The notes under the pieces: model-generated | The model's input: only the letters and a program-made list of their open reading frames with translations | Database searches by the model: none | What the model was told of the DNA's origin: nothing | DNA from: Takakia lepidozioides | Taxonomy: Eukaryota > Plantae > Bryophyta | Reading direction: 5' to 3' | Assembly: GCA_030704615.1 (NCBI GenBank) | Contig: CM060732.1 | Location: forward strand, 65,906,001-65,970,000 | Length of the DNA: 64,000 nucleotides | In this document: positions 1-64,000 of the stretch, in pieces | How the letters are laid out: each line of letters opens with the position of its first letter | Numbering within the stretch: position 1 is the first letter of the stretch | Translations under genes and position numbers: made by a program

Positions 1-1111
1 TCAAGGTTATGAAATGTACATCACTGAAGATGGATACTTCATGGAGTTAAATTTGGGAACTTTCTGAAATACAAGGGCCCATTTGCATGGAGTTCCAAAG
101 GATTTGCAAAGGATGGGCCTTGAGATACACCAAGAAACATTTTAGCTGGAAGCAGCTGTATTGATAGGTTAGCAAGCTAGGTGTAGAATGAATCCAATGC
201 AAATGGTTGAAGAGGGATGCTGGAATTATCTATCCGGTAGAGTATTGTGATTGTCAGGGCAAGTTGTGCACACAGGCTGAAGCTACCATGTGAACTGTCA
301 GTCCTTGTGACAGTGTTAAAGAAAGTGGGAACTCTCCACAAGGCTGGGCTGTGGTGCTTAAGTTTTTCTGATCACCAATGTGCACTCTATCCCTCGGTGG
401 GTAATTTGTCAAAGTGACAACATTTTTGCTACCCAATTTTGTTGCACATGTAACAATCCACATCTGATTGAAAGTATCTATGCGCATAGCCAAGCTTGCA
501 TACAATTGTCATCTCTAGTACGGCTTGATGATGCAGCCACATGTAGTCTTGCCACATGTAGTCTTGTCATCTCTAGTACGGCTTGACAATGCAGCCACAT
601 GTAGTTGAGGCAGGGCTTGTAGATGTTGTTAGAGACTGAGTGGCTGTGAATGCTTGTTTCAAGGGTTTTCCTCCATGTACAGGGCTCCATGATAAGTTAT
701 TTCGATATCCTTTTGCAGCACATCAATGATGTGTGCTTCATCTTTGTCATGAACTTCAACATTTCATAGCTGGTACTTCATGGGGACAAGCACCATCCGC
801 GGTCTCATTCCACATCCATGATGAGTGCTTCAATTGCCGTGGAACTGGAGCTGTGACACTTTCTAATCATGACCAACAAGGGAATGCCTAAAAGTGTCAC
901 ATCCCCCAATGGTCCTTAACTTTCCTCCAAGGAGGAAAGGGATAAGGCAGTGCCTCCACCTCGAGTGTAAATCAGCTCAATTCAGACATGGCATGAAGAG
1001 AGAATACCCAGTGTATACACTGGGACAACATCGTTATTGGAGCACAGTTCATGCAGAGATGAAATGAGGAAGAGGACACAGTTGATTCTACTACTACGAT
1101 TCGAGAGCCTA

Positions 1112-4100
1112 CTAAAAGAGGTAATTGCCCTTTCGTCCAATCAGCATGTCAAACATGTCCTCTATTTTATTTCGCTTCGAATCTCGCTCAGCACTGGCAG
1201 CATCGCTGTCACCCGGAGCACGAACTTCCGATCTTTTTCCTCTCTTCTTCCTAGTAGACCCATCAGGGCTAATTTGAACTGTGGAAGCACCCCTCTTTTC
1301 TGTCGTGCTATTGATATCTAAACCAACATGACTTGCAGCTTCCTTAGCAGTGTGACGCTCCCTATTGGGGTAACCAGTTGTAACAGAAGCCACGCCTCGA
1401 GTCATTGCTGTGCTTGCAACCACCATCTCACTAGTATTCTTTGCATCCTGCTCAACACTTTCAGCATCTGCAACCCTTACAACCTTTGGATTCCTATCTT
1501 GCCTTTGCCCCCTAGAAACACTTTTTCCTGGGGGGACAGCTCTCTGTGCAGTTGGACTAGTATGTTTATATTTGCTTCCAAGATGGCCACCAAGAGTTGC
1601 ACCTGCAGAGCCAGGAGACTGTACCATGGGGGGACTAACTGGGGTGCATGCTATGGATGCCGTCGAGGCACTACTAGTTGCCATTTTGCTACTGTTGTTG
1701 GGGTCCTCTTCGGCACTTGCCTGCTGCACAACCCCCAGATCCCTTACCCCCAATTGGCCACCTTGCAGTAGCCCAATACAGGCACTGTCACATAAGGGTA
1801 CTTGAGCGGGCAAACCACTTTGTTCTTGTCTGCTCCCAAGATTAGTATATGGTCCACCAACAGGGGGAGGCTCTACCATGGGCAGACCAACATCTGCCAC
1901 ATGATCCGTTGGGTCTCTCTCAGCGTCCACAGCCTCCACGCTATCAAAACAACTACCCCCAAGTTTGCTACCTTGTGCTTCTTTGAACTCCAGAAACTTT
2001 CCAGTCTCCACGTGCTCATCAACCAGATTTGAGAAAAACCCCTGAGGATTTGGTATGCCAGTTGCGTCCATAAGAGCCTTGCCTCTGTCCATGAAACCTT
2101 TCCCTTCACCAGAAAGCTCTTCTGAAGAAAGCCCCAGAATAAATCTTTCGTCCCGGACATAAAGCAACGGCCTACCTGTCTCAGCACCTACAATGCACCA
2201 ACAATCTTTCTTAATCACAACGTGTGTGAGATGTTACCTTGTAACCTGAGGTTGCAGACTCAACAACTTTGACTAGACACTCCTGCTCAATCTTTATGCA
2301 CATAATTGTGCACAGAGAGATGTAAAGAGCACAGAAGAGGGAGAGCACAGTCCAATTTGCAAGTGTATCACCCCATGGACACACCGTCTACTATATATCA
2401 AGACATTTAAAGATGTAAATTCTGTCGATGATTCTAAAAAGCAAATGTCACAACACATGCACATTTTTCCTGTAGGAGTGCAAACTGATAAAATGGAAAG
2501 ACTCATTGCATGATATTTATGGCTCAGAAGTTGATTATTACCAGACCGATTTGTCACATAACTATTCCTTTTCCTTGCAAAGAAATATTCATTTACTCTG
2601 CAAAACGACCTATGATTCAAGGTGTACATACAAAGTCCCCACAAAGCATTGTACCAAAGATCAGGAACTAGCTGTGGCACACATGATATAAGGTCTAGAA
2701 GCAAAACTGTGTCCTCAAGGAAGAACTAACCAACCTGCCAGACCGGAGTGGATCACCCTCTCCTTAGTTCCTGTGCAGCGGTCATCAATGAACCAGCCTA
2801 CAGAAGGGAGAGAGGGGCTTTCACTGGCAACAGGTGGTGGTAATAATGGGTAAGGTGGTGGCGCTTTCTCTGAGAGGACAAGTTTGACTCCGTCCCAATG
2901 ACACTCCAGAAAAAGTGGCTGCTCGTCACCGACACTCCCCATAACACCCCCTGCTATCTGCACACAAAGCTAAAGGTAGGTTAGTGTGGGTCAACCGTGC
3001 TAGACAGAGGGCTGTCTGTGATCATCAACCATCCAAGCAGCCACCTTGGGAACATGGACTCACAGGTGTACTAATTGATCATTCACTGCAGCCAATGGCT
3101 ATGAAGAACATCTTCAGGTATAGTAGCCACAGGATCCCCACCCTCCTGAAGAAAATAATACTTGTCCACAACAATATCACTATCGGCCTGAATTTGATTT
3201 TATGGCTTGGGCACTGTGGACACAATGCCGTGCTGATTTCCAGACGTATCAGAGACAAACTGTCCTGACACAGACAGAGGGAGATTTAGAAAGCCCTGTA
3301 AGCCCAAGAAAGAGTCCACGGCCAGGGAAGTAAGAGAAAGGTCACAATGGAAATAAACCTGAGGCTTTGTTAAAGAAACCGCTGACTCTTGCAAACTCGC
3401 CGACACCAAGTTGAAGGCTGCAACAACTTCATATAGCATCTGAACCAACATCGCCCACATTCCCTCATCAGATCATTGACATTGTGCAAATATTAAATCA
3501 GATGTCTGGCACTTGCAAGAGATTGTTTCCGGAGAGGGAGGGAGATGATGTATTTGGAGGATTGTTCAATTCCTCTGGAGATAGCCTTGTGGCCATTACA
3601 ACCAACCCAAGTAGTGTACATGGAGCTCTACAGCTTTTCCCTAGTCAGTAACATCCAATTGGGAGGTTGAGGCCTTTCATCTAACCCGCCTCACCTACTG
3701 CAGTGACGCTGAGAGGAGCTTGAAGCATACAGGTACTAGAACATAGATGGATAGGAAGTCTACCTGCAGAAGCAAAACGCGAAATCGAGCAAGGGAGGCC
3801 AACATGGTGAGGCCAAAGGGCATGAAGAAGGACTGGGCCAGCAGAGCTGCTATCTGCCTTGTCTCTCAGTTAAAATCCACAACAAAACACCACAATTTCT
3901 CAATTGCACAATGAGTGACAAAATCACAACTGACTTTGGTTACGATCCAAAATAGACTTGTTTCTGCTGCTCAGACTGCCCTAGACATGGTAATCACCCA
4001 ATAAGGCCCAAGATATTTTTCTGTGTCTGCCCTTGCAAGGTGAGATTAGGTGGCATATGCATCCCCGTCAATACCACACTCCTGTCTCTCACACAAAGAC

Positions 4101-6836
4101 CCATACATGTACACAGAGTGGAACCACTGAGGTTACAACTACTACCCCTACTCATTAAACACTGGCTTACTCAAGGATACAAGCTTGCATCAAGAATTGG
4201 TTCAGCCATCTGTCCACCAATGATACCACCACATCATCAAATGTGTTAGAAGGGAGTTTAGTAGAGGGACAGTCTATGTTCGATTTTCTCCTCTATCACA
4301 ATTCTAAAGTCTGACCTCCTTCCACCTCTTCCCCCTTAGAATTCTCCTGATAACACTTAAAGGCCCCAACTGATCCCATGCAAAAGATTGTGCATCTATT
4401 AGGCTTTGCAACAACATACAGACTATGCAATCGGTTATCATGTCACCAAGAGTTAGTCACTTACTACATCACTTTGTTTGTATCTATTGACATATTTCAC
4501 TTGCAAATGGATGAAAATTGTAGTGAAATAGATGAAAATTGTTATCATGATGGAGATGAGGGAAAGCTCGAGTTTTGTCTTTGAATAACTTTTCATCTGA
4601 GACCCACTCAATACTCCAATGATCACCTCTCTGTCAGGTTAGACGGAAGGCCTCAAGAGCAATATGTGGGTATTCTTTTTCTGGCAGTGGCCTTGGTCTC
4701 TGGATGGGCAACCCAATATCCCCATGTAGCTCCAGGCAGAGCAAATGGAATGACAATCTGCCTTTCTACAAAATATTAAAACTCATCTATTTCCAGGCAG
4801 TTTCTGGCCTGCTGCAAGACTTGTTTTGACAACCTGCAGTTAGCTCCTTCCTCAATTTATGTGAGGAGTGTTGGAAAACCACTGGCGTGTGGTCGGGCTA
4901 GGGATTGAACCTAGGACCTCCCCCATTCCGGTGGGGTGCTCTACCACTGAGCTACCCGTCCCGTTCTGTTCTCAGAGTGCAGTGCAAGGGCTATAGCCTT
5001 GACACCTCCAACACTCCCCCTCAAGGCATAGCCCTTATGCTAATGCCCACCCATTCTGACCACCGCCCCAACCTTGGCTCTGATACCATGTTGGAAAACC
5101 ACTGGCGTGTGGTCGGGCTAGGGATTGAACTTAGGACCTCCCCCATTCCGGTGGGGTGCTCTACCACTGAGCTACCCGTCCCGTTCTGTTCTCAAAGTGT
5201 CGTGCAAGGGCTATAGCCTTGACACCTCCAACACTCCCCCTCAAGGCATAGCCTTTATAGCTGATGCCCACCCATTCTGACCACCGCCCCAACCTTGGCT
5301 CTGATACCATGTTGGAAAACCACTAGCGTATGGTCGGGCTAGGGATTGAACCTAGGACCTCCCCCATTCCGGTGGGGTGCTCTACCACTGAGCTACCCGT
5401 CCCGTTCTGTTCTCAGAGTGCCGTGCAAGGGCTATAGCCTTGACACCTCCAACAAGGAGTACAGCCAGAATTTAGTGACTATGACGGATAAAAAGACATT
5501 CAACATGATGGCTCTCATAGCGTAAACTGCAAGAAAAACCCTCTTGCCATTCGGATCTCCTGGGTTGTAAGAATCTCACGTGTTCTTTTATCATAAGAAC
5601 TGAATAAATGAATGTCCTACTTGGAGAAATGCATCCAGGAAGTCTTGCACTGGTGTAGTTCACTTGTAACAAGCACATATTAATAAGAAAAATGGGAGAT
5701 CTATGGCAGGTCCAACCAAACTGGACAAGGTAATCTCCACCAGGGTCAGCACTGCAAGGGCATGGCATCTATGTAACATTGAAACTACACAATTGTCAGT
5801 ACTGTGGGGAATCTTACCTGCTGCAGCAACCGAGCAGTTCCAAGCAGCCTTTGCCGCACAGCACTTCTTTGCCAATCTTTGCTTTCTGAGCAACGTGGGC
5901 TGCGAAGGACCACAAGCCCCAGTGAGGTGCGCATCCCAGGTTTCCAAAATGATCGAACCCTACCTTGCGATCTAACACATTGTCCCTTGTTTCCAGCTGG
6001 GTTAAAGTTACTATGTTGAGCAGGCAGTTTGAGCTTTAACTTGTTACCCAGCAATGGGAATGCCTATTCACTAGTACTAGATAGCCATGCAAGTGATAGC
6101 AAGGAAGTTCACAAATGTCCACAAAAGGCTCGAGCTTCTGCGGCAGAGAGGTAGAGAGAGATTACATTTTTGCAGGCTTGTTGGTCCTTTGAGAAGGTGG
6201 AACAAACATCGTCAGACTCCCCTCTTTGCTTGTTACTTTGATTCTACCGGTGGAATTTCATTCTTCAACGGGATTCAGCTAACCTAATCGTCCAATTTGA
6301 CAGAGGTGGTGTAATCACGGCGTGAAAACTTACGTGGAGGATTGCGACGTAGCCTTAAATGGTGTCATTGTTCGTCTGCGAGGAGTCACCCACTGACCGA
6401 AACACTCCAATGTATCCATCAGTCCCAGAGACTGAAGCAGCTGTAAATCTCTTCGGACCTGCATCACAGGGGCATACGCATCACACTAGAAAGTAGGACG
6501 TTGAAATTGGCACCCCTGCCATGACGGTGCGATGCATATAACTGTGGGTGCACTGTGAAATAAAGAGAGGTCAAGATTGTTCTTAAGCACCTGAGAAAGC
6601 CGACGGTAGTACAGAGCCCGACGGTGCTGGTTCCGGTTCTTGTACATGAGACGCTGGAAGGTGTCATTCTCTGACCATAGCTGCGCCAGTTGCTCTCGCA
6701 ACATACGCTGCAAAGATCTGGCCTCTGCCTCCATCGCTTTCTCCCTCGCTGCATCGTCGGTGCTTTCTGCCTCCACGAGCACGAGGCAAGCAGGCGGTCG
6801 AGGAATGAATGGCGGTGGAGCTTCTTTCTTCCCCAT
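1112..6836 (-). CDS. Multi-exon DUF4477 / NEPRO (RMP64/Rmp1-like, RNase MRP-associated) family protein
   Basis: Exon 1 (6836-~6589) has LMYKNRNQHRRALYYRRLSQV. Later exons encode RQRLLGTARLLQQ (~5870-5819), MAEPILDASL (~4210-4181), QIAALLAQSFFMPFGLTMLASLARFRVLLLQ (3857-~3765), MLYEVVAAFNLVS (~3440-3359) and PLFLECHWDGVKLVL (~2960-2780). The last exon lies in ORF 1112-2218 and ends DMFDMLIGRKGNYLF. Motif order matches plant DUF4477 proteins as I recall them. Confidence 0.8.
3858..4180 (-). other. Probable U12-type (minor spliceosome) GT-AG intron
   Basis: Donor GTATCCTTGA; TTTTAAC branch-like motif about 12 nt before the AG; no polypyrimidine tract; splicing restores the frame (ASL|QIAALL). 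Confidence 0.65.
4869..5454 (-). mobile_element. Tandem TRIM (3 LTRs, 2 internal segments) with tRNA-containing LTRs, inside an intron
   Basis: 145-bp LTRs TGTTGG..CCAACA at 4869-5013, 5089-5233 and 5310-5454. Internal segments of 75/76 bp carry, on the minus strand, PBS TGGTATCAGAGCC (tRNA-iMet type) and PPT TTGAGGGGGAG. 5-bp TSD AGGAG at 4864-4868 and 5455-5459. Confidence 0.95.
4890..4961 (-). other. tRNA-derived cassette within TRIM LTR (also 5110-5181 and 5331-5402); pseudo-tRNA
   Basis: Minus strand GGACGGG-TA-GCTCAGTGGTAGAGC-A-CCCCACCGGAATGGGG-GAGGTC-CTAGGTTCAATCCCTAG-CCCGACC-A folds as a cloverleaf with A box and B box. The anticodon loop is aberrant and the acceptor stem has one mismatch. 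Confidence 0.85.
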
Positions 6837-8700
6837 GGATAGTAAACAATCTAGGGTTCCCGGGCCATGTGAGCTCGGTACAAACTGTTTTCTTCCTCAA
6901 TTACATAACAAGCAGAAGAAATGCGCCGAGGACGTCAAGAACGTCCTATCTAAAATATAATGCGTGCTTCTCCCCAATTCACAAATCGCTAAGCATAAAA
7001 CCCTAGGGTTTTAAGAAACATGAGAACTCGCCCTTGAACCTATGAAAAATTCTCAGTCATTAATTCAGGGTTTAAGGGGACGAGGAGATGAAGAAGATGG
7101 TGATGTAACTAATAATATGGAGTCTACAAGCAACTTGTCACCAACACTCGGATGAGACTGTTATAGAGCTGCCATAGAAAAACAAACAATAATCTCTACA
7201 AAAGGCATTGACAAAGAACTGAACACTGTCGCTTGCTCCCAACTGCTTCACTTTTTCCTACTAGTGAGAACATATCTGACCCCGGCGGCGGATCAGAATA
7301 CCAGGAAAACTGGAGTAATCAAGGCACATGCAGGCTCTGTCTCAACTTCCACACTCACTCATGTAGCGGGAGTTCAAAAGGGATTATTTTATGAGAAATA
7401 TGTTGCAATCCTGCTAGACTACGGAATTCCAAAAAGGCCGGGCTTGATGTGAAATGCATCACAATGCAGTTGATCGGTGCACAATTCAATTGGAATTCCC
7501 TCGAAGGTACAAAGGCACAAGTACAAACTTCCTCTTCACTAAAACTTTTGGACGAAATGCCCATCCCATGAGACATACAAATCCTTGCAAGCCCCAATGC
7601 CTTTGTTCTTGTTCTTGTTCTTGTCGCCTTCTTGAGGCAGAGAGTTTCTATTGGCACTACAAAGGACACAAGCTGTGTCTATTTTGCAGAGGTGGCCAGG
7701 TCAGCTTCATCGTCTCACCGCCTGGCTCTTTCTGACCCAACTTCCTTCCTGTTGTACGAACTACAGGCAGTAGATGATGTTGGGTCGACTTGATTTGGAT
7801 TTTTGTCTTCCTATCTCCCCTTCCTTTACGGGGTTTTTCTTCTGCACTTGGAGGTGGTTCTTGTAAATTCTCTAGCATCAGCTCACCAATCTCACCTCAT
7901 TTAGGTCTTTATAAAGCTTACCAGAGTCTGTATGTAAAAAAGGCAATCGAGGCCCCTATCACTAAAGGAGGAACCTTGTAAAGTGGACGAGAGAGCACTT
8001 TGTTATATGCATTTTCACTATTTCTAGGACCCTTCCAAGCTGGAAGGGCCAGAAGGAAGAATGCACACAGCAGAATCTGACAATTTCAACCCACAGAGAT
8101 GCTCCGTGGAGAAAATAACAATCACAGATATATATCTAAATCCCACTCATTTAAGTATTTCTTCTGAGGGGTGACAAGACATGAATGTTCTTTTATCTGT
8201 GCCACAACTACATCTCTCTCTCTCTCTCTCTCTCGCTCCACAGGGCAAACGACATCTTCTGAGTACATTCTCTCCCTCCAAAGGATTTGAAATATAATAA
8301 CCGATGGAGATCCCTTGTGAAATTATTCTCTCCTTCCCACAATACATTTATAATCTGTTGTCCAAGGCACCCTGACAGTAAGCCAGCCAACTAAAGATTG
8401 TGAGGGTTCTCTTTCATACAACAAACAACAAATGACTGTAGGGAGACTCCGTGAGTTGCAGGACTGCTCTACAAGTCTGCATTTCCCCACTACCCACACT
8501 ACAACTCTCCCCTCCGACCATCCGTTATGCCCTCCCAGCCTCCCATGGCAATGGGCCAGGGGCGTGCGGAGCTTAAGAATACTGCCGTGACCCTGGCAAA
8601 AATCTAGATTTCTATGACAAGTTTCTCAGATTCACAGATTGTCCGAGGACTCGAAGCAAATTTCAGGAAGTTGCTATAACCTGACAACTTAGATGCCGGT

Positions 8701-9633
8701 CTATTCAGATCTATCGGCAAACCGCTCCACTTTCTTATCCGCAAGATTGATGCCAACCATGGCTTCTCCAAGCCCAGAACTGACCTCGGCTAAAATGTGA
8801 ACATCATTGAAATTCGAGACTGCCTGGACTATCGCACGTGCACGCATTGCAGGATCTCCACTTTTGAAAATCCCCGAGCCAACGAAGACTCCATCACAGC
8901 CAAGCTGCATCATCAGGGCTGCATCAGCGGGCGTTGCTATCCCACCAGCAGCAAAATTGACGACCGGAAGTCTCCCCAGTTGTTTGGTTTGTCTCACAAG
9001 CTCGTACGGAGCAGCAATTTGCTTGGCGAAATGAAAAACCTCATCCTCCTCCATCGATTGCAACTTTCGAATGTCTCCCAAGACGGACCTGATGTGTCGG
9101 ACGGCCTCTATCACATTCCCTGTCCCAGCTTCTCCTTTGGTCCTAATCATGGCGGCTCCCTCCCCGATACGGCGAAGAGCCTCGCCCAGGTTGCGACAGC
9201 CGCACACAAAAGGAATCCGGAAATTGTGCTTGTTGATGTGATGGACATCATCAGCTGGTGTCAACACTTCACTCTCATCCACGTAGTCCACCCCAATGGC
9301 CTCCAATATCTGTGCCTCCACGAAATGACCAATCCTTGCTTTGGCCATAACAGGGATCGTGACAGCTTTCTTAATCTCCTTGATGAGACCAGGGTCACTC
9401 ATTCGTGCAACTCCACCCTCCGCCCTAATATCTGCCGGCACACGCTCAAGCGCCATGACAGCAGCTGCCCCTGCTTCCTCTGCAATCCTCGCCTGTTCTA
9501 CATCCACCACGTCCATAATCACGCCCCCCCGCAGCATTTGCGCCAGCCCTACCTTCACAGCATAAGATGACCTCTTGCTGTTCTCCAGGAAAGCTCCGTT
9601 CCCGTACACAGCCACCACTCCCTGCTCCGCCAT
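8701..9633 (-). CDS. PDX1: Pyridoxal 5'-phosphate synthase subunit PDX1 (intronless CDS)
   Basis: 310-aa ORF with [78 protein letters not shown]. Confidence 0.98.
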
Positions 9634-10647
9634 GATTCCTCTTTCCTAAAACCCTCCTCTTATCAGACCAAATCCAACACGCTGATAGCCAATTGCAACA
9701 CAAATGCGGAGTGTCAAAGTGATCGCATCAGACCAAATAACCCCGACATTCCCATCCAAAACCCGGAATCTGACACACAAAGAGAAAGCGGAGCTACTCT
9801 GCCCGAACACAGCCCCCACCGCAGTACCCAACCCCTAACAAACCTCTCCCGCAAACACTCGCTAAATGCAGCAACTCCCTGCAATTCTCCACAAACGTAC
9901 ACAAGCAAGTAAGATCCAAACAGGTCTCGAGCACGTTCCTGCAGCGATCTTAAATGCAACACACAAACGGGATTGCTACGAGCGCAGAGCACAGAGAAGT
10001 CTCGAGAGCGGATATGCAGATAAGGGCGTGCGAGAACGGCTGGGTCGTTTAGGTCATGCCTCAGATTTTCTCCAACTGTCTGCAATCCACGCCGCCACAT
10101 CCTTTCAAAGAATATCCCACGTTGGGAAGCCTCTGGATATTTCGCGCACTGTCGTCCACATTTCATCCGTTACGCTCGTTCATCCCCACAACAGCTCTTC
10201 AATCGTGCGAGAACCCCCTAGAACTTTCTAGTATGCGTCTCATCCATATTATCCATCCGTTTACAGAAGCTCATTATCTGGGTCTCATTCATCCCTACAG
10301 CAGTAACCTTGGGAGAAGTGGCTTTTTTTTTTTTTTTTTTTTTTGTTTTTCTAAAATTTACGGAACTAGTGGCTCTTATTAGTCACGTGGGCTTTGGTCC
10401 GAGTACCGTATTCTCGCTTTTTGTTTTTCAAAAATTATTAAAAACAAAAAGGACAGGGTCTCGCTTATCTAAGTTCACTCCTCTGGAAAAAATAAAAAAT
10501 GAAAATAAACTAAAATTAAAGTAAGAACAAGTGGGACAGATTCAATGGATGGACCCTACTACCCTCCTTCGTATTTGTTTTATAATAATATTTTCATGTA
10601 CTTTTAATTCGAAGAGACTGCTGTCAGTTTCGCACGCGCGCATTAAA

Positions 10648-10864
10648 CTCGTCGGATAAGGTTAGTCTCGTCGGGTAAGGTTAGTCTCTTCGGGTAAGAT
10701 TAGTCTCTTCGGGTAAGGTTAGTCTCTTCGGGTAAGGTTAGTCTCGTCGGGTAAGGTTAGTCTCTTCGGGTAAGATTAGTCTCTTCGGGTAAGGTTAGTC
10801 TCTTCGGGTAAGGTTAGTCACTTCGGGTAAGGTTAGTCTCTTCGGGTAAGGTTAGTCTCTTCGG
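10648..10864. repeat. 19-bp minisatellite (CTCTTCGGGTAAGGTTAGT), about 11 copies
   Basis: Head-to-tail near-identical units with no spacers. Confidence 0.95.
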
Positions 10865-11103
10865 AATGAATGGGGACAAGAAAAAACTTCCCTCCTCTAA
10901 CAGCCAATACACTTTTCTAGTCAATTATTCTGCCATACAGTGGTACCAAAAGAAAGCAGACAGATAGCTGGGCCTTGTGGTATTGCACTCTGCACTTGCT
11001 TGATTGTGCTATTGTTAACCCTGGCTGCTGTTCAATAGAATATCCCTACATTTCTCCTTGCAGAGCTGAAGAACAACGGAAGATGACCACTAAAAGTACC
11101 AAT

Positions 11104-13184
11104 TTAGGGAACCCTATCAAAAGGTTGTGTGTCGCGATAACACGTATTCCACACCGCGTCCACGGCTGTTGCAGCCTGGCTTTTGGAGCAATTTGGATTC
11201 ATGGCCACACTAATCTGAGCCCTCCTTTTCACACAAACCTGCTACCCACACCCAGCCCAGCATTACAGCTTTACTCTCACTTACTCTTCTGACTCCCAAA
11301 TCTGGAATGTAGCAACTGCCCACACAGGTTCTCAAAATTATTCTTGAATGTTATCTCCCTCTCAGATAGGTGTATTTAGTAAAACTTCTCTGACGAGCGG
11401 TTGCTGCTGTATTCTTGCAACCATAGGCCATGCAATGGCCCTCTTACAGCCAGTCGTCAGGAAATCACCCATCAAAGCCAGACAGTAGTAAAGCTCACAC
11501 CCAATTCCTGCCAAACTAGTTGAAGATGGAGTTGATTTCAAGACTGGGCTTGAAACCATGCTGGAAAGTATTGCCCAAGCCAGAGACAGAGAGAAAGAGA
11601 GACGATGTCATTACCATTGCATTTGCGACAATGATAATCTTGCACGGATGCACAGATACATATAGGCTTACACGCCAAAGAGATGACATACCTGATGCTG
11701 CTTTTGGATTCCAAAATTGCCGCGATTCAGCTCTTGCTTCCAATGACAATCCCCACTCAAGTTAGCTGCTCGTATCTGTCATACCCCAAAAATCTCTACA
11801 CAGATCACGTTTCTTGTTCAATGCCATGTCAAAAACTCTCTGCATATTAGGCAATTTGGCCTCAAGCTACAATCAAGCAACTACCCTGAGCAGCACTGGA
11901 ATGGTAATAACTGATGGCTGCACACTAAGAGTAAGGTAGCAACATAACAGACTGACAAACCTTATAAGCAGATCCAGCAATCAACAGGTCAATCACACTC
12001 AATGCCACCTCTCCAGCAAACCTAATAGAAAAGTAAAACACACTGAGTATCATGACCTTTCCTGACAACTATCCATTCAAGCATGTTCTTAATAGACATC
12101 ACAATAGCAATCGGTGTTACACTGTAATAAGTGCAAACCACTGACCAGAGATATACGTCCATATCTACTATCGAGAAAGTGGTGACTTCTAGATAACATT
12201 CCCACACTTTGTCTTACACATCAATTAGATGAACCCCTTAAGAAGCATGATTGATTCATCTTTGACATGTCTTCACAAAAGCTAGCAAAGCCTGGGCAAA
12301 AGAGGCACACCTCACTGCAAGCATGGTGCTCACAATTGGTCCAATCTAAGTTTGCAGCACGGCAATGGTCGTAAGCATGCAACAGCTCATGGGTCATTGC
12401 CACGTCCACTTCATCCTGCATCATCAAATGGTTGCTGCAGATCACCACCTGCAAAGTAGAGAACCCATCAATATACCACACCTTGCACTTAATTTACCCC
12501 TGCACATACAAAGTGAAATCCAGTTATAGGTGGGGCTCAAGCATAGTCTACCCATATGTCCACAACATCACGAAAGAGGGTAGAAATAGTACAGAAAAGA
12601 CCTGACCCCATCATCCCGCTTGAAGCCACCACCAACTTGCATATCACATACTTCAGATTTGAAGAAGTGATCTGCTACAGGACACCCTGCCTTCTCAAGA
12701 GAGTCTCGCATGAACTTCACCATAGGATCTGCATTACAAATATCACACTTTCCCTTACACTCTTTGTGCTTGGCGCCTTGAGGCAGAGGGCGGAAGGTCA
12801 TTACACATCAGACAGCCCTTATAAGATACCATGAAAAGCATCATAAAAGAACGGTAGAATCTCATCAGCCTGGATCGGTCATTGGAAAGCCTTAAACCCT
12901 AAGCCCTACACCTAGACCTCAGACGGTAACAACCAAGCTACTCCACGAAGACAACTTAAGAAATTGATTGCAACCACACCACCCTTGTGTAAGCATCAAC
13001 ACAGCCACCACATAGCCCATGACTGAACGTCAATAAATCAATCCCCCAGCAACCCACAATTCGGTACTGGGATAGCAAGGGCGTACTAACTGCGAGAGAG
13101 GGAGTGCCGGATCATCTGTTGGCAGCGCTCTGGCGTCATGCCGTAAGGCACCTTCGCAGGCGTGCTCTGGCCCGCTTCCTCCAT
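11104..13184 (-). CDS. ATP23: Mitochondrial inner membrane metalloprotease ATP23 (5 exons)
   Basis: Exons: 13184-13091 (GMTPERCQQMIRHSL), ~12730-12605 (PMVKFMRDSLEKAGC), ~12449-12310 (THELLHAYDHCRAANLDWTNCEHHACSE, HEXXH), ~11777-11692 (IRAANLSGDCHWKQEL), ~11239-11104 (CVKRRAQISVAMNPNC...CYRDTQPFDRVP*). Confidence 0.93.
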
Positions 13185-13254
13185 CCCCCTGCGCAGACTC
13201 ACTGTATGGCAGAGTTGTTGTTAGGGCTGAGTACCTACCCGTGATCGACCCAGA

Positions 13255-13560
13255 AACGATTTATAAGCAAATGCAAAGGAAAGGTGTCATGTCTATGTAA
13301 CAGGGTTACATTCATTTGTGTTCTCAATGCATGTGCCAACTTGGCGGCCCTGGAAAAGGGCAAGGAGGTTCATGCTGACATTCTCAAAGCTGGAATTGCA
13401 CGAGACATCATTCTGGAGACAAAGCCCATTGACATGTACGCTAAATGCAGGCCAATGAATGATGCGTGTCAAGTGTTTGACAAAATGGTAGAATGGAATG
13501 TGGTGTGATGGAGTGCAATGATCGCAGGATATACTCAGCACGGGTGTGGTAGGGAGGCTT
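13255..13560 (+). pseudogene. PLS-class PPR gene fragment
   Basis: RVTFICVLNACANLAALEKGKEVHADILKAG...VFDKMVEWNVV*WSAMIAGYTQHGCGREA: about three motifs with an in-frame stop, closely related to the two PPR genes in this window. Confidence 0.85.
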
Positions 13561-14408
13561 CCGAGAGCTGCATGAGTTGAACATGCATACAAGTGCGCAT
13601 AGAAGGGATCTTGCACCTGGGGATGCAGGTCATGGATCCTCTCGGATGAAAAGCGGGCTTCGTCGACGAGGGGGGAAAGGAGGGTTTCTCTTCCTCTTGT
13701 GCGTGGATTCAAGAGGAAGTTCAAACGTCTGCAGGTCCACAGATTAGTGCTGGAGTATAAGATGTTCACCTGGTGTGAGTAATCTGTGAGGAACGTGGGT
13801 TTTTGAGGATTCTTAGGCCGAGATCAGCAAAGGGAAAGCTCGAAATGGAGACTCTACTTCGGTACAAGACGAGCTGTTTTTGTATCTTCTTTCTCGATGA
13901 GTTACTATATCGCCTGTCGGCTCAGTACGTCTCCTTTCGTCTTTGACTACCTTCGGTTTTGGGTAATCAAAGGCGGCCAAGCCCCCCTTTCTGAAGTTCA
14001 TTTGGTTACAGAAAAGCGCGCCACTGTCGTGTTTTTGGATCTGGTTATGGAGGTCAAGCACTTCTGGCATTCAGCATTATCATCGGCTGGAGCTCTGACC
14101 AATGCGCTGTAGCTTCAGACCATGGCTTCATCTTCAAGTTCTGCCAGGTGATGTGCTCTTCTACAGGACCCAAACGGGTTGTCGAGAAAGTCGTTACGCA
14201 GAAAAATGCAAATGGTGCTTCCCATAATTCTTCTAGGCTGTTGTTAGTCACAAAAGGGTATGGAGAGCTTTAATGCTTCCGAATTTTACACTAATCAAGT
14301 AGGCGTTGAAACTAGGATTGTGCGGATTGGGAAGGTGGGTTAGATGTGAATCAAAGGATGTCGGTTTGTGCTGCTAGCTTCTTCTCATATTACTGTGTGC
14401 TGGAGCAG

Positions 14409-17400
14409 TCAATACAACGAAAAACCAGCTGACAAAGGTGGCCGAGGTGTGGGGGCATTGTTCAATACTCTGAAGGAAAAAGTGCGAGAGGCCTCCAAAG
14501 CACAAGAAAGGGCGGGGCCAGGGTACGGGCAAAGCCTTGGCGACCCCCTCGTTGAGTCATCAGCTTCTCAGGTGTGTTTGTCTTACTATTATCGAGGTAC
14601 TGAAGTAATCACGAATTGCAGTGATTGATATTCTTGTGAAGCAATAGACGTTGGTGTTGTGTGATAGACTCCTGAGATAATAATACATCTGCCTACCGAT
14701 GGAATTCAATGTGGCCTGCTTTATTGTTTGTTTTAAAATTCTGCATTGAGGGTCTCATGGACTATGTTTCTGTGATTGTGCTGAATATTTAGCTTGCAGT
14801 TGTCAGCCTGCCATAATGCTTTGATCAACAAGGCCAATCCTTAAGTCTCTAAATTCGAAATCCACTATCAGATGAGAACTTGAAGGTGGGAGTCATTCAA
14901 TGAAGACATTGGCACTGCATTGTCGCACAAGGTCTGGTGTGTTTGTTTTAATACAAAATACTAATTGGCCAATGCAAGATCCTTGTAATCATTGGCCATA
15001 TTGGTTGGATGGAATACAAGTCAGTTTCTCTCAAGAAGCATCATAATAGTGACGACTCTTGACAAGCATTACTGCAAAAAGGCACCTTAAACATCCAGAG
15101 AAAACTGCACGACCATTGAGAAGGGTTGTGGCAGATTACTAGTATATACAATAAGGGTGCACTATGTCGGTGCTGATGTGCAGTTTCAAGAAGCAGGTTT
15201 TCACAATCCCAGGCATGCTAGTGGAAGAGGGCCGCCCTTCATGGCTGCTGAGCCACCCCAGATGCACATGCAGCCACATCTACCTGGACAAGATTCCTTG
15301 GCCATGGACCGCTTGTCCAATGGAGGGGATTCTTCTAGTTCATGGGAGGATTTCTACAGTATTGATTGGATGCCAAAGGAGTTTTTCATGAAATACAGGA
15401 AGCATGTGGAAGGATTTCAGCTGGGTGCCAATTTTGAGGTAGCTTTCAAACTGTTCTTGTGACCTATCTAGAGAGAGACAGAGCTGATTTAAAGTTTAGA
15501 CTTGCTTTCTGTAGCCGTGCCCGTAGGCTCCTGCCTCCTTTGGATGGAGCAAGAAAAGTGCGAGGATGGTGCAGAATAGGAGAAGAGTGGCCAATCTGTC
15601 ACTGATTCCTGGCTCATTTCTTTAGCGGGACAGATGGTTCAGCTAAAGAATGTCTTCCTGTCCAGCTTTTGTCTAGCTTTGTGCTTAGTATCAATTGGAG
15701 TGCAGCGCCCTAACTTTCACCGATTGAAACCGAAGAATTTTCTTTCTTCCGGAAAGACAATTCGTTGGTTGGGTGCTGGTGACGGCAGGTTGATGGGGCC
15801 AGCCTTGTGTTGGTGCTGCTCAATGTTGTCCTGCATGATTGTCTTCACTGGGACGTCACAATCAGTCATGCTTAGAGTTCCTCTTGGATTGTTCGTATTT
15901 CCTTCGGTCTTCAAAGGATGCTCTGTTTTTGCACCACCTAGATGTACAACATGACCATTATGGAGATTTAGCATGCCGCAGTTATCCAAACATAGGTATC
16001 ATGGGATGCAATACAAGGTGAGAGGTAGGGTAGGTAATGGAAAGGGACTCAGTTTGATGGGGTGCAGGTGAATGGATGTAACACCAAGCTAGTTTTCAAG
16101 CCTTTATCTGCCAACAGCAAGTGGAAGATCATTTGTGAACCCAAGCACGGTGATTTGCGCTTGCTTACCAAAAAGATTCCTCTTGGTCCTTTGGTCAATC
16201 TTCAGGTTTCCCTTCAGCCATTCACTGTTGACATGACTTCTGTCCATGTCGGTCCTTACTGCATGCATGAATTTCTTTTCTTTGTCCTTGTGCAAATCTG
16301 CTGCATGTAAGTGCCTTTGTCCTGCATGAGGTGATGAGAAAGAGGTTGGCTTAGTCTTGTCACGACATGTCCATTCCTGGATCATTTGGATCTGGCCCTG
16401 TTTTGCTTAACACCATCATGCATCTGGACATAGTCCAGCTCCCTCAATATAGACACTAGCATTTACATAGAAACCTCAGATGTCCTGCAAAATTTAGATT
16501 TGTGAACATGTCTGCTTGCAAATCGTGCAATTGCTTACGTAAGGTGCCAAGTGTCAACATTTGCAAGCAAGGATTTGACCATAAGGTTCTTCCTAGTTTC
16601 CATAGATTCATAATAGAATATTTCTAGTAGAGACCATGTAGAAGTCCAAACTGCAGCTATGAGAAAGCCATAGCTCAGCAGTTAGGGGATTGGTTCTTTG
16701 AGCCGTTCTGCAATTCAAAATGCTCCATGTTGGCATACTTGAGCCCCTAGGAGGTCATAGTGTCACGATGAATCCATGTAGCCATTACCTATTTCAAGTT
16801 AGACATGCAGAGTTTTAGTAGTGTATTCTTGTCAAGAGGATCAACAAATGGCAAGGCTGCCACTGGTGGTCAGATCCCAACATCTTCCTACAGTCCATTG
16901 AAAATTCGAGACTAGCACAAACATGTGTTTACTCTCAACAACATTCCACACCAAGTTTTGAGGCAGCAAGAAGGCTTCCCTTATGCCCTTTCTTTCCTTT
17001 TCACAATCCAAGCATGTTTACCCTCTAGAGCAAGTGAAGCCGCCTCACCTGGCCCCATTATGCACACCCACCAACCAATAGATAGTGATTTGCATAGAAT
17101 TCCAGGCTTAAACAGCTTGACAGTTGCTATCCATGTACACTACAGCTAGGAGACATTCATGGTCTGCAAGATAGAAAGAAAAGACAACATACCAGTGGGT
17201 GGGAGGGTGGTAGTATCTCTTGCAACAGTACATTGAAAAACGCAAAGCATTGCTTTATGCTGTTACAGCGGCACTCAGCCTTGTGTTGTCATACTGAGCA
17301 GCACTTGAAAGTAAAGAGCCTAAGTGAGTACCTTGCTTAAGGCCCTAGTTCAGCACCAAGGTGACTGCTCGCTCCTTCAGCTCCTGTCTGGTCTTCCAAA

Positions 17401-19744
17401 TGAGAAGAGCAGCCTGGGCTTCTAACTTTATAGGTTAGCCTCTTTTGTGACCATGTAGGATGGCTGCTTTAGGTTAGGACTTAGGGAGAACCCTAATCCG
17501 TTTCCCATTATCCTGTTCCACTCTAGGCAAAAAAAATCCGAACAGGATAACCGGATTAGGCAATTCTTGAGTGGTGTTACCTAAACTTAGCCACCATCAA
17601 GATAAAAGCAAGAGAGAGAGAGAGAGAGAGAGAGAATGTACTCATAAGACGTTGTTTGAACACAACGGGACAGTAAGAGAGAGAATGTACTCCATAGCCT
17701 TGTGGCCATTGAGAAAGAGAGAGAGAATGTACTCATAAGACGTTGTTTGCTGTAGCCTTGTGGCCATTGACCCCATGCCCAGTTTGAGCCAAACCTCGGT
17801 AGTATGGCTTACCAACATGCAATTGATCAGAGTTTTCCAGATATCCTCTAGAAATCCCTTCACACAAACATCAATCTGCTGTGTGTGATTTGCCCAATAA
17901 CTAGACCCCAAAAGGGCCTGGGCTTTTGGCTCAGCCACGAGATTTGCAAAGTACAGAGGTACAGGAACAATTCCCTTGATGGAATTGAAAGAGGGTGTCC
18001 CTGTGATGAGAGTACCAAGGACAATGAATCAGGAAGTGGATATTGTCTTCAGGTTTCCCACACAACGGGCACTTACAATGCCCCTTTCCTCTCTGCGTCT
18101 GTTTGCTGGTCAAAGGTAGGCTATCGGCCCTGAGTTTGAATTTCAGTCTAGTGCTGAGAGTGGTAAACCCTTGAGGTCATCCATGGTGGCCTCACCCATG
18201 TCACAGACTGGAAACAGGTTCAGGGAAGGTTTCTGCCTAACTTCATTCCCATCAGACAATTTCCTGGCAACAAACACAAGAGAGAGAGAGAGAGAGATTC
18301 ACATAGCATGTCAAAGCTAGACAAGGAAACCTCCCTTCACATATCCTTGCTGGAAAACCAGTTTTTAGGTGTACAAAGTGGCAATCAGATGCACACTAGG
18401 TAGGCCCTTCTCAGAAACAGATCTGCCTCCTCACTTTCATATTATAGGAAGCGAGAGAAGTAGGAAGACACAAGTGTCTCCTTAAAAGTAACTCCTTTCC
18501 ATGTAGGTACAAGCTCAAAGAACCATCAAACCCATCAGAGCAACAATAGCAGTAGTATGCGTACATAATCAACACATACAAACAGATTCGAGGTTTGAGT
18601 GAGCTCAAAGCCTCACTCCCTTAGTCTCTTGCCCTTAGTAGCATTTCCTGCAACAAAAGAAGGTGAAGTGGCATCGCATTAGCCTCTAGCCCCCAAAGGT
18701 CAAAGTATCTCTTTGCGCAATCAATGAACTCCTGAAGACTGGATGGAGTCTCCCCTATGCCTGCGAAGTCATCCGCAAACATAAGGGCTGGTATATCGGC
18801 ATCACCCACCCTTAACCCAAATCCCTCACTTTCCACATCCTCGTAGTTGATTGACGAAAACAGCGAAGAGCAGAGGGGAGAGGGTAACATCCTTGAGCTA
18901 CACCTTGGTCTATGAAAAAGAAGTAAGACTTCTGTCGGGTTCATTTCAGTCCTCCAGATAAAAGCAAGAGAGAGGGAGAGAGAGAGATCACCCTATTACT
19001 CCTAGGTGGTCGTAGGCTTTTTAGCTGATCACAGGAAAAAGGAAAGGTGGGGTAGGGAGAATGGGGAGGTCACAATTGAAGTTTATTCCGCTTTTTTGGA
19101 CTGCTTGCTAAACCTTTTTCTAGTAACGTGGGAAGGAGAGACAACTCTTCTTGCAAAGAAATACCTCACAAGTAAAGTGCAATTGTGTGCAGGTAGGAAT
19201 AGGGCATGACTTTCATAACCACACGACAGGCTGGAAGTGGAAGTTGACATCATCCTTTGGAGCAACAGGTGTATCCGAAATCCACCATAAAACTCTGCTG
19301 CCGATCTTCCCAGGGTTTGATATTCGCGTTGGCTGGAATGCGCAATACGTTCTCCCTGATCTGCATGGGTGTGTGATCCCTCATACGTCCTGCCTGGAAT
19401 ATAGCATGATATTTTCTGCTGCTGATTGCCTGGAATGAGGTTGCTGATGAGGGAAAATTGGTGAGGCCAGCTAGTGGGCTTGAGTGGAAAACTCCGCCTA
19501 GCAAAGTTCACAGAATTTCTCCCCGCAATTTTGATAAAGATTTTATTGTATGCTGTGTATATGGGAAAGGTTCTCTGCTCTGATGGATAATGGGCTGGGT
19601 GTCCTATCCTTTAGTGGCTAACACAAACTTGGATGTGGATTGGGCAGGGCATTAGGGACAGGGGAGCCAGTCGTAGGGTTGAACCCTGGGCACCTCTATG
19701 CAAACATAGAGCGAGTGGAGGCAATCTACACCCACATAACATAA
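14409..19744 (+). CDS. Conserved uncharacterised plant protein (multi-exon; true start probably upstream)
   Basis: Exons ~14409-14571, ~15185-15438 (KEFFMKYRKHVEGFQLGANFE), ~16068-16205 (KWKIICEPKHGDLRLLTKKIPL), ~19193-19367 (VGIGHDFHNHTTGWKWKLTSSFG...YVLPDLH), ~19648-19744 (ALGTGEPVVGLNPGHLYANIERVEAIYTHIT*). Resembles a family of land-plant unknown proteins as I recall them. Confidence 0.8.
17619..18955 (-). mobile_element. Degenerate 5'-truncated non-LTR retrotransposon (LINE) in intron
   Basis: RT motif ALMFADDF (ORF 18621-18944) and C-terminal CPLCGKPEDNIHFLIHC zinc knuckle (17931-18113). Flanked by the direct repeat AGATAAAAGCAAGAGAGAG at 17600-17618 and 18956-18974. Confidence 0.85.
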
Positions 19745-20757
19745 TGCAACTCATGACAGTATATAACATGGTGTGTATGGTTTGAATCTCTTTGGAGGAT
19801 CATGCGATTGGAACTGCCCAGCATCCTTCGCAGTAGCTAAGCCATTCATGGTTTGAATGGGTAGCATGTTCACTGGCCTCCTGTCATGTGAGCTCCAATG
19901 CTTCAGAATGGAGAGACACGCTTCAACAAGGAACAGAAATATCGTGTGCTTTTGTGACTGTAGACCGAGGGGGCCAGCCCTGAGCCATTTTTGTATGAAT
20001 CACTCACCATCTTTAAGGACACAAACACTGTCAGACCTTTCGTACTTTTTGAAAGAGAAGAGAGAATTAACGCAACAGAAAACAGTCAGAACCTTGCAAG
20101 TTCACTCATATTTTGCTCCAAAGTCTTGACACGACTCCTTGAGCTCTGAGGGCATCTTGCTACGTATCGCAGCTTTTTCATGTTGCTACACATCTCACTT
20201 TCTCAGTCTTGGGCTTACAAATACTATCTCTCAAAGCGAATATAGCTTTTGTGAGATTTTGCCCAAGAGTTAAACATCGCCTAGTTGTTTGTGACCACCA
20301 CATGGTGCAACGAAACACACGAAATGGTGTAATATCAAGCTGGCTGTAGGATCAGCACCCCAGTACATGAAAATCCAGGACTAGGGATGGCATCACGTTA
20401 TATTCAGAAACCCGACAAAGCTAATCCTTAGCGATGGAATTCAGAAGAAGAAAAAGAGAAGCTGACAACGTCCTCAGGAAGAAGACCCATAGAAGCTTCA
20501 TAACGTCTTCAGGAAGCTCATAGAGTAGATCTGGGACAGGGAAGGGAAAAGAGAATTGTGGGGTCCCAAAAGAAGGTTGAGATGGATGAGCTACAGAAGA
20601 AAAGTTGCTTCGGGTCGATAACAAGATACATGAACGCGCGAGGGAATCAGAAAGTGGCAGAAACAAACTAACAGATACATGCCTAATTCTTTGTTCATGG
20701 CTTTGTAATTTCGGTTTTGAGGCCGTCATCATCTTCATTTCGCCTTCGGACACAGAG

Positions 20758-23700
20758 ATGGCAGGGCGCTCCGCCTCTCTGCTGCGCGTGGTGCTAGAGG
20801 CCATACCCAAAGCCCTGTCTTCGCCTTGCGGTGGAGGTTTCGTATCATGCCGAAGAATATCAGCCCAGGTTGTGGCTGTGGAATGGGTTTGCAGCCCGGC
20901 AACTCCTGAGAGCGGACAATTGCAACGGAGGACCCTGAACCGTAGTGAGCCTCGAGAGAGAGGAAGGACAGGTATTGACATGTGAAAACTCTGTGTTTGG
21001 GTCTCTAAATTGTGTTGGAGCGATCATCGCTGCATAGTGTCCTTGGAACATCCCAGGTCCATCTGGGTGGAAGAGTTCGTTTAAGGTCATAATTGACACC
21101 CTTGTCCTCCCTGCTCCGCTTCTTAGTGTTTGATAAATATCTGAACACTGATACATCTCCCGTGTATCCATTGGCTGCATGGGAGGGAGAGGCATACATA
21201 CTGGCATTGCCTGGTTGAAGTGGTTGTGGTCAGGCCCTTCTGGGATGCCCTGTCTTTGGGGATACATCCTGGTCTACAGAGGGTGAGGGTTGTGACCGTG
21301 CTGTCGCATACATAGCCCACGCCAATCCCGTCGCACGTATTTTTGAGGTCTCTTTTAAATGTAGAGGACTAGTTAGCACAGATGCACGATAAAATACTGT
21401 GGTGCCTCAAGTGCAGTGCCTGAGGCATGGGCAATAGGCACAGAAGGATGTACTCATCAACCATTTCCTGGGAGGGAGCTCTGAGCTGAACCTTTGAGAA
21501 CATTGTCAAGGCGGTACATTGACTTCAATCCAGTGGCAGGGAATGGAGTAGTAACGACAGGTCATGTAGACATTTTCCCGGTGGCACTGCGCTAGAGAAA
21601 CAGCAGGGGCAGAGAGAAAGACAAAAGAGGCTAATGCCTCTGAGACCTAGGTCAATTAGGAGCTACCGAAGGTCCATGTCTGTATTCAATAAGACTGCTA
21701 GTTGAGGCTAGTGAAGTTCTCATGTTCTTGTAGCTCTTGCACACAGAAGAGGCACGGAACAAAGAACGGCTCTGGCGGGAGTTCTTCTCAGACCCTTCCC
21801 AGTGGTGGGACAACAGATTTGATAAGGTGAGTCTGTCTTCAACTAGGACGGGAAGACCGTCAAGGAGGGTTTGTGATTAAAGCTGACCTCATGCCGTTTT
21901 TGAACTAAATCATATTTCCAGCTACTTCAATTGCAGTTTGTCTCTTCTAGCAAGAAGACCAACAAAAGTCCATGTTTCTACTGCTCATTTAGATACAGGA
22001 GATCCAAAAACATGGTTTTCCTTGTATTCATTGGATCTAGTTGCTTAACCAAAGGTCCTGCTCAACGCCTGCAGAAAATACTGCTTGAAACTTGACCCAG
22101 AGTTGAGATGGCTGTTAGGAAAAAACATCTTCACTACTTGTGCACAACTAGGAGTTCTCATTCTTCAAAGGATTGAAAATTGAAGTCCCTAATGGATGCT
22201 GTGTTGAAATATCATGAAATTCATAGAAATTCGACAGCATGTAGTCACCATAGTGAGATTACAGGATTAGTAGGCCCTTCTTAAGTAAGGTGTCCCATTC
22301 TCTTTGATTAGTGGTTGCAGCCTGTACTATGCAAAACTGGTTGGAGCTGTATGGCTGCTCAGTTGCCTCTGGTTGTTGCCACAGAAAAGTTCAAGATCGC
22401 CAGATTTCAGGCATAAGCGTACCAAGGAGGTCCTCTGGGTCGATGGTGCTTCAAACCCTTCTTGGGTGACACCAAAGCTAATTAGCATGGTAAAATCACG
22501 AAATGAATGTGTGGAGCAAGGGCCAGTTGAAGCAATGGCCGTGGACAGCAGTAAGAATCACCTACAATCACCTTGGCTTGAAGGGTAGCTTTGACCACAA
22601 TTAGCTCCTTCAGTATTCTTGCATCATCCCAAGGTTCTATTGTGTTTCTCTGTTTCTAGTATGCAGGAGGCAGAGAAAGAGCACCCAGCAAATTTTATCT
22701 AAAGCTACATAGCAGTTCTTAATAGGTGAGGCATTTAGAGGCTGACAAAGTTCTCATGTTCTTGTAGTTCTTACATACAGGTGATGCCACGAGTAAAGAC
22801 TGGCTCTGGCAGAGGTTCTTCTCAGATCCTGAAGAGTGGTGGGACAACAGATTTGATAAGGTGCAGCTGTCTTCATGGGGAGATGAATGAGTCTGTCAAG
22901 AAGGCTTGTGACTGAAGATGGCATGCTGATGTTTTGTGGCTGCCATTGTAATGCCAGTTTCTTAGATTTTGGCGTTGCTCTTTGTCTCAAAAACCAGCAA
23001 AAGCAGTTGCTAGTTTGACTATCAGTTGGCTATTCAAGGTTGTTCCTTGTAATTGTAAGAATCTTGAAGCTTTGTTGGTGGTAGGATGGGCTTTTGGAGG
23101 CTTTGGTTGAAGCTATGGCTGCTAAGCTGCGTACTCATGGTACTCATGGTTTGCACAGAAAAGTCCAAATTCACCAGACTTCAAACACAAGCGTACAAGG
23201 GATGTCCTTTGGGTTGATGGTCGGTCAAACCCTCCTTGGGTGAAAGCAGAGCTGGCTGCCATGATAAAATGTGGAGTACTGTCTGCTGACGGTGTTACTG
23301 CACCCCGTGCTCCTCCAGACCATGATTACTACGGGTATTATTTTTATGATAGTTGAAGGTTATAGCAGATAGAGTTCCCAGTGTATTCTTGTCCATGACC
23401 ACAGTAGTTTTGTTTTTTGTCGCTTATTGATAATAATAAGTCTATCCTCATCAAGGAGCTTTGAGATATGTTTTGTCTAGGTTTATAACAAGAAGTTTCA
23501 ATTCATGCAGGATGACAGATTTCGATCTGGAAGAATTCTTTGAATTGGACATCTTACCCATGACGCCTGCTTCTTACAACGGACCAATGGAGGGATTCAA
23601 CAAGAATTCGTCTGGCACTTTTGTGGATGTGATGACACTATGTAAGGCAGGACAGCTGCAAGAGGCATTGCACGCCTTGAATCATCAAGGCACTTCGGTA

Positions 23701-25158
23701 GACTCCTATACTTATGTCTGTCTCTCACAGGAGTGTGTCAAAGTTAAGGACCTTCATATGGGGAAACAGCTTCACAACCACATTATCCAAAGTGGATTCA
23801 AACCAAACATCTTTCTACATAACACTCTGGTCAATATGTATTCCAAGTGTGGGAGTGTGGTTGATGCACGGCAACTGTTTGACAAAATGCCTGAACGGGA
23901 TGTGTGTACGTGGACTACAATGGTGACAGGATATGCTAAGCATGGGGATAGTAGGGCGGCTTTGGAAATGTATGAGAAAATGATCCGGGAAGGAGTGATG
24001 CCCAACAGTGTCACATTCACATGTGTTCTCAATGCATGTGCTGATGTAGGAGCCCTGGAAAAGGGCAGAGAGGTCCATGCGGATGTCCGGAAATCGGAGA
24101 TTGCATCAGATGTCATTCTGGAGACAGCCCTTGCTGACATGTATTGCAAATGTGGAAGCATAAAGGATGCGAGGGAAGTCTTCGACAGTATGACTCATCG
24201 AAATGTGGTTTCCTGGAGCACCATGATCGCAGGATATACTCAGCATGGGTGTGCTAGGCTTGCTTTGGAGATGTATGAGCAAATGATAGAGGAAGGGGTA
24301 GCATCCAACAGGGTCACGTTCATGAGCGTTCTCAAGGCCTGCGCCAGCCTAGGAGACTTGGGAAAAGCCAAAGAGGTCCATGCTGACATCAGCAAAAATG
24401 GAATAGTGCCAGATATCATCCTAGAGAATATTCTTGTTGACATGTATGCCAAATGCAGGAGCATGAAGGATGCACGGCAAGTTTTTGATAGCATGGCTCA
24501 ACACAATGTGTTCTCATGGAGTGCAATGATAGCAGGATATGCTCACAATGGGTGCGGCAGGGAGGCTGTCAAGATGTATGAGCAAATGCAACGGGTAGGA
24601 GTCACCCCTGACAGGGTCATGTTCTGTTGCATTCTGGATGCATGTGGCCACTTTGCAGCCCTGCAAAAGGGTGAGGAGGTCCACGATGACATCTGGAAAG
24701 CAGGACTCGCATCAGATACCGCTGTGGAGACTGCCCTAGTCAAAATGTATGCCAAATGTGGGAGTATGAAGAAAGCACGGCAAGTGTTCGATAATATGGC
24801 TCAACGCGATGTGTCCTCATGGAGTGCAATGATGACAGGATACACACAGCATGGGTGTGCTATGGATGCCCTGCAACTATTTCAACAAATGCAACAGGAA
24901 GGCTTGAAGCCAGACGACATAACTTTCCTGGCAGAACATGCAACAAAGGAGATCCTCAGGAGTGATCCCCAGGACACTGAAGCTTACGTCTTGCTATCGA
25001 ACATCTACACTGCAGCTGGCAGGTGGAACGATCAAGCCAAAGTGAGAAAAATGATGAAGGAAAAGTTCTCAAAAACGAGCCCGGGTGCAGCTGCATCCAG
25101 ATGGACAACTGCGCACACTGTAGACAAGTCCCATCTCCAATTCACAAATCCATACTGA
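20758..25158 (+). CDS. 2x PDF(OSB-type)-motif + PLS-PPR protein with deleted/decayed E-DYW end (possible pseudogene)
   Basis: Phase-compatible exons 20758-20971 (transit-peptide-like), 21747-21826, 22385-22550, 22781-22860, 23159-23334 and 23511-25158. Motifs LWREFFSDPSQWWDNRFDK|KSSRSPDFRHKRTKEVLW and LWQRFFSDPEEWWDNRFDK|KSPNSPDFKHKRTRDVLW precede about 12 PLS motifs. Confidence 0.8.
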
Positions 25159-25742
25159 GCTCAATACAGTGTCTGGGCAGATGAAGGAGCCGGGGATTGT
25201 GCTTGACACACCCCTTTGTATTGCCTGATGTGGAGGAGCAAACAGAAGCTAGCAACACAGACCCCACACCATCGACACCGGGTCGCTTCGTGGATGATAA
25301 ATCTAGATGAAGTTCTGAGACGGATGTAAGAATTTAAGTTCTTTAGATGATTCATCCATATAACTCATCCCTGTAATCCATCCGTCTAATTTGTTTTTGC
25401 TGGCAGTATGCGACATGGGAGAATTTTAGGGGTTTCTTTTCCTTTTTTTTTTCCGTGTTACAAACCCATCGAGAGATGACTGCCGGACCGAGATTTTTAG
25501 GGCGGCTCCAAGACTATATATACCGAGTTTGGAAGATTTGAGGTGCAAACGATATGGGACTATTTGTTTGTGGAGTGGGAAAAGGCCCCACGATACTTTC
25601 TTCGATGCATCGAAAGCGGTTCCTGGGCTGCGGTCTGCGTGTGTGAGAATAGGAGAAGAAGAGAAGAAGAAGAAGAGTTTGCGAGGGATTTGGGGTTGCA
25701 GGGAGGAGGAGCAAGGTGAGGAGGGGTGCTTGGGATTGCAGG

Positions 25743-26159
25743 ATGTCGTATAGTAACGTGGTAGGGGGGAAGCTGAAGTTGAAGGGGAAGGCTTTGGATG
25801 TGAAATCGGGTGGGCTGAAGAAGAAGAAAAAGAGGGAGAAGCAGCAGCAGCAGTTGCTTTTGTTGGCAGGCCAGGACGGGAGCCTGTCACCCACGCACTC
25901 TTTTGAGGGTGAGCTTGGATCCGAAGTTCACAAAGACGGCGAAGGGGAGGGGGAGGGGCGGGAGGAGACGCAACTGGCCGTTCTGGAGGACCATCGCACC
26001 CCTGCGGAGAAGAGGTATGCAGAACAGAAAATCCAATTGGATACCCGTCGGTTGGCGAAGGTGGCAAGCAAGTCTCATCGGGAGAGGGTCGAAGATTTCA
26101 ACCAGTATCTAGCAAATCTCAGTGAGCATTACGACATTCCTAAGGTCGGACCGGGGTAA
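25743..26159 (+). CDS. FAM32A: FAM32A homolog (DUF1754), intronless
   Basis: MSYSNVVGGKLKLKG...RTPAEKRY...KSHRERVEDFNQYLANLSEHYDIPKVGPG. Confidence 0.92.
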   Translation: MSYSNVVGGKLKLKGKALDVKSGGLKKKKKREKQQQQLLLLAGQDGSLSPTHSFEGELGSEVHKDGEGEGEGREETQLAVLEDHRTPAEKRYAEQKIQLDTRRLAKVASKSHRERVEDFNQYLANLSEHYDIPKVGPG

Positions 26160-27435
26160 TTTTAGGTCCCTTTTTAGGGTTATCTCTGAGTCCTTTCTCT
26201 GGCTCCTCAACGAAGGCAGGTAATGAGACACTTACACATGACCTGCGAAGTAAACTTGGCATGACGGACCTGTAAGACAGAACAGCAAGTGAGTATTGTG
26301 TTGGGTACTCATCAATCAAGCGCTCCTCGGATAACATCCAATCTCAGAGTCTGTTGGTTTTAGGTTCAGAAATTGTAGCAGTTTACCTGTGTTTCCCAGA
26401 TATGTTTCAGGAATGGCAAGTTCTAGGAAATGTAGCCTGGCTGTTAGGACTGCCTGACTATACCCTGTTAATTACATTGATTGGGTGCAATGAATTGTTC
26501 AGGATGAACTCAAATGGCCCTCAATTTATGGCTTTTCCTTGCTTCGTTTTCGTTTGATTCAGTCACTCTTGGGCTCTATTCTGAGTTGGTATCCATGGTT
26601 TAGCAAATTTGGTCATTATATGATAAGACTCTGCTATCTGGAGTTTCTTTTGTGAATATTAGGTGTTGGTTGTGGGATGGTCCACAACTGCTAGGCCAGA
26701 GTTTGAATGGCTTGTTTCAGAGTGACATTGCCATGTCAAACACGTCACAGAAGGCTTAGCACAGGGAAACCCAACCAGAGCTCCCTGAGGAACATACATA
26801 GACATTCTTCAATTGGTCAAAGTTGATGATCCAATCTTTTGACTGTTGGAATGCCAGCAACAGCTGGTTCTGCCAATTTTTGCAGTTAGATGTGTAGAAA
26901 TTCTGTTGGGGTGCAGGGTCTGGTTTGGAGGAGCAATACATTCCAACCCTGTGAACTCATTACATATTGTTTGTGTAATCTGATGTCCAAGTTTGAAGGT
27001 TCCTCCTCCATAAGCAATCACGTAATTTGCGCCCTAACCAGTGGCTAAATCTGAGCTGATGGAATTTTTGAAATGTCAATCCACAGACTTTCTGGGGCAA
27101 AGTCCCTTCTGGGTCCTAACTCCTAACCCTGCCAGAGCTGGTCCTGGAACACATTTGGATGGCAGATGTGGAGTTTGTAGTGGGCAGGGGTTGGTGTCAG
27201 GCCCAATTCTAGCAAATTGTCTTTAGGTGCTTAAGGGTTGAACAGGCTTTTGTCTTGCAAGCACATCTGAATTGCTTTTCTCTCCCAAAACCTCTCTCTC
27301 AGTCTGATCTGATCCTTTGCCCGTCTACCCTGTATGCTACCACAGCCAATCTGTTGCAAAGCTCGAGGCTGGTGCTGCAATATCATCTCTTGCTCTCTTT
27401 CTAAGATGACATGCTGACAAAGATAGTAATTGGCT

Positions 27436-28485
27436 GAAACGCCGAATCCCCAGATTATAAAGTTTCTTTTGGGTGAAACACTAACACTGGATGGGTAGTC
27501 TAAACCCTGAAGCCTCCCAGCTTAGGCCCATCACTTCCCCAGCTTTTCAATGTCTTGATTCTCATAGATATTCACTCCTATCTGGCTCCCATTGTCACTA
27601 CTGGCACCCTTCTCTGCAACTGTTCTCATTGCCTTTGCCACCGCACTGATCCCAGCCGATAGTCTCCCACCTGTCAAGGGGTTGATAGGCTTCAAAAGAA
27701 ATTCACAAACCTCTTCTACAATCCTTCGCTTTTCTCGCTTCTCTCCATCATGTAGCAGAAACCCAGGTCTGAAAATTGACAACTGACTGAACCCCAGGGA
27801 TGTCATATCCTTCTCCAGCAACCCCTTTGTTCTCGGATACAAAAAGGGTGATGTTGCAGACGATGCAAGCGCCGTCAGCAAACAAAAATGAGTAGGCCGA
27901 GAAGGATTTGCTTCCTTGTACAATCGAGCCACATGAAGAGGATAGTCATGATCGATTTTGATGAAGTTTTCGGCACTTCCGGCGGCTGCTCGTGTAGTCC
28001 CCAAAGTGTTGAACCCAACATCAATGTCCGTGAAAAGTGCCTTGTGATCATCTAGATTGTCAAAATCGACAACATGTTGCTCTAGCTTCTCTTTGCCGGG
28101 ACCATCGTAAGGAACAGTCCGTCGTCCAATTGTCACTATTCGATGGAAGTTCGGAGACTGTGCGAGCTCTGCCACGAGCTTCTTTCCCACGAGTCCTGTT
28201 GTGTTTGATCTCTTCATCAGTCGAAACAGAAATGCCTCTACAAATCCCTTACCACAAAGGCCAAATCCATTCACATCTAGCAAAGATTTGTAGCGAGAAG
28301 CCTTAACCTGAAGAACTCACTGGGGTTTGTTGGCTCATAACCTCCATCTTCTCTCTCAGTCGGAGAACCAAGAATACATACCTGAACCTCCAACGATGAA
28401 CGCTGACATGGATGGCACTGCTGCCCCTTGAGTAGTCTGAGAAGTCATCGGCTCCTAGCGTGCTCCACAGCCTTTTGCCGATATC
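27436..28485. repeat. About 1.05-kb direct segmental duplication (partner at 33226-34282)
   Basis: High nucleotide identity across the CDS, intron and flanks of the two TIP30-like genes. Confidence 0.9.
27531..28448 (-). CDS. TIP30/HTATIP2/FMP52-like atypical SDR oxidoreductase, copy 1
   Basis: Exons 28448-28382 and 28195-27531 splice to give SAFIVGGSGLVG (Rossmann GxxGxxG). Also TIGRR, LGTTRAAAGSAENFIKIDHDY, FLYPRTKG (YxxxK) and SIFRPG. Confidence 0.9.
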
Positions 28486-30893
28486 CAGCCAACCACCCAC
28501 GAGTGTCCCAGGCTTTCTCTAGGAGTAATTGAGGCTAGGCGGTTGTCAAATGCTCTGCTCTCCGCTACGGAATACAAAAAGAGCCATACTGGTATCCAGA
28601 ATGACTAGGAGAATGATGATGAGCCTGCACTTCAAAATTTTCGGAGGCCCCGCCAAAATACGGCGTGGAACCCGCTACTCTCGCCCAGAATAGAGGGTTG
28701 AGTAGAGGGTTACGCAAATGTCCCGGTAACATATTGTTGGAGCGTGGGCTCCACCAAATTCTCATGGTCATTGTGTCACTCATAGCAGCCAGCAACACGT
28801 AGCATGTGACACAACCTACATCCAACACGTGGCCTGTAAGTATGCGAATCTGCTGAAAGGCCTCCTTCATTCAAAATGTGCATAGCCTCTTTCAGTTGTC
28901 CTGCTTCACATGTTGTCCTCACCAGCACAAGACTGGACTTCCTTTCCTCGTCCTCTTTTGACCGAGGTGCCTGATTTTATGGACTGTGCTTCTGCTGCTT
29001 CCAGTTGAACATCTGCCCGTGCAGGTTTCTTGTAGCTATTAATCCACAGTGCCTCAGCCCTCACTGGCCTTACTCTTGTGCTTGACATGATCTAGCCTCC
29101 TCAAATGCATCTGGACTCACACTCCATACCAGCCTTCTTTCTTTCAGCTATTCCTATCGACAACAAAAATGTGTATCTCCTTGCCCCTAGCAACTGACAT
29201 TGACAATAATCGCCAGATTTTGACCATGCGCACACTCTCTAATATTGTGTCGAGTACACTTTATCAGTAGAATCAACCGCAGAGGAACACCTGCTGTCCC
29301 AGGATATTATCCTCTATCCCACAATCGTCCAGAAGGTGTGTTTGAGCAGTTCCACTTCAAGTGATCTCAGACAACACGCTGCTGTAAGGCAAGAAATATT
29401 TTGAAGACAACCCCCAACAAGACCTGCTCGTCATGATCTCTTCACCAATTGCCTTAAATTCTTCTATTGTTGCCGCCATCCAAGAGACAAACACCTGAGG
29501 CTCGCCTCCAAGACGCAAGAATCTCCAACCCACCAAGCACGCTGTGATGAATTAGACGCCTCAAAGGCAATGGACAATGAGGAGGACCAAGAACCCCCCC
29601 AACTCTGCGCCCACTGTGTTTGAACCCCCACTGCAGGTCACTTCATGAAATTTCTGCCAGCTGTGCGTACGCACACTCCAGTCTTCGTTTTGATACTCTC
29701 ACTTTCTCTGATTTTAACTGGTTTAGGTTTATTTTGATGTAATTTGCTTGTGGCCTTTGTGATGATCTGCTTGCTATGGTCAGTATATTTGTCCAGCAGA
29801 TGCAGGATGCGCTCGATATGCAGAAGTCATGATGCGAGATTTGCAAGCTCTCTAGTAGAGCATGTGAAGGTGGTGAAAGTTACTGTTGTCATGATTGTGG
29901 TTGCAGGATTTTATCATGCAAATGTTGCAGAGAAGCTCTAGCAATCAAATGAGAGTACTTTCTGAGGGAAAAAATGAGCACTAAGATGAACCCTACAATG
30001 ACAAGGACCAGGAACTTCAAAGGATGACCAAAGCTTGAACAGAATAGAAAAAAATGCAAAGCAGGAACCTACTTAACAATGCATAGTGGGATCAACTGCA
30101 ACTTAATGAAACTGTTAGCTCTAAAAGTTTGTGAAGACTGGATGAGTCGTGCTGTTTGTGAACATTCTGATATGACGCCCTACAGGTATCCACTCAGAAC
30201 TTCTTGGGGTGACATGCAAGGCATTGAGCCACAGGAACGAACCAAAGCCGGAACGTTGAGCAAAGAGGGACACTAAAAACTAACAAGGGAATTCCAAACA
30301 GGAAGGCATGCTCGAATCCCTGTGAATTGGACAACATAGCTTGCACATACACATCTCAGTGTCGTTGTCCTATGCACGACAAGAAAAGGGAGATTGTCAA
30401 CATGTATGTTCTTGCACAACCCTTGCATTTAGTAGATTATGGTACAGCAAATGCTCATACTTAACAAGTTTGGGTTACACTTTGCAATAGGGATAATGAA
30501 GGTGTATGTTGTAAGGCAACCCAAAAAATGATTGTATTACAGATACCGAGGGCAGGATAGAAGAGCATGATGAGCAAAGGCCACCTCCTCCTCTGGTCCC
30601 ATGGGAAAATGAAAATGCCCTCCAAAATTAGCATACAAAGTTGGGGAACTGGATATCTAGGACTGGATCTGGTGTGCACTTCTTTCGTCTCCCTTTTTCC
30701 TGTCACTCTCTCCAAGGCCCCAAGTCTAAATCAAGAGCATGCTTGAATCTGGTCCCTTTTCTATTTCTTTTGCATCTGGAAGAAACACTTTGATCCAATC
30801 TTTTGGTGCTATCAGGGGTTCTGTGCCTAACCTTGTTGCCATCTCGTCTGAGTCTCAGATGAGGAAGGTTCCCAGTGCAGGTCCTTCTTAAGA

Positions 30894-32503
30894 CTAGACA
30901 TCAGAGAGAGACTGTCGCACTTGGCTTAGCCAAGCATTGTGTGCAGCTGTTAGATCAGGCCATGCCCTGTCATTATTCATGCACTTCTCCATGATTCTCA
31001 ACTCATGGCTGGTGTGAAGGTCATCCACCGCTGTCAACCAATTCTCAAAAAAACGGGTTTGTTCATCTGGAGGGAAAGTACTTACCAAGTCATTGAACAT
31101 CGCATTTGTCTTCTCAAGTTTAGGTCTACTCTCAGAGCAGTCCTGAGAAGAAGACAAGAGCACCATGATCGACCAGTTGTTGATCATTGCTGCCTTCACT
31201 GTCGTTTCGAGAAGCAATTTTCCATCCCGAATGTGTTCAAAGATCTTCTGCAGCATAGTGGACAAACTAACAGCCCAGTAGATAATGATGTCCCCCTCCT
31301 GACAACTGTGTCTGTCCCAGAATTCGTCGTAATATACTCCTTTTATGATCCTTGCCCAGGTTTCCTCCAAGGCAATCAGCTCCACGACCTCTTCGGCCAC
31401 AGAAAGATCCAACAGAAGACAAACAATCCACTGAAGTCCATCAAAATCGCCTAACCAATCACGATCAGCCTCATGGCCCTCCCGGAAGCCATCCTTCACA
31501 GATGGAATGAACTTCTTACACTCGCAGTATACAATTGCCATGCTATGCTTGGCCAGACCTAACGACGATATGAAGGACCATGAACATTTTCCATTAGAAC
31601 TTTCTTGAATATTTCCCGGCTCCCGACATTGCCGCAATAATCCTTCATTACAGACGTTTGATCTACGCCCTTATTGAAACAATCTGTCAATAGCTTCGCC
31701 ATCAGCATCTTAGATGTGTCTGTGTTGGGTCTCAACGTTGCAATGCGCGAAGCGAGTTTTTCGGATATAAAAACCTGAAAATGGGGAGCTGAAAAAAATG
31801 TGCGAATCCTCTCCTCCTCCTGTGATGTCCATGGAACAAGTGTCAGGTAGCGCATGCAGGCATCCACACAGTCTTGATAAATGATCTCCGAAGCTACTCG
31901 AAAAATTTCAAGGGTATGTGTCACGGATTTGAAAAGAGCGGAGGAGAATGGTGAGTAAAAGGACTTGATGCAGTCTGTGTATGCTGTGATCTGTGTGTTC
32001 AGAGTAAGTTTAACCGGCTGATTGCAGTCGCTCCTCCATCTTTCGCTCAAGCATGAGTCAAAGTACTTGCTGTGGCGGCATAACACTTTCGAGTGTAAAT
32101 GCAATGTCATGACTCGCCTTTCCGTCCCAAGACCAACATTATCAGCTTCGTCTCCTGCATCCCCAACTCCAACTGTGTTTCTTCCGTCACTAGCAACTGA
32201 AGAATCTACAACTCGATGCTCTTCAACTTGTGCCACTTCAGAAGGAACAGTTGCGTCACGACCATATGGAACTGCGTTAGTAGCACGACCATATGCATAT
32301 CCTGTAGCAATACGATCGGTCACTTCAACAACCTCGCTTCTCAGTGGTCTCTTTTGCTTTTTGACAGGGGGCGGACGGACATCTCCCTCTTCGGCAGACC
32401 CTTTCGGTCGAACCAAGAAGAGAACCACGTCGCTCGTCTTCCTGTTCCCATACCAGAGCTCCTTTTCCATTGGCGTCGTTGTTGCCGTCGCTGTGCGCGC
32501 CAT
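30894..32503 (-). CDS. BTB/POZ domain protein (plant At3g05675/At1g63850-like type), split by a frameshift near 31560-31600
   Basis: TSDVVLFL, LHLHSKVLCRHSKYFDSCLSERW, CVDACMRYLTLVPWTSQEEERIR. The family C-terminal half (LQWIVCLLLDL, LVSTFPPDEQTRFFENW, WPDLTAAHNAW) continues in another frame. Confidence 0.8.
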
Positions 32504-33322
32504 CACCGAAAAGACCTAAAAGCTTATGAACGTGTATGTTTCAAGAGCATTTCCGAACCCAGACAGGAACTTACTGACTGAAGATGAAGGAGCTCCAAAT
32601 CTCAGTGTGCTGTGCAGCATCCCTCCCTCTTGCTGGATCCTTCCCTATGCACTTGGAAATGATGTGTGCATGTTCATCCGTCCTCCCAGATCTTGCAGTG
32701 ATCCGACGGTACTTCTAACAGTAACGTCCCTGTCCACCTCTCAAATGCATGATCGCTGTAGCCCTCAGAATTGGCAGCGTTCATGTACCCATCAGAGAAA
32801 GAGTAGAGTACCACATCGAAAGGATCAACCAAACTTCCGTATCTGTGCAGCTGTGAAGTACCTTGTGTTGTAACACACAGACCTCGTGTATGTATGAGGA
32901 CCACAAAGCTGTGTGGAGGTCATGCAAACAGCGCCCATTTGTTCCCTTCCAATTTTCCTCTACCAATTTTTAGACTGAAGCCTCACCCTCGGCCCCAGCA
33001 ACTGCAAGCTGCAGCTTTCTTCGAATGCAAATGAATGAATGAATGAATGGTTTATCTACGGAATACAAAAAGAGCATTTGGAGTCTTTTTGGCATATTGG
33101 CCTGCGCTTTGGAATCTTTTCAGTAGGCCAGCAGGTCATTACCAGTATGGCTCTTTTTGTATTCCATATGCGGGTAACCCCTATGGCAAGTTCATGCCCA
33201 ATCCCTGATACCCACACTTGTGGGTTGAGACGCCGAAACCCCAGATAATCAAGATTCTGTCGTGTGAAACACTAACACTGGATGGGTAGTCTAAACCCTG
33301 AAGCCTCCCAGCTTAGGACCCA

Positions 33323-34245
33323 TCACTTCCCCAGCTGTTCAATGTCTCGATTCTCATAGATGTTCACTCTTGTCTGGCTCCCATTGTCACTACTGGCGCC
33401 CTTCTCTGCAACTGTTCTCATTGCCTTTGCCACCGTACTGATCCCAGCCGATAGTCTCCCACCTGTCAAGGGGTTGATAGGCTTCACAAGAAATACACAA
33501 ACCTCTTCTACAATCCTTCGCTTTTCTCGCTTCTCTCCATCATATATCAGAAACCCAGGTCTGAAAATTGACAACTGACTGAATCCCAGGGATGTCATAT
33601 CCTTCTCCAGCAACCCCTTTGTTCTCGGAACCAAAAAGGGTGATGTTGCAGACGATGCAAGACCCGTCAGCAAACAAAAATGAGTAGGCCGAGAAGGATT
33701 TGCTTCCTTGTACAATCGAGCCACATGAAGAGGATAGTCATGATCGATTTTGATGAAGTTTTCGGCACTTCCGGCGGCTGCTCGTGTAGTCCCCAAAGTG
33801 TTGAACCCAACATCAATGTCCGTGAAAAGTGCCTTGTACTCATCTAGATTGTCAAAATCGACAACATGTTGCTCTAGCTTCTCTTTGCCGGGACCATCGT
33901 AAGGAACAGTCCGTCGTCCAATTGTCACTATTCGATGGAAGTACTGAGACCGTGCGAGCTCTGCCACGAGCTTCTTTCCCACGAGTCCTGTTGTGTTTGA
34001 TCTCTTCATCAGTCAAAACAGAAATGTCTCTACAAATCCCTTACCACAAAGGCCAAATCCATTCACATCTAGCAAAAATTTGTAGCGAGAAGCCTTAACC
34101 TGAAGAACTCACTGGGGTTTGTTAGCTCATAACCTCCATCTTCTCTCTACAGTGGGTTTTCTCAGTCGGAGAACCAAGAATACATACCTGAACCTCCAAC
34201 GATGAACGCTGACATGGATGGCACTGCTGCCCCTTGACTAGTCAT
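33323..34245 (-). CDS. TIP30/HTATIP2/FMP52-like SDR, copy 2 (catalytic Tyr replaced by Val)
   Basis: Exons 34245-34188 and 33987-33323; same motifs as copy 1 but FLVPRTKG. Confidence 0.88.
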
Positions 34246-34750
34246 CGGCTCTTAACTTGCTCCACAGCCTTTTGCCGATATCTTCAAATGCTCCGCTCTG
34301 CACACAGATCAATAGCCTCGATCTCAAGGTTTCAGATCTCTAGAAACCTGGGACAGCAGCAAGCCATTGCTGGCGCGGGCCAGCACCAGTGTTGGGCGGG
34401 TACTATATTCTTTAATACCAGCCGGGTCCTGGTATTGAAAAATTGTTTCTCAATACCAGCCGGTTCCAGAATCCATAGTATTGGAATATTCACATAATTA
34501 TAATATCCGCCGGTTCTCAATAGTAGTATGATTTTTTATTTGTGGAGGGGTATCAATAGGATGGGTATTCCCATGGTAGTATCAGCCGGTTATAAACCCG
34601 GATATAAATAATTAAAATTAAAATTAAAATAACCATCGAATCATTAATATGGTTTTAATTTAGAAGCATACTTGATTTCACAAAGTAAATATTCTCTTGC
34701 CAAATTCAGACTTTGCATTACATAATAACAGTGCGGATTTTAGTACACGA

Positions 34751-37700
34751 TGTCGTGCACCTAAGCATCGTGCCACAACATACATCGATGTCCACCACAC
34801 AATCTAAGCACACAATCCTAGAAAGCTATACCACAATGATAAGAGATGAGAAATGAGAGAAGTAGAAGACAATGAAAGCTCTCAAAGCATGAAGCAATCA
34901 CATGAAGAACAAGCCCTAGTCCTTCCAAGTGAAATCCACTCTATCACATAAATTAAGTCAAGCCAAGGGCACCTTTGCTAAAAGAATCCACCCTACAAAG
35001 CCCTCAACACACTCCCTCTCAATACCTAGAGCTGTGGAGGTGAGAGAAGCTCATGGAGGCTCAACTACAAGAAGATGAGCCTCCTCAAAACTCACAAGGG
35101 GAAAATCTATCTCCATGTCTCAAGTGAGGCTCGACACCTCACTTGGCATGTGAGACCAAATGAAGTCCCAACACACAAAATATAAATATAAATATCTAAA
35201 ATTTCCTAGTTAACTAGAAGTAGGTAATTCTAGATAACCATGACTAAAACCATGACAGCTGTCGTGCACCTAAGCATCGTGCCACAACATACATCGCTGT
35301 CCACCACACAATCTAAGCACACAATCCTAGAAAGCTATACCACAATCGCCCCCCTAGCTGGTGGTTAGGTCCCTCTAACTCCAGATAGCTACAAGATGTA
35401 GTAGCCACAGCCGTACTAAGTCCTCTATCACTGTCCCTATTGTACTCAGACTCTATAGACCAAGAGGTCGGGTACAAGAGCAACCCCATCGTTAGTTGTC
35501 GTCTTGCAATCTGTGAACTTGAGTCAGGATCTCGTGTGTTGGTCTCCTAGTAGCTTGGCCTTGCATTTATTGTTAGCCTTCCATGGTTGTATCCACTCCC
35601 ACTATCCAATGCAATGCGGACATAACCAATCCCCATCAGGAACCATCTCAAGAGGTGGAGTCAAGCATCCCATATGCCAATCTCTAGAGCATTGATCACA
35701 CACCAGCATGGTGGCTGCCCCTCTAGCAGACCCACACAACATGCACCTCAAACTTGCAGGTACCACTGCCAGGTTTGGGTCAACCCTTCCATCAACATTT
35801 GGAAGGTGACATGGCGCGCAATTACGCACATGGTCCTTCCAAATCATGCCATCCCGACCCTCCAAGATCAGGACTCCTGAGGGCAACATCTCTCGAACCC
35901 TCAAAATAGTACGTCATGCAGTCACATCCAAGGTCGTAGGAGCAATCTGCTGCAGATAAACATAGTCACCAGGGTTGAATCTTCGAACCCCAGGACGATA
36001 GCCCCCACCACGTATGGTAGCATACCTCAACGTATCACGATGTTGTGCAATGACAATGTTCTCTCTCACTGGATTTGCGCTGGAAGTCTTGCAAACTTCG
36101 CAGCTTCTCTGTCCGTACACTTTGGTAGTTCCTCCGCAACTCCTGGAAGAACTCCACCACCGTGTTGAATCTAGGCACATGTGTTGTAATTGTGGCAGGA
36201 GGAGTAGTAGCACCTTTTGAACTGGTACCACCTACAGAAGTGCTGACACTACTTGTTCCACTACTAGTGCTTGTAGTTGGAGATGTTTGTGTAGCTGCTG
36301 GTGTCACCGCTGCCCTTGTGCCTCTAGTGATTGAGACATAGTTAGGTGACCAATACTCTCACCACTCCTCAATCTCCACCGCATGTCCCCGCCTAAATTC
36401 ATGGTAATCATCTATGGGCGGCCCCTCAAGGTGCTAGAATAGCCCCTTCCACGCCATAAAGGGCGTAAACAGTTGTGGATTGCGCATTTGCAGCAAATCA
36501 CACCAACTGTCAAACTCTTGTATAAAGTCATCAAGCTCGATGGTGCCCACAGCTCCAGAGTACCTACGTGGCCCCTTGGTAGCTCCATACATCTCCTCCA
36601 TCGTGTCCCACAACAATGGCACGGAAATGACTTGCACCCTCGGCGAGAATCCTCCTGACTCCGAGTCTGAACGTTCCTCAGAAGACACTGAAGGTGAAAG
36701 TGGCCTAAACCGCATACCTTGTCTTGTGTACCCACTAGTATCGCTGGTGCTTGTACCGGCACTCCCCTCAGCAGCTGGTGGCACCTCCGTGATGAAAACT
36801 CACAACTCAACCGGTTGTCAACTTGTCTCTAATCCCCACTTTCTACAAGGTAACCGGGTAAAGAACCTGTTGCGGCTACTGGTTCAAGCAGGAATAATAG
36901 GTTTCTAACGTAGACCTGTACCTGCACCTGCATCCACCATAAGCATTCCTATGGTCTGCTGGTCATCAACCCAGCCTCACCATAGAAGAAACACCGGTGG
37001 TCTTGCTGGTCATCACTCCAGCCTCACCACCGACAGCATACTCTAGGATTGGCCGGTGATCAAATCCGGACCAACCTCCTATGAAAACAAGCGCCCACAC
37101 AAAGCTAACATGGCGCACAGTCAAGCATGCAGGTGTGGAGGGGATCCAAACACAAGAAAATCAAGACAGCAACTCCCCCACACCAAAAACACTCCACAGT
37201 GTCACTCCTGCAATGACACCCCAGCCCAAATCCGGACTGACTCTTGCCTCCACCTACGGAAAGGTTTTGGCCTACAGAGAGGGTGAAAGACAATGGAGAA
37301 GAGAAACTAAAGCAATTCCTAACCCCAGAATGCTCTCATTCCACCACTCTCCCTCCTGTCTCTATCCACTCGCTTGTATGGCCGTGGCAACTATCCTTCA
37401 ATATCCCTCAATCAATCCTTCAAGAGCTCTTCAACATTGTCCACCAAAGCTCCTTGAAGGGTCCTCCAAGGACCCCAAAGATCCTCCAAACACTCCTCCA
37501 ATGACCCCAAAGATCCTCCAAATACTCCTCCAAGGGCCCTCAAATATCTTCCAAACAATCCTCCAAAGGCCCTTAAATTTCACTAAGTCCTTTCACTGTT
37601 GATACCTTAACAGTGGTATAGTCTGAGGTTGCTAGGGTCCCTTATGTTGATGATACCTTTACAGAGGTATAGTCTGAAAATGAGGGTTCTGTTTGGTATA

Positions 37701-39714
37701 CTAACAGAGGTATAGTCTGAGCTGATTAGGGTCCACATATGGTGATACCTCAACAGAGGTATAGTAAAAGAGACAAGCTACTGTTTGGTATACTAACAGA
37801 TGTATAGTTTGAGCTGATTAGGGTTCACATATGGTGATACCTCAATAGAGGTATAGTAAAATGGACAAGCTCCTGTTTGGTATACTAACAGAGGCATAGT
37901 CTCACATTAGGATTCACATATGGTGATACCTCAACAGAGGTATAGTCAAAGGGACAAGCTCCTGTTTGGTATACTAACAGAGGTATAGTCTGAGCATACA
38001 CTACTAGGGTTTGTAATGAAGAGCTAGAATGCAAGTCCTTGACTTCTATGCTTCTACTCAAGCAAAAATATGGTCTCTAGGTGGTCATAAGAGACATCTT
38101 CTTGCTCTCTTCCACCCCAATGTGCAACCAAGAGTGGTCCAACTCAACTTGCAAGTCATTGTCCACCAAATCAATCCCCCTTCTAGTCCTTGGGATTTGA
38201 TTGCAAACTACCATATCTCCATTGCCGAGCAATCATGCATTTGTCTCCTCATCACTTGACAATTGCTCCAAATCAACACAAATTATCTCAATGTGTAGGA
38301 GCAATGCTTGTCACTTACAATAATGCTCCCAAGCAATCCGCCTTGGATCCCACTCTCACGCCATATGCCTCATTTGGGGTCTTGCACCAATCCATCATCC
38401 ATGTGCTCCCCGTGGTCATTTGAATGCATGTTTCATGACCTCTTGGCCTATGTGTTGCTCTCCTTCATCATAACATGAATCAACACCTCTCCACTTCACA
38501 CACAAATGGATCTCAAAGGCCTTCACCTTTTGCTAGTTCAAGAGCTCCCCTTCTCAAACTTGAACTTACAAACTCAAGCGAGCATACTCCACACATGCAC
38601 CACTTGCTTGATCAACTATCCACCACAAAGCTCGCACTACTAAGAGCATGAATAGTCAAGTATTGCCTCCCCCTCTTGTCACATTACATAGTTAGGGTGA
38701 AGCTATGCATACATTGAATGATGATTTCCCTTCAAGGATTTCCCACCACATGTTCTCCAAGCCCTTCCAATGGCACCCTAAGCTTGGCTCCACACCACCA
38801 TGATTGGAAGATTTCTTCACATGCTCCCTTTCAAAACCTCTTGAGCTTCTTAGTGCTCTCCAAGTGCTTGCCCTTGTTGTCTTCAAGCCCAAGCATATAT
38901 AGCTCATTGGCTTCTCTTCCACAACATCCACACTTTGAACTTGCTTAACCCTAGCTTGATAGTGAAATGAGCACTAACAAGCCTTTAGTCACTCTCCACA
39001 AGCCATGGCGCACACCATCGACTCCATAATGGATTCTCAAACCCTAGAATCCATGCTTCCACACACACAAGACTTCCTCCTCACAATCCTTGCAAAATCT
39101 TGTGACTCAAGAGCTTTCTTCTCAAGCTCTCCAACTCCTTGGTGCATGCAATACTCGAGCACCTTTCTTTGCAACCCCTTGCAAGCCTTGTGATACAAGA
39201 GCTAAATTCTCCTAGCTCTCAACCTCTTTAAAATACAAGTGCAAAACTAATCCTTACACTCCGCACTCACAAGCATAAGGTGATCTTCTTGTAGTGATAA
39301 GAGATGAGAAATGAGAGAAGTAGAAGACAATGAAAGCTCTCAAAGCATGAAGCAATCACATGAAGAACAAGCCCTAGTCCTTCCAAGTGAAATCCACTCT
39401 ATCACATAAACTAAGTCAAGCCAAGGGCACCTTTGCTAAAGGAATCCACCCTACAAAGCCCTCAACACACTCCCTCTCAATACTAGAGCTATGGAGATGA
39501 GAGAAGCTCATGGAGGCTCAACTACAAGAAGATGAGCCTCCTCAACACTCACAAGGGGAAAACCTATCTCCATGTCTCAAGTGAGGCTCGACACCTCACT
39601 TGGCATGTGAGACCAAATGAAGTCCCAACACACAAAATATAAATATAAATATCTAAAATGTCATAGTTAACTAGAAGTAGGTAATTCTAGATAACCATGA
39701 CTAAAACCATGACA
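34751..39714 (-). mobile_element. Non-autonomous Gypsy-like retroelement with split direct repeats; gag, integrase C-terminus and PHD remnants
   Basis: Repeat A at 34751-34837 and 35260-35346; repeat B at 34837-35257 and 39295-39714; TG..CA ends; ACGA on both flanks. Gag-like LDDFIQEFDSWC (36434-36784), integrase tail IAQHRDTLRYA..RRFNPGDYVY, and PHD finger CMLC..CDQC..WHMGC..WLCPHC (35602-35904). Confidence 0.88.
37600..37995. repeat. Higher-order tandem array (about 92-bp dimer, 9 copies of the AACAGAGGTATAGT core) inside the retroelement leader
   Basis: Alternating GATACCTCAACAGAGGTATAGT and CTGTTTGGTATACTAACAGAGGTATAGT units. Confidence 0.9.
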
Positions 39715-40459
39715 ACGAAGTGAAGCGAGCTTTGTTAAAAGAAAACTGATTGCAAGCCTCATTATCAAACACGCCAGCATCTGCAATGAGGTCCTCATCT
39801 TCATCAATCGTATTGTCTTCGGACAAAAAGAAATCCTTGATCCCACGCTCAACCGCCTTGCAATCCATCCGCACGTCATCCGGCCCATTATTTAAAATTA
39901 GCACTAATTTGTCGAGGTTGTCAATGCCAAGTTGACATTGCCCTATCGACATGTGCTAAAAAATAAAAAATAGTGGCGGGCCTTTTGGGCTGGACATGCC
40001 TTGACTCCCCCAGCCCAGCTTCATATCTATATGAGAGAGAGAAGACTCCGGCCGGGCGGCATAACTAAGAGCCACTTCGCCTTGCGGCTACTGCACCCTT
40101 TTGGGGGTGGGCCCTATACATCTATACCATGTGTATAGTTAGTCCTTGTTTTTGTCCATAATACCCAGTATTGGAATTGTCAATACCAGGCGGTTCGGTT
40201 ATTAACTCTAGTATTACAACAGCCAATACCAGCTGGGTCGGTTATTACCTTGGTTGATTCGGAATGGGTTCGAAAATGGTGAAGCAGAGAAGCATGATTC
40301 AGAAGAAGGGGAGATTGTACGAGGAGGAGGAGGAGGAGGATTCACCAAGCAATGGGTCTCAGCACCAAAATGTGGAAGCATTGGCGCCATTTAAATCACA
40401 TCTCACTAGACAGAGAGACCAAAGGCATGCTTGAGTTTTGACACACATATCAAAGGAGA

Positions 40460-43400
40460 ATGGCACTTGTGATGAGCAAAGATTGGATACGAAAGCAGTG
40501 CAAAGTCCATGGTCTGTACCAGACACCCGCCCTCAATGACCGCCTCTATCTCCATAACCACGGATTCGCAGTCATCGAAAATTTGGAGGAATACACTGTA
40601 TACTACTTATACTATTTCCCCCTTGCCCTCTTTCTTTTCTGTGATCCTGTCAGAATCAAGTTTGGAGAGGCTGTAGTTAGAAAGCCGGTTTCTTGTCAGT
40701 TTTTTTTTGCTTCTATTGTGAAAACGGCTGGGTATTATTGCAGGGGGTTAGGTTGCTGTATCTGGATGGCAATTGCATAGACAGCCTCGAAGGTCTGAAG
40801 GGCATGACTCGGCTCCAATGCTTGTGAGGCTCTCTCTCATTCTAGATGTAATTGTTTTCTGCTTCTCTCCTTCCTCTGACATACCCGCCGGGAGTAAAGC
40901 TCAATCTTGCAAGTGGAACGTTACTGGGTCTAGAAGTACCATCGCCGTTTCACCCTGAGATCATCTCATAACCTCATGCAAATGTGATGGCCCTTGGGGT
41001 TGTGTGGGCACAAGGCTACAGTTTTGATATGACAAAGCATCACCCTCACAAGTGCATTCACTCTATACGAGGCCAGTTGATGACCTACTGTTGCAGTATC
41101 ATGGCAGTGTTTGCAAACTGTTTGGTAACTTACCATCTCTGCTTTCTCTGGTCCAGGTACATGCGGAAAAACTATGTGGGATGCATAGAGCACTTGGAGA
41201 ATTTCAAAGAATTAGATACTCTTGACCTCAGGTCTTTCCACAGTCTCATTCATAAGGAGGCTCATTTGACCAAGGCATATGGAAGAGCAGTTTACAAGCC
41301 TTAGGAAAGAGGTGGGACAGGGAGGCTATCTCCTAGGTTTGAGATCATGAATACCACCAGCGTTGATTTTAGGCATTCCTGGCTTGAGTGGTTTTGTAAG
41401 GTCAGCAGTCTTAGCAGCGTAGTGTGAGGACGTCCCTTAGGAAGTCAACATGTTCATGTCTGCAGTGAAAATGTCCTCAAGAAGTTGGAGAATCTGGCGG
41501 GTTGCCCCAATTTGAAGGTGTTGAACGTGGCAAGCAATTATCTCAGATCAGCTGAATCGATCATACATCTCCTGCAGTGCCCCAACATAGAGTACCTCCT
41601 CCACGCTCTTCTATTTTCTGTGACTTTCATATATGGCGTTAAATCCCTCCCCCTCTAGTCTTTTCTTTTCTACAAAGAATGGGACTCTCAAATGAACTTC
41701 ACAAATCGAATCCCAACCTTGGCAGTCCAAAAAATGTAATTCTAGCAATGACAGTGGAGAGTGAAGTGCACCAAGTGTAGACAGACTGGGAAGTGGTGAG
41801 CTCATCTTTCTCTCTCTCTGGGCGCGGGGTCTGTGGCCAGAAGGCTGTGGCAAATAAAGTCTTATCTCTCTCTCTCTCTCTCTCTTCAGTATAGTTTTGC
41901 CTTTATCCACTTGTCCATCCTCATGATTTTTCCGTTAATCAGATGAACAAATGACATAAAATGGAATGCTTCAACTGAAGGAGAAATTAGGGATCTGGCT
42001 TTTAAAGCTTCAGTGATCGCAAGACCTTCCTCATGCCAACCTGGGATCTCTCTCCCAAGTGCCAACTTGACTTCATTAAGAGGATTGAGTTGGTGGCTCT
42101 TTAATGTGCATGATCTCTTCCCTTGCACCACATAGGTGGATGTCGTATGTCACCCATTGTGGGCAATCCCCTATAAAATGGCTCCAAGGTGAGGTAAGAC
42201 ATGTCATTTCTATTTTTAAGTTGACATCCTGCAAGAAACACTCTCCTACCCTTTCCATGTAACAGTACAATTTGACTTTTAAGCCGGAAGATGATGTGTG
42301 AACCAGGGTGCTAGATCTGTCGCAAAATAAGCTGGAGGATGGAGAGGGGTTGCTCGCCATTGTGAGAGCGCTGCCGGTGCTGGCCTGTCTGTACCTCTCA
42401 GGCAACCCCTGTGTTTCCAAAATCCCTCATTATCGCAAGGTTTCTACCATTCTCCACCTTTGCACCCAAGCCTCACCAAAGATTTGAGACGGGGACCTTC
42501 AAAAGAGATGAGAGTGTAGGTTACTTGTGTTTACGTCTATTTATGGGTATGATATGTGATTGCTTCTTGGCAAAAGGCGATATAGGTTACTTGGTGGTTT
42601 GTATATCTGTTCTGGTGTTGAGGGAACTGCTATGAAGAGAAAGAAGTGCCAGTTTAGGGGTGGAGAAACAAAGAATGAGCGAGTAGACTTCCACGCTTGC
42701 ACATTTATATAGGCACTCAGCTTATCCATCAAATGCTCATCAGCTGTAGAAGGGTGGGATGGTTGGCAGACAATGATATCATCTGCTCAACAGCTCAAGC
42801 ATTTGGACAAAATGCCAGTCTTCTGGGATGAGCGCCTTTATGCAGAGGCATGGTGGGTCTAAGCTTTCACTGTATTCCCAGCTTCAAAGTGTGTCAAGGA
42901 CCTAATTTTTCTGTGTGAACATAACAGAAAAAGAGAGACAAAAAAATGTATTACGTCCACAAGAGGCCTTGCATAAAGGCAGCATGCCTCAAGCCTGTTG
43001 TGCTCAGCTCATAACAATCTGGTTGCAGGGATGTGTGTGCAGATTAAGGGCTGACATCAAAGTACCGGATGTTGATGTCCTGAGGAGGAATAGAGAGAGA
43101 CAGAGTGACGGCATTGACTAGTGCTAGGGATCAATTGCAGGGTCAAAGGGGGTGTAGAAGCTGAAGCGGCAGAACGATCACGAGCAAAGAATGTACGATT
43201 CAACACTGAAGCGCTCCAATTTGAAGGTTAGTGGTCTTGCCGTAAGAGCGAAGTGGTTTTGCATGCATTGTGCCTTAGTCCTTCAAAGTGCAGTAACTTG
43301 CCTCCAGTCATGACCATGTGAGGGTCTGTGGGGAAGTTGGTTCCCTTATGAAATATTCCAGACAAAAGTTGTAACAGCCATTGACCTTCAGTTCCGTCCA

Positions 43401-45640
43401 AGTTTGCAAGACATCATTGTAGAGCTACTCCAGCTTCCCTCATAGACGGAATGGACAGGTCTTCACAGCGTTAAACAATTCATTCCAAGAGTGGCAGTTT
43501 CTGTCCCTTGTTTGTGGGAATAATCCTCTGTTGTAAAGTACTTACGAGAGTAGATACTAGATACCCCCAAATTTTATGCTGAAACAAATGCAATCGCTCT
43601 TCCCTTAGAATGTGGACCCTCCTGGTTGAGTCAAATTAATGATGGAGCTGCCATGGCTCTGCAACCATCAACAAAATCCCATCTGAGATTTCTAGGTGCG
43701 CAAATAGTTGAATGTTAGTAGGGAGGAGACAGAATCGAGAGGGAAGCAGTCTGCAATGTGGTGTCCAAAAAACTTAGTTGTTGCAGAACAATCTTTTATC
43801 ATGGGTGAGTGCAGCAATGAGGAGTTTGCGGAACCAAAACATGAATGAGCGGATGCAGTCAATTGAAACTCCTTTGTTACAATTTGATGAAAGTGAACTC
43901 AATCCAGACCCCATACCTGGTCTTGAAGATGAGACTGGATCAGACCCCCAATTAAAAGGTGAAGAAGAGGCAGCCCCAAACCTGGCGGAAGAATCTGGGC
44001 CCAAGGATAGGCTGAATATGGGACCTGATTGTGAGCCAAGATCTGAGCCTGAGGTTAAGCTCAACCCTGAATCCTTACCCATGGTTGACATCGATCTCAA
44101 GTATGAACATGAGTCCGAATCTAACTCCAAACTTGAATCTGAGTATTTTGATGACGACTGCGCTGGTGCAGAAGCTGAATTCAACTGTCAAACTAAATCC
44201 AATTCAACTTTTAGCAGTGGACCTGAGCCCATACCCGAACTTGTACTTGAAGTAGATGCTGAGCATGAATGGGATGTCCATCTCGAACTGGAACATGAAC
44301 ATCAAGCTAAACCCGAATCTCCGGCACAAAATCAGCACAAATTCATTACTGAACCTGAACCTGAACCTGAACTTGATCACACAGCTGATGAGGTCAAACT
44401 TGAACATCACCAGGGTTTAGAAGATGGACTGGGGGCTGAAACCCAACTTGAACCCAACATAGATGCTCCATCTGACCTGAGCCTTGACCCTGTAGCTGAG
44501 CTAGATGACCCTGAGAGCATGAGCGAAGTCCAAGTGATACTGACACAGATGTCCCAATATGCACCTGGACCTGAGCCCAGGCCTCAACTCCAACCTTCTT
44601 GTGAACCAAAGTTAAAAAGCACCCTCACAGTAGAACCTAAAACTAATGATGAACACTACTCCCATCATAAACAGAACCTTAAAACCCAAACCGCACTCAA
44701 AACAGAGAATTACCTAGACCACCCCGAGATGTCAGAACCCCTATCTACAGTTGGTTCAGCACTCATTTCTGAGACTCAGATTGAACTCAAGCCTAAATTT
44801 GCAGTCCAAGATAACATCAAACTGGAATTTGGTGCTGCACTTGGACATGAGTCTTTGCCTCGGATGGAATTTGGGCACCAAACTCAATCCAATCCTATTT
44901 TTGAGCATGACTCCACATCTGACACTCCAGTCGAGCACAAGTCTTCAAATAATCTGGAAGGTATGCTTCAAACCCATTTCAACCATGTGTTTGAGCTCAA
45001 GCCAGAACATGGCACTGCGCTTGAACATGAGTCCTCACCACCACTAAAATCCGCACTTCAAACTCAATTCAACCCTATCTTTGAGATCAAGCCAGAGCCT
45101 GACACTGCACTTGAACATGAGTCTTCACCACTACTAAAATCCGCACTTGAAACTCAATTCAACCGTGTCTTTGAGATCAAAGCAGAGCCTGGAGCCAAGT
45201 GCGAACATGGGTTTTCTTCTCAAGCAGAATCTGTGCCTCAAAATCAACTCAACCCTGTTTCTGAAATCAAACCAGAGTCCACAGCTGCATTGGAACAAGA
45301 TTCCTCAGCTCAATGGGATTGCAAGCTTCAAAGTCAATCTAGCCCTGTTTTTGAACCTGATCAATGCAGAGCTCCACCTCAGTCTGCTGTCCATCAGGAG
45401 GTGCTGCTTCAACCAGACTCTGGGCTAGGATGTTTATCTCATCTCACCCCTGGATTTGGTGCCAATCTTGAGCCCGCATACAACCCTGACGCTGACGCTG
45501 AGCAGCCCATAGACAAATGTGATCTTGAACTTGGAGAACCTAATATAGCAGCAGAACACTTTCATGAAGGTATAAGGGAGTCTGACCGACATTTTCTTGG
45601 AATGTGCTTGTCAGTTGAGCCTCTTGAAAGTGACACCTAA
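40460..45640 (+). CDS. DNAAF1: Dynein axonemal assembly factor 1 (ODA7/LRRC50) with long acidic repetitive C-terminus
   Basis: [28 protein letters not shown]|[10 protein letters not shown]; LRR exons at ~41157, ~41466 and ~42307 ([17 protein letters not shown]); ~42769 ([17 protein letters not shown]); ~43141. The last exon is probably 43814-45640 (phase-compatible, EAMRSLRNQ). Confidence 0.85.
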
Positions 45641-47584
45641 TGTTAGTTGCTCTTCTTCTTTCTCTCCATACCCAGATAGTGGAATTTCTGTCAGGAAAGT
45701 GGCTACATTTTCATAGGTCTGGGCACAGTAAGACCTTATCCTACACTGTATTTTTAAAGTGAATGATCTTTTCTTCTATACACTTCAACACTCAACCCTT
45801 GCCAAGCTGCTAGCAACTTTGCAATCTCTCATAGGGAAATGCCGCCAGAACATGCGATTGACTCATGCCCTGTCAACTACGAAGTGCTGAAAGGCAATGT
45901 CACTATGCTCACAGGGGGTGGAGTGCAATAAACTTTCACCATGCCCTCGTAGTTTTGTACTTTTTTGGTTATATGTTACTGTCCATAAGCCTTTGGGAAT
46001 TTTGAGGACATTACATATACTGCTACGGCTCACTCTCAAACAGCTGAGGTAACAGGTTGAACAAGCCCCATAATGATGGCATTTCCAATTCTGCCTCACA
46101 ATCTCGGCTAGGATAAGGTCCCTTTACCTTTATGTGATTCGCAAACACCATACAGTACAAATTCGCTAGTATACGTCTGCAGAAAAGGAAGTCATCACCT
46201 TGGGTCCTTGAGAGTTTTTGGTGACACTAAAAACTGATTATGCTCCTAACCTTTGAACCACTGTCAGCTCAAAAGTGCACATCACAGTTGGATACTTGAA
46301 CAAAATTTGATATGCTAAGCAGATGTGTTAGAAGTGACAGACAAACAAAAGCAGAGGCTTCCGACAGTGGCCAGGAACCAACAGAACCATCCTTCTATTT
46401 TCAGAACCGGTGGTATGCAATCAGACCCAAGACAAAAGAATTCTATGTGCAGGGGAAGAGCCAGAGAGAGTTGATACTCAAGTGTAGCATATACTAGGCG
46501 CGGTCAGGGCCCTTGAGCATACCACACCAACTCTCATCCATTTCCTTGTCTCTCTGTAAACTCTGTTTCCAATGGGAGCGGAATCGGAGAGATATAGAGC
46601 ATATAATCTCAAGAGTCCAAAGATAGTTGTGGGAGAAAACTCTAGAATGTAATCCTGTAAAACCAAGAAGTTATAATTTAGTTGACCAAGCAACAGCTGC
46701 AGGGACTACAAATCTGTGAGAAAAAACTAGGCCTCCAACCCACCGAAACAACAGTCGAATCAAACAAATGCACGCATGAAGTCCTGATTCAGACATCAGA
46801 GCAATGTCAGGCCCCCAAAGAGAGAGCTCCCCAACTCTGCAGAAAGGACTTTTGGCCTCCTTGACAACCACAGTGATAGAAGCCAATGGCTCACATGCAT
46901 AGACTAAGGCAAACTTTCTGACGCCCAAAAGCGCTAGTAATTCTTTTGTCAGGACAAAATCCCCACAACAGTAAGGCCACTATACAAATACATGAGTTCA
47001 GAAATTGCACCATTGTATGGTGGGTTGGCAGTTGGCAGCCTCAAGATGCAGATGGTCTGGAGAAGTTTGTAACAGAGGTAGTGCCAAGGCAAAGCTACTC
47101 GGTCGCCTCACACAATCTAACCTCTAAAGTAGGTGTGTGTGGATTTCAACCTTGGACAATACTTTGGCTCCTCCCCTGTATGTTTAAGTATACACCCAAA
47201 CTGCGATGAAGAGGCTATGTTTGAGGTCCTGAATAGATGGCAGATACATTGTGAATAGCCACATTTGCAGCATACTTACTAAAGAATGGGCCAGTTCTCG
47301 ATCCATAAAAAGTCCTTGCATGTGCAGGTACATATAACTGAAAGTGTCATCCTCCAAGTTCCTACTCTGTCTCAAGTCTCAACCTTTGGGATTTCCCGTG
47401 TTCAACGACTTCAGGATCTTCTCCAATGTTATGGTTCCTTGCAATTCAGAACAACTCTTTGATATCGTCTTCAATGACTCCAATGGTGCTGTTTAATGAT
47501 GGTACATGAAGAGTGATCGTCTTCATGGGCCGCTCACAGAAAGTATGGACAAATCATTTCTCTCGACTGCATTCTTTGCTCGTG

Positions 47585-50500
47585 TCACCAGTAGTCCCCA
47601 CAAGAACAAACCCCATCTTGGAAGTGGTGAAAACGGTTGGCATCCCTCACAATAACTGCTCGCCCCACAATCTTTGAGATGAACTTGGAGGCCGTGTGGC
47701 AGTCACCACACACTCGAAGGTTCTTCATCACGCAGATAGGCATCCCAGGGCGGGTGCTAATGAGCCCAAATGCAATGGCCAGCTTCTCACTGTGGTGGCA
47801 AAGAGAAAATTCCTTCTGCTCCTCCTCAACATCATGCAATACAAACCGTGTGTCAGGCACATACCCGCTCTCCTTCATCTTCCCAGACATTCTACTCAGC
47901 TCAGCATGGATTTCCTCTATTTGTGGATGCAATTTGTCTTCTACAGCGAACGTATGCACTTGGCCGTCAACTTCAATGAAGCTGCAGCCTGGCTCCTTTT
48001 TGACACCTCTATCCTCCATCATTTGTCGAACCTTTGCTTTATCATCCCACCTGCCAGCCGCCGCATAGATGTTTGATAGCAGCACATAAGTTGCAGCATT
48101 CAGTGGATCCGACTTGAGAAGGCATTTTGCCACTCGTTCTGCTAGCTCGACATCGCCATGAATCCTGCAGGCACCAAGCAAGGCCCCCCAGATTGAAGCA
48201 TCTGGTTCAATTGGCATTTTGCAAATTAGGTCCTGTGCTTCATCCAAGCGCCCTGCACGGCCAAGAAGGTCCACCATGCAGCTAAAATGCTTGAGTGTAG
48301 GTGTTAGGCCATGGTCTCGACTAATGGAATTGAAGTAATGACAGCCTTCATCCACAAGGCCCATATGGCTGCAAGCAGAGAGAACACATATAAAGATAAT
48401 ACCATCTGGCTTCAAGCCTTCATGTTGCATACGTTCAAATAGTCGAAGGGCCTCCCTACCACACCCATGTTGGGCACATCCTGATATCATCGCACTCCAT
48501 GAGACCACATTTCGTTCAGCCATACGGTCAAACACTTGACGTGCATCCTTTACACTCCCACAATTGGCATACATATTAACAAGAGTACTCTCCAATTCAA
48601 TAGATACAATTCCAGCCTTGATGATGTCAGCATGGACCTCTTTGCCTTTTCCCAAGGCTCCTAGGCCTGCACAAGCATTGAGAACACAAATGAACGTGAC
48701 CTTGTTCGGTATCACCCCTTCCTGTAACATTTGTTTATACATCTCAAAAGCCTCCCGACCACACCCATGCTGTGCATATCCTGCTATCATTGCACTCCAT
48801 GAGACCACATCTCGTTTTACCATGTTGTCAAACACGTGACGTGCATCCTTTATGCTCCCACATTTGGCATACATGTCAGCGAGGGCAGACTCCAGAATGT
48901 CATCAGATGCAATCCCAGCTATGATGATGTCAGCATGGACCTCTTTCCCTTTTCTCAGGTCTGCCAAGCTAGCACACGCATTGAGAACAGAAATAAACGT
49001 GACCTTGTCAGGTATCACACCTTCCTTTATCATTTGCTCATACATCTCAAAAGCCTCCCTAGGACACCCATACTGAGCATATCCTGCAATCATAACACTC
49101 CATGAGACCACATTTCGCTCAGCCATATTGTCAAAAACTTGCCGTGCATCCTTGAGGTTCCTGCTTTTGGCATACATGTCAGCAAGAGCAGTCTGCAGAA
49201 TAACATCCGGTGCAATTCCAGTTTTGATGATGTCAGCATGGACCTCTTTGCCCTTTTCCACTGCACCTAAGCTGGCACACGCATTGACAACACAAATGAA
49301 TGTAACCTTGTTGGGTGTCACTCCTTCCAGTTTCATTTGCTCATAGATCTCAAAAGCCTTCCTACCATACCCAAGCTTTGCATATCCCGCCATCATTGTA
49401 GTACATGTAAACACATCTCGTTGAGGCATTTCGTCAAACACTTGGCGTGCATCCTTTATGCTCCCACACTTCACGTACATGTTGACAAGGGTGTTGAGTA
49501 GAGAGATTTTTGGCTTGAATCCACTCCGAATAATGTGGGTGTGGATCTGCTTTCCCTCTGCAAGCCCTTTCTTGTTGATGCACTCCTGCAAGACACAGAC
49601 ATACGTACTGGAGTCAGCCTGTATATCTCCATTGTTCAATATGTGCACCGCTTCTTTCAGCCGTCCTGTCTTACATAGTGTTCTTACAGCCCCACAAGTG
49701 GTAGAAGAGCTCTGGCTGAGTCCCTTTCTTGATCCTCTTTCAAGGGCACTGGTAATAGTGGAGGTGCTAGTGTTGCTGCCAGTTGAATGTTCAATGAACA
49801 ACTGTGCCTGATTCAACCCCGCCATCCTGCATGACTCCAAACTTTCAGGTGTAAACCATACACTTAAAACCCACATAAATGTATTTCGAACACTCCTGAT
49901 TTTCAAAAAGAGACCACTGAGGGCACTCTCCTCCCTACATACCAGCAGGGTAACAACATTTACTTTCAGAACCATCTATCCCACTCCTATTGAAACTCTT
50001 AAAACATCATCACAACATACCTGCTGTATGCACAACCTGGGGCTCCATGCTGTACATCAACACAAGAACAATCACCGAATTGTGCTTGGCCTTGTTTCCT
50101 GGCAGAAAGCTCGGATTTCACCCAAGGCGGTTTCGGGCAGTCCTCAATCCAGAGGACCTCATTTGTGGGCGTATGTCTGAAGTAGGGTGCACTTGGAGTT
50201 CTCTGTGAAACCCCCACTGGGCAGCTGAGCATCAATAGTTTCAACCAAAGCCCCAAACAGACCAGGCTAAAACGAGCCAAGATCCAACCTTGAACAATAT
50301 ACTGATAGCAACAGTAAGAACCACTTTTGATAATTTTTTGCAGCAAAGGGCAAGCAAATCAACATGCCAATTCCAGTCACAACCCCTCCTTGAGGAACTC
50401 TTTCATGCCATTAATCAAGATAGCCTCACCTTATCAAATCTATTGTCCCACCACTCTGAGGGATCTGAGAAGATTTCCTTCCACAGCCATTGGGTGCTGA

Positions 50501-51095
50501 TTGCTTGCAACGAACTCAAAGAACCTGAGAACTTTGCCAATGCTGATTGCGTCAGTCTATATTCAGGAGTGCTAATTCTTAACTATAAATCTTCAGCAGC
50601 TCCTATCGTGGGTTTTGCGGATATTTAGTAGATGCCATTCTCACCATCCAAGACGGGAATGGGCTATAACAAGTTGGAGGTGCAACAAACTTACACGTTT
50701 CTTTTGCCTGCATTTGGGGTTTAATTCGTTCATTAGTTGCTGTGGTTCGACTGTGTTACTCAACTCTGTTCCATGGCCCCTCCTCTGGGAATCCACAGAA
50801 TCTCGTATCTCTGTCTGAGCAAAGTAGATACACAATTCGAAAGCAGATTCAGATTCCACGACATACTGAAGGAACTGATGGAAGGACAAAAACAGTTTCC
50901 GATTAGACTCACGTTCCTCTCCAGCCCGTGCATGACCATAAAATGAACTTAACGCACTTTCGGCAGTTATGAACCGAGGAAAATTGGGACTCTGAATTTC
51001 CCGTAAGGTCACAATATAGCGACCCAACAGAATAATCAAAGAGTTAAATGTGTCTAGTGTCTACCTCTCTTGGGTTCCCGAGACGTCTTAGCCAT
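47585..51095 (-). CDS. PDF(OSB-type)-motif + PLS-E-DYW PPR protein, C-to-U RNA editing factor type
   Basis: Main exon 49826-47585 has PLS repeats, E1/E2, PG box PGCSF, HSEKLA, CGDC and terminal DYW. Upstream phase-compatible exons: 50202-50021 (RTPSAPYFRHTPTNEVLW..PPWVKSEL), 50524-50430 (WLWKEIFSDPSEWWDNRFDK), and a first exon ending at 51065 (start uncertain, 51095 or about 51273). Confidence 0.92.
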
Positions 51096-51750
51096 TGCTT
51101 GCAGGGGTCTCGGGTCCGGAATTTCTGAGACAGATGCCCCCCACCTTAGCTCAGCAGCCTGCCCCTCCAAACTGCTGCAGGATGAGGGGCCTCCCGCCCC
51201 TTCACTACAAAAAGCCGGTAGTCGCTTCAGTATGGCCTCTTCTCCCTCCCAGCAAGAAGAGCTCTCTCCCCATCACCTTCATCCTAGAGCGTGCTCAGGC
51301 ATTCATCCAGCAAACAGTGCTGAGAACCCTTTTGGCATCTCCTCTCGAAATTCCCCAGCACGACGTGACCTTTCTATTATCTTCTTCAGCGCCGTGTCGG
51401 AGGCCCTTCCATCGGATCATTCCACTGAATTCTATTCCTCATAAAAGGTGGGTATTTACTCAGATCGAAAGAGAGTCATTGATTAAGGTACGGAGAAGAA
51501 TTCCTTGTCGGATATTCCTTGAGACATTTCTGACCTACTCATCAGATTCCCGGGCTGCCAGTGAAGGACGAAAGTGCAGGGACAGAAGGAAGAAGTGGTG
51601 TTTTGGACAGATTTCAGGGTTGGTTGCAGGTCGGACGGAAGAACCCATAATTTAGAAGAGAAGGATACGCAGAGGTTTCTGGGCTTGCACGCATTGGTAA
51701 TTTGATATATAATAAAGGTGGGATTGTGTTGGAGAGAGAGACGGAGGGCA

Positions 51751-54700
51751 ATGGTGGGAGTGTCGGAGGAAACGGAGCTAGCGAGATTGGAAAAGGAGGT
51801 TGAAGGAGGAGGTGGGGATGTGGCGGAATATTTAAGCTTAGTGAGGAAGCTTAAAGTTCGGCGATCCAGCAAAGTTGCCCGCCATGGCCTGGCTCTTTTG
51901 AACAATGCGGCGGCGAGATCTAAGCTAGGGGCTGATGGTAGGGGCATTTCGAACACTTTTGATGATCGCATGTTTATGTTTACTTAGGATGGGGGTGATG
52001 ATCGACTGTGCTGCCTGTGGCAGAGGGTAGAAGGCATGTTCGCAAGTTAGGGTTTAATGTAGAGAATGGTTGACCTCCACATTGGCCTTGTCTTCGTCCC
52101 GATCATGAACGCCTTCAATGTTCTAATCTATGAATATAGATTGATCGTCGCTTCGGCATTTTAAGGAACTGATAGATCACTTCTTGTGGTATTATCTAGA
52201 GCAACTTTGTTGCTGGTGGATGTGTTCCACCGGTATGCCATCAGCACGTTTTACCGAACGGGGTTTCGCGTAGAATGTTCTAATTACCTATGGATGCCCG
52301 TTAGCTGGGTATCACAACATGTAGCCTGCGGACAGTCCTCAAGAAAATCCTTGCTTGAGATGCCAAAAACTGGGCAATCGTCACGGGGACCCTTGCAGAA
52401 CTCGGCTCATGGGTACTTTTCTTTGCGGATGGAAGACTAGTAATCTGAAAGCTTGACCAGTGTATGCCACAGACGTTAAAATAATTTTGCAGGAGTCTTA
52501 AGAGGTCAATTGAATTTGCAGCTAGTAGGTTCACAGAATGTAGCCTCAAAAAGATTTGACACAGGCAATTCTATAGTAAACAGCTTGCCTGTTTCTTCCT
52601 TGTTGCCACACAGGTGAGAGGAGAATTGGGGTTGTAGAAGGGGATAGGGATAGTTTTGGTATCCTGTTTGATCTCATTGCTTGTAAGTACATTTCGTGCT
52701 CATGTGCAAATGGTGCTGACCAAATACTAGATACTACGGACTTCTGAACAGTATATACGGGACAAAGAATACTGAGAATTGGCTCCCGTGGAGGTTGGCG
52801 CAGTTTGGACAGTGTATGAGCAAGTGGCAATTGCTGCCATGGACTCCCATGCACTTGAAGCTGCAAAGGTACCACTTTATTTTCCTCATTTCATTTGAAA
52901 AATGGTAACTGTTGGGACTCGTTTATCTCCAATTTCAACTACTGATGGATCTTATTGAATGGTCACAATGGAAGGTTCAAAAATGTCTGTGGACAGGCAG
53001 GTTTTGTTCAGAGATTTCAACAAGATTCCAGTTTTAATTGGCGTGGATGGAATCTGTCTGCTGTTTTAGCTTGCATACTTACTCATAGTCTCGGTGTGGA
53101 TGACATGGGTCGCAGGATTGTGTTGGGGCTCTGATGACAAGATTTCCTGAGAGCATGCGTGTCGGTAGGTGCAGCATGCTTTCATAGTTGTGTCTACACC
53201 TCTTTCTGTGGACGTTAGAGAGTTCCTTTCTTTATTGCTTTCTTTCGCTGCGTTGTTTAAAGCCCAAGCCTCATCTGGTATTGTTCTTTCATAACATTTT
53301 TTGTCTGTGTTGAAGGAATTGATTTTGTCATAAAAGTCTAAGCAAGGTTGGTGGAGATATTTGCAGGGCGTTTGGAGGGAATGTGGCTGGAGGCCAAGGG
53401 AGCATGGCCACAAGCTGAGAAAGTGTATTTGAATCTTCTGTCTGACAACCCTTCTGATGCTGTCAGTTCACATCCTTCTCCCGTTCTGTTTGATTACTCG
53501 TTGTTATTTGTTTTTTATGGATGTGATTGTGCCTTTTGTGTGTGAGAGATGTACCCCTTGACTGTTCCCATTGAACGGTGGCTATGACATAACCTTAATG
53601 GCATAGGTCCCACCAGATATCTACCCTACCACGGTTGTGACGCTTCATCCCACAGGGCATTGAATCACATCCTGGAATGGCCATAGGACTCCTCCCACAA
53701 CCAACAGCAACTTCAAGAAGAATGGTTCATGTCAACAGGGGTCCAGTGAGACAGACAACCAGACAGCAGTTGGACATCCGGCTTTACTAACTGGAGAGCA
53801 GTCTGGTCACTGCGGATTCAATAGCTAAAGAGAGAAGGAGAGAAGACTCCGGCTGAAACCGGCGCATGGAATAGCTCAAGACGTATATTGTCTGCCTGTC
53901 AAGTTGCCTTGTTGTAGGGACTAATGTGTTGGGATTCTGGGTGTTTTGCAGCAACTTCATAAAAGGAGAGTGGCTATGGCAAAAGCTCAGGGCAACTTGA
54001 TTGGAGCTGTTGAATCATTGAATAAGTACCTGGAAACGTATGATTTTTGAAGCATCCATTCACATTTTTTGTGTCTATATGTTTGACATTTTACTAGCTT
54101 TGGTAACCCATTTATTGATGGGTGGTACAGATGTATCAATGCTCACAGCTTTCATAAATACAGGTGGCTGTGCATGTGGATGCCATTACTGTTGTATGCA
54201 TGAGTTCTTTCTCAGATTACCACTGAATTAATTAAGGTCTTTCTTAGTTTTCTGTGTACTGGGTCCTGTTGTGTACTGTGTCAAGACTCCTCTATTACTC
54301 GTGTGCAAAGTTGACTTGGATATGGTCTATATTTTTCCTTCAATTTACCTCTCATATGTGAGCCCGGAGTCCTCCTCCGCTCTCACATAGATATATGCTC
54401 GGGGATACTTGGATAAACTAAGCATGTTACCACGGTTCACTACTTACCGACGCAAGCCATAATGTCAGTCCAAAAGCACAATAAGTAGAGTAAGCTGTTT
54501 TAGGGTTGAGTTAAGTGCTCGACAAGGGGTGCTGTGTGGTATGCTTTCAACTGTACTTTAGAGTTAGTGGTTGATAAGCTTGCTCAGCATCGTTTTCTTA
54601 TTTTGCAGGTTTATGGCGGACTACGATGCTTGGAGAGAACTAGCTGACATCTATATCTCACTTCAAATGTAAGTGCACTTCAGGAATCCAGGGCTGAGTT

Positions 54701-55892
54701 GCAATCTCAATGCCAAAGAATGAATTCTGTAGACATCCTAGCCTTGCGGCGATGAATTCTGCACCCAGTTTGGAGAGATCAGAAAAGACAGGGAAGAGAG
54801 GAGGTTGAGAGGCGGAGGATTGATGGGGGGTCATGCTCCAGGGTTGGAAGTTGGAACCTGCCTTTGTAGACCTATCTAGTTGTTATCTGCCAGATTGCAG
54901 CCAGAAAGCTCTTCACCATCAATCAAATGGAAGGATTCGCTTTTGACTTTCTGGGGGAGGAGGAAGCTATGAAGAGAAAGGTGAGTATTCAAAAGAGTAT
55001 CCTTGGAGTTTGGCACTTGCAAACTCGGAGGATAGTCTTTTGAATGGAAACAATAAGGCAGAATCTGACAACATTAATGGGTTGGATGTCTGTAACAGGT
55101 ATAAGCAGGCTGCCTTCTGCTTTGAGGAGCTTGTATTGTCACAGCCTTCGAATGCTCTCTTTCACTTGGGCTATGCTGAGGTAGGTACCAGCAGCATTCA
55201 TTGCTAAAAAGTTGGCCAGTCATTTTCTCACAGAACTTGGAATTCCTGCAGATTCACTGTCTATGATAACGTGAGGTAGTAGCTGTGTGTGGGTCTTTTC
55301 GGTTACAGGAGTGGATGTCAGATATGCCTTGCAAGTTGTCCTCCTTTCTGCTTGAATTCAGACACCTCATGCATTTGCAGCACATAGATGCTGACAGTTT
55401 TCCTCTATACGTTCACAGTTGCTGTACACATTGGGAGGTGTGGACAACTTGCGGGCTGCCCGGAAATATTTTTCGGCCGCAATTGAACTTAGTGGGGGCA
55501 AGAATATGCGCGCCCTATATGGAGTTTGCCTGGTAGGAAGTTTGGTGGCTTCACCTTCTCACTATCTGCTTGTTAATTTCACCCACCACAGCACCAGTAC
55601 CCCAGCCAGTTAGCTGTGGCAAGGCAAACGCTAGCTTTCTTTGGTTCAGTTTTGTCTGTCATCAGTTAAAAATTTGTCACTTTCATGCGTAACATTTGTC
55701 AATTTTGTGGTGTGCCAGTGTGGAGCTGCAATCAACCAGATGAAAGGGCGTGGCCGAGAAGAGAAAGAGAGCTTTGACCTTGTTTCTTTAGCTGCATCAG
55801 TCATTGTGAAGGAATACAAAGAGAAGTCTCCCCACAAGGTTGTGTTAGTCTCATCCTTTGTAGACAAGCAGAGGATCATGGCAGCTGCTTAA
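51751..55892 (+). CDS. EMC2: ER membrane protein complex subunit 2 (TPR)
   Basis: Exons encode VWTVYEQVAIAAMD, FPESMRV|GRLEGMWLEAKG, HKRRVAMAKAQG, FMADYDAWRELADIY, YKQAAFCFEELVLSQP, ARKYFSAAIELSGGKNMRALYG. Confidence 0.93.
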
Positions 55893-57076
55893 CCACATAG
55901 ACTAAGACCATGTTGGGCGAACCATATGGCCAGAAACAGAGGGGCGGGGTCAAGCTGGAGGCTGGTTCTTAGGCGATTAGAACCCCATTCTACAACAGAG
56001 GGGTGGTGGATATTCTTTAGTGTTATTTGTGTGAGCAGTAGGAGAGCTCTATAACAACGTTATTTCTTCAGCAATTCAAAGGTCACCCATACTCTCACCA
56101 GTTTGGAGCAATGAAGGAAGGGCCTGGGCTGTCGTAGACTTACATTCAGTTAGCAGTCATGTAACAAAATTGTGGAAGAAGTACATGGCCTTCCCGTGCT
56201 TCTTGCCCTGTGGATCCCTACAGTATATTGAGACCAATAGCAATTCTTCAATGTTGTCGCAAGTGTGGTCAATAGAATTTGTTTTTGGGCTGTGTCCGTG
56301 ATTGAGTTGGTGTTGATAATCCACTATGAGATGGCATTGCAACCACACAACCTTTCCATCTACTTGCCACAGTTGCTTATCAAATGCAGTTAAACAGCTG
56401 AAGAAGGTTTGTTTTTCTATGTCGGCATGGCATACTCATATGTCTCAACTGCACTCTTTGTGGCATGTCATCATTATCCAATGTTGTTGCCGGAACCGGG
56501 CTTACAAGGGACAGCAGCTCACCCTTCCTGCTGATATCAACCCCGTCCCGGAGCAACCCCGTCCCAGACCCACCGGCACCCAGACCTGTTCGCAACCTCC
56601 TTGCCACTCTCCCGGGAGGCTAACAAACAAGCTACTGCATCAATTAGCCACACTAAGGTCCGTGCCTAAGTGAGGACGCATTCAACGTCGGGCATCTTCT
56701 CTTCTTTCTCTAAGTATGTTGGTGGCGTTTCCCAACGGATTGAATGAAAGGGGGTTAATTTTCCCCCTCCTTGGTTCTTTAATTTTCCAAGGAAAAACAA
56801 AACAAAACAAAACAAAACAAGCCTCAAATGGCCATTGGCTCTCTTGCTTGGCGATAAGAGGAAGGTAAGACAAGGGGGCATGAGTCAGCACAATTGGACC
56901 AATCGGAGCCTTGACACGCTGTAAGGTCCTTTGACCACATGTTCTCCGTTGACTTGCATGTCTCCACAAAGTCTCTCTTTGTTATATCTACATACATATA
57001 TGAAAAGAATCGTCCCCCCGCTGGGCGAAGACTGAGAGAGAGAGAGAGAGAGAAGAAGGGGGCCAAGGACGAAGAG

Positions 57077-60000
57077 ATGGGGGCGGAGATGGAGCCCGAC
57101 GAGTTTGACGATATGCCCATTTCCAATCCCTTGCCCCCCCCCCCTCGCCCTCACACAGACAAGGAGAGACGGGACAAGGAGCGGCGTGATATCAAGGAGA
57201 ATGGAGATGAAGCAGAACGCCTTGGGAATCTGTCCAATGCAGATTTCAGGAAAATGGTCATGGATACGCCGCGCAGAGGGGATGATAAGAACAAGGAGCG
57301 ACCCAGAAGGTTTGACCCGTACATAATCCTTAACCCACCCCCTTCCCCCCCCCAACTTTGTCGAGCAACTGTACTGTGAGATTTGTATCAGAACTTGTGA
57401 TGGCAGTCGAATGAGTTGATTTGGAATTCTAGTATTACTTTGGTGTTTCGCCTTGGGGCTGAAGATACACGGATGGACTAACGAGGCCAGTCATTGTCAT
57501 TTAGAAGGTTTTTTTGGATATTGAAGTTCACGTCAATCTGTGGATCACATGGGGCATGCCGCTGAGGGCTAGTGGATTTTGGAGAGTTGTGAATGTATTT
57601 TCAATTTTCCTGTATTCACTCTCGCTAGTCCCTGTTTTAAAACCCTCCAAGTCAAGTAAAACCCTTCAAGGGAGAGGCCCAAGTCTCGCTGACGTTTTTT
57701 AAGGTTGCTTGTTTTCTGCCAATTGGCAAATGTTTGGCGAATATTCTGCTGATTCCTACTCCAGGTTTTCACTGAGAGACCTTTCCAACGGACGGCCTTT
57801 GCATCACCAGTATACTTTGTCTTACTTTAAAGTGACCGTTTCTTTAGGTCATCTTGTATTGATCTGGCAAAGAGAGAGGGAGACTGCATTTTAGGTTCTA
57901 ATTGTAGGTCGAAGGTTTAGTCATGGTCAGTCGTATCGATGATGATCAGCTGTGGCTCTGGAAATTGTACATGAAGCATCCTTCTGTCCACTCTCTTACC
58001 TCCAGACTGTACCTTTTTTTCCCCATCCACCCAACTTGGTAAGTGTGGGATCGAGAAAGCTACTTTTGTTTTCTGTTGTCCACCAATATTCAAATAGGTA
58101 TTAATCCTGAGGTTCGAAAATCCTCCCATGTCTGTTACATTCACTGACCCTCAGGAGAAGTACAATTGTGATGTCAGAAACCATTTTCTCAAAATGGAAC
58201 AATACGAATCAGCCCTGAGTTGTTTCTCTCCCTCAAGACGAAGGACACTGTAACTTCTGTCTCAAGACGGGCTTAGGCACTTTGGTGCACACTAACGACT
58301 TGTTTTAGTTTCTTAAGACACACACACACTCTCTCTGAAGATGTCCTCAGCAAGAGTTTTGGGGCTGGCAATTGCAGCCGTAGCAGGCGAGCAGATGAGG
58401 AAGAAGCCGAGGGTGAGAAGCGCAACCAGCGGAAGTTTCGTCCTAAGCCTAAAGAGTGAGCTTCTTTCTCTTGTGATGGAATTTTCCATCTAGTCTGTTT
58501 GTTCATGGGTTTTTCACAACTGGAACACTTCCATAGTTCATTCTAGCTTTCCAGCAGTCTTTGCTCAGGTTCTTTTCAGGATAGCAACCATCAGTCGGTC
58601 TTGTCAAGTGTTGTGCTGATGAATGAATAAGAAGCTTAGGAGCTCACAAAGCAGAGTAGAGAGTGTCAAGCAGAAGAAAACAGTATTGGTTTAATTGATT
58701 GTTGTCTAATGCTAGTGTGCAATTTTGAAATTTTTTAGTCCTACAAGTTATTTGGTATGTGAAGAGATGGTGGATATGATGGGTTTAGGGAGGAGAAGGC
58801 AGGGGACGATGGAGAGTTGCCACGATACCGCGACCGTGCCAAGGAGCGCAGAGAGGATGTCAATCCTGATTATGAAGCAACGGCTGCTGAGCTTGGCTCA
58901 CTGCACGCCGTCGCACCACCTGGCACAGTTGACTTGCGGTACAATTTTGTCTTGCCAGGGATGGAAGTTTAAGGTGGTTTGTGCATGGTAGAGCTTGCTT
59001 CCATGCAGTTATTGATGGCCAAGCATTGCTAGCCGGGTCCCTACACTGTCACAGCTGTGGTCTCTTGTGATTCAGGAATGAAACTGGCTTGGAGATATCT
59101 TTGATTTGATGAAATACTAGCTTGCTTAAGAAGCAAGTTAGTCTCAACCAAGTGGCATATGGGATGGTTTGCAGGATAGCGGATGCACATCGGATATCAA
59201 TTGAGAACAGCAAGTTTCTTGGAGGTATATTGATCTGTTTTCAAAGACATGCACCCTATACTGCCTTGGGGCCTACATCTTGGTCCTGACAAAGAGGGAA
59301 TATAATGTCGCAGGTTGTGTCTAATTCAACATTGCTGACTCCAAGACTGTTATGTTCAACATCAGTGTCAAAAGATTTTCTCTGATGGAAAGATGTCTGT
59401 TCATGTATGATCATTATACAGGGGATGTGGAGCATACTCATTTGGTGAAGGGACTTGACTATGCACTGCTGCACAAAGTTCGGAGTGAAATTGACAAGCG
59501 CCCCGAGGATGAGGAAGTCCCAGAGAATGCAAAGCAGAGGTATTGTTGGGATCTATTGTCGCAATGATGATTATGGGGTCTAACACTTATATGGGGCATG
59601 TAAGGTGTAGTAGGGACCCCAACAGATGTGAACCAAGGTTGCTGAAAATGTTTTTGTGGAGTAACCAGGCAGCGCCAAGAGGACCAGGCAATGGCATTCC
59701 GCACTTCTGCAGCCCAGGTAAGATTTTCTATCATTCAATTTTGCAATTGTCCTGAGTTGTTGTCTAACCTAGTGTGGACCTTTGAGAAGCCACGTTCAGC
59801 GCATTTGGTGTTTCTTGGTTCAGGGAAGACATGAGAGTGCACTTGACCGAAAGGTTCTCATATAAAAAGTACAACATACTAATGGTGAGTGGTGTTTATT
59901 AATCCATGTATCTGCAATTTGCTGGGTTTCAGTTGGTGTATCAATGGATTGTGAAGCCACAGACAATCAACAAGGTGAATGAGATGTTTCTTCCAGGCCG

Positions 60001-62454
60001 CACTGCCTATGTTTTTGACATGGTGAGCCCCTTTCACCTTCTCTCATGGTAGCACTGTGCCTAGGAAATTCCTTCTGGCATTGTAGACAGTTTTTCTCCG
60101 GTTGAGAAGGGAGTAAGGCCTAGACGTATTTGAGCATGATACATTTAAAATTGTATGTCAGTGGTGGGCTCCCTAAGTGGAGTCTTCAGGGATTGTGACA
60201 AATTGTTCATGTGGCTCTTGACATTTGCTGAACTTCGAATTGTGCCCAGGATGAGGAGTTTGCGCATGACATACCCACCACCGTACATCGGAGCAAGGCA
60301 GACTGTCCACCCCCACAAGTCAGAAGCTCTTTCCTGACACCATTCCCGTTTCTGAGTCTTCAAAACTTTGCAATACAAACTGTTTTGGAAATGTTAATGG
60401 TTTGCTTACGTGGGAAACTGATTCTGAAGGGGTACTGATGCCATGCAAACATCAACCATAGCTGGTGGTAAATCCATACAAGTTTACCGGCCGTGTAGGA
60501 TATACTTAGCAAGGAATTGTAGCCATTTCTCGTTTATGTTTGCACTCCTGTTCTTGCTGTATGATGTCCATATATATATATTCATTTATCAGCAAGATTT
60601 GCAAGGTGTATTGCTTAAGTCCCCGTTTCTGTCCATTGGCTTTTACCTGATTTAGTCAAGTGGATGTGGATGATTGAAAGTAAGTTGGGCTGCAGGAAAC
60701 TGTCACAGTGGGGGTGGATGGGACGGTATTAGAGCGGATTGCCAAAATTATGGCTTACCTCCGGTTGGGCTCCTCGGGAAAGGTGCCTTACCCTTGTCTT
60801 CTCTTCTCTGGTGTTTTCAGTTCAGTAACTCTAGTAGCTTTCAAGATCTTTGCTTTCCTTTGCAGGAAGAAGTGAAGAAGGGCTTGGGTGATTGGCCGAC
60901 ATATCCAAGTCAGGACAAGTTGGTCACAAGAAGGGCTTGTGATTGTTCAACATGTCCTACTGATGTTCTGCTTTGGACTGAACTCATTTTACTACTTGTG
61001 GGTTTTGGCAATAGCTTATGACTCTTTTGTTTGAATTTTGTTGTTCAGTTACTGAAGAAGAAGAAGAAAGACAAGGGTGATGTCAGAGGTAAGACGTTTA
61101 CTCAATCTAGTTGGATACGTGAGCAATTCGGTTTGACACTAGATGGTAAGTGATTTTGCGGGCCCATTCTATGATGCGTGTGCCTTTGACTTGGACTCCT
61201 GTTAACCTAACATAGCTGTATTTCTATGTATTCTCATTGTTATTGAGCAGGAAAGAGTTTTCCCACTTTAGCAAATGACAATGGAGTTTCCGATGGCGGC
61301 GAAAAGGGAGTGACCAACGGCACCACAGGACGTCCACATGAGCATGATATGCTCCCCCCTCCCCCACCTCGCAAATCCTTTGCTGATCTGAGAGAACCAA
61401 TGATGAACCCAGCAGCACCAATTGTTGGTCCTCCGAGTGAGGCTAATGATATATTTGAGGGGGTGGGTTCTGATTATGTGCCAACTGTGCGTGCGGACGC
61501 TCAAAGCCCTGTGTCTGAGGATATGGAAGAATCCCCACGGGAGAATGAACGACATTCTTACTTCAGCGAACCTTTTGGGCCTGCTCCCCCTCCTCAAGAC
61601 CATAACCAGGGCTGGGAGCATCAAGTATGTATCTCTAACTCTGTACCCTCTTGCAGAGCACTCCCTTAATCATGTGTACATCATAAACTTCCAAAATTGC
61701 ATGCATGTAGCTAATTCTAGTAGCCTTTCAAGAATTATAATGATCCTGTGGCATTCTCTTTTTTTTATGGATTGGATGCAGGCGGGATATGATAATGTCA
61801 TGCAAGGGCCAGCACTACCACCTGTCTACCCAACGGGTGAATGGAACGAGTACCCAGCACCTCCTCCTGAAACATATGCAGGACCTTGGCCACCTGAGCA
61901 ATATGCTGCTTATGCTGAGCAATATGGGAACCCTCTTGTAAGTGTGCAGTGTCTTGAATTTCTGTGCCTTGTTCAGAAATTCTCTTCTTGACTCGTCTGT
62001 TCAAGACTTGAAGTGGATTAGTAATAAGAAAGCCCCTAGTTTGGAGTGTATTACTGTTTAGATGTTCATGATGCTTATGCTCAGCGCCTACATACTCTTC
62101 TTTTGATGTCTAGTTCACTACTACGAGATTTTTATGGCCAATTCTCCACAACAAATACTGCAGGTGGCAGATGATTTTGCTACGGCTGGCCCCCCTATGC
62201 CAGCACGAGACCCACGCCTAATGACCCAGGAAGAGAAAGACAGGGGTTTGGGTTCAGTTTTTAAGCGTGATGACCAGCAGCTGCAACAGCGGCGTGAACG
62301 CGATTCTCGTGAAAAGGACCCCAACTTCATATCCGAGAGCTACTCGGAGTGCTATCCGGGCTACCAAGAATATAATCGTGAAATTGTGGACAGCGATGAG
62401 GATGAGGATTTGACCAAAATGGATATGGGTGGCCGAGTAAGGATTTCTTTTCCC

Positions 62455-62497
<43 letters not shown>

Positions 62498-63361
62498 AAA
62501 CTCAGGGGTGAGTTTGGCATCCCGTCCTTAAGCTCCCAACAAGATGAATTCAAGGTCAGATGGTGGGGTCAGCTGCAACATATGTCCAACACCAGATATC
62601 CTAAGTTAATCGACTCTATATCTTGGAAACAGGACCGCCCTGTCAAACAGGCTAAGTCCTGGCAGAAGAGAGTAGAAGAGATCTAGAGGGTATCTAGAAA
62701 ACTTGGATTAATTGTCTGTTTCAAGGTAAGTCATACTACCGGCGTCAGCCACTGACAAAGGTAGTTTCTGTCCCTTGGTGTTCCGCTCATACTTTTGAGT
62801 ATGATGCACAGCCCTGAAATTAACTACCCACTCCGCAGGGCGCTGGGTTAGCATTTTCACTGTTTGCTGAATGTTGCTTTCTGTCTGTCTTTCTCTTATT
62901 TTCTCTCGTGCTAAGTTGCTTGAGACAGTCTAGACCATACTTATCGCATGTGACCTCCATACTCGGGCTATACTTGGGCAACTGTTTGGTATCTGGAGGA
63001 TGAAGACCCTTTTCCACCCTGTAGGACCCTACCCTGGAGTGTTAGACATATATGAACATCAATCTATTTCATGCAGGCAAAAGGGCGGCTCCATCGGTGG
63101 GATTTTGAGACAGAGGATGAGTGGGCCAAGTACAACGAGCAAAAGGAAGCCATGCCCAAGGCAGCATTTCAATTTGGAGTCAAAATGCAAGATGGTCGCA
63201 AAACAAGGAAGCAAAACAAAGACCAAAAGCTCAATAATGAGCTTCATAAGATAAACAAGATATTGGACCGCAAGAAGAAGGACAAGGCAGGTGGTGGGTA
63301 CGGTGAAGATGGTGGCGGCCATGATGATGATGTGCATCCTGGCAAGCGTGCGCGTACGTAA
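57077..63361 (+). CDS. SMU2: RED/IK spliceosomal protein (suppressor of mec-8 and unc-52 homolog 2)
   Basis: LSNADFRK, YRDRAKERRE, SKFLGGDVEHTHLVKGLDYALL, EMFLPGRTAY, SESYSECYPG, RWDFETEDEWAKYNEQKEAMPKAAFQFGVKMQDGRKTRK. Confidence 0.93.
62497..62710 (+). mobile_element. Short LINE ORF2 C-terminal fragment next to (TC)n in a SMU2 intron
   Basis: Translates LRGEFGIPSLSSQQDEFKVRWWGQLQHMSNTRYPKLI...KSWQKRVEEI, resembling the post-RT region of non-LTR elements. Confidence 0.55.
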
Positions 63362-64000
63362 TTCCAGTCACTAGAGAAATTATTTTCCTACAGAAGTTTT
63401 TTCTTCCTCCTATTTTCTGGGAACAGTCAGGCATCTTGCATTGCTTTGACACTTTGCACACGCACAGGAGTGGATCATGTACATTACCATATCTTGCTCA
63501 GAACATCTCCCACCTTGGACTCTGGTATGATTTAAGAAGAGGAACTCGAGAGTATCAATGCGAGACCCCTGTTTTGGTTCATAGTTCGCTATTACAGCCT
63601 GGCCAATTGATAAATAGTAGTTTGCGATAATGGGGATGGCACAATTAAAGATGCTGAGTGGTAACAGTCTAGTGCCTTGCAATTGTCCAGGACCAATTTG
63701 CCTGTCTTTCTCAGGACAGATGTTTTGGGATCTTTGGCCCACAAGCCACCTAATACCTTCTTTCCATGCAGTGTCAAGGAACACTGGATTCAAGTTAAAG
63801 CTAGGTACAAGTAAAGTTATATAAACATTAATTTACTTGAATGATCTTAATTGGCAGAGCACATTAATAAGGTCTCGAGGGTTAACCAACACCACCTCTT
63901 GTAACATGACTGCTAGCTAAGCAGTTGGCCAAAATGTGTATGGCCCTTGTTGTCTGTCACGTCTGTTGTGTTGTGAGCTGATTTGGGGAGAGGGAGACCA

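What the first reader, a model, noticed from the sequence alone, without database searches (positions are those of the whole stretch)
47585..51273. OSB-type ssDNA-binding 'PDF' motif spliced onto an intact PPR-DYW cytidine deaminase
Seen: two small exons upstream of the PPR exon encode WLWKEIFSDPSEWWDNRFDK|RTPSAPYFRHTPTNEVLW..PPWVKSEL and join the PLS-E-DYW exon in frame (phase-2 intron, CAG|G ATG). Established: WWDNR..K..PDFKHK..LW is the PDF motif of plant organellar OSB proteins, where it binds ssDNA; DYW with HSE/CxxC is the C-to-U editing deaminase. Inference: a PDF-PPR-DYW architecture could tether editing to nucleoids, transcription bubbles or R-loops, or direct deamination to organellar ssDNA. 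ORF-only annotation misses the fusion. I do not know this architecture as a described class.
Basis: partly seen in the sequence, partly recalled or inferred. Interest (0 to 1): 0.85.

Follow-up and report, generated by a model that had tools for sequence, protein, structure and literature searches.

The report
PPR-DYW RNA editor with OSB PDF module
This is an expressed plant gene for an organelle RNA-editing enzyme (PPR-DYW type) whose small upstream exons add the "PDF" single-strand-binding module known from organellar OSB DNA-binding proteins, a combination found across seedless land plants for which I found no published description.

Summary
On the minus strand lies an intact PLS-E-DYW gene (47585-49826). 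Upstream, two small exons (50524-50430 and 50202-50021) encode the two halves of one PDF module. A profile built from PDF modules of other plants hits exactly these two pieces (E 2e-9 and 9e-9) and only the two modules of a neighbouring paralog elsewhere in the 64 kb. Transcript contigs from two public runs splice a first exon (51300-51065) to both PDF exons and on into a further exon. The last junction, onto the PPR exon at 49826, was not seen directly. It is inferred from the reading frame, the paralog and relatives.

The architecture is real and old. Annotated PPR proteins of Diphasiastrum (44 or more), Sphagnum, Calypogeia and Adiantum carry 1-3 N-terminal PDF modules. The same profile retrieves OSB proteins, and the intron after the conserved Lys is shared with an OSB gene.

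This copy reads PYF instead of PDF, a change absent from 464 modules. What the module does in an editing factor is untested. My best guess is unspecific single-strand RNA binding 5' of the PPR footprint.

No paper describing the fusion was found. This scan has already noted the family many times on other DNA of this genome.

The parts
51065..51300 (-). Exon 1 (5' limit not defined; at least to 51300). It holds the 5' leader with a 25-codon uORF (51282-51205), an in-frame stop at 51275-51273 and the first in-frame ATG at 51095 (MAKTSREPKR, then a split Gly codon). Donor is GAG|gtagac.
   Evidence: Contig X1 record 5 lies on 51063-51300, and X2 record 14 carries about 90 nt of it. A divergent + strand gene starts at 51568, so no further upstream exon is likely.
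50430..50524 (-). Acceptor is ctcag|GT, donor is AAG|gtgagg, and the intron that follows is phase 0.
   Evidence: hmmsearch E 2e-9, profile positions 3-25. The 93 unlaid letters between the two laid pieces of contig record 5 fit this exon's 95 nt, less the 2 nt (GT) shared with the donor. Depth is present in bin 50377-50557.
50021..50202 (-). Donor is AGCAG|gtatgt (phase 2).
   Evidence: hmmsearch E 9e-9, profile positions 25-58. Contigs of both runs lie on 50020-50202 with one synonymous difference and then leave the genome line at the donor.
49827..50020 (-). Intron 3 (inferred), phase 2. The acceptor ...agtcatgcag|G ATG is nearly identical to that of the paralog (...attcatgcag|G ATG at 23511).
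   Evidence: Sequence. The junction itself was not seen in RNA. There is low contig depth inside it, which may be unspliced RNA.
47585..49826 (-). Exon 4: a Ser/Thr-rich linker (MAGLNQAQLFIEHSTGSNTSTS...), about 14 PLS-type PPR motifs (about 49693-48161), the E motif (48160-47972), E+ and the DYW deaminase (47866-47588) with HSE and CGDCH, then the stop at 47587-47585. The 3' UTR runs past 47300.
   Evidence: Pfam, translation. Near-identical contigs lie at 47300-47614, 47900-48024, 49119-49242 and 49281-49453.
21748..25210 (+). Paralog in the same window. It has two tandem two-exon PDF modules (about 21748-21826 with 22385-22492, and about 22783-22860 with 23159-23335) spliced phase 2 onto a PPR exon (from 23511). 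That exon is decayed: internal deletion, a stop, and only remnants of DYW.
   Evidence: Used as the comparison for frame, intron phases and dN/dS.

Best explanation
A four-exon nuclear gene on the minus strand encodes an organellar C-to-U RNA-editing factor of the PLS-E-DYW class. Its N-terminus carries one OSB-type PDF module, split over exons 2 and 3.

Shown: the domains are present, the PDF module is homologous to that of OSB proteins, the 5' exons are spliced together in RNA, and the same architecture occurs in other seedless plants.

Inferred: exon 3 joins the PPR exon at 49826, and translation starts at the ATG at 51095.

Proposed mechanism (inference). The PPR tract reads the RNA upstream of the target C, and the DYW domain deaminates it. 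The PDF module sits at the end of the protein that faces the 5' side of the bound RNA. There it acts as a sequence-unspecific clamp for single-stranded nucleic acid, which raises affinity or keeps the site unfolded. This would be a built-in helper in plants whose editing complexes appear simpler than those of seed plants. In this copy the module may be weakened, because it reads PYF instead of PDF.
For: Domains.

PDF halves: E 2e-9 and 9e-9, with complementary profile ranges.

RNA: spliced contigs in two runs cover exon 1, exon 2 and exon 3, and the 3' end of the gene.

Frame: it is kept through a phase-2 junction both here and in the diverged paralog, which has the same acceptor sequence.

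Selection: dN/dS on the PDF exons against the paralog modules is 0.17-0.39.

Same architecture elsewhere: 44 or more Diphasiastrum PPR proteins, and proteins of Sphagnum, Calypogeia, Adiantum and one Logan contig. Several end in DYW and have a presequence-like N-terminus before the PDF module.

Homology to OSB: 1274 representative proteins at E<=1e-3, mostly SSB-fold plus C-terminal PDF. The intron after the conserved Lys is shared with an Asparagus OSB2-like gene.

Function of PDF: the PDF motif of AtOSB1 is reported as sufficient for ssDNA binding (PMC6963530).

Context: a review of moss PPR proteins suggests a simpler editing complex in mosses than in seed plants (PMC9459714).
Against: The exon 3 to PPR junction was not observed directly.

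The N-terminus before the PDF module is only about 22 aa (MAKTSREPKRGSLSSLQAISTQ) and is not an obvious transit peptide. The ATG at 49825 has a good context and is followed by a Ser/Thr-rich stretch that looks like a transit peptide, so a PDF-less product is possible.

The Asp of PDF is Tyr here. Among 464 modules that position is D 449, A 11, S 2, N 1 and never Y.

No binding, localisation or editing data exist for any PDF-PPR protein. RNA binding by PDF has not been shown.

The predicted fold has no match in the PDB that would hint at a mechanism.
Confidence: 0.55

Rival explanations
1. The small exons are only a 5' leader. The PPR-DYW protein is translated from the ATG at 49825, and the PDF reading frame in this copy is an untranslated relic of an ancestral fusion.
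For: The ATG at 49825 lies directly after the acceptor, in a strong context (A at -3, G at +4), and is followed by a Ser/Thr-rich, transit-peptide-like stretch. The leader holds a uORF. The PDF signature is altered to PYF. The N-terminus before the PDF module is short.
Against: 13 of 14 near-invariant PDF positions are kept. dN/dS is 0.17-0.39. The frame is kept, without stops, through the 28-codon tail of exon 3 and the phase-2 junction, both here and in the paralog. The Met after the module is itself a conserved residue of PDF-PPR proteins (...ATM...). Annotated relatives are read through.
Confidence: 0.15
2. The PDF module binds organellar ssDNA and tethers the editing factor to nucleoids, transcription bubbles or R-loops for co-transcriptional editing. 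In the extreme form it lets the DYW deaminase act on ssDNA.
For: The only tested activity of a PDF motif is ssDNA binding (PMC6963530; PMC13393729). The module in PPR proteins is a close homologue of it.
Against: No evidence of DNA association for any PPR-DYW protein was found here. The PPR tract and DYW domain are of the ordinary RNA-editing type. PPR-borne modules mostly form a clade of their own and may have changed ligand. This copy lacks the Asp.
Confidence: 0.15
3. The PDF module is a protein-protein interaction or oligomerisation element, or an N-terminal cap of the PPR solenoid, rather than a nucleic-acid binder.
For: In the Sphagnum gene the second PDF exon runs without an intron into the PPR region, and in Sphagnum and Calypogeia proteins the first PPR motif follows a few residues after the module. 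The module is a compact alpha-beta-alpha unit rich in Trp and Phe, predicted with pLDDT 89.5. AtOSB2 is reported to form tetramers.
Against: In this gene and in Diphasiastrum a long, variable linker separates the PDF module from the repeats. Modules occur in 1-3 tandem copies, as in OSB proteins, which fits additive ligand binding better than capping.
Confidence: 0.12

Closest known systems
[quoted passage not shown]
   Same: Same PDF module of about 55 aa (W..F..P..WWD.R..K / ..PDFKHK...LW....P.WV), the same phase-0 intron after the conserved Lys, occurrence in 1-3 or more tandem copies, and a plant-organelle context.
   Different: OSB proteins have an SSB-like OB fold N-terminal to C-terminal PDF modules and no PPR or DYW. 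This gene has no OB fold, the module is N-terminal, and it is followed by PPR-E-DYW. OSB proteins act on DNA recombination, not RNA editing.
PLS-E-DYW RNA-editing factors (for example Physcomitrium PPR56 and PPR65, and Arabidopsis DYW-type factors)
   Same: PLS repeats, E and E+ motifs, and a complete DYW deaminase with HSE, CxDCH and a terminal DYW.
   Different: The described factors have only a transit peptide in front of the repeats. The list of accessory domains in the moss PPR review (RRM, LAGLIDADG, SMR, NYN, CBS, SAP) does not include PDF.
PPR proteins with an accessory nucleic-acid-binding domain (maize PPR4 with an N-terminal RRM; PPR-SMR)
   Same: The same logic: a helical-repeat RNA reader plus a second small nucleic-acid-binding or processing domain.
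   Different: Those are P-class splicing or stability factors with unrelated domains. Here the partner is a PLS-DYW editor and the domain is the OSB PDF module.
Unnamed PDF-PPR proteins in public proteomes (Diphasiastrum complanatum KAJ7517631 and others; Sphagnum fallax KAH8950714; Calypogeia fissa; Adiantum capillus-veneris KAI5061374)
   Same: Same order of domains. In Diphasiastrum there is the same intron in the linker and the same LC.xGRLKEA start of the repeat region.
   Different: About 50% identity in the PPR part. They have the canonical PDFKHK, where this copy has PYFRHT. Many carry 2-3 modules or a longer presequence.

Membership tests
PPR-DYW RNA-editing factor | Tandem PLS-type pentatricopeptide repeats | tested here: met
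   Pfam PPR 1e-75 (9 stretches) and PPR_2 1e-72.
PPR-DYW RNA-editing factor | E and E+ motifs followed by a complete DYW deaminase domain with the HxE and CxxCH zinc ligands | tested here: met
   E_motif 4e-21 and Eplus 2e-4. DYW_deaminase 3.8e-42 covers 93 of 93 profile positions. HSE, CGDCH and a terminal GDYW are read.
PPR-DYW RNA-editing factor | Import into plastids or mitochondria, and editing of a defined site | not testable with these tools
   No targeting predictor and no organelle transcriptome were at hand. The N-terminus before the PDF module is short.
PDF motif (OSB-type) | Significant match to a PDF profile over the whole module | tested here: met
   The two exons match profile positions 3-25 (E 2e-9) and 25-58 (E 9e-9). 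The same profile finds OSB proteins.
PDF motif (OSB-type) | The conserved signature residues, including Pro-Asp-Phe | tested here: inconclusive
   W7, P14, W17, D19, R21, K24, P30, F32, H34, L41, W42, P49 and W51 are kept. Asp31 is Tyr, which is seen in none of 464 modules.
PDF motif (OSB-type) | Gene structure: a phase-0 intron after the conserved Lys | tested here: met
   Shared by this gene, the paralog, Diphasiastrum L002, Sphagnum L003 and all three modules of the Asparagus OSB2-like gene L001.
PDF motif (OSB-type) | Binds single-stranded DNA | not testable with these tools
   Known only for AtOSB1 and AtOSB2 from the literature.
OSB protein family | SSB-like OB-fold domain N-terminal to the PDF motif(s) | tested here: not met
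   No SSB/OB match in any exon. The module is followed by PPR repeats instead. The gene is therefore not an OSB gene.

The most novel reading that the evidence does not exclude
The PDF module keeps its ssDNA-binding activity and couples a large share of the editing factors of seedless plants to the organellar nucleoid or to the non-template DNA strand. Editing would then be co-transcriptional there. In the extreme case, some members would deaminate single-stranded organellar DNA.
Probability: 0.12. Interest if true: 0.85.

Novelty: new variant of a known kind. Interest (0 to 1): 0.6.

Why it matters
PPR-DYW proteins are the site-specific C-to-U editors of plant organelles and are being developed as programmable RNA editors. 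A whole, old subfamily carries an extra single-strand-binding module taken from the OSB genome-maintenance proteins. It includes dozens of genes in a lycophyte and many in Sphagnum. Its existence suggests an unrecognised way of strengthening or localising editing in plants whose editing complexes appear simpler than those of seed plants.

This can be tested directly by adding and removing the module in the established E. coli editing assay and by ssRNA/ssDNA binding assays. It also gives the PDF motif, so far treated as an OSB-only feature, a second protein context. The shared intron points to exon shuffling as the way it arose. This particular locus adds one expressed member with an unusual PYF variant; it is not the first sighting in this scan.

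Tried and rejected
Pfam has no model for the PDF module; the exons gave nothing there.

Direct proof of the exon 3 to PPR junction failed.

The first protein search, with the N-terminal 140 aa of the PPR exon, was swamped by generic PPR hits at 39-56% identity. This genome's own proteins are therefore not in the database.

Foldseek and VIA-align against the PDB gave no meaningful fold match for the PDF model. The best results were E 5.7, a non-significant WW-domain row, and Z up to 2.6.

Look-ups of P0191 and P0005 in the look-up of encoding contigs found no record; longer or single isoforms worked.

I rejected the idea that the exons belong to a separate OSB-like gene. There is no OB fold nearby, the neighbour upstream is a divergent + strand gene, and the transcripts splice onward from exon 3.

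I rejected a further upstream transit-peptide exon in the minus-strand ORF 51483-51971. That stretch is exon 1 of the + strand neighbour, with its donor GT at 51938.

The tree of modules has only 60 columns and low support (50 for the main PPR clade). It suggests, but does not prove, a single origin.

The joined four-exon protein was deliberately never assembled, searched or folded. All searches were exon by exon, by reference.

Full report
**What is in the sequence**

The long minus-strand ORF 47585-49975 contains, from the Met at 49825, a 746-aa protein. Pfam scores it as PPR (1e-75), E_motif (4e-21), E+ and a full-length DYW_deaminase (3.8e-42). The HSE and CGDCH zinc ligands and a terminal GDYW are present. 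The editing-factor part is therefore intact.

- Exon A ends ...WLWKEIFSDPSEWWDNRFDK|gtgagg at 50430.
- Exon B begins cag|AGA at 50202 (RTPSAPYFRHTPTNEVLWIEDCPKPPWVKSEL...) and ends AGCAG|gtatgt at 50021.
- The PPR exon begins cag|G ATG at 49826, so AG+G restores the frame.

**Is it more than chance?**

I took PDF modules from PPR proteins of other species (alignment A1, 15 modules) and built an HMM. I searched it against all 3081 six-frame pieces of the window. Only six pieces were significant:
- Exon A, E 2e-9, profile positions 3-25.
- Exon B, E 9e-9, profile positions 25-58.
- Four half-modules of a paralog at 21.7-23.4 kb on the plus strand.

The next hit had E 0.5. The two exons are thus the complementary halves of one module, split at the same profile position in all three modules of the window.

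**Transcription and splicing**

Two public runs of the same organism hold spliced contigs.
- X1 record 5 (540 nt) lies on 51063-51300 and on 50020-50202. The 93 letters in between fit exon A (95 nt, less the GT shared with the donor). A further 25 letters lie beyond exon B.
- X2 record 14 (380 nt) has the same structure, with 12 letters beyond exon B.
- Near-identical contigs also cover parts of the PPR exon and the 3' end (47300-47614).

The junctions 51065|50524 and 50430|50202, and use of the donor at 50021, are therefore supported by RNA.

The acceptor at 49826 is not directly shown. It rests on four points:
- The piece on exon B runs one base past the donor (G at 50020). That fits a next exon starting with G, as 49826 does.
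- The frame is kept.
- The paralog has the same phase-2 junction and an almost identical acceptor (...tcatgcag|GATG).
- Relatives have the same layout.

Some depth inside the intron may explain why both contigs break within 30 nt of the junction.

A plus-strand gene has its first exon at 51568-51937, with a GT donor at 51938. Exon 1 of our gene must therefore start between about 51300 and 51560, and no further upstream exon is likely.

In the PDF frame there is a stop at 51275-51273, and the first ATG is at 51095 (MAKTSREPKR...). A 25-codon uORF lies at 51282-51205.

All work was done exon by exon, by reference.

**Coding or relic?**

- dN/dS between this module and the two paralog modules is 0.17-0.39 over 52 codons.
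- The 28-codon tail of exon B is open and in phase with the PPR exon. The same holds for the differently sequenced tail of the paralog.
- 13 of 14 near-invariant positions of the module are kept.
- The Asp of Pro-Asp-Phe is Tyr here. Among 464 modules that column reads D 449, A 11, S 2, N 1.

This copy is therefore a slightly aberrant member.

The Met at 49825 is itself conserved in relatives (...A-T-M...). It is followed by a Ser/Thr-rich stretch, so a second, PDF-less product from this ATG cannot be excluded.

**The architecture elsewhere**

- A search with the PDF region of a Diphasiastrum hit found 44 Diphasiastrum complanatum PPR proteins and one from Sphagnum, with 1-3 N-terminal modules.
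- A search with a Sphagnum module found many Sphagnum genes, two from the liverwort Calypogeia fissa and one more from Diphasiastrum. Several of these end in DYW, and several have a presequence-like N-terminus before the module.
- The exhaustive profile search gave 1274 representatives at E<=1e-3. Of the 149 newly listed proteins among the best 150 rows, 10 carry PPR repeats. These include Adiantum capillus-veneris and an unnamed Logan contig with three modules.
- The sampled mid-sized hits (366-500 aa) mostly pair an SSB-like OB fold with C-terminal PDF, the OSB architecture. One is named 'protein OSB2, chloroplastic-like'.

Gene structure agrees. The intron after the conserved Lys is present in all three modules of the Asparagus OSB2-like gene, in Diphasiastrum and Sphagnum PDF-PPR genes, and here. 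This points to transfer of the two-exon module at the DNA level.

In a tree of 329 modules, 62 of 65 PPR-borne ones fall in one clade. Its only other members are short fragments. Support is low (50). Label changes number 10, against about 60 when labels are shuffled.

**Function**

The literature available to me reports the following:
- The PDF motif of AtOSB1 is sufficient for ssDNA binding (PMC6963530).
- A 2026 study of OSB evolution treats PDF as an OSB feature and does not mention PPR (PMC13393729).
- A review of moss PPR proteins lists RRM, LAGLIDADG, SMR, NYN, CBS and SAP as accessory domains, but not PDF. It also suggests a simple editing complex in mosses (PMC9459714).

The predicted module is a confident small helix, three-strand, helix unit (pLDDT 89.5). 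It has no PDB match.

My best reading is an unspecific single-strand binder at the 5' side of the PPR footprint. DNA or nucleoid tethering and protein-protein interaction remain open, and none of the three was tested.

**Novelty and limits**

Eight full-text searches found no description of a PDF-PPR protein. Subscription papers are not covered.

The proteins exist in public annotation as 'hypothetical' or generic PPR proteins. This scan has already reported the family many times on other DNA of the same genome. I re-tested those claims independently here.

The locus is thus an expressed, apparently intact member of an undescribed but widespread variant of PPR-DYW editing factors. It is notable only for its PYF substitution.

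Noticed in passing
window 21748-25210 (+): A second PDF-PPR gene with two tandem two-exon PDF modules. Its PPR exon has an internal deletion, an in-frame stop and only remnants of the DYW region, so it is probably a pseudogene.
   Followed up: partly
window 51568-51937 (+): First exon of a divergently transcribed neighbour gene (MVGVSEETELARLEKEVEGGGGD...), with a GT donor at 51938. It is covered by 1.4-kb contigs in both runs and has no Pfam match. It is separated from the PDF-PPR gene's first exon by an interval of about 270 bp that probably holds both promoters.
   Followed up: partly
window 51205-51282 (-): A 25-codon uORF (MKVMGRELFLLGGRRGHTEATTGFL) in the transcribed leader of the PDF-PPR gene.
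   Followed up: no
L001 3772-4921, L002 817-2991, L003 1201-1520: Every PDF module is split by an intron directly after the conserved Lys. This holds in an angiosperm OSB2-like gene as well as in lycophyte and moss PDF-PPR genes, so the two-exon module looks like a shuffled unit.
   Followed up: yes
P0170 (Sanguina aurantia MAG, 521 aa): A chlorophyte snow-alga protein with five PDF stretches (E 2e-71). A 2026 paper places the origin of OSB genes after the split from Chlamydomonas, so the module may be older than stated there.
   Followed up: no
P0164 (Kingdonia uniflora, 1160 aa); P0190 (Striga); P0200 (Coptis): One protein has 13 PDF stretches. Two others are annotated fusions of PDF modules with an ICR2-like protein and a kinesin-domain protein. 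These may be gene-model merges.
   Followed up: no
window 50140: Both runs read A where the genome has G (C to T in gene sense). The change is synonymous (GAC to GAT, Asp) and is most likely a polymorphism between individuals.
   Followed up: no
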